Both the position numbers and the translations under genes were made by a program. DNA of 64,000 nucleotides, taken from Geosiphon pyriformis uo1 (lineage: Eukaryota; Fungi; Glomeromycota). Below are positions 1 to 64,000 of the stretch, one piece after another. Numbering within the stretch: position 1 is the first letter of the stretch; each line of letters opens with the position of its first letter. Under the pieces are notes generated by a model. That model made no database searches, was not told the origin of the DNA, and saw nothing but the letters and a program-made list of their open reading frames with translations. The DNA is taken from positions 125,893-189,892 of the forward strand of contig JAAOMT010000681.1 of assembly GCA_016748015.1 (NCBI GenBank), written 5' to 3'.

Positions 1-701
1 TTTTCTTGAAAATTATTATTATTATTAGAAAAACTTATTTATTTTTGGTTTTTTGCATAAATTTAAATTTTTTTATTTTGATTATTATTTTCTTAATTAA
101 GATTCTTATTTTTATAGTTTTAATAATATGTTTAATTAAGTTTGTTTGTTTAAAAGAATTTTTTTTTTTTAATAACTGGTTTATTATTGACCAGTAAGTT
201 TTTAATGTCTTTTTTTATTTTTTAAAATTTATATAGCTTAACATAATTTTATATAACTGTTATATATTTTAAGTTCTTATTAAATTTTTTTTTGATTTAA
301 TACATAAAAAATAAAATCATTAAATTTGTTTTATTTACAAATTAAATATATAAACTTTTATTTAATAAGTTTAAAATTAATATAAAGTTACATATATTTA
401 TACAAAATAATAATAAAATATATTTTAATACTGATGTAATTTTTTCTAATTTTAAAACTTACAATTATTTTTATTTTACAATAATAAAACAAATTTTTTT
501 CAATATTAAAATATATAAAACAATAATAATGTTAATTTAAAAAATAATTATTAAATAACAATTATATTATATAGGCATATTGCAGGGGTTAAAAACTCTG
601 ATTATCGTTATAATTTAACAATAGATCTGAAACGCCATTGACACGAACCAAACATATATTAGGCCATATCTTCCCAAACCATAACAAACACCCAAAACAC
701 C

Positions 702-2643
702 ATGGCGAGCGTTGAAGATATTAAACTTGAATTAAGAGATGTTAAGACCGAATATAAGAGATGCGTGGAGGAGCTGAAGGGAAAGAGTGAGAAGCTGGGT
801 GAGAAGGGAGATAAGTTAAGTGAATTGAAGAAGTTGAGAGAAGAGAAGTATGAGAACGAAAACCAAAAGAAAGAGCTAGAAAAGCAAAAAGAAAAGCTAG
901 AAGAAGTGAAGGAGGTAAAAACGAATAAAGATAGATGGGAGTTGCAGATGCAAAAACGGCAAGATAACTTTATGGAAACAAATAAGACAGGTAGCAACTT
1001 AATGACTTGAGACATAGAGTAGAGCTTAAGAAAATTTGTAAATTCACTTTTCCATCCATACTACTATTCATTTATTTTGTAATCATATGCGTTTTATGGA
1101 AGGAATATCCATATTTGAGAGAATATTTGGTTATTATACTTATTTCTTTCAATTTTCCATTCTAGAACATCTTGCGAAGCGTGCTAGACTTTACATGCCT
1201 GTTTACATGCCTGACAACACCATATCATTTCTACAACTCCTCTGTCCTCCCTTCGTTGAACCAATCACACTCGGCAATCTTGAACACTGTTTTACCTCAG
1301 CGTTACTTCAAAAATTGCCAGCTATACCCCATCTTTGCCGGGACTATGGAAATTATCTTGTACCTATAAATTCAGATGCTTTCTACAATGTTCCTAGATT
1401 GTGTGCAATCGTCAGTAACATTTTCAGCAAGTTCTATACCGAATGTTCTAGGCAAGAAGGATTAACCAAAGATGGTATCAATAATCATATTTTGGACATG
1501 ATAACATTTTTAAGCCAATATATCGCAACTCCATATCTAAGTTGGAAACGTAATGAAAGAACAGGAAAGAAGGTTCGGCCAGATATCACAGTTTATTGCA
1601 ACAACTTGCTTGTAATGAATGGTGAAGAAAAAGATGTTCGGGACAAATTATTAATCGCAGCACAAAAACTGGATGGTTATTTTCCATTTTGGAATCCACT
1701 TACCTTCGGTAACTTACCATTTGTTCTAGCCCTTGCGGCGGGAGGTACACATTTGCAATTTCACTATTACTACGTGGACGATACAACAGGCTTGACACCA
1801 AGACGTCAGACAATTGGCGAACATCTGAGCCTTGACAGTCCAAACCGAGTATACAATTATCAAGTGCTTCAGTACACAATCAATTTTTTTCGGATTCTTC
1901 GGACTTTGTGTCGAGATCAGTACATCACAGCTCCAATATTGGGGCTATACGAGAATATCATAGAGTCACATTTTAGTATTACAACACTCCCCCACAAGAT
2001 CGTTAAAAAAATAGATAGACCAAGCATTGTTGATCTAGATTTCCATAAAGAATTTTACCAAAATACGCTTCCAGGCTTAGGGCCAATCAGGGTTCTTGAC
2101 TATTACCTTACAAATCACTCAGTGGTAGTACATTTGGCTCCAGTTGGCTTTAAGAGATATCCTGAATGTGAACCCGAGCTGCGAGATGCTATACGGCATG
2201 TACTTGTAACGCTAGAAAAACTTCATAAGATGAACGTCGTCCATCGGGATATTCGCTGGGATAATGTTTTAAAACTCCTGGATGATAGTTGGATGTTAAT
2301 TGATTTGAAGAAGCTGCTCCCTTAGGAGCTTCAAGGTACAGTGATAAAAGAATTTCGACTTACGGTTAGACATGTTTGCTAATTGTTGCTATTTACTTTA
2401 CAAAGAGATTCATTGGTTATTGGAGCTCCAGAATATGAATCGGGGCAAGACTTTTGTAGCGCTGCAGGCGATATTTGGATGGTTGGAAATCTTTTCAACC
2501 ATATTCCACTTTCTTCATCCGCTCAACAGTTTAGGGAAAAATTGATGAACGAAAATCCTAATAGTCGACCGACTGCAGATGATGCTCTAAAAGATGAGTG
2601 GTTTAATTTGCCAGAGGAGCAATTATCTATAATGCAAGTTTAG
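702..2643 (+). pseudogene. Crinkler/RHS-like protein: N-terminal coiled coil + PD-(D/E)xK nuclease-like domain + C-terminal kinase; one frameshift
   Basis: Exons 702-990, 1166-2335, 2406-2643. Introns 991-1165 (GTAGCA..TCTAG, phase 1) and 2336-2405 (GTACAG..CAAAG, phase 2) join the three ORFs in frame. Motifs RPDITVYCNNLLVMNGEEK, VHRDIRWDNVL, GAPEY, DIWMVG and RPTADDALKDEWF. A missing T at ~2304 converts IDFEEAAP to IDLKKLLP*. Confidence 0.8.
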
Positions 2644-3549
2644 ACTTTTAAACATCCCATATTAAATGTACTGATGTTTAATTATGTTATTATTTGCTTA
2701 AATCAATCTTAATTTTCAAATTTGTCATGCTTATCTTTGTTTTTTTATATTTTCGGAATTAAAAAAGTATTTTATTCAAAACAATAGCTTTTTTATTTTA
2801 TTTTTTTAGCTGTTAATGACTGAATTTTTTACTCCAGATTTTTTAAATAACACATTATTTTCAGTATAAATAACATGAAATGCTTATTTTAATTTGTAAT
2901 AGTTTTAAGTTTAAAATATTAATATTAACAATTTTATAAAAAAACAAAATTTGATTATGCATGTAGCCAGTTATCTAAATTAGTTAAAACAACATTACAT
3001 TTTAAATAAAATATTTCTAATATATTATATATATGTTGATTATTAATAAAAAATGTAAAAAAATTTTATATTATTAACTAAACTTAAGTAATTAAAAAAA
3101 TTGCAATTTTATTCTTTAATTTAATATTATTAAACTTGTTATTTTTGGTATAATTGCTATTTTCAAATTTATTTTATGAATTATGTTAACTTTACAAACT
3201 TTTTTTTGTATATAATATTATTCAAATAGAAAAATAACAAAACATCTTGTAATTAAACAACCAAAAACTTGAAAACTATTTTTATTTTTATATTAAATTT
3301 ATTTTATTGTAAATAAAAATTACTATTTTAACTTATAATTATTATTAATAAAATAACATATTTAAAAAATATTATTAATTAATAGCAGATATTTAAAGCA
3401 TAAAAAAAGTTAATAAAACTATTAAAATCTTTTTTTTGTTAATTTTTTGATCGTGATAAAAGCTAAAATATACCAAAAAAATAATTTTTCTTATTTTTTT
3501 TTTTTTTTACAGTTTTACAGTTATTTTTTTAAATACATTTTGTTTATAG

Positions 3550-5815
3550 CTATAGAATCAGTAGACTCTTCTGTTAGTAAATTAGTATCTGGTTTAATTG
3601 ATTTAAGGACTTAGTCTGAAGTTAAAAATAAGCATTTGGAAAATGCTCACTTACATAACATATTATATAAAAAACCAAAGAAGTCTATTATTGTTAACAA
3701 TATAGTTAAGTTGTTTATTGGTCTTTTAAGTTTTGCAGATATAAAAACCAAAAATATTAAACCTATAAAATCTTGAAACAGTAAAATAAACAGTAAAATA
3801 AACAGTGTTAATAAAATCTTAAATCTAAAAAATATGAAGTATAAAGTTGCAAAGAAGACTAGTTATGCAAATTAAATATTTCAAAGATTAATAATATAAT
3901 AAATAATGTTATATTCAAAAGAACATACACTAAAATATATATTTTAGATAGTCAACTAAAAAAAATATTCTTTAATGACTTAAGTAATAATACTAACAAC
4001 ATTCTAACATTTTTGAATTTTAAGTTTTTTAATGACAAACATTTGTTAGCAATTGTGTTATGTGTTTTAAAAAAAAATTTTAAGCCAATTAAATCTTTTA
4101 CACTAGATATTAAGTTATTAATTGTGTCTGACAAAATATCTGGAAATAAATTGTTAAATATGAAAAAAAAATTTTATTACATTAATGGTTTTAAAAAGAG
4201 TGTTTATTTTCTTAAAAATTTCAGAAATTATTAAATTATTTTTTATATTGGAATCAAATTTAAAAAACCTAAAGACATGATAATTTGTAAAAAAATTTTG
4301 GTTAATAATAATGTTAAAAAGATCAGTAGTTATACAGATTAAAAAATAATAGTCAAGAAAATTTCAATTAATTTTCTGAAATCAGCTGTAAAATTAGTTT
4401 TTTCTAAGTTTGGTGCTCTGTTAGTGTTATTAGTAATATTGCTGTATATTTTCTGGCTTTGAATATAAGTGTTGGTATTGGAATTTGCAATCTGGTATTT
4501 TCTATTATGACTAAGTTGCAAGCTGTTGTATTGTTTTTAGAGTGTGTTCTGTTATCATGTTTTTTGGTTTTATATCTCAACAGTCAAGCTGTTATTAATA
4601 CATATGTGTCTGAAATGTTGTTTGCTATGCCAAATTTTCATAATCAATGCTGGATTGAAAGAAAGCATATTTTTAATTTGATTAGGAATAAAGATTTTAT
4701 GATGAGTTGGATTAAGATTAAAGATTATTTTGGGGTTTGTGGTAATGTAAAGTCAGATGCCACTATAAATGTGGCTGTTAGTTTTTTTTTTCTTTGCCAG
4801 TAAGAGTGCAAAAACGTTTTTTGATGGCTGAAAATACTGTTATGTCTGACAATACTTATCATTTTGTTAGGAAAGTTTTTTAAGTTTGTTTGTCATAATT
4901 GTTAAGAGATTGGTCCTGGCTGTAATATAGTTTCTAATATGTTAATCAAGAATATAGATTAAGACATTACTACAAAAGTCTAGTATTTTAACTCACACAT
5001 ATTCACTGGTTTTATTAATTAGAAGTTATCTAGTCTTTATACATACTTGATAAAAGCTGTACACAAACAGTTACTAATAATTATTAGAAAAAAGTTGTTT
5101 GATAAAAAATATCCTGGTGTGCTGTGTTTGTTATATAATAAGGTAAAGTTATCAGATTCTGTTTTCACTTGTGCACAAGATATTAGTATTCAAGAAGAGA
5201 TTTTGGCTAAGGCTTCCATGTATTGAGTTGCTTTAGCAAACACTTGTGGTTTGTCTTTTTCTACTGTTTTATGGGTGCTTTTTTGTTGTTTATTAAATGT
5301 TGAGACTTATGCAATTGTGTACAAAAAGTTTGTGCTGAAAAATTGGTATATGGAAACTATTGAGATTTTTAATAATAAAAAAAAAACCACTTCTGCTGTT
5401 GTTAATTTTGTAAGGTATTTAGTAAAGTTGTATTATTCTAAGATCTGGTTAACAAAGCCTAAGTTTAGAGTTAATATAAAAAAAGCTAGTTTGGTTAGAA
5501 ACAGCAGTGTGATGTTTGGTTTGTAATATAGTTTGGTATTAATGTTATCAGATAGTATGATCAGGATGCTTAGCATTATTGAATCTTTTGCTGTTAGTTT
5601 TGGCTGTCATAAGTCATGTTTTTTTTTCTGGTCTAGATTGCAATATAAGTATTAGTATAGATATATAGTGTTGTTTTGTCTGGTCTAAATGGCTAGTCAT
5701 ATGTAGTAAGTATACGAATTATGTTAATTTAAGCCACTTAGTCTGGTTTTATGTACTAGATAGTAATTAAATTTCATTCAATAAATAATAATAATAAAAA
5801 TAAAATAAAATAAAA
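3550..5815 (+). mobile_element. Degenerate, internally deleted non-LTR retrotransposon (LINE): 5' ORF1 joined to RNase H/zf-RVT 3' end
   Basis: The ORF1-like segment (..PIKSFTLDIKL.., ..FSKFG) jumps at ~4415 into an RNase H-like segment (MTKLQAVVLFLECV..LYLNSQAVI..WIKIKDYFGVCGNVKSD), then KAVHKQL..RKKLFDKKYPGVLCLL. The 3' end (5650-5790) matches 17820-17940 and is followed by an A-rich tail. Many stops. Confidence 0.8.
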
Positions 5816-7132
5816 ATTTTTAATAAACAAGTTAATTTCAAGTTAAGAAATATAATTTAATTAAAAATTTGATATTATAAAAGTTTAATTTTTTTTTAAA
5901 AAATAATATTAGAATTATTATTCTATTTTTTTATAAAATTATTAACTTATTTATTAATCTATTTATTAATTTAGTTATTTAATTTAATTATTAATTATTA
6001 TATAAACAAAAAAATAAAAAATTTCTTTTTTTTTACATTTCAAATCTCTTAAAGAGCATATTTTTGATAAAAAAGTTTTTTGTTTTTTCTTGTTTTTTTT
6101 ATTCAATAACTTTATTATAAATTTAAAAATTGTTTTAAGTAATAGCATATCAAAAAATAAATATTCAAAGAAGCTTTTTATAATTCTGTTGGTAACTTTC
6201 TTGTTTAGAAAAAAAAAGTAGCTTTTGACAACATTAAATATTTTGGTAATAAGAAAGATATATCTTTAGTTAAGTCTGGTTTTAATAATATTTACTCAGA
6301 TTTAAACAATGAGTCTAATAGTAGTAAAGACAATAATATTATGGAAGACATTAATAGTGTGTTTTTTTTAAGTTTAGTTGCAGCTACATTCAAAGCCCAA
6401 AAAATAATTAGTAATATAAATTGTGGCTTCTTCTTAGGTTTTTTCAAATTTAATATGAAAGAGAAAATTGATTTTTTTTTATTTCTTCTTAACATTCTCT
6501 TAAACAAAAAATAGATTAACTTTAAAATAGTAAAGACTTTAGTTGAAGTGGCTATTAAAAAATCTTTCACTTTGGATATTAATTTGTTAACAATAGAAGA
6601 CAAATTAGCAATAACTAAAACACAGACAATTAAAAAGTTATTTTTATTAATCAATAGTTTTGAAAAAGTTATTACTTTCTTAAAATTTGAAAAAATTATC
6701 TGATTAATATTCAAATCAAAAAAAAGTATAAAAAAACTATGTTATTAACTAAAAAAAAAAGAATCAAAGTAAACAGTAATTTTAAAAAACAAAAAATTAG
6801 ATCAAATTAGATTGTAATAATAATAAAAATTTTTATAAATACACCAAAAAAATTATTATTACTACAGTATTTAAGTATGACCAAATTGTATTAATCAAAT
6901 TACAACTTATTAGACTATAACAGAAAACTGTAGTGGAATTTATTGAATTGGCTTAAGCAAATTAATTAACAGCAAAGTAATTATTCTTAATTAAAAAAGA
7001 TTCAGTATATATAGCCAAAGCCATAAGAAATTATAATATTTAGATATTAAAAAATTAATTTAGAGCACTTTTGTTTATTCTGTCTGTAAGAACAACTGTT
7101 TATAATTTAAGCACTTTATTAAAAAGAACTGG

Positions 7133-7769
7133 TATTATAGATAATAGATTTGGAGTTTGAAAACAAATAACAAACCTATAACTTAGTGCTCAATAGCTGA
7201 TACATGTTAGTAATTTTTGAAGGTTTTCATGATTTAAAAGTTTTTATATTTAAAGGTTTTTATTTGAGTTCTTTGTATAATTAACAGAGATTCAATAATT
7301 GTTTTTAATAGTCTTCTGAAATTATAATTTTGTCAAATTTTTTTCTCAATATGGTGGCCAAGTCTTTTACCAGTTTTTTTGATGTCAATAACTCTGTATG
7401 TTAATCTTTAATCAATTAGTAAATAATAAACAAACAAAAAAAAAAAAGAAAAAAAATAAGCCAAAACAAGAAAAAGTTAGTATTCTGTCAATAGCTATAA
7501 TTAAGAGCTATTGGTCTAATATAGTTAAGTATTAGCAATTATCAACATAAATTGTTGATAATAAAAAGATAGATTGCAATATTTTATAAGTATTTTATTG
7601 ATATTTGATATTTTTACTTCAAGTTATAGAATACTATTATATGAAAAAATGAATCTAAAATTGAAACTGGAATTCTAAAACTAAGGAATCTGTCTTTTTT
7701 GCTTCTAATGCTATCACTATATATATATAAATTTCATTGTATTCTTTAGCCAAAAATCCTGAAATTTCT
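7133..7769 (-). repeat. 3' LTR, truncated at its inner end
   Basis: Homologous to 11629-~12380. It lacks the last ~75 bp and an internal block, and abuts the dUTPase remnant directly. Confidence 0.8.
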
Positions 7770-7985
7770 CACATTAATTATTTTTTCTCTAATGTTGATT
7801 TTTTTTTGCTAAACTATTCCTAGATGTTAACTGTACTATTGTAGTTACTGGAATTTTCAGTGCTATTTTTAGATTAATGCAAGTATATGAATGTGGTTTT
7901 AATTTGATAGCATCTTTTCTTGAATATCTTAAATCAAATTTTGTATCAGTATCATGTATACATTCTGGCATAATATCTTTATTGT
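7770..7985 (-). pseudogene. Retroelement-encoded trimeric dUTPase remnant
   Basis: IMPECIHDTDTKFDLRY (motif I, AGFDL), VQLTSRNSLAKK (motif II, RSS) and, after a frameshift, INIREKIINVR (motif III, GGIIDAG). Confidence 0.75.
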
Positions 7986-10900
7986 TATTGCTGAACCATT
8001 TAAGTTTCTGCTCTTCAAAAAGATCAAGAAGCATAATATATTGTTTTGAGTTTAAATTGGAATTTGAATTATCATTGTTGTTATTGCTATTTTGAACAGA
8101 GCTAAAGCTATTATTATTATTATCATTATTAGAGTTTGAATTATGATCAAGTGGTAATTTTGATTTTGTTCTATAGTTGCTAATTAGTTCTTTCTCTTCT
8201 AGAATTGTGTAGATTATGTGGGGTGGTGGATTGTAAATGAGATCAGAATTATTGTAATACTGAAAATTACATAGTATTAAAAAATAGTTACATAGTTAGG
8301 TGTTTAATTGTTCTAAATGTTGCTCTTGTTTTTGTCTGGTTGGTGCTAAATTCTGGTAATGTTTGTGGAATTCTTTTAGACCAGCTTCAATGTCAAGAAA
8401 AATGTTGAGAATAAGAAAAGTTTCTACTGGTTCTGATAAGTTATTCTTAATCTCTAATATTTTACTGAACAATATATCTTTGACTTTGACACTTGCCATT
8501 CTTCAGATTTTGTTTTTATTGTGCAAGTAGCCATTTAAGTATGACAAAGCACAGTTCTATGCAGCATTAAAAGGCATTTTTTTGCTAATCCAATTGTTTA
8601 TAAGGATTGTGTATTAACACAAAGTGTTACATATTTTTTCTCAACCAAGAATGTTGTTCTATATTTTTTCATTGAGTAACTGTTTCTTACAAGCAAGACA
8701 TAGTTTATTGCCTCATTTGTCTTGTTATTTGGTGTAACCATAGCATTTTCTGTGGCATGGCTTACAGTAATAATATGTGGATGTTCAGTAGTCTTTATTA
8801 AGTGTGATCTATGCTTCTATGAAGGACAGTTTTTTTTTGCAGTTCTTGTATTTGAGTGAAATGTATAGAAGTTTTTTTCTTGTATCTACTAAGTATGATC
8901 TTTCTTATTTACTAGTTATTTTTTCTGTAGTGGTGGTTTTTTCAGGTTTGTTTTCTTATTTTCTCTTTTTTTTGTTGTTTCAGTCTAAGAGTGGTAATAG
9001 TTCATTATGTTTTTTTTTGGCTCACAAAATTTGATAGGCTTTCCAGATAAGTTTTTTCTTTTTTTTCAAATTTGATTAGTAGTGATAGTTAAATAGCATT
9101 CATCTTAAAATAGCTGTAAGTGGCAGGTACCCAAATTTGTTAACCATTTTGATTAAGCTGGAGCTCTTGCATAGTCTAATTAAGAATGACATTGGTCTTA
9201 AACAGCTAGTCATTACTAACTAATACTTAGTACTATATGGCTTCTATGATAAAAACCTTTATAAATGCAATAATACTGTTGACTTTAAACAGAAAGTCAT
9301 CAATCTCACCAATAAAAATTTTAGTCATTTTATCAGCTGTGATAATTCTGGTACTGGCAGCACAATCAACTTGGCAATTTAATTGATTCATGAATTATTA
9401 TTTAATAATGCTGTCTGCTGACTCACTATTGAGGATTAGTTTAATAGACTGGTCATCAACTTTGACATTAGTGCATATTATAGTGATAGATTTGGTATTT
9501 AGAACAGCTCTATTGAATAATGATGTTTCTAATGGAGTTTCTATTTTTAAAAAAAATATTGTGGTGAGAGATTCATTTTCTGTAATGATTGCAAGTGAAA
9601 TGTTGTTGGTAAGTGTTTGTTTCTGATTAGTTTTTGGTTTGTTGAATTAGACATCTTTTGGAATAACCAAGAGACTTAAATAGTTCTGAAAATTTGGGTT
9701 TTGGTTATACTTAGTACTCAAATCTCACTAGTGAAATTCTGATAGCTAACTTAATGAACTGAAAATTAGTTGGTGCATTATTATTATTGATCTTTAGTTT
9801 TGCTGTATATGTGTAATTCTTAGTCTTTGGTTTTCAGATGATATTTGAGCTGGGTTTTATGGTAATATTAGAATAGATTGAGATTAATAAATTACTTGTG
9901 ACTGTAGTTAATAAATAACTGGAACTGAGATTTAATAGATTAAAGATGTGTATATTGGTTGTTGTATTATTTGTGTATAATAGAGTTGATATTGATTTTA
10001 ATTTGGAAAATAATTCAGAGTTTGAAACTGGTAATCAGAGTTTTGATATTGATTTTTTGATTATTGGTTGGTTAATCTCAATTGGCAGTCTATTTTTATG
10101 TGTTTTTATTTGCTACAGTAGTAGCAAATATGTGTTTCTTACTACTATTGCTGATTTGATGAAAATAAACATGACTAATTTTGGGATCAATTAGAGCTTA
10201 AAGGTTAGCTAAATGTAATAAGTACATGTGTTGTAGAATACTACTATATAATTCACAAATAAATTAATTTAAAATTTGCACTTCTGTAAAATAATTGGCA
10301 TTAATGGCTTGAATTTGGCATAAATTGTAATAAAAACATCCCAAGTATGTAATAATAGCTTTAATCTCTTCTTGTTTGATGGTGGTAAAGTTATTTGCCA
10401 ATTAATTAATGCTGTTATTATTACTAAAATATCTTAAAAATTTAACCTTGAAATCATTGAAATTTTGGGATTTTTGGGCCAATCTTTAATACTATAAGTT
10501 AGTGATATCTTGTAAAAAATATAAGATCATCTGAAAAGTTCTGGCATTATTCTAATTATTAGCTGTAATTGCTTTGACAACATCATTTAGCCAAGCTTGA
10601 GTATTATTCTCTTTGCCAGTAAACTTTTCTAATTTGGCAATTGATATGTATGCCATTAGTGCAATTTGTGATTGTTGTTGAAGTAATTGATTGTGATTGC
10701 TAAGATGGTAGTTGTAACTGTTATTGTTAGTTAGCAATTAAAGCAACTGGTGAATTTATTACAATTACTGGAGATAAGTTTTGAAAAACAATAAAAGTAG
10801 TGTTTAGATTGTTCTAATTTTGTGGAGTTGAAATGATTAGGATTTGTATTTCTGAATTTTCTGGAATTAGGTTTTGATAATTAAATTCCTGATCTTTGTT

Positions 10901-11610
10901 TTTTTTTTCTTTTAATTTTATTATGTTCCAAGAATTAGTGGTTCTGAAATCTGGTTGAAGTGGCAATGATTAAAATCTTGATAACATTAGTGATCACAAT
11001 TTAAATCTCTCAAAATAATTACCATAGTTTCCTAATAACTTTGCTTTTTTCTGTGTACTTTAGAACAAAATTCTGTTTAATAGTGTTGTTATATTTGCTG
11101 TGAATATGCCTGTTAATGTTATATTGATAGTACTTCTAAGTATGTGATAATATGATGAATTAGCTGGTAAATCAATTTTTTGTTTCTTCTAAGTAGATAA
11201 TTGTATTTGCTTTAGAGTTCTTGCTGGTGTTTGTAGTTTTTTCTTTGCTTTTTTCTGTATATGTGATAGAAAATATTTGTTGGGTATGATTTTCAATTTT
11301 CTTGTTGATTTTAGTGATGATTAGTGTGAAGTTGTAATTTAATGATAAACTAGTGTATTGAATTAATTTGCTGTAGAAATTTCCTCTTGCTGATTCTATA
11401 TTTACTGATTTTTTTAAGAAATATTTAATTTTTTTATTGATGTAAAAGTTGAAGGCTAATTTTGCTAATAATTAATTGTTGGTTAATTCCAAGTATTTAC
11501 AATAGTGTTGAATAAGGATTTGGCAAATTCTAAATAATATGTTCCTCTTATTTCTGATTCTGCTACTTTTGAATAGTTGTTGTTGGTGCTGGTTCTCTGT
11601 AAAATTATAT

Positions 11611-11628
11611 TTCACAAAGAGCACTAAA
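11611..11628 (-). promoter_or_regulatory. Putative decayed primer-binding site
   Basis: Minus-strand TTTAGTGCTCTTTGTGAA directly follows the LTR terminal CA. It is consistent with a TGG-initiated PBS after G>A/C>T decay. Confidence 0.5.
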
Positions 11629-12453
11629 TGTTATAGATAATGAGTTTGGAATCTGAAAACAAATAACAAACCCATAACTTGGTGCTTAATAGCTAATATG
11701 TGCTAGTAATTTCTGAAGGGTTTCATAATTTGAAGGTTTTTGTATCTAAAAGTTTTGGTTTGAGTTTTTTATATAATAGACAGAGATTCAATAATTATTT
11801 TCAGTAGCCTCTTAAAATCGCAATTCTGTCAAATTTTTTTTTTAGCATGATGGCTGGCAATCCTTTTGGTGTTTTATCTGTAGCTTTCTAGAATAACAAT
11901 TTTATCAAATTTTTTTCTTAGTATGGTTGTCAGCAATTTTTCTGGTAAGCTATTCTTAATAATAAGTATTTTATCCTTGTTTTATAGGTCTTTTATCAAT
12001 TCTTTTGATGTCAATAACTTTGTACATTAATTTTTAATCAATTAGTAAATAATAAACAAACAAAAAAAAATAAAAAAAATAAAAAAATAAGCCAAGGTAA
12101 AAAAGAGTTAGTATCTTATCAATAGTCATGATCAAGAGTTATTGGTCTAGTGTAGTTAAGTATTAGTAATTATCAACATGAATTGTTGATAGTGAAAAAA
12201 TAAATTGCAATATTTAATAAGTATTTTATTGATATTTGATATTTTTACTTCAAGTTATAGAATACTATCATATAAAAGAATGGGTTTGGAATTGGAACTG
12301 GAATTCTAAAACTAAGGAATCTGTCTTTTTTGCTTCTAATGCTATCATTATATATACATAAATTTCATTATCTGAAATTCCACTTTTACTATATCTTATT
12401 TTAATTAGCTAATTAATGTACTAATATATAATTCTTATATTTTATAAGTAATA
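11629..12453 (-). repeat. 5' LTR (~825 bp)
   Basis: Aligns with 7133-7769, with mostly transition differences. Ends in CA on the minus strand, immediately before a PBS-like sequence. Confidence 0.85.
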
Positions 12454-15400
12454 CTGATAAGAAAATTTGTATTATTAATTAGTTATTTAAGAGTAATAAT
12501 AAGGTTTATTATACTGTAATTAAATTTGAGACAGAAAATGATTTGAAATCTGCTTTTTACACAAAACCAATTCTAGGTAGTACAAAATTTTTTTGGACCA
12601 GATTAAATTTAATTAAATATAAAAAATATAGGAATTTTAGACATTTAGCTTTGAAGTGTGATGCTTCAAGTATATTTATCTTGTCTTTCAAAAAAATTCA
12701 TAAAAAAATTTTTTTAAAAAGAGATTGTTTTGAGCTGGCCAAGTTATATACTAAGAAAAGTGTTTTTATTTTCTATTTTGCTGTCTTTGGTGACAAATTT
12801 TAAGCACAAGTAGTCTTATTTGCTGCTTTTTTAAAAATACTTATTCTGGTTTTAATTTTAAATTTCTTTTTTTTAGTTTGTTATATGTTAAAAAAGTCTT
12901 TTAATTGATCAAAATAATTTATTTATTGGTGTTTACCTGGCTTTTTTAAAATGTTTTTTAGAGCTTTTGGCTAATTAAGTATTAAATATTATATAGAAAT
13001 TAAGCAATATGAATCTGGTATTTTTGGTATTTGTTTTTTTTTTTTCTTTTTCTGCTGTGTCTGTATTATTGAACTCAAATTTGAATTTAAATATAGTCTT
13101 ATATGGCTTATCAACATTGTTTCTTTTATCTCTATCAGTTACAAAAAACAAGTTTTTGAATTTGGGTCTAAGCAGCTCAAAAGTTCTAACCACCAAAATT
13201 GAAGACTTGAAATCAAAGATAGTTGCTTTAAAAATTTTTATTAATTTAGTTTTAAAAAAATTAGATTAGTTGTGCTCTGGTTTGGGTTTTATGTTGCTTT
13301 TTTTATCTTAATAACTAATTTAATAGAAAGTTTACTACATACAATGTTTGAGATATTAATATCTCTATTAAGCAAAAAGATGTTGTTTATTGGCACACAA
13401 AGTTGGATAATATAATCTCTATAATTACAGAAACAAAATTAAGATCTAATATTAAGTCATAGATTATAAATAAGTTTAATAGTGTCTGGATTTTTATATC
13501 TGATTTGAATAAAAGTTTTTTTGGTGCTGAAATGACTATTATTATGAACAATATTTTGGCTTAACATGTCTTTAAAATAAAAAAAATTCTTGGTTATATT
13601 GTTTTAGTATAGTTTTTTTTCAAAAACAAATTCTTAATTATGGTTTTGAGTTTATATATTGGTACTTTTACTAAAACTAAGTTTAGTCAAGCTTTAAAAA
13701 TCAACTCATTTATTGCCAAAGCAATTAATTTTAGCATTTTTGTAGTCATAAGTAAAGATTTCAATAAAAATAGATCCAAAAAAGTACAAGTTTTAAATTT
13801 TGTTTGAATTTGGGTTTAGTCAACTTATTTGGTAGATATTTATTGGCTAAAGCTTTTATTTGGAGCAATTTAAAAGGTGTTACAAAAATATAATCAATGA
13901 TTTTTTCAAATAAAAACTTGTTTTCTGCAATTGCTAATCATAAAGTCAAATTAGTATCTGCCTTTTTTAATACTGACTACAAGACAGTTTTAATAATAGT
14001 AAATCTGAGTAGCTTACTGGATATATATTTAAATAGTCTATATAAACAAGTTAACAAGAATTGTTGAGAGTTTAAAATCAAAAATGTAGATAATGCAAAA
14101 TAAGTACAATTTAAAGAATATTCTTTTGCTAGATATATATTAATAACAAATAAGTTTTCAGAAACAAAACTTATAAAGATATAGATATTATGTGGAAGTT
14201 TCTGAATAAAATAATAGTGGGATCTGCTGATAAAACATTTTCTAAACATTATTTTAGTAAGTTTTAGTGTTTAAGAAAAAAACATTCTTCTAAGTTTTTT
14301 GGATTAGAATTGCTAATTGCTAAGATTATTAAGAAGTTAAGCTTTGGTAACATACTTAAATTCAACTGTTTTGTTAAAAAATAATTAACTTTGAATAGTA
14401 ATAAGACTTCTAAAGTTATAAATATGATTTAAAATAATTTAAAATTAATAAATATTTTTAAACAGTTGTTAATTGTTTGCAAAAAGTACAGGAAATCTAA
14501 ATTATATAAGTCAAAGTTGGCTGAAAAGGCAGCTATTAAGAAAATAATCAAAAAATACATGGAAAATTTTTGTTTAAATAAAAAAAACATAATAAAAAAT
14601 GTTGTACACCAGTTTTTTTGCAAAGTAGTTTTGAATTATTTGATAGTAAAGAATATATTAGTTTTGAAACCAGAAGAAGTAAAACTTAACATTAACAAAA
14701 TTATAAAAAATTAAACAAAAAAGCAGGCTATGTCTTTAGTAATATTTAATCTATAAACTTATTAATATATACTATTAAATTATATAAGTAATAACATTTT
14801 TTTTGGAATAATAGAAAAAATCTGTATGAAAAAATTACTCTTAATAATTAGTGTCTGTTTAATAATAAGGCTGCTAAGTTGTTTAATATCTTTAATAAAC
14901 TTTAAAAGCATAGTAGTAATAATGTAATAGGATTTCTTATGAATTTGTTAAATATATATTTGTTTCTTAGTGATGTTTTTGTTCTATGAAAGAAAGCTTA
15001 GGTTTTAATAATTTCCAAGTCATATAATTTAAATAGAATTTTAACAAACATTCAACCCATTATATTAATTAAAACAGTCAAAAAGATTCTTTTTAAAATT
15101 TTTTCTGATTGTATTTTAGTAGCATGTAGTAAGTTTAATGTTCTATGTAATGATTATTTTTCAGTATTAAGTTACTTTAACTCAATCTCTTGTGTTTGCT
15201 ATAGGATTTGTGATTAAGAATGCTTTAGAAAAAAATAGAAAACTTTAGTTGGTCTTACAAAATATGTGCAAAACATATAACTTAATTGAATAGCATTATC
15301 TAAGAATTATTTTACAATAAATTAAGAAAAGATTTTCTCATTTCTCTTTTGAAAAATTTTTTATAATCTATTTTTATATGAAATTAAAAGACATAAACAT

Positions 15401-18400
15401 TTATGCAGATATTAAATTAAGTTTGTGATTAGAACAGACAAATTGAAAACAAGAGTAGAATAATTTTTTTTTATTGCTAGTTTATTTATTAATAACACAA
15501 TTTGGGTTGAGAATAATCAAGCTTCTATACAATATGCTTTAAACATAACTAATAAATTTTTTATAATTAATAATATTTCAATTAACAATAAAAAAACAAT
15601 AACTATTTCTATTAATTAAAGCATTAAGATTGTTTTTTTGAGAATCAGTAGCTTGTTAATTTCTATTGCCAAAAAAAGTGAAACACACAGATATCTGGGT
15701 ATTTTTTTATTAACTGAAGAATTGTTTAAATCAAGTTTAGCTAAAACTTATTCTAATATCTAGTTTTTTGTTAATGTAGTGCTCAAAAAAACTATTACAA
15801 ATAAACAGTACTTTTATTTAGTTTTAGCTGTTTTGTAGTTCATAATTTGTTATAAATTTTAATTTAGCTTTGTTTTATTAAGTATATATTATAAATAAGA
15901 TGTTATAATTAAGAAGAATCTCAAATTTAAGGCTAATTTGCTACATAACTTTTCTAATAAAGTGCTGTATCATTTATTTTTATATGATTTAAAATTCTTT
16001 GAGCAAATACAAACTAAGATTAAATTGGCATTTGTGGTGTTTTTTGCCAATTTTTCAGACATTTTTAAACAGTTGTTTAATAACAGACATTTAAATTTAC
16101 AGGTTTTGAGCTAGAATTTTTTGAATTCATTGTAATATTCTGTTAAGTTGTGTATTAGTTCTGTTAATAATTTTTTGGTTAATAGTTTATCTCTAAATAG
16201 CAAGTTGTTTAATGTATTTTGTAGTTCTAGAAAATTTTTATGTCAAATATTTTGGAAAAGTCTTTGTACTATGCTTTAATTTGCTTTTTAAAAAATTTAG
16301 TGTGGTATTTAATGACAGATTTTTGGATAAATATAACAATATAATAGATTAGAAAACATTCTGTTATTGAAAAAAATTGGATTTTAAGAGTCTTGTACCA
16401 TTTTGGTTTAAGTTAGTTCCAAAGTTTTTTTGTAATAATACTTTTTTAGTAGTTAATTCTAATTATATTAATGAGTCAAACAGATTAAGTATTTTAGAAT
16501 TTAATAAGTTTTCTAATATCTGTAAATATTTACATAAGGTTTGAACAGATGTTATTAAAGTATATACTAATAAATTATTAAAGAATTTAGGGAAAAGTAG
16601 TTTATAGGACTATAACATACTTTTTGGTATTAAATATAGAGATTGGTATTAAAATACATGATTTTCTATTATCTACAATAATCGAATTATAGACTGTTAT
16701 TTTGTCTTTGAAGTGTGTCTTATTTTTTTGCACAGTGACTCTGTATCTAAATAGCCAAACTATTATTAATATATATATATCTAAGACTGAACTTAATATA
16801 CTGGATTTTCATAATCAATATAAAATAAAAAGAAGACATATTACTAATCTGATAAAAGGCAAAAATTTTATAGTTAGGTAGATTAAAATTAAAAACTATT
16901 CAGGTGTTTTAAATAATATCAAAGTAGATTAAATAGCAAATATGACTGTAAACTCTTTCTTGTTTTTACCAAATAAAATTTATAAATATTTTATTATAAC
17001 TGAAAACACATTTGTTTTTAACAATACTTATTATTTTATTTGTATATATATAAATCTATATATTGTGCTTATTAAAAAAATAGTATTGATTATAATATAG
17101 TCTTATATAATTTAATTTAGAAAATAGATTAAATGTTTATTGTTAAAGTATAACACTCTGATTTGCACATATTTTTTGGCTTTATAAGTAAAAAGTTTGC
17201 TAATCTATATACATATTTAATAAAAACTATTTATAAGCACTTGTTTATAACAGTTAAAAAAAAACTGTAGAATAAAAAATACCCTAAAGTATTTTGTATA
17301 AAAAGATTGAATTTACAGATTATACTTTTATTTGCTCTAAAAATATTATTATTTGTGAAAAAAATTTGACAAAACTTTCTGGCATCTGGGTTTTTTTTGT
17401 AAACATCTGTTTTTTTTTTCTTTTGCCATACTAAAAACTCTTTTTAAATATTTGATCAATATAAATTTATATGCTTTAATTTGTAAAAAATTTGTGCTAA
17501 AAAAATAGTATTTGAAAGTTGTGATGACTTTTAATAACAAAAAAAAAGCTTTAAATATTGTGATTGTTTTTATAGAACAGTTAATAGAATTTTATTGCTT
17601 AAAAATTTGGCTTATTAAATTAAAGTTTAAAGCAGATATAAAAAAAGTAAGTTTGGTAAGTAATAGAGAAGTAAAGTTTAATCTGGCTGTTAGTTTGATG
17701 ACTGGTTTATCAAATAGTATGATCTATTTATTAGGATTGATTGAATTATTTGTTATTAGTTTTGATAGACACAAACTGTGTTTGTTTTTCTTTGGTTTAA
17801 GTAGTTATATAAAGATTTATATAGATGTATAGTGTTGTTTTGTCTGGCCTAAATGACTAGTTACATGTAGAAAATATATAAGTTGTGTTTAGTTTGGTTT
17901 TATGTATTAGATAGTAGTTAGATTTTATTCATTAATAAATAAATAAAAAATAAAATAAAATAAACAAAAATTTTTTCAACTATAAAAAAACAATTAAGTA
18001 AAAAAATTTAAGCACAAAATCAAAATAATAATCAAATAATTATTTATTAAATTTTATTGTATTTTATTACTGAATTTTTTATTTTATTTTATTTTTGATT
18101 TATATTGTTAGAATTAATTTAAAAAGTTATTTGCTTGCTTTTATAAAATAAAAAATTATTAATTTTAAAAATTACTAAAGTAAAGTATAAAATAATAGTA
18201 ATAATATTAGTTTATTAAAAATTATAAACTATTTTTTTACTTTAAAATATTTTAGAAAATTAATTATACATATTAAATCTTTACAAATTTAATTAATTTA
18301 TTTAATTTAATTTTTTAATTTGTATATTGTTAGTTTTGTATAATATATTAATAAATATTTAATAAAAATACAAATAATATCTGTTATTTAATTTTAAAAA

Positions 18401-21400
18401 TATTAATATAAGATATATAATTAAAGTAACTATATTATTTTTTATTAATAATATAAACTATTTTATTTTTATATTCTTTTGCTAATTTTTAAATACAATA
18501 ATAACTCAAATGTTTATTAAATTAATCTTATATATTAAATTAGATTTATTTTTTAATTTTATATTATTATATAATATTAATAAATTTAATATTTAAAAAA
18601 ATTTTGAATAAAAGTTTTATTTATTTAAAGATTGTTTTGTGTTTTTATTATTCAAAAAAAGTATTTTAACTTTTTAACTGTTTTAAATTTTAAAAGAATT
18701 TTTAAATAATAAAAATATTAAAAACAATAAGACAAAAAAATCGCTTTTTTTTTGGTTTGGTTGTAGAAATATAAATATTATGAATTTTGAAATTTTTAAT
18801 TGTTTTTTTATTTGTATATATTCATGTTATTATTAGTACTCATTAGTTTAATTATATTAAATTGTTTATTATTTTCAATATTTTTACAAATTATAAACAA
18901 CAATATTTTTGGTTAATTTATTGTAGAAATTTTTGTTGTTCTAATTTTATTATTTAATTATAGCGAATTTTTAAAGAATGAAAATGAAATAACTAAAATA
19001 ATTTATATAATAACTAAATATGTATATTCACTATAAAGTTTTAGGAAATAAAATCTAATATATTTATTAATTTGACATATATTCAATAATTTTAATACTC
19101 TCAAAACATATTTAGTCTTGAAATCTTTTACACTCAAACTATAAAAATAAACCTAAATGTTTCATTTCAAAAGATAAAAAGTAATAGCAAAACTGAATAT
19201 GATAAAGTGTTCATAAGTGTATTTTAAATTAATAAATTAATAGGTTTTTTTTTTACCTTTAAAAATTTCCAAATTGATTATAATTTTCAAATATATAATA
19301 AAAAAATAGTAAATAAATAAATGAATTGGATTTTTTTCTCTAAATGTCTCTGAAAATTAATATATTTACCTATTAAATAAACAATCTTTATAATATATTC
19401 TAGATTTCAAATTGTTTTTATTCTTTAAAAATTTTTTTCTTTATTCTTTATAAAAATTTAGGAAAGAAAATTCAATGTATATATTTGTTTGTTTGTTTGT
19501 TTTCTTTAAATTTTTTGGGAATTACAAGAAATGTTTCATCAATTTTGAGATTTTAAGGTTTTTCTCACAAATAACATAATTTTTTTTATAAGAAGAGTAT
19601 TCGATATTGAGAAGCATGCTACCACTTTTAAATGATAATTGAATTGTGTTTATACAATCTTTGGTGAAATTTCTGAAAATTCTAAATGAATTTTCTCTAT
19701 TGCTTCTATAAATATATCTGTAAAATTTCTGAATTTTAATTTTTATATTATTAAAAATACAGTTATTATATTATCCCTAAAATCAAATGTATTCAATCAT
19801 AAAAAGTGTATAGGCTGTTATATTAATGCCAAAAAGATCTAATGTAACTATTTTATTAATAGTACACAAAAGCACTCATAATATTTTTGAAATTTACAAA
19901 CATTAAAACCAGAATTTGATGTATTTATAAGAGAATTTGCAGCACAATCAGAAATTAAATACAATAAAAATTTACTTTCATAAATTATAATTATTAAGTA
20001 ACTAATAAAATTATATGTATTTTTGTTTTGTTTGGTTTTTTTACAGTAATTAATTAAACTTGAAATAGTTTGTTAATTTTATTTTTGATCTTTTTCAAAA
20101 TTTCAGCTTTTTTTATTAAAAAATTCAATTATGAAAAATAATATTATTTTTTTAAAAAGTATTGAAATCTTTTAATAAGTAATATATTTGTAAGAATAAC
20201 CAATTCTGTTTAACTAATTGTAATTATGGTTTACCAATTTTAGGTTGTTGGAATGAATGTTTAATCGAAGTTTATGTATCTAATATTTTAAATTCTTAAT
20301 ATTATTTTCTTTCAAAAATATATGCATAGCTTGCAAACGTTATGCATATAAATCTTTTTTATTTTCAATCTAATTCTTAGACCTTGCAAGTGGATGAAAT
20401 TTTTACTCTCAATACATTTATAGTAAGTTAATAATTTAATTCAAAAAGCAGTTAATCCTATTTCTAATTTTAACCTATAACTCAAACTTATTTACAAATA
20501 AAAATAATTTTTCTTATATTTTAATATATCCCTCGTTATTAAATAAAATGAAATACGTTACTTGTACTTTAAACTTTAATAAATTTTAAAAAGTTAATAA
20601 AATAGTCATTTTAGTAATTTTTAAGTTTAATTTATTCAAAGGTTATTTTACATTTATATTAAATTATGGATATCTTCCGAAATTTTATGGACTTTGTAAT
20701 TCTTAGTGACAATTATTTATTTGAAAAATATTATATATGATTAATTATTGAAATTTCAGAGCATTTCAAAAAACCAAATGGAATTCTATTTAATCGTGCT
20801 AATAAGAAAGTCATCTTGGAAATCTTCAATGCTTGAGCCTAAACTGGATAACACTATAGGGAGTTTTTATAGCAAGTAGAGAGGCTTTCCGGTCTCCTTA
20901 CCTATTTGAGATTAATTAACCTTTTCCTTTCATCAACAAATCTGAGAATAAATAGTTTCTCAATTTTTGTGCCAAGAATTTTTAGCATTTATATATTGGT
21001 GGCCAATATATTGAATCGAGAAAATTCCGTGTTACCCTAAATTAATGTATTTATCAAAAGATTTATTTAAATTAGAATTTGTAAAAAAAGGTAAAATACC
21101 TGAGGAATTTTCTTTTTTTCTATAAAAGATAAAGCTATTTAATGAGTACAATAATAGCAATTACAATTAAATTTGCCTATGGATTCCTTTGGGAAGAACA
21201 AAAATTGATACAAGCGAAATGTTTCCTGATGGCTTCATTTATACCTGCATTTTTTACAAAATTATTATCAATGATAAACAAAATAATTTTTATTCGGTCG
21301 ATTAAATGTGCTTGCTTTCTAATACTACTTCCATTATGACGGTTCATCATCTACATGAGAATATGATGGATTTTCGAAATGATTTTGCCTCAGAATTTGT

Positions 21401-21550
21401 TGAGTGTCATTGATTTGATAAAAACAAATAATATTATTTGTGTTTTTCGATAACGAGAATTTCGAACTGTGCCAATGGAATTATTGTGTTACAATAAGGG
21501 AAAGTAATACAGTCTATGAAAAAAATAATGAGAATGACTTAATTAAATTA

Positions 21551-22036
21551 GGACTTATCAGGTCTTTGGGTCTCTTTATCCACAGAGCAAGGTGGAAATA
21601 TAACTGGAAGTATCGCTAAAATCCAAGATAAAACTATACTTAAACACTAGCGAAGTAAATTCTATTAGCCTTATTATTAAAGCCATTACTGGTAAAGAAT
21701 TCCTTAAAATAACAGCTGAAACAGAGAGAAAGGAGGTTTATCGTTGATTTTTGTAAGTGATATTCCATTTTTATAAATTATTTTATAAATTATTTTACAT
21801 GTTCCTCATAATTAAAATTTAAAAATCCTTCGTAGGATAACCATAATTTTTCGGGGTATTTATAATCTAACCACAAACAAGGGTAATATTTCTATTAAAT
21901 ATCCAGACGCCATAAAAATTTTCAAAAGCAAGATACCAAAAAAAAATCTGGAACTTTTTATGGAATAGGAATTAAAAATTTTAATGCAAGCTTAATCGCA
22001 AATTCGGTTAGCGGTGATATAAAAATTAAATTATAA
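21551..22036 (+). pseudogene. Decayed beta-strand-repeat (DUF4097/putative adhesin-like) gene, 3' exons
   Basis: Frameshifted peptides NITGSIAKIQDKTIL, NTSEVNSISLII, DNHNFSGY/NLTTNKGNISIKYP and NASLIANSVSGDIKIKL*, with a GTAAGT..CGTAG intron at ~21753-21835. Confidence 0.4.
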
Positions 22037-23467
22037 TCTCCTTATTTCTTAACTTTTGTACTGAGTTTTCCTTTGTTAAATATTTTGTTGTATTTATTCA
22101 TATGATTATTAATCCTTGTCAGCCTTAACTTGGAATAATAAACAAACTAAGTTTAAAAATAATAAAGAAATAAAAAAAATGAGAGGACTAATGATTCAAA
22201 AAAGCAACTAGTTGGTATAATTTGGGAATTAGCTTAAAAAATAAGTTATTCAAAAATTTTTTTTTTAATAAAATCCTTATATTATACTGTGTATCATTAG
22301 CTTATGCTTTTTTTCTCTTATTTTATTTCATCTTTATTATTTATATGTTTTCATGCCACAGAATTCGTTCTCATTTGACTATATCTAAGTCTTTAAATTA
22401 GATTCTTAATTATTTGTTTATTGTTTAAAAATTTTTATGAAAATTTTGAAACGACAATAATAAGAAGTGACATACTCTGCCAATATTTTCCCATTACCAA
22501 TTCTTTTATTATTCATTATTTGTTACTCTATTTTTATTTCATATCTGCTGATAAAAATAAATAAATTGAACATATATATTAATCAACGAAAAATATTTGT
22601 TTATGCTATTTATTTATTTATTTTCCTAACCAGGAAACTAATTAGAAAATAAATTATATTCATATTGCTTTAATGGTTCTCCATGTTATTATCCAGAACG
22701 AACCTTACACATCCAAGACTTGTCAAACATAATCGGGGTTGTGATAAGCAGAGATTGACAGGACAAATTTTCTGCTATCAGGTGTTTTTTCAAATATCTG
22801 CATGTATATGAGTATAATCTTTGCTCTTTATATCATGTCAGATTTGGGTGGGTGAAAATTTGTATAAAAAAATTATGTGGTATAAAATAACAACTAAAGG
22901 GCCTTTAAATTTGGGGCTATTAGTTTAGATACTTCCATAAGACTGGCGTTAGTAGTAAACAAAGATTTGAAACTGGCACGTATTCTAAAAATCAGCCATG
23001 TTTGTCTCCCCACAAAATTTATTTTGGGTTTAAACAAATATATTCGAAGATCGCTAAAAGATAAAATTTTCCAAGGTATTTTACTGAGAGTGCGGGAGCA
23101 TGTGTTCAAGACTCCAAATTTTAAAATTTTCATAAAATACAAATAATAGTTTTTTAAAAAGTTCTAACATTATTTAAAATAAAACAAAACATAGTGTGAT
23201 ATCTGAAATAAAATATAAAATTTTTGATATACCCCACCTTTTTGTCATCTAAAGATATATTATAGAGATCTTTATTTAATTAATTCTAATACGAGATCTC
23301 TATGCATCTAATAAAAACAGTTGAAAATCTCGACAAAACAATAACTTCTAGCGTTTCCTGAAATTATAAAGAGCTTTTTTTTTGACGTCTTAGCCTGTTC
23401 TTCTCACCATTACTTCTTAAACAAACTTACTTTACAAATTTGATTTCTCAAAAATAATATTTTCAAA

Positions 23468-25077
23468 ATGAAGATTAAAGGTAAGTCCTTTTTTATTACG
23501 GGAGGGTAAGAAATTTAGATTTCAATTTTTTTCTAATCCATCCAAAGTCTCGTTTATTTCCCTTTTTAGGCGTGTTTTGCCAAAATCATCTTTTTACAAC
23601 TGAGAGTTGAGATTTTTATTCTAATCTTTTTACATCGCTATCTATGCAGATTAAGTGGTTTAGGCGAAGCCACTGTGATTGTGCTTTTGGAACTTGAGGC
23701 AAACGTGGTGGTCAGTTTGTGAAAAATTTAATTCCAAGCTCAAAAGTGGTTATAATTTAATTTTTGTAAAGATACTAACTTCATACTAAATCTTCAAATC
23801 AGATAATCGATACACAACCTCCGAAAATTTCCAAGGATTTTGCTGAAAAACAATCACAGATCTTATATGTAAAGGCTGATGTTACTTCTATGGTAACTTG
23901 AGAAGAAATAAGCATTCTTTATCATTATATAAAAAAAATGCTTTCCTTCTAAATTTCTATCTAAAGAATCTATTTTAATAATAGCAAGAAGTTCGTAAAG
24001 CAATTGAATATGGGGTCGCAAAGTTTGGCTTAACATTTGGCGGAGTGATCAACTACAGTGGAATATTAATTCCAGGGAAAGTTTGTATCTTTCTTTTTCA
24101 TTAACTACTGAAGTAATAAGCTTCCTCTATTTCTCACCTATATTAATTTTGTTATAAAATAGACGGTGGAAGATGGAACAGCAATGGATTTTAGAGCAGG
24201 TCAAAAACATAGTCAATGTGAATCTGGTAAGTAACACCCGTTAGTTTAATTATTAAGCTTTTTTTAACTGAATACAGAAAAAAATTTATTTCCTTAGATT
24301 GGGACAATTAATGTTGCAAGTCAAGTAGCAGCCCTTCTAAATTAAACAAGAGCCAGAAGAAGATGGTAGGTTTTAAAATATTCTTCACCCCACTTGCTAA
24401 ATTTCAGTTTATCTGAAACCTTATTTAAATATATTCTCCTTTCGCATAGGTGAACGTGGTGCTATCATTAACGTTTCCTCAGTCGCATATATTGAAGGGG
24501 ATTCTGGTCAAGTTGCGTACTGTGCATCAAAGGGTGGCATTGCCGGGATTACGCGTGAGCATTATGATCTTTCGTTTGAGTCTTAAAATTAAAATAATAA
24601 TAAACACTTTAGGGAGTAGAATTATTTAAATTTCAAATTCTTTAAAGTCCCAATGGCACGTGAACTTTCTATATATGGGATTAGGGTTCTCGCTATCGCA
24701 CCAGGATGCTTCGGTAAGTTTTTATGCGGGTTAAAATTCACAGCTTTATTTCTATTTTCATCAATTCGGTTTCGAAATATTAATTTCCTCTTAATTCAGT
24801 TACACCTATGCTCAAAATAATGCCGGATCAAGCACTGGTCAAACTCACGGATATGATAGCATTTCCTCAGAGGTTTGGAAAACCATCAGGTAATTATTAT
24901 TATTATTATTAACCTGCTAAAATCTTTAGCATTCTAATTTCTTTTTATGTTTAAATTTTTTTCTTTTGCTATACATAACCAGAATTTGCCAAACTCGTAA
25001 TTTATTTAATCGAGAATACTTATATGAATGGTGAAATTGTAAGAATTGATGGAGGACTCCGGGTTGGAAACCTTTGA
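23468..25077 (+). pseudogene. Short-chain dehydrogenase, 3-hydroxyacyl-CoA dehydrogenase type-2 (HSD17B10-like), 10 exons, two apparent +1 frameshifts
   Basis: Spliced peptide [90 protein letters not shown], containing TGxxxGxG and YxxxK motifs. Extra T at ~24190 and extra A at ~24340. Confidence 0.85.
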
Positions 25078-25167
25078 TCACTTTCAAATCTTTCTTTGAA
25101 ACTTTTCGTTTTTAAACTAAAATCAGTTTCTTTCAATACTAATCTTTTGAATACTAATGAAGCTTAT

Positions 25168-25420
25168 TTTGTCACCATTGTGGTAAACAAAGCCATCTAA
25201 AAGCAGATTGCTGCTTTAGATTTAATAACCAATGATCAGGAAATCAATATTGAAACCCCGATCACAGGTTTCAAACCCAGAACTACGCCAACAATTCAAT
25301 CGCGTCCGTCATTGTCATCATCAAATCAACCGCGGCAACAAGAAACGCGTAATTGTCACCATTGTGGTAAACAAGGCCATCTAAAAGCAGATTGCCGCTC
25401 TAGATTTAATAACCAACAAC
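25168..25420 (+). mobile_element. Short Gypsy gag zinc-knuckle fragment with internal duplication
   Basis: CHHCGKQ(G/S)HLKADC is encoded twice (~25170 and ~25354). It aligns with the reverse complement of ~10015-10165 in the LTR element. Confidence 0.8.
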
Positions 25421-26383
25421 TGAATCAATTTCCAAATGGATTTCGTATTCGTTGTCTATATTTGAAAAATTCTTCTTTGCAAGTACAACTTTGCCCTTTG
25501 CTTATTTAATACACCTGACAATAGTGTTATGGTTTTTCGAAAACGATCGATATAAAATAAATAAAATACTTGTAAAGCTAAATTTTTCCACCAACTTTAT
25601 TCTCTTCAATTAAGTCGTAGAATTTATCAGCAGCTTCTTTGAAAGCGGTAGCCTTGATTTCCCCCTTAGATGAGAATAAAATTCCTTGTAATATATACTT
25701 TTTAATAAAATCTGCGAATAAGAAATCATCCATTAATCCATTAACACTCTGTGAAAGGAATCCAGACTGATTTTGATTTGAAAATTTACAGTGATTAATC
25801 ATATTTTATATATGAAGGCCGGCATCTATTCATCAGCATCCGTTTACATTATCATTTGGTAATTAAGCATCTTATTGGATAACGCATTTTGACTTAACCA
25901 GTCAATACCGATCTTATTTTGCTCAACTAATTTTTAGAGAGCCAAGAACTTGAAGTTTTTGCGATCAAATTTAAATGTCTCACGTTTGATTAATAAAATC
26001 TCTAAAATTGGGTTAAACATAAGAAAATATCATAAGTAGGCTATTGGAACTGAATAAATGTGTACATAAATTATTTTATTTTTAATTAGATCCAATTTAG
26101 GAAACAAAAAAACAATATTATTACAAATAGGAATAACATGCTAACAGATAGCAGAAAGTAAAGTAACTGAGAACAAAATAAAATTTATTAATTAATTAAT
26201 GTTTTAATATTTTCAAAGGAAATTTGAAGGTAAAGAAATTGTCAATAAAAGATAAAATGGCTATTTTGGTTTTGTGCGTTATTTTGTACTTTAGAATTTA
26301 AATAAAAGATATTAAATATTTTTAACAGTAATTTATTCAAATTCTAATAAAAATACAAATTTCAAAAAAATTTATGAATTCGT

Positions 26384-26677
26384 GTGCTCATATTTTTAGA
26401 AAAATTTTACTGCGACTTTTTAAACGGCAATAAAGTAGTTGATAAAATAATTAAGAATCCAATTTATAGTAAATATAGATTGAATTACTATGAATGGATT
26501 TCATGGGAGCATTTGTCGAATCTCAACGAAATTGCTAGAGGAGGGTTCAGTATGATTTATAAAGTAACCTTAATTGATGGATTGATTCGTAAATATAGTA
26601 TAAGATATAATAATGAATATTTAAAAGACAAGGAAAGAGATGGAGAAGTAGCAATAAAAATTATAAATTCTCTTTAA
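26384..26677 (+). pseudogene. Truncated tyrosine-kinase-like (TKL) kinase N-lobe fragment
   Basis: NGNKVVDKII..YEWISWEHLSNLNEIARGGFSMIYK..VAIKII then a stop. No catalytic loop was found downstream. Confidence 0.7.
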
Positions 26678-26959
26678 CTTTAATGCCAGCAGAGGCTTTT
26701 TTTTAAGAATCCAAAGTGGGTTGAAAAAAAATCTGTTCTAATAATTGACTCGACTTTATTTAAACATTAATCAATTAAAAAAAGACTTATTCTCACTTGA
26801 GATGTACAACTTTTATTGGTAGAGCTGCGCTGCTTGTCACATGACCTTTTTATGATGTGGTCCACTACATTCCAATTTCTTAATAATTCACAAAAGTGTG
26901 TTAATGCAACAAAGCCAAGAGAAAGTGCTGCATATTTTTGATAGGGGAATGTTCATAAC

Positions 26960-27072
26960 AACTGGCACATGCATAACAATATTTTATAGTTTTCAGGCAC
27001 AGCCCTAAAAATAAATCCCTATCAAAGTGGAGGCAAAAGCTCAAATGCTATTGCACTTACCTGATTGGATAA
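26960..27072. repeat. Dispersed repeat, copy 1 (copy 2 at ~35111-35335)
   Basis: CTGGCACATGCATAAC..TAGTTTTCAGG..AATCCCTATCAAAGTGGAGGC..ACTTACCTGATTGGATA is matched by CTGGTACATGCATAAC..TAGTTGTCAGG..AATCCTATTACAGTGGAGGC..ACTTATCTGATTGGATA. Confidence 0.65.
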
Positions 27073-28664
27073 CATGTGATACTCGGATCCCTCGCGATAA
27101 TATTGCTCCCTTGATTTCGTTTTCATTTATAGCTTTGCCAAACATGTAAAATCCAATATATTTTGTTCATTCTTGCACAAATTTGTTTCATATTAACTAG
27201 ATTATTTATTTTAGTTACCAAGTATTTTGATCATATTAGTGTTATGATTATTATAACCAATAGAAAACGAAAGTTGATGAATAGCCATATAAAAAACGAA
27301 TTTCCATGTGATCTCGATTTTAGCTAATTCAAGATATCAGTAAATTTTGGTTTGGCATTCAACAAAGTCATCGATTTAATTTTGATTGTTCCCAAATTTA
27401 TTCTCATGTTGCATTTTTAAAATAGGATGCTCCCTCAAAATTTGAAGGCAATTAAAATTTTTATCACATGCAAATTTGTAAAAAGATTTATAATCTAATA
27501 TCTTTTCTTTCTTTTTAAACTAAACTTTTATCATATTATCTTCATTTTTCAGTCAATGATAATAAACCATTTCTTAAATTAACCAATAATTTTGAAATAT
27601 CAATTCAGTAAAATTACCCTTTTATTAAATATTTTCTTTACAAAATATCAAATTTACTTGCCAACTAAATAATTTATTCTATATTGAGGTAATTCTTTGC
27701 TGTAAAAATTTTTGATAAAGAATTTGTTATTCCATTCATATCTTAAAAATTATCACTTTTAAGCAACTTTATTTTTTTTAAACCCGAATTCAAAAGCTTT
27801 TTTCACAAATTCACTTCGAAACGTGACAAATAAAGAAAAATTTTTCAATTTGTTTTGAGTAGTTGAAAATTTATTATTCATTCAAAGAAAAACGAAATTA
27901 TAATCATCTTGTTCTTGAATTTAAAAAGAAAATAAATAACGTATTTCTGGATTAGGAAATGATCGAGAAAGTAGTCTTTAAAACAAATACTAAAAAAATT
28001 ACCCAAATGTTGTTGTGAATTTTAGTAAAAACAATTTTATTCCTCCATGTACATACATTCATTATAGTGGTAAAATTCATCTAATAATAATAATAAACAA
28101 AACATTACATTCAGATTTATTTCATGTTTTAAAAATAATTTGAAAAACAAGAATTTTCCCTTTAATCCCGATATTATGAGACTACACTTGTTATAATTAT
28201 AAATGTTTATTGTCACACGCTTTATCATTTAAGAAACATTGTACCTGGTACTTTTTTCAAATATGCTTTTGAAAGAATGCTCTGTCTCATCATACCTGAT
28301 ATATCCTTATAACTTTTGAACATTTGATCCTGCTTCAGTGATACACGAGAGACCTATTTTAACTACGACGATAATAATACACACTTCATAAAAGAAGGTA
28401 AAACTTTTACCCAACTTTTCCAAGGTATATCTTCTGTTGTGTTAAAGCGAATTCTCTAAAAGAAGTTGTCCAAAAAACAAAGTAATTGACTCAAAAAACA
28501 AGTGTTTGATTTTTTGGCAGTTGTATTTGATATACATATTACTCTTTTCTCAAGATTCTCTAGTCCTGAATCATAAAATTTTGACCCTCTTTTTCTTAAA
28601 TTTATTCATACTTATCTCAATTATACCTATCTCTTCACTTATCATCATCATCATCATCATCAAT

Positions 28665-31146
28665 ATGGCAAACCCTACCACAATCCAAGTTGCAAAGATA
28701 GTTCCCTTCATACAAAATGCAGCCGATATATGTGGCATAATATTTCAATTGGCAACTACAGCCCAACATAATAAAGCTGTTTGTAAAGCTTTAGCAGAAC
28801 GTGTTAAAGTCAAGCAACAATGGTTAGAGCAAGAAGCACCATCAGGGAAATGTCAAAAGGCATTTGAGAAGTATATTAGTGTCCTAAAAGAAATTCGAGA
28901 ATATATTGTGGAGTTAAGAGCTCCTGGACCTTTTAGTAGTCGGTTCTTGGAAAAGTTACGAAAAAAGTTGGGGCATATGATGTAGGTTTTTTAAAGAAAT
29001 GATATCAAATATTCAATATTTTCTTTCTTTCCTTCTCTAACTTCTTTCTTAATAATGTTCATTAGGTAAAAGCAATGCATGAGGACTTCTTATGGAGACT
29101 AGAGGAGCCTGAAACCGATTTTCATCTTGATTTCGACTCCCACACACATTCAATGGTCTCCAATGCTCAATCAGTAATTTCCGAAACAAACCCTCTAGTT
29201 AAAGAATTAATTCACAAAAAGCATTAACGAGAAGAGAATTTGTTAATCAAGATTGCAATAAGCAATAAAGGCGTTGGTCCTACTCGAAAAGAAATAGAGG
29301 AGGCCGAAATTAACTATGAAGATTTTCGGGACAATGAGACAGAAAAGAATAAACCTGTTTATCGTGGTTTCCCGCAACAAATTCAGAAAAAACTATTTGT
29401 TCCAAATGGAGAGTATGTGGCATTGAAACGTCTTGGGAAGGTGAACAAAATCAAAAAGGAGAATTTAGATAATAATATCTATAAACAGATGGTTTTGTTT
29501 TCCAATTTTCAGAGCTGTACTAGTATTGAAAAGTTGTAAGTTGGGATTTTTATGATCGATCGAACCTTATTTAAACATTGAATTGCTAAATATTTAACGT
29601 GCAATTTTTTTTCATAATTTAGTTATGGAATTACAATAGAATCAAACTTTTTATATTTAGCAACCAAATGGGCCGAATTCGGTGACCTGGAGACGTATCT
29701 ATATAACAACCCGGGAATAAAGTGGAAACGAAAAGCAAAATTTGTCGCCAGTATTTCTAATGCTCTCTCATGGTGTCACTCAAGAGATATTCTTCATCAT
29801 GATATTAGATAGTAAAGAGAAAATATTGAATATTTTTTATTTTGATTGTAATTTTTATATTCTCTGGTTAATAAGATTTCTTTATTTCTTAATTATCCAG
29901 TCATAGCATATTACTCGACGATAATCTCACACCCAAATTAAGCAATTTTGCTATGAGCCGATTCAGTTTAATAGGTGCTGTAATTTTGATTAGTAGCCTG
30001 ACCCCAGGAACGAGGTATTAATTAAATGGAAATTATATTTGAATAATTTAATGTCAAAATTTTAATCTTGGCTCATACAATTACCGTTTTTCAAAAAATG
30101 ATTTCAATGCATAGATGGGCAGCACCACAAAGATTAAAATCGGCTCCATATAGTAAACAAATGGATTTCTATAGCTTTGGCATTATGATGTGGGGAATTG
30201 CAGCACAAGCATTACCATTCACTGATATTTCCTCGATTAACGAGGTAGCACTAGCTATATTTGCTGGTTCTAGGCCATCCCCAATTCCTTTAGACGCTCC
30301 AGCCGACTATTGTAGTTTAACGGAATCAGCATGGCAAGAAGTAGCCATTAGACGCCCTACCATGCAATTTTTAGCAGGTCAATTGTGTTCTCCTGCCGAG
30401 AATTTATGAAACGCAAATCTTCGTCATCTTCATTATTTCACCAAAATAATTCTTCAGAGTTGGGTATTCAAGCTCTGAGATCGAATTCCCCACTACCAGG
30501 AGTTGAAAACTCCGAAGCTATCAATGAAACATCATTAATAAAAATGACGTTTGCAAATTCAAAGGCCGAAATAGATGTCCAAATATCAGAACTTCCAGCC
30601 GTTAAACCGAGGGACCAATTACCCGACTGGGAACATCTAGAAGAAATGATAAAGGAAAATCGTCAAATAAATGAGGTGATGCCATTCATAGAAGTTCACG
30701 CTAAACAAAAAAACTTTTTCGCACAATTCTATGCCGGTAAATTTCTTTATGAAGGTGGTTCAGGGGTTGAACGTGATGAAGATCAAGCATTGGTTTATCT
30801 AAAACAAGCAGCAGATGCTCAATTGCAACCTGGTAGACGACGTTTGATTGCGCGTGCACAGTTTATGTATGCTCATGCATGTTTGAAAGGAAGTAGTTAT
30901 GATCAAACTGCTGGGATGCACTTTTTGAGACGTGCAACGCGAAATCAGGAGCCAAGAGCCTATTTGTTATATGCCCAGATCTTATTGGATGGATTACATG
31001 CCCAGCCGATTGATTTGGACGGAGCTGAAACTTTCTTGAAAAAGTACATGGCAGCTAATCCTCCTGAGATGAAAAATAAACATGTTAAAGGTAAATTCGA
31101 TAATTTAATGAAACGAGTTCAGGTGTATAAAAAACGACAAAGTTGA
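28665..31146 (+). pseudogene. MLKL-like N-terminal helical bundle + TKL pseudokinase + Sel1-like repeats; disrupted
   Basis: N-terminus AQHNKAVCKALAERVK..FEKYISVLKEIREYI. Kinase VALKRL, YGIT..KWAEFGDL, ILHHDIR, PKLSNF, RWAAPQRL, DFYSFGIMMW. Sel1-like AQFYAGKFLYEGGSGVERDEDQALVYLKQAAD. Frameshifts at ~28972 and ~30390, in-frame TAA at 29225-29227. Confidence 0.8.
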
Positions 31147-34100
31147 AAAGGACATCTAAAATTAGCGAAAATATTATTTTTATTTATCTATTTATATACT
31201 TCTAAATTTTCTGATATATGCAAAATATAACCTTTTAAAAATAAATATTTATTTATTCTTGTAAATATTCAAAATGTCTAAAAATATTTTCAGGACTTCA
31301 ACTTATTCTAATGTTTACATGGTGATTAAAATTTTTCCATATGAAAAATGGTAATTTTTTTTACCAGGTTAAATAAAAGAATTTTTCGGATCAAATATGA
31401 GACAAGACATGAGATACTTCCTATAAGTCAAAAGTGTTTTAGAATCTCAAAAAATTATAAAATTGTTTTTTTCGCTGATCCAGTATTTTTAGCCAAGTCT
31501 GTTTTTTATAATTTCATTCTGTTGCTTATTTTTAAATAACAAATTTGCATATTTAAAAAAATAGTCTTAATCAGCCAAAAAAACCTTTCTCGATGAATTT
31601 TTTGAATAAAAACTCCTACAAATCATGTCAAAAAATGATATCCAATTACTTTGCTGGTTATTGGCTTTGAAAAAATTGATGATTTAAGAGTAAATTTGTG
31701 AGAAAAGTTGTTACTAAAAAACCTAATTTTTCCATATTATTATTGACTGCAGTTTTTGCATGAGAAGCATTTTTTCAACAAAACTTTAAAATTAACAGTT
31801 ATATGCTTTTTGTAATTTTATAAACACTAAAGTTTGAGGTTAATAAATATTCTTTTTGAATTAAGTTGCTAAAAAAGGAAACAAAAAATTCGAGTGAATT
31901 TAATAAATTCAAAATGATTAAACAGTAATAATCTTGTGTATTACAATTGCTTTTAAATATGAATTTGACTACATGACATTCAATTTAAAACAAAATTAAT
32001 GGAATGTTGTCTCTTGCCCATATCTAAAATGGGAATTTGTTTCCAAATTATTTTATTGCCATTCGCAAAACGTGTAGCCCAATTTTTGAAAAAACTGTTA
32101 CAATATAATAAACAAAAAAAGTCAAGAAAAGTATGTGGATAAATCATTAATTCTTATAACTACAAATTAAAAATAAACAAATTGTATATTATATAGGATA
32201 TATTGTAAATTAACTTTAGAGAGCTTTATGGTGACAATTGAATACCTAATTTTTCTAATAAAAGTCCGATTTTCTAGACGCAAACTTTTTTTAAGTTAAG
32301 CATTACCATCCCAAATTTTATTCAAACACTTTTGCCAAAAATTTTTCATAAAATTTTCAAATTCTAAAATTTATTTAGCTTTATCATACAGCAATATTAA
32401 ATTTAAAAATTTTTTTAGATGCTTAATTTGAGACAGTTTTTTTTAAAGATATTTTATTTATTGATCTTGTTTAAAAATTTCTAAGATTATAATTCAAGAA
32501 ATCATTTCATATAAGCAAATATTTAATAAACAAATAGTAAGATGCTATAAACTATTTTACAGAATCACATTTTGATAATCAATCTAATTCTATATTTTCG
32601 ATATACCAATTAAATTAATGAAATAATATTAAACAGTTATCTAATCCAAAGAAGTGGAATTGAGAATTTTTTAAAAACCTATCTTAAAAATTTTCATATA
32701 GTTGCTTTGTGCTCAAACATATTACAGACCATCAGCTAGTCATTTTAATTCTTTTATGTAAATGATAATATTCAATTCATATCTTCTAAGAGAGAGAAAT
32801 TTATCTACACCGCCAAAAAAATTTGTCATGATAATTAAAAATTAAAAATTCCTTAGGTATCAAACAATCTACTACACTTTTTACAAATTTTGATATCTTT
32901 CTTATTTATAGAATCATTCTTATTTTATACAAAAAAGTGTCAAATTAATTAAATTTTTACAGTTAATATGATTTTTATAATCAGTCAAGAATTTTTGATA
33001 TTGAAGATCAGCATAACGAGAAATTATTGTCTTTCTCAGAATTGGTGCTAGCACCAAAAATGTGGGAAGAAGTTTATAGTTGTATGAAAAGCAAAATAAG
33101 ATATTATAATGGTAGTAAATCTGTTTTCTAACTGTATTTTTATTCAAATTAATGCTTTTAAAGAATCTTGGTTTACAGGATCCTTATATAATTTAAATTG
33201 TTTTGGGAAAATCAAAAAGAGAATTTAATAAGCATTAGATTTATATTGCTTAGCTCGAGCAAACATATTTGTATAAATATTGTATTAAAATTGATTTACA
33301 TTTAATCCAAAACAAATGTCTTTATGTCAAATCTGCTAACAGATATCAATCTTACTATTAATTTGGAAATCTTTTTTCAAAGTCAAAAATAACTGAATAT
33401 TTTCCAGTCTAAAAATATTCTGATTGATCATTTCATTAATATCTCTTTCAATGGATCTAAAATTCTTAAGTTATGCTTTGATCTATTGACATTCTTAAAA
33501 GAATAAAGTATTTTCAAATATGTCATATTTAACCATTTGGTTTTTTTTTAAATTTGTCTGTTTGGCTATTTGAGACAAGCATTAAAATGACGGTGAATTT
33601 TTTTTAAACTTTGCAATATAAGTTAAATAACTCGAGATATAAGAAAAAATATGCACATGAATTTTTATAGAAAGTAGAACAATTAAATTACATTTTGTTT
33701 TTTTATATGTATTTTAAAATTATAAGTTTGTCTCCAAAAAATTTAAAATTTAATTCAAGCATTTATTTGAAATCAATCTGAATGGCACTTGTTTTTTAAT
33801 AATAAAAAAACAATCAAAAGTAAAAAAGATTTTGAAAAAACTTAGATTAGTTACATCTTAAACCCGAAACTTTTATCTTTTAGTTGATTCATGAACTTAT
33901 AATACACATATTTGTTCTCATCAGTATTATCTTTGATAATAAATTGGTTACAAAGACTCATTTTTAGCTCGATATAAGTAAAATGAAATCAAATTCACCA
34001 GTTTATTCTTATTTCAAGATTTTTAAACGAAAACATATTATAAATGAATTTAAAATCATCTTTATTTTATTAAAACTATTCAATTTGATAAGATAGGAAA

Positions 34101-35440
34101 CTTTTAAAATAAAGTAAAGCGAAAACCAATAAAAGACAAGCTTTATTATTCTAAACTAATAGATATATTAAATTATAATGTGTGTTATTTAAAATTTCAA
34201 TTATTAATTTGTAAAACTCAAATTTTAATGTTAAACAAAATCCATTTTCATCCAAGTAATATTTATTTTATTCAAACTACTGTATTTTGTCAAATAAATT
34301 TTCACAAATTTATACACATTATGACATATAAAACATCAATATTTTGTTGAACTTTTTTTTAGCTTTAATACTAGCATAAATGCAATTCGGCATATTATTA
34401 CATCAGACTTCTTGAACAAAACTTTTAACATCAATAAGATAACTTGGGTCCAAGTTTATTTTTGATATTATGCTAATTTAACTTTATATTTAGGCTTTGA
34501 ACAGTCCAATCCAACATTCAAATTTTGTTTTTAAGGTGCGTGGCTTTGGATTTTCTTGTTAAAACCAAGATAATAAATTTTAATTTCATGTAATTTTTTT
34601 ATTTTACTTTTTTTCAAGTTTTAAAATGATATACAGCATATTATAGCTTAACAAATCTTATTTGTTATTGTATTTTGTATTGTTTTTATTAAAAAAAATG
34701 GTTATAATATTCTGCATGTTTTTGTATAATCCAAAAAAGCACAGGAATTGTATAAAATTAATAAATAATTGTAAAAAATTAAGTATACGTGTATTTGAAT
34801 GAAAAATTGCAAAGATTTTTACAAAAATTATTAAATCGGTTGGAAAGTCTATAACTGGGAGAAGTTTATAATTGATTTTTTAATGTTAGAATTTAGCCAC
34901 CAAAGAATAATGGATGCAAGGGTAAATTGTAGGTGTAACATTTTGAAAAAATAAAATTGGTAGGAAAAGCAAAAAGTTATTTCTAGATAATTTAATGTTT
35001 TTAAAGAAATTTTTGTTGATTTAATTAATTGATTCAAAGGCGCTTTCTTTTGGTGAGCCTTCAATCCTCGTTTTATAGAAAATCTTTTCTATAAAGCAAT
35101 GCTCATAACAGCTGGTACATGCATAACCATCTTTCGTAGTTGTCAGGGGCAATCCCAACAATGAATCCTATTACAGTGGAGGCGTATGTGAAAAGCTACA
35201 TCAAGTTTTTTAGACTGCAAAAAAAGGGAAGGTAACAGTTGGAAAACGCCTAGTTTTGGACAAAATACAGCAGCAAAACAAAAGCTTAAACCCTCCAAAC
35301 TCAATGCATATATCGTACTTATCTGATTGGATACCGCTTTTCATTAATTACTATTTTTTTTTAGAAAACAAGCTTAATGTTTGCGATAACACCATCAGCT
35401 TCGATCATGAGTTCGCACTGATCCGACTAACTGCATTCAT

Positions 35441-35580
35441 TGCCATAAGTTTTCAATAGGATTTAAATCCAGGCTGTTAGCTGGCCAATCTATGACATCA
35501 GGCATATGTTCCGCAAAAAAATTCTTGGATCATTATCTTCCTAAAACTGCCGTTCATTTCCTAATCTCAGGTATAAAATC
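35441..35580 (-). mobile_element. Tc1/mariner DDE transposase fragment
   Basis: The minus strand encodes QF*EDNDPR and, after a shift, VIDWPANSLDLNPIENLW, the WPxxSPDLNPIE signature. Confidence 0.8.
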
Positions 35581-38500
35581 GGCCATCCATAATTCTAGTA
35601 ATCGAATATTTGCCGACTGGGTCGAAATTCTGGATATGTTGATTGGTAGATATCCATGTATTAATATTAATATTCATCTAATAATTGAGGTAAAAAGACG
35701 CTTAAAACAGATAATAATCTTAAAAATTTGGAATTTCTTCATGTTAATTTATTAATAAAATTCATAAAGCAGTTTCTAAAATCGTTTTAATTAAATTGTT
35801 TCTATTAACGCAGTAAAAATTTAAGATAAACCTTACACAAGCGAGAGCCAAATAAATTATATTAAACTTGTTATTAAAACGATCACTGATATTAAAGAAG
35901 AGTTTAGGGCTAGCGAAAACCATTTGAACCTTAGAACTAGATTATGAATTCCAAAGAAATTTATCAATGAGCTATTGAAAGCGACAGAAGTAATTCATTT
36001 TTAGATTTTTATTTAAAATAAAAATAGCCCTTTATAATTTATACTCTCTATTGATTTCTAGTTCTCAAATTTAATTTTTATATCCAGGTATTTTCAATCA
36101 TATAGAATACAACTCTTTGAATTATAATCTTAAAGTTAAAAAATTAGGGAGATTTTAATAATAATTACAGTAGCTAGGATGGCACAATTGATTTTGTTGG
36201 GAAAAATTACATTCCATTTTCTTTATTAATTAAAACATAATAATGATAATGATAGATTTCTTTTAGCCAAAAATATTAATAATTCTTTTGAAACTTTAAA
36301 TATTATTTTTGCAATCCATGAACTCTAAAATATAATAAAAGATTAAAATTTAAAGAAAACAGAAATAATAAGATTTTATTTGTATAATAAGTGAAACTAA
36401 ACCGACTCTCAGGCAAACTATCCCTGCAAAGAATTGTTATGTCGAGCTGGATAATAGAACTATTGCGGTGGATGTTTTTGAAAGCACCTTTAATCAACCA
36501 GATAAAGATTATTTTATTGTCATCGATAATTATTGCGTGAAAGATACACAAGATAATTAGTAGAAATTCAAAACAGGTAGATCAACATTATGGGCAATAT
36601 ATTATATTTATAAAATCTCAATTTTTAATAGTAAAATCAATTTATATAATTTTTTTTTCAAATTTAATACTTTAATATCTTCTATAAATTTTTTGCAAGT
36701 ATAAAATAGCACTATTGATAATTTTTTAAAAGAATAATTGTTCTTCAAAAATCATATAATGAAAGTTATAAAATTTTCGGTTGATTATCCAGATTAAAGA
36801 TGAAAAGATTTATATTAAACTTAACTTATAAAATCAATTGCTTTAGGCTTTTTAAAAATATATTAATTATTGATATAATATAAAAAATAATTTGGAATAT
36901 TAATAAAGAATTAATAAAATTTAATTTAATTTTTGCAAACAAATTTGAAACTTATTTTATTTTATCTGCTTTACTGAGTGTAATTCAACCACTATTTACA
37001 GATTACAGCATATAAATATTCAAACATAAACGTAATTAGTCATTCAAGACTATAGAAACCACTTAATTTCAAAACATTGATTGGTTTTTGAAAGTAAACC
37101 GTTTATAAAATAAATTCTTTAATTTGAAAGTAGTTTTTTTTGAACAGTCATGTTTATAGATTAGATTTTTATATACAAAATTAGTTACAAATTTTTTATT
37201 AGCTGTTTTAATAGCTATTTTTTTAAGCTATTTAATTAAATAAACAATAATAACAATAATGTAAAAAATTTCTTTAATAATAATTAGTAATAGTTTAATA
37301 AAATTAATTTTAATTTGGCTAAATAGTTTTTCAGTTTTAGTTAGTCTCAAAGATTTAATTGATTTTAATTACGGTCTTTTTTTGATAAATATTATAATTT
37401 CAAACATTTTAAATGATATTGATATGTATTTTTGGCAATTAATATAAACTAATTGTTTATTAAATTATAACTTTTTTGTAAAGTATCTCATATTTAGATT
37501 TAAATACATATTATACAGAATAATTTCTTTTTAAGGTTTAATTATTACTTAAAGTATTAAATTATTGTATTTTTAATGATTATTTTTCAAGTAAAATAAA
37601 TTAACAATGAAAAATATTAAATTTGTCTTAGATATAACAAATAATTAACATTAATATTTTTGGTTTTTTTTTTATAAATAATATTGTAAATATAGAATTG
37701 TAAAAATATAACTCATTTACTATATTATTTTTTAAGTAAATTTTTGTTAAAAAGCCAAATAAATCTTTTGTAATTAGTAATAATATCAAATAGTTCATTA
37801 AGAAAATATTATTAAAAATATTTACAGCTTAAACAATTATAATACATTTAATTTTATAAGCAATATAATTTTTTTTAGTAATATTAAAGCCTCTATTAAT
37901 ATAAATAACTATAATTTTTTGTTTTTTTATTAAGCTATAATAAATAATATTTAAACTAGTTTTAAATAAATCAGTTACAAAAATAAATTTTGTTAAAATT
38001 AAATTAAAATTTTAATAACAAGTTTTCAAAAAAATAAAAAATATTAAATTAAAACTTAATTTAAAAAAGTGTTTTTAAAAAATTACAACTTGTTTTTCTT
38101 AAACAGATTATTAAAAAAAATGAATTAAATATAATTTATTCAAAATTAAGAAAGTTAAAAACTTTTAATTTTTCAAAACTTAACAAAATCTTATGAATTT
38201 TTTGAACTTATATTGTATTATTAAATTTGTATAAAATTTTTTAAATCTTTACATTATCTTTTATTCAAAAATATAAAATATAAATAAATTAAAAAACAAC
38301 AAAAAGCTTGAAAATATTTTAAAATAAATAAAATATATTAATATTATTAAAATAAATTATCACTAGTTTTCAAAGTATTTTAAAACAAATAATATTTATT
38401 ATTTTTAAAAGTTATAAAATTATTAGTTAATCTAAAAAGCATAATATTAAATTTATAATTATCTTTTTGTGTAATAATCTTTTTTTATAATTATTGAAAT

Positions 38501-39259
38501 TTTATAATAATTATTGGCTAAAATATCTAAGATTGTATTAATTTATAATTGTAAATACATATCTTTTTTGGTAATATTATTGAGTTTTTAATAATTTAAA
38601 TTTTTTACACAAGCACAATAAATAAAAATTAAAAGCTTATAAATAATTATATAAGTTTGTTTTTTAGCATTTTTTAATAAAATTTAAATTATGTTTTTAA
38701 ATTTATAAATAATATTATTACAATTAACTATAACTAAGTAATAAATGAAATTAAAAAGTAAAAGTTTTAATTATAACAATATAATAGATTCTTAGATTGT
38801 TTTTTTATTATTTTCTTGTTGTTATTTATAATAATATATTCATTCTGGTTTCTTTTATAATTAATAAAAAATTTGTCCAAATGTATTTTCTATTTAATTA
38901 TGTATTTCTATCAAAGTAGTTATAAAGCTATTTTTTGGAGTGTTGATTTGCAATACATAAAAATATTGCTAAAACTTTTTATTTTTTTATGATTTTGTTT
39001 AAAAATATGTTAATAATCCTGATAACAAAAAAAGAAATGATTTTGTTAATGGTTAAAAGCTACAAAAAATATAAAAATTTGCAATTTTAATGTATATTAC
39101 ACAAAAAAAATCATTCATAAAATATAAAGCCTTGGCAATTATAAATAAAAAAAATTGGATCAATATATGATATATTATTTTAAATGGAGAGTTAGCTCAT
39201 CAAGCTCGCTCCTGCAACCAACTGTTATTTAATGATAGTAAGGAAGCAATTTTCACCAA

Positions 39260-39990
39260 CTGATACGGAGTGGCAATTCATATGGGATCAGGAAAGATGT
39301 TAGGGGCCTCGCCACTGCTCAAGCTGAGAATTCCTCAGGTCTTCGAGGGTATTTGAGAATATAGTAAAGGACAAAGTCGACTGAAAAAGAACCGTTGTAG
39401 TATGGAAACCTAAAGTCTGGTTCAACAAGCAAGGAAACAGCTGGTTTGTCTACGTATCTGATGAAAGCTTTGCATGGGGCACTACCGGTTGCGATAAGAA
39501 AGAAACTGTATAATAAGAAATACCACAGCATCAAATATCTTAAATGTGGTAATGTGGAAACCCCGGAGCACACGTTTCTATGTAGCCGCAAGAGTGTCGG
39601 TGGCTACATCATGCTTGGAATTGTGGATGTCCTGGAATGAAACCGGTGCTGATAAATCTGGCATTGGCCGAGACTTAGGTGATTTGGCAAACTCAAGCAG
39701 GGAAGTATCGGATCTTGACACAGTGGATAGGGATGGTACTGATGCTGTCGACAAATTTAAGCCTCTAAATTAGTAAATGAGAGAATTTTTATCCCTGCAT
39801 CGTGATAGGATTTGGATTTCAAGGGTGACGAACCACGCAAATATAGAGAAATTGGGAAAGATAAGGTTTAAGGCTAAAATGCCCCGATTTATGTGGGTAA
39901 GATGTGGCATGTGGCTAGGTCATTTGTGCGCTATGGGTGTATATAGATGGTGGCTAAATTTGGCAGTTTTTTCGGTCAAGTAGGAAGTTT
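39260..39990 (+). mobile_element. 3' fragment of a related LINE (zf-RVT region), not hypermutated
   Basis: STYLMKALHGALPVAIRKKLYNKKYHSIKYLKCGNVETPEHTFLC is homologous to the decayed segments at ~5040-5170 and ~17210-17335. It retains CpGs. Confidence 0.7.
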
Positions 39991-40373
39991 GTTAATGTAG
40001 TGCAGTGTGGTTTGTTGTGCGATCCACATTTAATGTATGGTACGAGAATAGTTGGTGGTTGGATTACACCGGAAATGCAAGAAATTTTTTTTTTAATATT
40101 CATCAATCAAGATTTATTTGGGATAAGTTATAGTTTCAATTGTGGAGTTATTATTGTATACTTTGAAAATTCTACTGCATTAAAGGCTTGCGGTAATTAA
40201 TATACATTATAGGATATCAATCTTTATATTTATTTGTGGTTGCGATTGAAATGACTTTTTAAGATCTCGTTGATAGTTTTAATTTCTGATGATAAAAACT
40301 GTGGTCGTCTCAAGTTTATCAAAACGTAGACTTCGTTTTTAAGTAAAAACTTTTTGAATATTTGATCGAAATC

Positions 40374-40830
40374 ATGAAATATCAAAAGCTCACTCTCGGT
40401 GAAATAACATTAATTTTCATTGCCTGCCTTCTTGTTTTATCGATCGACGGTTTTGCATTTCCTGGTAAGAGTAATTTTGTCTACTCAGCATTAATGACCC
40501 ATAATACGGAATTTAAGAATCATTTTTTTATCAAGAATATGTAACACAATGCGACCCACCACCAACCTGCAATAATCCGTGTGAAGTTGTTCGTTGTGGA
40601 TCCCTCAAACCAATGTGTGTATCGGTTCCCGCAGAGGATTGCCAGTCATGCCCCACAGCTGCTTGCGTGAGTTCTGGTAAGTTAAGGGAAAACTTGATCT
40701 CAACAAATATAGTAAGTCATGATAATATAACAAATTGATTATAGACGAGCCTGAAGAAGGACCTAAAGGCTGGAAACCTGAAAAAACCCCTAAAGGCTGG
40801 AAAATTGGCAATCCCCATTGGAGTTGGTAA
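40374..40830 (+). CDS. Small secreted 8-cysteine protein (paralog 1)
   Basis: Exons 40374-40464, 40536-40676, 40745-40830 with canonical phase-1 GT-AG introns. Product MKYQKLTLGEITLIFIACLLVLSIDGFAFPEYVTQCDPPPTCNNPCEVVRCGSLKPMCVSVPAEDCQSCPTAACVSSDEPEEGPKGWKPEKTPKGWKIGNPHWSW*. Confidence 0.8.
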
Positions 40831-40876
40831 CAAATTATTATGAATTTCCTGGTTAGTCTCAATAGTAGAAAGAAAT

Positions 40877-40905
40877 AGAGAGAGAGAGAGAGAGAGAAAG
40901 AGATA
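40877..40905. repeat. (AG)n microsatellite
   Basis: Direct reading of the sequence. Confidence 0.9.
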
Positions 40906-41394
40906 AAGAAAGAGACATTTTAGGTTAGCATAGAATCCTGTATTTCATTCAACCCAATAAAAGATAAAGAAAATCTAATTGAGAATTTCACGTTTTCTGT
41001 TGATTCTCTCTTTGTTCTCAGTCGTTATAACATAATTCTTTTGAATGACAATTTAGGAAAATAATATATATTTTTTGTATTTAATAATCATTTAGAATAC
41101 TAAATATAAAAATAATAATAATGTTATTATTATTATTATTATAGTTATTGTTATTGTTATTGTTGATAGTTTTATTAAATTGGAACGACCCCTTGCTTTC
41201 GTTGGTTAGCTAAAGTGGTGCAAAATAAATTTTAGGGAATTCTAGAATTTATGACTATTGAGGGTGGCTGGGTGATTTTTCATGGAGATCCCCATCAATC
41301 ATATAAAAACCTATCGTGACGAGAAGAAAAAATCACGGAAAAAAATCCAAAAACCTCAATTTCTCTTTCAAATCGAACGAAATTATATTCTAAA

Positions 41395-41919
41395 ATGAAA
41401 AACTTTCAAATCTTGCTCGTATCAGTATTTGCAATTATTTTTGCCATCTTTGTCTCCACTTCTTCTGCTAGTAAGTTTTAAATTTATACAGTTTATCATC
41501 TCGCAACAATTAATTGATAATATAAATTAATTAAATTAATTCCAACACTTTATCACTCTCTCTTAACTCTTAACTCTGTTCTTTTTTAAACAGGTCCTAC
41601 ATGTCAAAACACTGTACAATGTTTTGCTTATCCTTCGTGTGCCTCTCACCAGTGCCCCTATGGCTGTAAATGTATAGTTATTGAACCCTCATGCGGTAGT
41701 TGTGGTGAGGCTAAATGTGTTCCTTTAGGTATTTGATAAAAATATTTTATTTTTAAAACATCTTGAGAATTATATAGTCATTAATTAAAAGGATTTGAAT
41801 TCTCTTATGAACTTAAATTAATAGGTTACGGAGGAGGGTGGTCATATGGAAAGGGTAAAGATTACGGTTACGGTTGGCAAACCAATAATTCATGTGATAA
41901 CCAGAGTGTCCTTTACTAA
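41395..41919 (+). CDS. Small secreted cysteine-rich protein (paralog 2)
   Basis: Exons 41395-41470, 41594-41728, 41825-41919, both introns phase 1. Product MKNFQILLVSVFAIIFAIFVSTSSASPTCQNTVQCFAYPSCASHQCPYGCKCIVIEPSCGSCGEAKCVPLGYGGGWSYGKGKDYGYGWQTNNSCDNQSVLY*. Confidence 0.85.
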
Positions 41920-43029
41920 GGATTTAAATATTGAATTAACAAATTGCTAGATTTTTTTACATTGATTCTCAACGGTGTTTTAAAAATTTCGAATAGTAGT
42001 TTTTTTGTTTACTTGTTTAGTTGTTTCACGTTTTGTATCTTGTGATATTAGGAAAGATAAATTTTTGAATTCTCAGATGTCGAGGGAATAAAAATATATT
42101 ATCCTAACGAAGGAACGAAGTGAAAATTCCCCCCGAATAGCTTTAAGAAGACATTTTTGTACTCCTTAATTACGCAATATTTCTAATAAGAAAAACTTTG
42201 TAGTTTCAACAATAAAGAAAAACTTTTTTTCATATAAAGAGACAATTTAATTAATTAAAGAGAATATGACTCGAAGAGTACATTGATCATTTGAGTGCAT
42301 TTCTTTGTTAAAAAAACAAAATACACCCCGCGTTCACTTTTATTTATTATGGTACTATGCCAAATTTGATACATGTACTTGATCGACTCTTACCGCTGCT
42401 TCCATATTGTGATTGGGGTTTCACAGGGTTAGAGATACTGCCCATGATTAGAACGTGAAAATTTTGACTAGACTAAATAAGACAATAAATTTCTCATCGC
42501 CTCACACAATACTAGTTTTTGAAATTTTGATTAGTCACGATCAGATATAAAATTAATGACTTTCTAGCTTCTTTCGAATAAAAGGAAGTTGCTTGATCAA
42601 ATTTAACATAGCTACTACTTGCAGCTTCAAAAAGATCCTCTGCTTATTTCAACTAGGCTTAGACCATAAGAATGGAGTAAGTTTTAAGAAAATTAATTTT
42701 TGTTTCCCTATTTTTCTATGATGCTTTCTCAACCTCCAATTGTTTTGACTTGATCTTGCAAGATCATTAATGAAAATACATGACTATTCTGAAGAAATTC
42801 GATTTTTCTTTTCATAATTAATTTTTTACAAGCGATTCATAATTATTAACTCCCCGAAATTATACCAATTACCTTTTTTTTTACACGTTTAGAATGATTT
42901 TCTAGGTCAATTTGAACTTGCAATTGATTTAATGTTTCTTATTCTTATTCTATCTCATAAAGGCAACAGTTATATTTCAAATTTTTAAGATAGAAGAAGT
43001 TTACTTGATGATCGCATAATAACATGAAT

Positions 43030-43064
43030 TTACTGATTTAGTTCATATATAGCTCCTCTTAATT

Positions 43065-43095
<31 letters not shown>

Positions 43096-43494
43096 ACGGC
43101 CCCTAACACCCTTGTCTCGTCCTCTACCCCTTCTTCTCCCATTCGAATTAACCCGGCCAAGGTTACCTTCATCTTCATCCTCCGGATCTATACACTCATA
43201 GCTTCCACAATCATAACACGTTTTTGCAATATCTACGCAAATTAGGGATGAAGAACACGGGTTAGATAAACAGTGGTCAATTGTTGGGCATACGGTGCAC
43301 ACGGCTATTTAGGGGTAGTTTAGAGAAAAGCAAGAAACAAAAAATTTAAACGCGAATTACAGCAAATCCTCTTATCGAGAATTTTATTCAATGAATAGAT
43401 TTTAATCTAGCTCAGAAGTTGGATGGCTGTTGCAGGCCAGGAAAATACAGAGAAAACGAAAAGATTTTGAAAAGGAAGCTAAGCGTGATTTCAT
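43030..43494 (-). pseudogene. Small secreted 8-cysteine protein (paralog 3), first splice donor apparently mutated
   Basis: Exon 1 43494-43416 (MKSRLASFSKSFRFLCIFLACNSHPT) is in phase with the acceptor at 43305-43306 only if CTGAGC at 43415 was GTGAGC. Exon 2 reads VCTVCPTIDHCLSNPCSSSLICVDIAKTCYDCGSYEC plus an acidic then Gly/Arg-rich tail. Confidence 0.65.
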
Positions 43495-43730
43495 AAAATC
43501 CGCACATTTTTCCAGAGAATTTCTTGCGTTTCAAGTTTCAAAGGAACACTGATTAATATCGTAAAGGTGGAACTATCTTAAATATAAGTTTGTCTTTGTT
43601 TGATGGTACATTTCTTTTGACCAAAGGATTTAGGGACTACTTAAGTCAAAACACGAAGTACAACCTAATTATTTCTCGCTGAATTACATATAGAAATTAT
43701 TAACATATTATATAATTCACACATCTAATA

Positions 43731-43804
43731 TACCGTAAAATCCCGAAAATAAGCAACCCCTCACATTATCTACTTTGGACCGAATTCCAAAGGACTTTAC
43801 GGTA
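43731..43804. mobile_element. Miniature Tc1/pogo-type inverted-repeat element (~70 bp) with TA target duplication
   Basis: TA-CCGTAAAATCC...GGACTTTACGG-TA: an 11-bp inverted repeat with one mismatch, flanked by TA on both sides. Confidence 0.6.
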
Positions 43805-46800
43805 CATAATTTTTAAGCTTGAATCATTAAAGAAAGTTATCTTTTTCGGGAATGTTGAGTTTGAATTCAACCCAAATAGAGGCACAAAAAAGTTCAAATT
43901 CTCATTCTTTAAAATGAAAATTCATTCATTTAATCATTGTCGTTCTTATGTTTCTTTCGTATCCCGATAGCGTTGTTTAATTTGCGCATCGTTCTGTTTA
44001 GAAAATTAAACAATAAAAATACCCACCATCAATTACCACGATAACGCCTACTTCAGGAATCCCAGCACCAACAACAAGCTTTTAATATTAAAAGATCCTT
44101 GCAGAATGATTCCCAACATACAAGAAAATGCATCTTGATTACTTAACGGTAAGTATAAGCAATACGGGGTTTTTGCCTAATTGAGAATAAGCTCAATTTC
44201 CATGACAGGGAATGTTCAATCCTCTTTTGAGCCAAACCTCAAGCGGTCATGAAAAGCAAGGGCAACTATGAGCTGCCTGGTTGTTTGCTATACTAGCCTT
44301 TATTGACTCTTGTCATTAACAAGTATTCGTTTGGTATGGAAGATGAATTCGGAAATCTGTGCACGCTCAACTGAAGTCACGGATCGTAAAAATCCACACT
44401 GCTTTTGGATCTTGTGCAAAAAAGAATTATATGAAGCTAATTGATTCATCAGAATTGTCATTATATTTTGGGATAATTGGCACCTTAAAAAAATTTTTTT
44501 TAATTTTCCCTGACACCACGTGTCAAATAAGATCCCCATTATTCGATTAATAAATGTTCACTAAATCGTATTGAAAATGGTTAACTCTTTTTTCAATCAA
44601 ACAAATCAGACGGGTTTAAATTGTATTACACGACGCCCAAATCTTACATTTCATTGAGCAGGTCGATCTAGTCTCGTAACACTTGAGATTTTCAGCCATT
44701 CTGATTTCGGAAAATATGATCAATATTGATTTCTTATACCTGAAATGATTTGTTTATTTTGGGTTGGTTGCACTAGCATAAAACTTACATTCTAATTTGA
44801 GAATTAAAAGCTTTAAATATAGCGCCTAAATCTTAAAAGATTGTATCAATTAAGAATTTCAGAATGGAGGATATTTTTATCATTGATTTGCTGCTTTAGA
44901 TTTTCGGTAACACATTGATGGAAAAGACGATAAAAAGCTTTGATTTTTAATTAAAAATTAAATTTATTCCAAAAAGAATTTTCTTGGAGCAGATTTCATG
45001 CCCTCAAGAATTAAGCGCTAAATAATAATGGTTAGATAAGCATAAAGCAACCGATATACTTTTATTTAATTCCAAAAAATCCAAAAACAAATAAACATCT
45101 TTGCCAAGTTGCTTTAACAAACAAATGTGATATTTTTTTATTTTTAAAACCTAAGTAGTAGTTTGGCTATTTTATTAATTCAATTTTGAACAGTCAATAA
45201 TCTAAAAATATTATTGCTAAACATTTTTAAAACAATTGAAAAAAGTCAAACACATTTTTAACTTAACAAATGATCAATTTTTATAGAAATATTAAAAATC
45301 AAGATTTACATAATAATTGATAAGAATTATTTTAATAGTAATGTTAAAAAATTAAAAATAAACAAGCTGTTTATTATCTTTACTGATGGTAACAGATTTC
45401 TGGATAATATTTGAATTAATAAACAACTTATTTGCTATTAATAAACAAATTTTTCATTAAAGCCCAAAAAAGGCTATCAATAACATAGTTTTGGTGCCTT
45501 ATTTTTTCAACAATAAATGCAAAATCCACTCTATTGATTATAGAAACTTGATGTTGATTAGCTTAATACCAAATAAATAAATTAACTAAAGCTCAATTTT
45601 AATGTCTGTAAAAAAATCGATTGCTATTAACAAATAAAATATTAAATTATTTTAGTTTTTAACCATGTTACAAAATATAATAATTCATTAAAAAAACAAT
45701 GCTAAAAATATATAATTTGAAGTACTAGCTTCAATAATATATGATTTTTAAAATTCCAAAACATTTAAAATATTATATTTTGTTTTTTTAAGTTTTTGCA
45801 AAAAACCACTTTAAAACAAACAAAATATGAGTATTAAAATGTTAATTTTGGTATAAATCTATAAAGATGTTAACCAATATAAAAAATTCGATAATCAAAA
45901 ATTTAATTCATACATGTTTTATTTTTTAACAAATAAAATAATTGCTTTAATAAAAATTTAAAATGTTGAAGAAAATTTAAATTATTAATTTATCGGAAAA
46001 CTGTCAATTTCATTAAAAATTCATAAATTGGTTTATTTGATCAATATAACAATTATGTAATTGATAGTTAAGCAGAATATTTGCTTTTTTATTAAACCTT
46101 TGTATTTAGGTAAAAATAGTATTAATTTTGATCTTAAATGAATAATTGGTAATATATAAATATCGAATTTTGCTTAAAAATTCAAAAAAATAGAAGCTTT
46201 TTTTAATGAATGTAACTTAATTAATTGTTTTTAAGAAATATAATTATAATTAATTTTGAATTACGATATTTTTTGTTAACTAATAAATGAATTCCAAAAT
46301 AACTGTTTAAGTAAATTAATAATTAGCTTTTCTTGATCATTTTCAATTTGACTTTGCAAAAAAGTAACTTTACAACTGATTGTTTTAAATACAATATTTT
46401 TTTAAAAAACTGATTGAATTTTAAATTTACAAATTTTATTAATTAAGAAAATACAATTTTCTTGTATAAATATGAATAAGCTGAAGTTTCAATATTTAAA
46501 ATCCTAAATTAGAAATTGAATTTAATGTTTTTGAATAAAAGTTTATTAATATTGTAAATAAATTTCATATTTTTAAGCTAATTTTCATTTGTCAAAAAAC
46601 TTTTTTAAACTAATTGCATTTATTGTTAAAATTAGTTTTTAATTCAAATTGTTTTATACAAATTTAATATTTGATTTTTTTTCGTTTTTTTGTTTAATTA
46701 AAAATTAAAATTAAAATTTATTCAATTTTACAAATTTACAAATTTAAAAGCAAACTTTTGATTATTGTTTAAGTCTGAAAATAAAACAAGTAACACCAAG

Positions 46801-49800
46801 TTTGATAAAAAATGTTTTTGAATTAAATTATTTTTTTAAAATTTTCATTTAAATAAAAAACAACGATGCAAAAAGAATGATCTATTTATTTATATTATAA
46901 AGAATTTTTTGAAAATAAAAAATTTGATCACTAGTTTTGAATTCATTTGCAGTATTAATAGAACTTAAGTCAAAAACATTATTCGATTCAACTTTATATT
47001 GTTGTTCTTTGAATTTTAAGTTTTAGCTTGTTTTATGAATCCACATTTGGATAATGATATCTTCTTTAGCAAACTTAAAATTAAAGTAATTAAAAAAAAT
47101 ATTGTATTTGGAACAATGCTGTATAAAATCAATTTTTAAACATTCAAATTGAAAATTATAAAAAAAATGGTTAAAACTATTATCAAAATTTTTAGATACT
47201 TTGTTATTTAATTTTTTTTGATTGATTACAACAAATTTTATTATAATGTAATTCTTTACATTCAAAATTAGATTCCCTGACTATGTTTTTGATAATTTTG
47301 AATAGAAAATCTTTAAAAAAACCAAAATCATTTCTATAGCATATACTAATAAAAACATTGATAAAAGAATTAATTTGATTTTTAAATTTTGTAAAAGAAA
47401 TAAATATTTGTTTTAAAAATTTTTTGTTGAAACCTAATAGAGAAAATAATGTCAATATCATTTAAAAAAAAATTTATTTAAAAAAACATTGACAATTGAA
47501 AATAATATTGCTAAGAATAATTTTTACAAATAATAATAATTATTGATAATGTATTTATAATTATAATGTCCAATAACTTTAAAATTAGATGTAATCTCTA
47601 TTATTTAATAAATTTCTGTTTTTAATAGACAAGCTATGGATATATTAAACTTTCTGTGTGAATCAAAGTAAAGATGAATTTATTCAAATGATAATTTTTC
47701 AAATAAATTAAATTAGAGCTTAGCTTAAATTTAAATGAACGGATTGGTTTCTAACAAATTAATCAAAACTGAATTAAAAATGTTATTTTTTCCAAAATAT
47801 TCTAATAAAAAATTTAAATAAATAGTGTAAATTTTTCTTTGGATTTTTCGACTTTTTTAAATAAGCTATTAAAATTTTGTTTTTTATAAAATATTGTTTT
47901 GATTAGTTAAAAAATTATTATTTTATAAAAACAGCATTGTAAATATTTCAAATAATTTTTAATATTATTATAAGCTTCTGAACTCATGATTAATGTATAA
48001 GCTAGATATAAATAAACTTGTCTTATTTTAAAAAGACTATTAATATTTTCATAAAGTATTTCTGATTTCAAATAAACAAAATAATTGTAATTAATAAGAT
48101 TTATTTTATATCAAACTTTCTAAATAAAATTTTGCTGTATTATATTGATATCTTCTTAAGTACATACTTTATCTGTGCATACTCTTTTTATAAACTGGTC
48201 TCAAATTAGGAACTTAGAATCAAATGAACATCTTTTATATTTTACATATGCAAATAATTTTGAGTTTCAACTATATGAAAATGCTCTTTATAAATTTATG
48301 CACATGACAATTGTATATTAATAACAAATTAAAAGTTTCTGATTGTTTATTAGATAATAATAATATAATATTAGATCTAGTTTTGATTGGCTTGGTAATT
48401 AGTTACGTATAAAAAATGCAACAGTTTATATTTACTATGAAACAATATTTATTTTATTATTGGCTATGCTTTAAATACATATTCTTTTTAAGTACATAAA
48501 TAGAGTTGGTTTTAAAAGCATGTACTTATAAAGATATTGTAATAACCGTTTAAAATTAATATTGTTTGAATTTTTTTTCTAAATACTATTGCAGTTTTTA
48601 ATTTAGTGGCTGAGTTTTTTTAACAAATTTGTGTATTCTTATAAACAATTATTTTTTTAATTATAATTTAATTAAAATAAAATAAAATAAAATAACACCA
48701 AATATTTAATAAAAACAAATAGAATTTTTTTCAACATTTAAATAAAACAATTGTTACTTTGGTTTTAAGAGTTTTAAAAACAGTTTGTTGTTTTACAATC
48801 TATTTACATTTTAAATTTTTTTTATAAAACTTTTATAATAAAAAACTAAATATAAACCATTTTTAATTTTATCTTAAAAAATAATATGGTTTAAAAAATG
48901 CAAAGCTTTTTTTATCAAAGTAATTTGAATTTTAAAATTATTATTATCTTAAACAAAAATGTAATCATATTTAGATATTAGCTGTTTAAGTTGTTTTTCT
49001 TAGCTTTTTCTATATTAATTTAAAATAATTTTTAAATATAAAAAATAGCTAATAATTCTTTAAAAACCATTATATAAATAATTTTAGGATTTATATTTAT
49101 TGAATAAATGAATAGAATAATTTAAGAAATATTAAATATTATTCCAACTAATTTGTTTATTTAAATTAAAATTTAATTCATAGTAAGAAATTTGAAACAA
49201 ATATGGGCTTTTTGATATGCTTTTAAAAATAAATTTGTGACTGTTTATAATAACTTAAATATTTGATATATTTTATTTTAATAATAAAAATGTTGTTAAT
49301 TGGATTGTAGAATGACATGTAAGACCAAATTATTGGTTTTACATTTTTGAATTAAGAATACTTATTGGTAATTAATATTTTGTATTATTTTCAATTTCTT
49401 CAACTGAATTTCCTTTGATAAAACTAAAATTTTTTAGAATAATAAATGTATTTTTTAATATTTATTTTGTTTTATAAATATTAACATCTATTTATCAAAT
49501 TTATTTAATGGAAAAAGTAAATAGCTATATTGTGTAAAAAAATATTTAATTTTTTGACTTTGTATAATTCAATTGTTACTTCTATCTGACAAATTAATAG
49601 TTAGCTATATGTTAAACAAACGTGTCTTGAGCTTTTTTAATTAATAAATCGTGAAATCCAAGATTTTCAATTTTTTAATTTCGAAAAGATTGAATAAGTT
49701 TTATTTTTGTTCATAAATAATTTTATATTAAAGAGTTAATTTCAGCATGATTAAAACAAATTAAGATATTTTAGAGCTTGTTTTTTATTTTTAAAACAAG

Positions 49801-50941
49801 TGATCATAAAAATTTAAAATGACTTTTTATTTCCAGTAAATTAAAAAAGACTAAATCTGATTTTCTGACCGTTGCAAACTACTTTTAATTTTAATAAAAG
49901 CCTAAAGTTTAAAATTAATTATATATGAGTAATATTCTTAATTAACTTAAATTTGACATAATTATTGCCTAAAAAGTTATTTGAGTTTTTGAAGCACATT
50001 TTATTTATAGAGGAAATTCTTTATAGGCAAGGGGATGGTAATTATAATATAATAAAATTATAGTTCACTGTAGGAACATTTCTTTAGTTTAACTTCACAA
50101 ATTTTGCAATCTTGATATCAAGATTTTTAATATGATTATATATATAATCTTTTAAAACCTTGGATAAAGATCTTAAATAATCTTAAAATAAATAAAGAAA
50201 TCTGTTTGGAATACAAAATAAATTTATAAAAAAGTTAAGTAATCAAATATTGAAAATATAACAATTTTGTTTAAACAATCATCGATCGCAATGACAATAT
50301 TTTGAATGTTCTTTGCTTGAAAAGTTTTTCTGATTAACCAAATGTCTCAACGGCTAATATTGAAAGAAGTGAAATCTTGGGATTTGGAAATTATAGTTAA
50401 ATTTTTTAGTTGCTATTTGGATAGCATTAAAGAAAATTTAGTGTCAGCCAGGAACTCAACATCAGATTTTTTTGAATCAAATTTGCTTAAGCAATCACAA
50501 TTTTCTTTTTTAATTGATTACTCAGGTTTAAAGTCACTAAATTATCTGTATACTGTTATGATTAGACTAACCCGCCTTTTTACTTTTAACACACTACTTT
50601 AAAAAGCTTTTTTACATAGGTTGTTATTGTAATTATCAAACCAATCAATTTTCTGAACTTGCAAATGTTTAAATTATAAGATTATTATACATAAAATAAT
50701 AAGAGGGGTTAGATTATAAATTACTCAACTTATCACAAACTGGAATTCCTAAAGGTATCACTCCTGACACTTTTTTTTTTATGAAGCAATAGTTGCTGGC
50801 AGTGCGAAGCTTGTATTTATTTGGAAAGCTTTATTCTTTCAAAAATTCAGAAAACTTGTTACAATGCTAAATTTAAATAATACCAAAGATGCTAAAGCTA
50901 CCTAAAATACTAATAAAAGCCTTGTGGAAAAATATTTGCTT

Positions 50942-53049
50942 TTAACTTTGGTCTTGGACAATTTTGCTTAGTAACATAGCCTCGGTTTCGGGATGCCTCG
51001 GAATGACTCGGACTTTAAAAGGATTAGGAAAGACCTAGGAGAAGTGGTTAAATCAATAGGGATAGATTTCCCAGTTGCATCTTGATTTGGATTTTCGAAT
51101 TTGAAAGCCCAAAGTAATGTACTCGAGAGATAAAGTAGTTCGACTTCAGCCTATTTGAGGTTTTTTTTAAAAAAGAAAAATTAGATCTTTGTTGATCTCT
51201 TTTGAAAGATATTATAATATACATTCTAACTTACTAAATAAATTCCTACACATAATCGTCTCCCCGCCGAAAATGTATAATGATCCCGATTTTGATAGGA
51301 ACCTTTTGCCGAAATGGCGAAAACTTCTTTTGAATTCATAAATCGATCTGGATTGAAAATATTGGGGTTTTCGTACCGATTCTTGTCAGAGTTCAAGGCA
51401 TAAATATTGGAAAAAATTGTTGAATTTTTTGGAATTTGATAACCCATATATGTATCATCTTGTTTAAGATATCTAAAGGCCATTGGGGCCTGGATAAACA
51501 GAGAAATCATTCATGAGTTTTTGAAAAAGCAAAAATTTAGTAATATCGAAAAAAAATATAAACCGAAGGAGCCCAACGAAGAGTTTCTTTAATAAGCGAT
51601 TGGATATATAGAAGGGAACTAAAGTCGGAAGTAGTTGGCAAACGTTCATGCCCAACTACTCTATTTAATTCTTCATGAGCTTTTTGCTGAAATTCTGGAT
51701 TATTGGCCAAAATTGCAATAAGCCAATGTATAGTAGTTGCCACGGTTTCCTATTTTTTATGTATAAAAAAATGATGTTAAAAGGTCAATATTTTTTAGAA
51801 AAGCAATTAGATTAATATAATTTATAATTTATAACGTACTGTTCCTGCCAATAAAAAATCTTCACACATTTTAATTACATCTATTTCATCAATTAACCCT
51901 TCATCCTGCTTCTTCAAAAGATCTTGAGCAACAGATGGTTTCTTTTCTGAATCATTTTTTACACTTTTTAACAAGCCTCGCGTTACTGCTTCCCATTCTT
52001 CACGTAATCGAAGAACTTTTGTACGCTCACTTCGGAAGGGAGGAAACCAATATAAAATTGGGTACTGATTTGGAACCATATTTTTAACTTGCAACCGTTC
52101 AACGTATGTTGTAAAGAATTGATCTAACTTTATATAAAGGGAATCTTCAAAATTTTTTAATTTAATTGCAAAAAAAATATTAATCATAATATTAAATGAT
52201 GTGAAACGGAGGTAGTTTGTAAAATCGATTCCTTCTGATTCATTAGCATCCTTTAAAACCTTGAAAATTAGGTCGTGGGTGCATTCTGCTATATGGCTAG
52301 AGTAAGATTCGACTTTTCGTTGATTTAAAATACCGTGTGCTTTTGAAGGTTAAAATTAAATAGGAACTCAGAAAAATATTATTAAAAAAAAAATCAAATC
52401 AAAAGCAAAGATTTGTTTTTTAACCTAATGGCGTTATTTTTCTATACCATTCATTATATGGTGAAAAAAAGAAACTTTTGTTGCGTCCCGCAAGGTTTAA
52501 CATCAAATGATTATATGGACGTGAAGAATAAATCGCACTTCCTAAACATTGATAAAATGATAAAATGATTAATTTGGAAATAATTATAAACTCTTTGATA
52601 ATAATAAAAAAGAAGAGTCACGTTTTTGAAGAAGTTCGTCAACGACTTTAGGATGGTTAAGATAATCCAACGCATAGGACCAACATGGATCATATAAATT
52701 TCACCACACGTTTCACTCCATTCAGCATACCTATAAAGAATCAATGTATATTGACAAAATGAGTGATTTCAACATGTACAGTAATTCTAATAAATATGAA
52801 ATTAAAAAATGATTCAAACTTTTTATGCATTTCCCTTTGCAGCGAAAAAAGATGTCCTAATCAAATTTCACTCAAGTCAAAAATTTGGATTTTTTTGTAA
52901 AGAAAATAAATCAAAATTTTACCAAAAATTGGAATACCGCCTGGCGGTACAGGCAATTGCTTTCCAACATTGATTTTTGAATTCGAAAATACGATTTTTT
53001 TATAAAAGTAAAATGCGGCAATTAAGGCAATGATGTATAAGAAAGCCAT
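50942..53049 (-). pseudogene. Cytochrome P450 (CYP64/CYP2-clan-like), multi-exon, at least two frameshifts
   Basis: N-terminal anchor + PVPPGGIPIFG, YSSRP, I-helix AGT(ET)VATT, KETLRW (ExxR), FNPDRF and heme motif FSAGRRLCVG. A base is missing at ~52657 (WIIL[N]HPKVVDELL), and there is a frame break before PNPFKVRVIPRHP in the last exon. Confidence 0.85.
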
Positions 53050-53681
53050 AGTAACTCAAATATTCAGAATCTCTTGTAAATTATGCCTTTAGGTTCAGAG
53101 GAAACTATTTATTTTATCTCGATGTTAAAAGTGTCATGGAAGCGTTTTTATTGAAAGAGAGCTAAAATCTTATTTCAGGGTAAGTAAATAAAATACTTTT
53201 GGGAATTTCTAAAAGCCCACATTTTGTTAGTTTGGATCGACCTCGGAGGAAGCTAATAAATAACCTCAGCTATTTTTTGCGATCGATTTCAAAATTAATT
53301 TCCTGATCAATTATTATTAAAACAATCAATGAAAAACTGGATATCTTATTTATTTCCCTCTCTGATTAAGTGATGTTTGACGAAAGAAGAGATAATTTAT
53401 GAATTTTTTTATTTCGGCCAAAAATAGTTAACTGAGCGCTGAGTCGATTTGCTAGTACTGATTCTCCCTTATCTTTTTATGAACAACTCCGTTAATAAAT
53501 CTTTCCTTCTTTGCCTTAAATTATATTTCTTACCGATTTCATCCTGCAATTTCGTCCACCAAAATTAAAAAGTGTCACTTATTTAATTATCGGGTACCTT
53601 ATATTTCAAACTCTATCAATAATAATACATATATTTATTTTAGGATATCAAATACCATCTGCCACGACTGATAATCAATAC

Positions 53682-53712
53682 GAATCATCATCATCATCAT
53701 CATCATCATCAT
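53682..53712. repeat. (ATC)n microsatellite
   Basis: Direct reading of the sequence. Confidence 0.9.
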
Positions 53713-54436
53713 GTTTAACAAATATGAACAAGTTTATTTTGATCAATCTGATAATTAAAAATTGGGATTTGTAATATTCAAAGAAACAGATTTGCGTTTC
53801 AATAGAATATTCGAAGTTTTATTAATATTACCCCATTAAAAAATATATATATATATTTCAATACTTTACTCTGCTCTTACTAACGTGTACTTTCAAAGTA
53901 AAAGAGTTGTTATCAAAACTAAAGTCTGTAGTTTATACCTTTTTACTTTATTCTTCCGGAGATGTATATAGCTTTAGAATTAAGATCCAAACTTAAGCAC
54001 AACTTACTTTAATTATTGTTCAGATATCTTATTTATCATGTTTTCTGTGAGCAAATTAACTTGCATTCTGTACGCCATTATTATTGGTTATTAATCTTCA
54101 AAATAAGTAATTAGCAACACCATAGTTGAGAGCATACTAAACTAATAGATTATTAAAGTATTTATATATGAAAAAAATTATTTCTAACCAATAATAAAAT
54201 CTCTAAACTATATAATAACTATTGTGAGCTTTTTTTTTGCAATTTCTTTTGGCCTCATATCTCTTTTTTCTCTTTTTTGTTTTATTTTATAATTATTCTT
54301 TATACGCTTCGATTAAATGAAATTCATTAAAATAATACGCGTGATTATATTCAGATCTCGATCCTTTATTATTTGTTGATTGCTTAAAAATTTTGATAAA
54401 ATTTTAAAAACAAGAAATAACCTTCTTTGTCGATAG

Positions 54437-54665
54437 GTTTCCCCCATTTGCCAAAAACCTTTATTTTTGTTTAGTATCTGCTGTTGAAACTAAACCGATA
54501 ATGTGATTTTCGATGAACAATATTTGTTTGTAGTGAGGGATCTCCATTGATATTTGTTGCCCATTGCCAAAACCTTATTTTTGTTTGGTATCTGCTGTTA
54601 AAACTATACTGAAAATGTAATCTTGAACAAACAATATTTGTTGGATGGTGAAGGATATCATTGCA
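54437..54665. repeat. Diverged tandem duplication of ~115 bp
   Basis: CCCATT(T)GCCAAAA(A)CCTT(T)ATTTTTGTTTRGTATCTGCTGTTRAAACTA..AACAATATTTGTT occurs at ~54443 and ~54560. Confidence 0.8.
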
Positions 54666-57600
54666 AATTATCGCTTATTGTCTTGAATTTAAAATTCCTA
54701 AAAAAAGGTATAACTTGAAATATCCTGGGAATGGTTTAGATTATTTAGGAATACATCTATTACACAAGAGATGAATATATTTTCTTTCTATGCACAACTA
54801 CAATTTTTTTATGAGCAATAAATATATGTTTTGTTTGCTTTCTGGAGTTCAGCTTTAACATGAATGTTTATTTCGATCTTTTGTTTGCCATGTAAAATCA
54901 AATCAAATGTTAATCCAAAAAAAATTAGAGGTGAATTAAAAAGACCTGCCATCTCACAATTGTTTGAAAACGTGATGTCTGGCAACCGAAATCCAAATAT
55001 GAATGAGAAATTTTTGTTTCGCAACAGAAAGTTCGAATCTTATCGTTGGTTGGTTTTTTTCAAAAGAACTCTATTACTTTCCCACATTAAAACAAAATTA
55101 TTTCATTAGGGTAGCACGAAATAAATATAACTTATTACATAATATCATTTATATATATCAATGAGTATAATGAAGCCTTAAATATTAATTATTGATTGAC
55201 CGATTCATTCATTAATTAATTTATTAATTTATTTATAAAAAATTGATGCAGCCAAGAAAAGTTTATTATCAGAAAATCTTGAACATTGCTATACATAATA
55301 ATTGTTGTTGATTTTAAAGCACCCTTACTAGAACTATGTTTCTGAATCAAAACGGAAACTCTAATTTCACCAAAACTGATAAGTCAGAATATAAATTCTG
55401 GGTATATTACAACTTTAAATCTTTTCAGCGCATGATTTAAAATGAATTCCACCAAAATTGCAAAAGATCTCAATACACAATTTCCCATACGGCTGTTTTA
55501 GATGAGGAGCTTAGCTTTTTATTTTTAAAATTTCATGTTAATTGCTATTGCTTTTATTACACTCATTTTGACAGCTTTATATTTAAAAAGAAGAAAATTT
55601 CTCAGTTTTTATTATTACAAATCATAAATTTAAATAACTTTATTAAATAAGGGTAATAACCTTGCAGTCATTCTTATTTTACTGACATCACATTTGTTAT
55701 AAACAATCAAAAATAATTCCAATTCACAATTATTCTTGTCTTTGATAAAAAGGACACATATATATGAGATGTCCGAAAATCTGCAAACCTTGTTATAACC
55801 TCAAAGATTTTAAGGTAACCTGTAAAAATTAATAATTGAGTCATTTAAAAACTAAGATATAAAAATTATATATACACTATTCAGCTATATAAAAAAAGGA
55901 AAAGGGAAAATTTATATAAACAAGCATAATTTTTGTGTACAAATTGCTAGTTAATAAAATTTATGGATAAATAATCTTTTAGCTATTGTGATGAGATCGA
56001 GATCACGTAAATAAAATGCAAAAAATTGAAAAGCTAAAGAGTTTCAAGCTAATTTTTATGATTATTAATTTTGAATCTTAATATGTTAACTTTATTACTA
56101 AAATAAAAATAATAATAATAATAATAATAATAAACCCAATTTTATGCTTAAAGATTTTATTTTGATATAAACATTTTAAATTTTTATTTACTGTTAATTA
56201 AATAATAAGTAAAAATAAAAGCTTTTTTATGATTAAAAATCAATCAAATTTCTAATTTATGACCAATCTTTATATATATTATTATAATTTTTTTAAAATA
56301 AAATATTCTAACATTAGAAATTTATTATGTTATATCATATGGTTAATTTAACCATATTAATTAAATTTGTATAGTTATGTTCTTTTGTAATTAAAGATGA
56401 AATTATTTTCAAGGTCATAAATAAAAGTTTCATAATAAAAAACTATTAGATAATTAATAAAATTTTAAGGTGTACCTTTGCAACTGCCGCTTCATAACAT
56501 CTATCTGTATTTTGCTATTAAACCTAGCTAAAACTGTTTTCATATAAAAATATTCTTATTTTTATAGTCTTTATTTGGGTAAATAAAGCTTATTGAATGG
56601 TAAATCTTTTCACCCATCGCTAACAAAATTCCCTATCATTCACTCACTTTACGATAAAAATACTAATTTAATTTAATAAAAATTTTTTTCACGAAATTGG
56701 CATTATCTCAGCTGGTGTATTAAAAATTTTGGATTTATGCATAAACTACTTATATTAAATATTGTGTATAACCCGCCAACAAAAATTTTAATATTAGTGT
56801 TTTTTACTGTTTTTGCATTCATTAAAAAATACTAATGGTTTTTAATTTTCTATGAAACGCTCCTAAAATATCATGCGTTTTGGTGCTTACTTTTCAATTT
56901 TATATTTATATTTATTTTATCAGAGAAAATAACTTCTGCTTAATTATAAATGGTTTGATTTTGATCTGTGGAATAACATATGTAATATTTTATAGCAATA
57001 TATTGTTGTGAATTCATGTTCAAGGATTTTTGTAATTTGGAAAATATTCATAATTTTCATGTATTCTAAAAAAATTATTTTTTTGACTTAATATAAATAA
57101 ATATTACTGTTTAACATAATATTAGTAAATTTTAAAGTAACCTATTATCACATTTGTTTATAATTTTTATTTATATTATCATTTTTCAATGTAATTTTTT
57201 GAAAAATCTTCTGAATATCTGTTTGCTACAGTAAATTTTTAAAGCTATATTTTATTTTAAAATTTTATATTTAGCAAAAAAGTCATTGTAAATTTTTATA
57301 TATAAATATGAGTGTTAATCTTTTTGAGTTTTACATATTATTATTTTAAATAAGATTATAAATTTAATAAATATTTAAATTTACATCTAAAATTTATAAA
57401 AATTATATTCAAAATATATTTTCTTTGATTATAAAATAATTAAAAGTATTAATTAATACAAAAAATGTTAAGATTACTGGATATTTTAAATTTTGTGCAT
57501 AAAATTCATATTTTTGTCTGCAATAAAAAAATGCTTAAAATATTTATGAAAAATAATTATTTTTGCTTTCACAATTAAATTACTACCAAACATAAAATAG

Positions 57601-58718
57601 TTTAAAATACAATAATTATAAATATATAATTGATATTTTACTAAATTAAAATTGTTTTATATTAGGTTTAAAATTATATTATTAACAAACTAATTGTTTT
57701 TCAGTGGAATATTATTTTGAATAAATTGCAACAAATATATAGTGAAAAATATTACATATTGTTAAATAAAACTATTGTTTTATATATATTTCTTTTACAA
57801 TGCTTTACGGGTTGCTGATCACGTGCGGACAAAGCATGAGTTGCGTCTATAATAAATTGTCTTTAATTTTATATTTATTTACTATCTAATTCAAATAATT
57901 ATAAGAAAAGTAAAGATTTCTTTTTTTACTCTTTATCTTGATTGTGATTATGAAATTAAAAAAGAAAATTTATTATTATTATTGATATAAATTAAAAATT
58001 TAAAAATAATATTTTTTGCAGAAAAAAATTGTACTCTAAAAATTAACAAAATTACTTTTTTTGCAATATAAACAAAATAGTTTGTTAGTTTATTTTTTTA
58101 CTTGATTAACAATTTAATTTTTTTATTTGAAAAATAAATAGAGTAAATCGTTAATTATCTTTGAAAATTTGGAATAAAAACTAAAACTAAAATTAAACTT
58201 CAAAATTTTATTACTTTAATAAAAAAAATATAAATTAAGAAAAAATTTAATTAATTAAGAAAATAAATAATTAAATAATAATAATATAACCGAAATATTA
58301 TAAAATAAAATTTTATTAAAATAATTAAAAAACTTTTAGCTAAAAACAAATAAATAATGAAACAACCTAATATTCATCAGCAATAAAATTGTATATATAA
58401 TTATTAATCAATTAGAATATAATAAAAATAATATTAAATATTGTATTTAAGGTATATAAAAAATAAAAAATAATAATTAATACCTAAATAATAATAATTA
58501 GCTAAAAGTAAAATTAAAAAAATTTTATTTTTTGTATTTTTATGATTACACTTAGAACAAAAAGTAAAAAAATTGTAAATACTTTATTATTTAAAGTTAC
58601 TAATAGTATTTTTACCAAAAATATACTTACAACTATAAAGTTTACTCAATAAAACTTTTTTAAAGCATTTTTTTTAAATAATATTGAAATAAGTTAGTCT
58701 TTTGCTAATTTTAAAGCA

Positions 58719-61654
58719 TTTTTTTTTGACTTTAAAAACTATAAATAATAATAATAATAATAATAATATATATGGTTTTATGCAGTATAATAAAAACAAT
58801 AAAAATTAATAAAACAATATTAATTATGCAATTTTGACATTAAATAATGTGAAATGTTAAACTTTACAATATAATTAAATTGAAAAAAACATTTAGTATT
58901 TATTAATTTGACCAAATTGTAAATAAATAAAAATATATATAACTTTAATTTGCTGTTTCAATCTAATACAATTTTTATAATTTTATTAATAACAATCATA
59001 CTATAAGTTAAAGATACTTAAAATAAAGAGTTTGGTCCAATTAGTTGTTTTTTTCTTTGACTAAAATATATTGTGCATTAAAATTAATAAAGTTGTACAT
59101 CAAAGAAATAGGTGATCGATATTAAATAGTTTTAAAAATTTCCTGATAAATATTAATCGTATTATTTTTTGAATTAATTTTTTTTTATTTGGCAAGTATA
59201 TCAGTTAGTATTAGATTTTCTGTAGACAAACAATTAAAATAGCTTGATTTAACAAATTATAAAGAACTTTAAAGCAAACTGCTATTTAATCCAAATTTTT
59301 ATTTGTTAAGTGAATTTGAAATTGATAATGCTTCTTTTATAAAAATCAAAGTTTTAGTTAACAATGTAAATAATACCAAAAATTTATTAACACCTAACTA
59401 TAAAAATTGAGAAAATGTAAAAGCATCTGGCATAATCAAAAAATAAAAATTGAAAAAGAAAAATAGTTAAAAAGCAAAAGAGAAGAGCACTTGATAATAA
59501 AAGAAAAAACCAGAATATATACTTTTGAATTGATTACATTATTGTTATGATTATGCAAAAACTTTCAGCTAATAAAGTTGAATTGAGAAATGTTAAAAAT
59601 TAGAGCAATAATAAAAGCTTTAGAAACTCTAAATTTTTACTTTATCAGAACTAAATAATAAGAATGGAAACATTAATTTTCAAAGTAGCAGCCTAAGTAG
59701 TATGGATGAATCTCTCATATTGAAATGTTGTAATTTTCAAATCTCAACTCCAAGTCAATCGATCCAAACTTTTCTTCAGTTAAAAAATTTACATTTTTTC
59801 ATGAGCCTAATAGTCATTATTTGAATCTTATATAGTTTTGGGAGTGGGGTATTTGTGATATGTAAGTTGTAGAACAAGGAAATTGTCAAAGTAGACTATA
59901 ATTAATGTTATAAAATAACAAAGTAAAAGATTAACTTTTTTGTAATACAAAAAACAAATTAAAAACCTAATAGTAATCATTTAATATTGATGCATTGACA
60001 GGTCTAATGATAAAAACATATATAGAGTATATAAATACTACTCTTATTAGTTTAGCACTTTGATATAAATTTCCTTGTCTTCTTTAAAAATCATAGATTT
60101 TTGATCACTAATCCACTCTTTGAATAATTTTAAAGAAACTTATTAAATGGATAATGTTAAATAAAAAGATGTATAANNNNNNNNNNNNNNNNNNNNTTTT
60201 TTTTTGACTTTAAAAACTATAAATAATAATAATAATAATAATAATATATATGGTTTTATGCAGTATAATAAAAACAATAAAAATTAATAAAACAATATTA
60301 ATTATGCAATTTTGACATTAAATAATGTGAAATGTTAAACTTTACAATATAATTAAATTGAAAAAAACATTTAGTATTTATTAATTTGACCAAATTGTAA
60401 ATAAATAAAAATATATATAACTTTAATTTGCTGTTTCAATCTAATACAATTTTTATAATTTTATTAATAACAATCATACTATAAGTTAAAGATACTTAAA
60501 ATAAAGAGTTTGGTCCAATTAGTTGTTTTTTTCTTTGACTAAAATATATTGTGCATTAAAATTAATAAAGTTGTACATCAAAGAAATAGGTGATCGATAT
60601 TAAATAGTTTTAAAAATTTCCTGATAAATATTAATCGTATTATTTTTTGAATTAATTTTTTTTTATTTGGCAAGTATATCAGTTAGTATTAGATTTTCTG
60701 TAGACAAACAATTAAAATAGCTTGATTTAACAAATTATAAAGAACTTTAAAGCAAACTGCTATTTAATCCAAATTTTTATTTGTTAAGTGAATTTGAAAT
60801 TGATAATGCTTCTTTTATAAAAATCAAAGTTTTAGTTAACAATGTAAATAATACCAAAAATTTATTAACACCTAACTATAAAAATTGAGAAAATGTAAAA
60901 GCATCTGGCATAATCAAAAAATAAAAATTGAAAAAGAAAAATAGTTAAAAAGCAAAAGAGAAGAGCACTTGATAATAAAAGAAAAAACCAGAATATATAC
61001 TTTTGAATTGATTACATTATTGTTATGATTATGCAAAAACTTTCAGCTAATAAAGTTGAATTGAGAAATGTTAAAAATTAGAGCAATAATAAAAGCTTTA
61101 GAAACTCTAAATTTTTACTTTATCAGAACTAAATAATAAGAATGGAAACATTAATTTTCAAAGTAGCAGCCTAAGTAGTATGGATGAATCTCTCATATTG
61201 AAATGTTGTAATTTTCAAATCTCAACTCCAAGTCAATCGATCCAAACTTTTCTTCAGTTAAAAAATTTACATTTTTTCATGAGCCTAATAGTCATTATTT
61301 GAATCTTATATAGTTTTGGGAGTGGGGTATTTGTGATATGTAAGTTGTAGAACAAGGAAATTGTCAAAGTAGACTATAATTAATGTTATAAAATAACAAA
61401 GTAAAAGATTAACTTTTTTGTAATACAAAAAACAAATTAAAAACCTAATAGTAATCATTTAATATTGATGCATTGACAGGTCTAATGATAAAAACATATA
61501 TAGAGTATATAAATACTACTCTTATTAGTTTAGCACTTTGATATAAATTTCCTTGTCTTCTTTAAAAATCATAGATTTTTGATCACTAATCCACTCTTTG
61601 AATAATTTTAAAGAAACTTATTAAATGGATAATGTTAAATAAAAAGATGTATAA
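58719..61654. repeat. Apparently identical 1458-bp duplication (58719-60176 = 60197-61654) flanking a 20-N gap
   Basis: Both copies start T9-GACTTTAAAAACT and end AAAGATGTATAA. The Ns occupy 60177-60196. Confidence 0.95.
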
Positions 61655-62534
61655 TTAAGGTTCGAAAAAAAATAAGGCTTCCAAAACGTGTTTGTACATA
61701 GATAAAATTGATAAGGAAATGTTCTGTTTACTCAAGCTACAATTGTCGCGAGCAGCAAGAACTATTTGTTGAGGTTGTTTTGCAGTGTAACACCAATACA
61801 GCTTATTATACAATTTTTTTTTTGAAGGCATTGAGGTACTTTTCTATTAGAGAACGTTTTTCACCAATCACATCTAATTATACATTAATAGGATTTTTAT
61901 AATCATTCTCCAAGTTGGAGAATGATTGGCAGGACGGCATCATCATCATTACGAATTTTATGTAATGACAGATTATCTGGAGCGCAGTTATTGAATAAGC
62001 GAATGGAGTGAATGGTGGATGAGTGGTATACCGTTGTTTGGAAAATTCTTGGTAATCAAGATTTCTGGCGTGCAAATATAGGAACAAAGAAATATAATAA
62101 TAATAGATACTAGTAATATATTTAAAGCAAACTTTTTACAAGATGAAATTCTTTTTCGAAATCTATAAATAATATGAGAAGGCAGATTTATTTGTATCGA
62201 TAAACGATGATTAAATCAAATGAGAATATACATGTACATGTACATGTAATTATTTTTCTTAGACGATTACATTATTAATCTAGTTTCAAAAGCAGATACG
62301 AAATAAAAATAGGGTTTTGGCAACGAATACAAAAGAATTAGCTTTTTTAAGCAGTCAATAAATGTCATAAAAGTTCAACAATCTACCCTGCCAAATTAAT
62401 TATACAGCAGTTTAATAACGAAAGGTCAAAGAATTCTCAGAATATTATATATAAAGAATGCTTCAAGTTCAATTAATATATATTGTGCGCTCTTGCGAGT
62501 CTTGAGGGGTTTAATTGAAATAACTTTAAAAGAC

Positions 62535-63942
62535 ATGAAAATTCTTATTTTTATATTAATTTTAAATTTTCTTCAAATTATTGCCTCATTCAACTTTACT
62601 TATGAGGAAGAGGTTGATGGACTCATTATATTTAATAGTGACACTGATTTTAAAGGAACTATCCTCTTACGATTGATAATGAAAAATAGTGAAGTTGCAT
62701 GTGATTATCCTGACGAACCCCGGATACATCTTCGTGTTATTGCTTCCAATGACCATGTTGATCGAATTGATTTACCACTTGATACCCTGAATATTTCTCG
62801 TCAACATTTTTGCCCAAACGATTTCTTATGGTTTTACCTAATTGAACCAGAATACATTCTCTTCACCTATTATGACTTTCGAAATGAGGAACCTTCTTTG
62901 AATGAATTTTATGATGAAACTGGAGTGATTTTATCGTATTCAGGTGAAATAATAAGGTATGAATTGTTTTCTTTTTCTCTAAACTTTTAATAAATACAAG
63001 ATTTCTTAATCGTTTTAATATCAGTAAGTTTCCCATCGGTCGTGGATATCCCTTGAATGAAACAATAACTATCAGTCTTTTACCTAAAGGTGGATTTATG
63101 CGTGCTTATTTATGGCCAAATAATACAATAAGTTGGATGAAATTTTCTTCACCGTAAGAATATGTCTTATTTTATATATATATATATATCTTCAACGAAA
63201 AATTTTATGTATATATTTAAATTAAAGAATCTTTTCCTTAATAGGATCGATGGTATAGTTACTAAAGTAACTGAGGGCATTTTTTACACACCTCTTCCAC
63301 AAGAAATTTTTGTTAATTATTTCCCTTTTCAATTGCTTGATGGTGGATATAGTTGTGCTGTTATCACAAATAGTTCATTGCCTCAATCGAATGCTGCCAA
63401 TGCCACAAGAAAAGATATTTTTTCTACCGATGAAGTTGCTTGGACTGTTTATGCTATATTTCTTCGAAGTGATACAAAAGAAATAGACCAACCTTCAATT
63501 ATCTACCAAACTCTAAAACCATGGGACAACTTAGGTATTGGACCTTGTCATGTAGCTCTTGATGGCTCAGGATATGGGTGCTTTATCATACCAATTTTAG
63601 ATACTACCGCACCGTTCTTATACAGCATTCGTTTTAATACGGAAGGGGCAGTTATATCTTTTCAGAAATTGAAGACCCCAATTGATTCAAAATATTCAAT
63701 GCTCGGTTCTTATAACGTTTTTGGTGGTGGCTATATAGTGATTGGACAGAGTGATGAGCAAAGATTTGGTGACATGTATAATACTTCAGGAAGTAAAATC
63801 AACACGGTTAATATTAGCCAAAGAAATGTTCATGTCAACATTTTTCCATCTAAAAATAGTATTTGGTATGCTGGATTTCTTTCTAATCATACTAAAATTT
63901 GGGAGCTAAAAAGCATTTCACTGCCAAAATTACTCAAATTTG
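62535..63942 (+). CDS. 5' part of a secreted/membrane protein of a Glomeromycotina-type uncharacterised family; continues beyond the window
   Basis: Signal peptide MKILIFILILNFLQIIAS. In-frame exons 62535-62956, 63025-63153, 63245-63942 with GT-AG introns. Several N-glycosylation sequons, and no lesions seen. Confidence 0.75.
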
Positions 63943-64000
63943 GTATAACCTTTTTTTTTTTTTTTTTTTTTTAATTTTTTTTTTTTTTTTTTTTCCAAGA

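What the first reader, a model, noticed from the sequence alone, without database searches (positions are those of the whole stretch)
40374..43494. Hidden cluster of three paralogous small secreted 8-Cys proteins with a conserved signal/core/tail exon design
Seen: three ~100-115 aa genes within 3.1 kb that the ORF track shows only as fragments or misses. Each has a signal-peptide exon, a phase-1 intron, and a core with C-x2/5-C-x3/5-C-x4-C-x5/6-C-x6/7-C-x2-C-x4-C spacing, with almost no identity between the cysteines. Knowledge: this spacing resembles the Opy2 N-terminal Cys-rich domain, which in yeast Opy2 is attached to a transmembrane anchor. Here no TM segment is present. Inference: a rapidly diversifying family of soluble disulfide-bonded effectors, antimicrobials or signalling decoys. 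Two copies are intact while most neighbouring large genes are broken.
Basis: partly seen in the sequence, partly recalled or inferred. Interest (0 to 1): 0.8.

Follow-up and report, generated by a model that had tools for sequence, protein, structure and literature searches.

The report
Secreted Opy2-type cysteine peptides, Geosiphon
Three small genes for secreted cysteine-rich proteins lie here in Geosiphon pyriformis, the fungus that hosts cyanobacteria: one is proven transcribed and spliced, one looks intact, one is decayed, and at least two are membrane-free copies of the outer domain of the yeast sensor protein Opy2, which the public annotation hides inside a fused gene model.

Summary
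G1 (40374-40830, +, 105 aa) and G2 (CDS 41395-41919, +, 101 aa) have a signal-peptide exon, a phase-1 intron, a Cys-rich core exon, a second phase-1 intron and a hydrophilic tail exon. A spliced, polyadenylated 601-nt contig confirms both G2 introns and shows no further exon, so G2 has no TM segment. G3 (43030-43507, -) is decayed: paralogues show it has lost 2 nt in the signal exon and the stretch holding the splice donor, and its tail frame differs after a 30-C run.

The organism is Geosiphon pyriformis. The public model KAG9287200.1 fuses G1 and G2 and drops both signal peptides.

The Opy2 idea is partly right. No window gene reaches Pfam's cutoff, but G2 and G3 are recognised by leave-out profiles, a G2 paralogue passes the cutoff, and the G2 fold model is nearest to Opy2 domains. 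G1 matches only in its C-terminal half. The genome holds at least 36 such modules and a separate canonical TM-bearing Opy2.

The cluster is segmentally duplicated. In the G1 group the core changes faster than the introns (dN/dS 1.7-2.3).

Function is untested. Other follow-ups of this scan found related Opy2-type secreted peptides elsewhere in this genome.

The parts
40374..40464 (+). G1 exon 1: start codon and signal peptide (30 codons plus 1 nt); donor G|GTAAGA, phase 1
   Evidence: Hydropathy maximum over 12 residues is 3.27. It is 91-97% identical to three paralogues. The public model P0001 omits it.
40536..40676 (+). G1 exon 2: 8-Cys core, acceptor ..ATCAAG|, donor G|GTAAGT
   Evidence: It equals P0001 residues 84-129. 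Identity to paralogues is 70-77% and dN/dS is 1.65-2.31. There is no Pfam hit. hhalign relates the C-terminal half to the Opy2-like profile at P = 1.4e-4. The AF2 model has pLDDT 81.2.
40745..40830 (+). G1 exon 3: Lys/Gly/Trp-rich hydrophilic tail and TAA stop (40828-40830)
   Evidence: The stop and C-terminus are conserved in paralogues. The junction with exon 2 is the same as in P0001. There is no hydrophobic stretch.
41335..42126 (+). G2 transcribed region as seen in a spliced poly(A) contig (5' end is a minimum); AATAAA at 42087-42092, poly(A) site after 42126
   Evidence: record 1: 601 nt with pieces 41335-41470, 41594-41725(+3) and 41822(+3)-42126, then 21 A's that are not in the genome.
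41395..41470 (+). G2 exon 1 coding part: signal peptide (25 codons plus 1 nt), donor A|GTAAGT, phase 1
   Evidence: Hydropathy maximum over 12 residues is 3.16 and the c-region ends ..SSA. It is 92-99% identical to paralogues.
41594..41728 (+). G2 exon 2: 9-Cys Opy2-type core
   Evidence: PF09463 E = 0.097, 13.4 bits, aligned to profile positions 2-35 of 35. The leave-out profile gives 26.6 bits against a best shuffle of 10.8. AF2 pLDDT is 85.8. The nearest Atlas fold is the Opy2 N-terminal domain, TM 0.65.
41825..41919 (+). G2 exon 3 coding part: Gly/Tyr/Trp/Lys-rich tail with a tenth Cys, stop 41917-41919
43030..43302 (-). G3 core (8 Cys, near-canonical Opy2 spacing) plus Arg/Gly-rich tail in one ORF; phase-1 acceptor ..AAATAG| just upstream
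   Evidence: PF09463 E = 1.5. The leave-out profile gives 22.2 bits against a best shuffle of 12.4. It is 73-82% identical in protein to paralogues on C597 and C617. The core has net charge -6 and the tail +6.
43066..43095 (.). Run of 30 C (poly-Gly codons of the G3 tail on the minus strand). It replaces the RGG repeats of the paralogues, and the reading frame after it differs from theirs.
   Evidence: The homopolymer length may be an assembly uncertainty.
43395..43507 (-). Decayed G3 signal exon. The paralogues' start ATG corresponds to 43507. A 2-nt gap lies between 43447 and 43446. A gap of about 44 nt between 43396 and 43395 removes the paralogues' phase-1 donor.
   Evidence: alignment with L012 and L013. 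The two surviving short ORFs are 43534..43412 and 43494..43402. The surviving ORF is only weakly hydrophobic, KD12 1.54.

Best explanation
The locus is a small tandem cluster in Geosiphon pyriformis. It encodes short secreted proteins built from a cleavable signal peptide, one disulfide-knotted module of about 40 residues, and a hydrophilic low-complexity tail (K/G/W, G/Y/W or R/G). The module derives from the extracellular cysteine-rich (CR) domain of the membrane anchor Opy2.

Shown:
- The gene structures of G1 and G2.
- Transcription, splicing and the poly(A) end of G2, so G2 has no TM segment.
- Superfamily membership of G2 and G3.
- Decay of G3.
- Segmental duplication of the cluster.
- A genome-wide expansion to at least 36 modules, alongside one canonical TM-bearing Opy2.
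- Core exons in the G1 group changing faster than the introns while the signal and tail stay conserved.

Inferred: the proteins enter the secretory pathway, lose the signal peptide, and fold into a four- or five-disulfide knot. They then act outside the cell as soluble binding modules. The only known activity of this module is the yeast Opy2 CR domain binding the glycosylated HMH region of the mucins Hkr1 and Msb2.

A conserved signal with a hypervariable mature core is what is seen in secreted peptides that track a variable non-self target. I therefore favour an effector-like or microbe-directed role at the wall or symbiosome interface (Nostoc or other microbes) over a housekeeping role. Identity and architecture: about 0.85. 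The non-self-directed function: about 0.35-0.4.
For: - Gene models are. A spliced poly(A) contig reproduces both G2 introns and ends at 42126.
- Opy2 link: 11 of 15 family cores hit PF09463 at E <= 1, best 6.5e-7. Twenty modules in the genome are over the curated cutoff, including the G2-like C404 copy at 25.6 bits. Leave-out profiles give G2 26.6 bits and G3 22.2 bits, against best shuffles of 10.8 and 12.4.
- The G2 AF2 model (pLDDT 85.8) is nearest to an Opy2 N-terminal-domain cluster, TM 0.65 over 42 of 44 residues.
- A canonical Opy2 with CR, TM and a Ser-rich tail is on C669. A 163-aa ORF with a signal peptide, three modules and no TM is on C597.
- Signal exons are strongly hydrophobic and the tails hydrophilic.
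- The cluster is duplicated on C617, C597 and C644.
- G1-group identities: core 70-77%, signal 91-97%, intron 2 90-91%. dN/dS is 1.65-2.31, or 2.8-3.9 without Cys codons. Core nonsynonymous divergence against introns gives p = 0.002.
- The CR-HMH interaction in yeast is described in PMC13233613.
Against: - No window gene reaches the Pfam gathering score.
- G1 is not recognised by a profile built without its group: 8.4 bits, which 4 of 900 shuffles equal. Only its C-terminal half aligns by hhalign.
- No transcript contig covers G1 or G3. Contigs cannot show absence, and only one run was available.
- dN against dS within the core alone is not significant (p = 0.25-0.47), and the counts are small.
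- The G3 group (dN/dS 0.47-0.65) and some G2 pairs (0.37-0.63) are not diversifying.
- The mature G1 and G2 pieces are about neutral in charge, unlike most cationic antimicrobial peptides.
- The AF2 alignment contained canonical Opy2 modules, so the fold match is not fully independent.
- Signal-peptide cleavage was judged by hydropathy and the -3/-1 rule only. No SignalP was available, and the joined full-length proteins were never searched or folded.
Confidence: 0.6

Rival explanations
1. Self-directed signalling decoys. The soluble CR modules compete with the fungus's own membrane Opy2 for the HMH regions of Msb2/Hkr1-type mucins, and so tune the Sho1-branch MAPK (osmostress or filamentation) signalling of Geosiphon itself or of neighbouring fungi.
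For: The only experimentally known function of this module is CR-HMH binding (PMC13233613). The genome keeps a canonical TM-bearing Opy2 beside many TM-less copies. G3-group cores are under mild purifying selection and have near-canonical spacing.
Against: A decoy for a conserved self receptor should be conserved. Yet G1-group cores change faster than the introns, and G1 and G2 have altered Cys spacing or number. No Msb2/Hkr1 partner was looked for or found here.
Confidence: 0.15
2. Structural or surface proteins. The Cys knot is a stable head, and the Gly/Tyr/Trp-, Lys/Gly/Trp- or Arg/Gly-rich tails tether or cross-link the protein in the hyphal or bladder wall. In this reading they are wall, adhesion or surface-property proteins rather than effectors.
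For: About half of the tail residues are G, Y, W, R or K (0.48-0.62). The G1 tail and its stop are well conserved among paralogues (87-91% DNA identity). The G2 contig has a very high k-mer depth (about 1984, against 4.9 for a paralogue's contig), which would fit an abundant structural product, although depth is a poor measure. Glycine-rich surface proteins have been reported in Geosiphon and arbuscular mycorrhizal fungi (PMC8786786).
Against: Nothing in the sequences shows wall attachment: there is no GPI signal or hydrophobic C-terminus. G2-group tails vary widely in length and sequence (67-77% identity with many gaps). Hypervariable cores are not expected for a structural head.
Confidence: 0.15
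3. Mostly evolutionary debris. Only G2 is a working gene. G1 and its relatives, like G3, are decaying duplicates in a repeat-rich region, and the high dN/dS reflects relaxed constraint rather than selection.
For: G3 is clearly decayed. Several paralogues are degenerate, with lost Cys residues or an in-frame stop in the C644 and C597 copies. No contig covers G1. dN against dS in the core is not significant on its own.
Against: G1 keeps an intact ATG, signal, both splice sites, all 8 Cys and the stop. The C617 copy keeps the same frame and C-terminus. Relaxed constraint cannot make nonsynonymous change (31-32%) exceed intron divergence (13-15%, p = 0.002) while the adjacent signal exon stays 91-97% identical.
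Confidence: 0.1

Closest known systems
Opy2 extracellular cysteine-rich (CR) domain, Pfam PF09463 (S. cerevisiae Opy2, membrane anchor of the Sho1 branch of the HOG pathway)
   Same: It has the same eight-cysteine module of about 35-40 residues. G3 differs from the canonical spacing by one loop (+2). G2 and G3 are recognised by profiles of the genome's canonical modules. The G2 model superposes on Opy2-domain models at TM 0.65.
   Different: The window genes have no TM segment, no cytoplasmic Ste50-binding region, a cleavable signal peptide and a short low-complexity tail. All three score below the Pfam cutoff. G2 has a ninth and a tenth Cys. G1 has lost the first canonical Cys and gained one in a loop, according to the alignment. 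The true orthologue with a TM segment lies elsewhere, on C669.
Uncharacterised TM-less 'Membrane anchor Opy2 N-terminal domain-containing' proteins of early-diverging fungi, e.g. Glomus cerebriforme RIA94411.1 (63 aa), Podila clonocystis KAG0038769.1 (79 aa), and multi-module proteins of Mortierella and Syncephalis
   Same: They have a signal peptide followed directly by one or more Opy2-type modules and no TM segment. They were found with the profile of the window family at E = 1e-10 to 9e-4 against 1.84 billion proteins.
   Different: They lack the G/Y/W, K/G/W or R/G tails. They are not close relatives: there are only 10 hits in all, and the only strong ones are Geosiphon's own. None has been studied, and no paper was found.
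Other Opy2-type secreted peptides of Geosiphon noted by this scan (s1-528920, s1-491428, s1-505737), including Trp-rich cationic variants
   Same: They come from the same genome and have the same derived module and the same signal-plus-core design. My own profile search picked up Trp-rich modules on C643:278055 and C597:261822.
   Different: They are different subfamilies at different loci. The present cluster has near-neutral cores, distinct tails and direct transcript evidence for one member.
[quoted passage not shown]
   Same: They are small secreted Cys-rich peptides of a host that houses intracellular nitrogen-fixing bacteria. The signal peptide is conserved and the mature part hypervariable, and the family has expanded by local duplication (PMC7230169; here).
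   Different: The scaffold is unrelated: NCRs have 4 or 6 Cys and are defensin-like. There is no evidence here for symbiosis-specific expression, targeting to the symbiosome or antimicrobial activity. G1 and G2 are not cationic. The best PDB sequence hit of the family profile, a 'late nodulin' at E = 0.14, is not significant.

Membership tests
Opy2 CR-domain superfamily (PF09463) | Score at or above Pfam's gathering cutoff (22.1 bits) | tested here: not met
   G1 has no hit, G2 scores 13.4 bits (E = 0.097) and G3 scores 9.7 bits (E = 1.5). The G2-like paralogue on C404 does pass, at 25.6 bits.
Opy2 CR-domain superfamily (PF09463) | Recognised by a profile of the genome's Opy2 modules built without the tested group | tested here: met
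   Met for G2 (26.6 bits) and G3 (22.2 bits), against best shuffles of 10.8 and 12.4 and best background ORFs of about 7. Not met for G1: 8.4 bits, within the shuffle range. hhalign aligns only its C-terminal 25 columns, at P = 1.4e-4 and probability 52%.
Opy2 CR-domain superfamily (PF09463) | Eight cysteines spaced C-x2-C-x5-C-x2-C-x5-C-x6-C-x2-C-x4-C, as in the genome's canonical Opy2 | tested here: inconclusive
   G3 has C-x2-C-x5-C-x4-C-x5-C-x6-C-x2-C-x4-C, with one loop 2 residues longer. G2 has a longer first loop and one extra Cys. G1 has C-x5-C-x3-C-x4-C-x6-C-x7-C-x2-C-x4-C, and only the last four Cys are in register.
Opy2 CR-domain superfamily (PF09463) | Same fold as Opy2 N-terminal domain models | tested here: met
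   G2 core: the top ESM-Atlas shape match is a cluster in which 90% of members carry PF09463, TM 0.65, 42 of 44 residues, rmsd 2.6. One caveat is that the MSA included canonical modules. G1 shares the C-terminal hairpin in its AF2 model. No solved structure exists to compare with.
Opy2 orthologue (membrane anchor of the Sho1/HOG branch) | Single-pass TM segment after the CR domain | tested here: not met
   The G2 transcript ends in poly(A) 207 nt after the stop, with no further exon. All tails are hydrophilic, with a maximum KD over 19 residues below 0. The canonical TM-bearing gene is on C669.
Opy2 orthologue (membrane anchor of the Sho1/HOG branch) | Cytoplasmic Ste50-binding region | tested here: not met
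   The proteins end 27-48 residues after the core, and there is no cytoplasmic part.
Opy2 orthologue (membrane anchor of the Sho1/HOG branch) | CR domain binds the HMH region of Hkr1/Msb2 | not testable with these tools
   Known for yeast (PMC13233613). It needs a binding assay.
NCR-like symbiotic or antimicrobial peptides (functional class) | Conserved signal peptide with a hypervariable Cys-rich mature part | tested here: met
   In the G1 group the signal is 91-97% identical and the core 70-77%, with dN/dS 1.65-2.31. In the G2 group the signal is 92-99% and the core 78-84%. This does not hold for the G3 group.
NCR-like symbiotic or antimicrobial peptides (functional class) | Symbiosis-specific expression and action on the endosymbiont | not testable with these tools
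   Only one run was available and its sample is coded. No tissue comparison is possible.
NCR-like symbiotic or antimicrobial peptides (functional class) | Defensin-like 4- or 6-Cys scaffold, often cationic | tested here: not met
   The scaffold has 8-10 Cys of Opy2 type. Net charge of the G1 and G2 mature pieces is about 0.

The most novel reading that the evidence does not exclude
Geosiphon, the only fungus known to house cyanobacteria inside its cells, has turned the extracellular knot of a membrane osmosensor anchor (Opy2) into a large, locally duplicating and partly diversifying family of secreted peptides. It uses them to recognise or control its Nostoc partner or other associated bacteria. 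This would be a fungal counterpart of legume NCR peptides, built convergently on an unrelated scaffold.
Probability: 0.12. Interest if true: 0.85.

Novelty: new variant of a known kind. Interest (0 to 1): 0.55.

Why it matters
- The public annotation of Geosiphon pyriformis merges two of these genes into one 246-aa "hypothetical protein" that lacks both signal peptides. Any secretome or effector survey based on that annotation will miss them. The corrected models can be used at once.
- The locus shows that a domain known only as the outer part of a membrane signalling anchor has been released as a soluble secreted module and expanded to at least 36 copies in this fungus. At least one subgroup changes faster than neutral sequence.
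- This gives a concrete, testable set of candidate molecules for communication between a fungus and its intracellular cyanobacterium. No molecular players on the host side are known for that symbiosis.
- No structure of the Opy2 CR domain has been solved, so these small, expressed versions could also be convenient targets for structural work.

Tried and rejected
- Direct Pfam scans of the three cores gave only sub-threshold Opy2 hits, plus a WAP hit at E = 0.38 that I rejected as Cys-pattern noise.
- The ESM-Atlas feature search gave nothing reliable for G2 (top score 0.80, in the chance range) and nothing for G1.
- Foldseek and VIA-align against the PDB gave no meaningful neighbour. The best rows were Fstl1 at E = 7 and neurexin at Z = 2.0.
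- A PDB sequence-profile search found nothing below E = 0.14.
- The word-based homologue search with the G3 core found no candidate. With the Glomus cerebriforme 63-aa protein it found only the query itself.
- Trying to identify the organism from assembly statistics in the literature failed. The organism was then identified through the public protein KAG9287200.1 and its contig length.
- The Geosiphon genome paper (Curr Biol 2021) is not held in the library.
- A downstream TM exon is rejected for G2. A GPI anchor is rejected because no tail has a hydrophobic C-terminus.
I redid that step from coordinates only.
- The joined full-length G1 and G2 proteins were never assembled, searched or folded. 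No SignalP-type predictor was available.
Full report
**What is there.** The window is AT-rich (about 16-33% GC) and is the last 64 kb of a 189,892-bp contig of a 128-Mb assembly. Geosiphon is a Glomeromycotina fungus that houses Nostoc inside its cells.

The stretch 40374-43507 holds three small genes.

- G1 (+) has three exons: 40374-40464, 40536-40676 and 40745-40830. They splice at G|GTAAGA..AAG| and G|GTAAGT..TAG|, both in phase 1, and give 105 aa. The parts are a signal peptide, an 8-Cys core and a Lys/Gly/Trp-rich tail.
- G2 (+) has coding exons 41395-41470, 41594-41728 and 41825-41919, both introns in phase 1, and gives 101 aa. The parts are a signal peptide, a 9-Cys core and a Gly/Tyr/Trp tail with a tenth Cys.
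- G3 (-) has its 8-Cys core and an Arg/Gly-rich tail in a single ORF (43302..43030). This lies behind a phase-1 acceptor, with remnants of a signal exon upstream.

**Transcript evidence.** Only one public run held part of the stretch. Laid on 40300-43600, it gave a 601-nt contig in three pieces: 41335-41470, 41594-41725(+3) and 41822(+3)-42126. Both gaps are GT..AG and match my G2 introns exactly. The contig ends in 21 A's that are absent from the genome, 34 nt after an AATAAA at 42087-42092.

G2 is therefore transcribed, spliced as modelled and polyadenylated 207 nt after its stop. There is no downstream exon and so no TM segment. The contig's k-mer depth (about 1984) is high, but depth is a poor measure of expression, and the sample is coded, so I cannot say which tissue it came from.

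A second, low-depth contig matches the G2 5' end with 8 differences, then carries 142 letters that do not fit. It is the transcript of a paralogue whose core has diverged by more than 10%. No contig covers G1 or G3, which does not show that they are silent.

**The public annotation hides these genes.** KAG9287200.1 (246 aa) is built from the following pieces:

- two upstream pieces, 39297-39347 and 39570-39734;
- G1 exon 2 (residues 84-129);
- G1 exon 3 without its last two residues (131-155);
- the last 14 residues of G2's signal exon (157-170);
- G2 exons 2 and 3 (172-215 and 217-246).

It skips G1's signal exon and stop, and it starts G2 in the middle of its signal peptide. The G2 contig runs unbroken from 41335 through the G2 start codon, which contradicts this fusion. 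The model's internal junctions do agree with my splice sites for G1 intron 2 and for both G2 introns.

**G3 is decayed.** I aligned it with its paralogues on C597 and C617. Those copies start at an ATG equivalent to 43507, read through a hydrophobic signal peptide and end at a phase-1 A|GTAA donor. The window copy differs in three ways:

- It lacks 2 nt between 43447 and 43446, which breaks that frame.
- It lacks about 44 nt between 43396 and 43395, including the donor.
- It has a run of 30 C (43066-43095) where the paralogues have RGG repeats, and after this run its frame differs from their conserved C-terminus.

The surviving ATG at 43494 opens a 30-codon ORF. That ORF is only weakly hydrophobic (KD12 1.54, against 3.2-3.3 for G1 and G2) and ends in a stop with no usable donor. 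The homopolymer length could be an assembly error, but the two deletions are less likely to be. I give no repaired version.

**Relation to Opy2.** Direct Pfam scans are sub-threshold: G1 has no hit, G2 has E = 0.097 and G3 has E = 1.5, against a cutoff of 22.1 bits. Both hits do span the whole 35-position model.

The own genome supplies the missing links.

- Each gene has paralogues.
- 11 of 15 aligned cores hit PF09463, the best at 6.5e-7.
- PF09463 finds 20 modules over its cutoff in this genome, including the G2-like copy on C404.
- Profiles built without the tested group still recognise G2 (26.6 bits) and G3 (22.2 bits). The best of 1,200 composition-matched shuffles scored 10.8 and 12.4, and the best of 838 background ORFs scored about 7.
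- An AF2 model of the G2 core (pLDDT 85.8) is closest, among ESM-Atlas cluster models, to 'Membrane anchor Opy2 N-terminal domain' proteins: TM 0.65 over 42 of 44 residues. One caveat is that my alignment contained canonical modules.

G1 is different. It scores 8.4 bits in the leave-out test, which is within the shuffle range. It has no Pfam or Atlas signal. hhalign relates only its last 25 columns, covering the last four or five Cys, at P = 1.4e-4 and probability 52%. The G1 AF2 model (pLDDT 81.2) has the same C-terminal hairpin. In the alignment, G1 lacks the first canonical Cys and has an extra one in a loop.

G1 shares with G2 the exon design, the intron phases and its position in a cluster that was duplicated as a unit. 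I therefore think G1 is a remodelled member (about 0.7), but this is not proven.

No solved structure of this fold exists.

**Genomic context of the family.** Counting distinct places gives at least 36 modules on 10 contigs, 26 of them on C549, C597 and C643. Many are in tandem arrays. Examples are a 163-aa single-exon ORF with a signal peptide, three modules and no TM and a four-module ORF.

A canonical Opy2 lies separately on C669. It has a CR domain, a TM segment, a basic stop-transfer stretch and a long Ser-rich tail, 448 aa in all. The small genes are therefore additions to the orthologue and not replacements for it.

Outside Geosiphon, the family profile found only 10 proteins at E <= 1e-3 among 1.84 billion. 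One of these, P0007, looks like a spurious repeat protein and was not looked up. Of the nine I looked up, two are Geosiphon's own. The rest include uncharacterised TM-less signal-plus-module proteins of Glomus cerebriforme, Podila, Mortierella and Syncephalis, and two unnamed metagenome proteins. I found no paper on secreted Opy2-domain proteins.

Other follow-ups of this scan independently called other Geosiphon peptides Opy2-type. My own profile search also picked up their Trp-rich modules.

**Evolution.** The whole cluster is segmentally duplicated. C617 and C597 carry G1-like and G3-like copies with G2 remnants between them. C644 carries G1-like and G2-like copies. C727 and C404 carry G2-like copies.

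In the G1 group the signal exon is 91-97% identical, intron 2 is 90-91%, intron 1 is 80-84% and the tail is 87-91%, but the core is only 70-77%. Nei-Gojobori dN/dS for the core is 1.65-2.31, or 2.8-3.9 without Cys codons. Nonsynonymous divergence per site (31-32%) exceeds intron divergence (13-15%) at p = 0.002. dN against dS inside the 40-codon core is not significant on its own.

The G2 group is mixed (0.37-1.79). The G3 group is under mild constraint (0.47-0.65). 'Rapidly diversifying' therefore holds for one subgroup, partly for a second and not for the third.

**How it most likely works.** Shown are the architecture, the expression of G2, the absence of a membrane anchor and the evolutionary pattern.

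Inferred is what follows. The proteins are secreted, fold into four- or five-disulfide knots and act as soluble extracellular binding modules. The only known activity of the module is binding of the glycosylated HMH region of the mucins Hkr1 and Msb2 by yeast Opy2 (PMC13233613).

A conserved signal with a hypervariable core points to a variable target. I therefore favour a non-self-directed, effector-like or microbe-directed role, at about 0.35-0.4. The rivals are a self-signalling decoy (0.15), a wall or surface protein (0.15) and mostly non-functional duplicates (0.1). The near-neutral charge of G1 and G2 argues against a classical cationic antimicrobial peptide.

**Limits.** Full-length proteins were therefore not searched, folded or run through a signal-peptide predictor. 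Only one sequencing run could be used, and it is kept as contigs.

Noticed in passing
window 39297-41919 (public protein KAG9287200.1 = P0001): The public Geosiphon gene model G9A89_001608 is a chimera of two upstream pieces, G1 exons 2-3 and a truncated G2. It lacks both signal peptides. The transcript contig contradicts the fusion.
   Followed up: yes
L043:262-1608 (-) = G000:C669, around 1,236,256: This is the likely canonical Opy2 orthologue. It is a 448-aa ORF with an N-terminal CR domain (34 bits to PF09463), a TM segment, a basic stop-transfer stretch and a long Ser/Thr/Pro-rich tail.
   Followed up: partly
L045:1417-1908 (+) = G000:C597, about 190.4-190.9 kb; near-duplicate at C597:180541-180804 (L044, L031): This is a single-exon 163-aa ORF with a signal peptide, three tandem Opy2 modules and no TM segment. 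It represents a second, multi-module type of secreted Opy2 protein.
   Followed up: partly
G000:C549:433985-436249 and C549:389779-390369 (L049, L030, L034, L048, L054, L020): These are dense tandem arrays of Opy2 modules: at least six modules within 2.3 kb, and four modules in one 200-aa ORF. Three contigs (C549, C597, C643) hold 26 of the 36 or more modules found.
   Followed up: partly
L033 (C643:278055-278189) and L036 (C597:261822-261956): These are Trp-rich variants of the module, with several W between the Cys. They are probably the peptides described in scan notes s1-528920 and s1-491428.
   Followed up: no
window 43066-43095; also 40864-40918 and 41095-41174: There is a homopolymer of 30 C inside the G3 tail, a (GA)n microsatellite and (TTA)/(TTG)n repeats between G1 and G2. 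The reads tool skipped these stretches as repeats. The C-run length may be unreliable.
   Followed up: partly
window 1087-2325 (+) and 30385-31146 (+): These ORFs have a partial protein-kinase domain (E = 4.6e-5, below the cutoff) and Sel1 repeats (E = 6e-8). Such gene types are typical of expanded families in Glomeromycotina. Only 10 ORFs of 110 aa or more occur in the 64 kb.
   Followed up: no
window 39540-39780: The ORF that the public chimeric model uses as its upstream exon has one other copy in the genome, at 73% DNA identity (C635:78357-78596). Its nature is unknown.
   Followed up: partly
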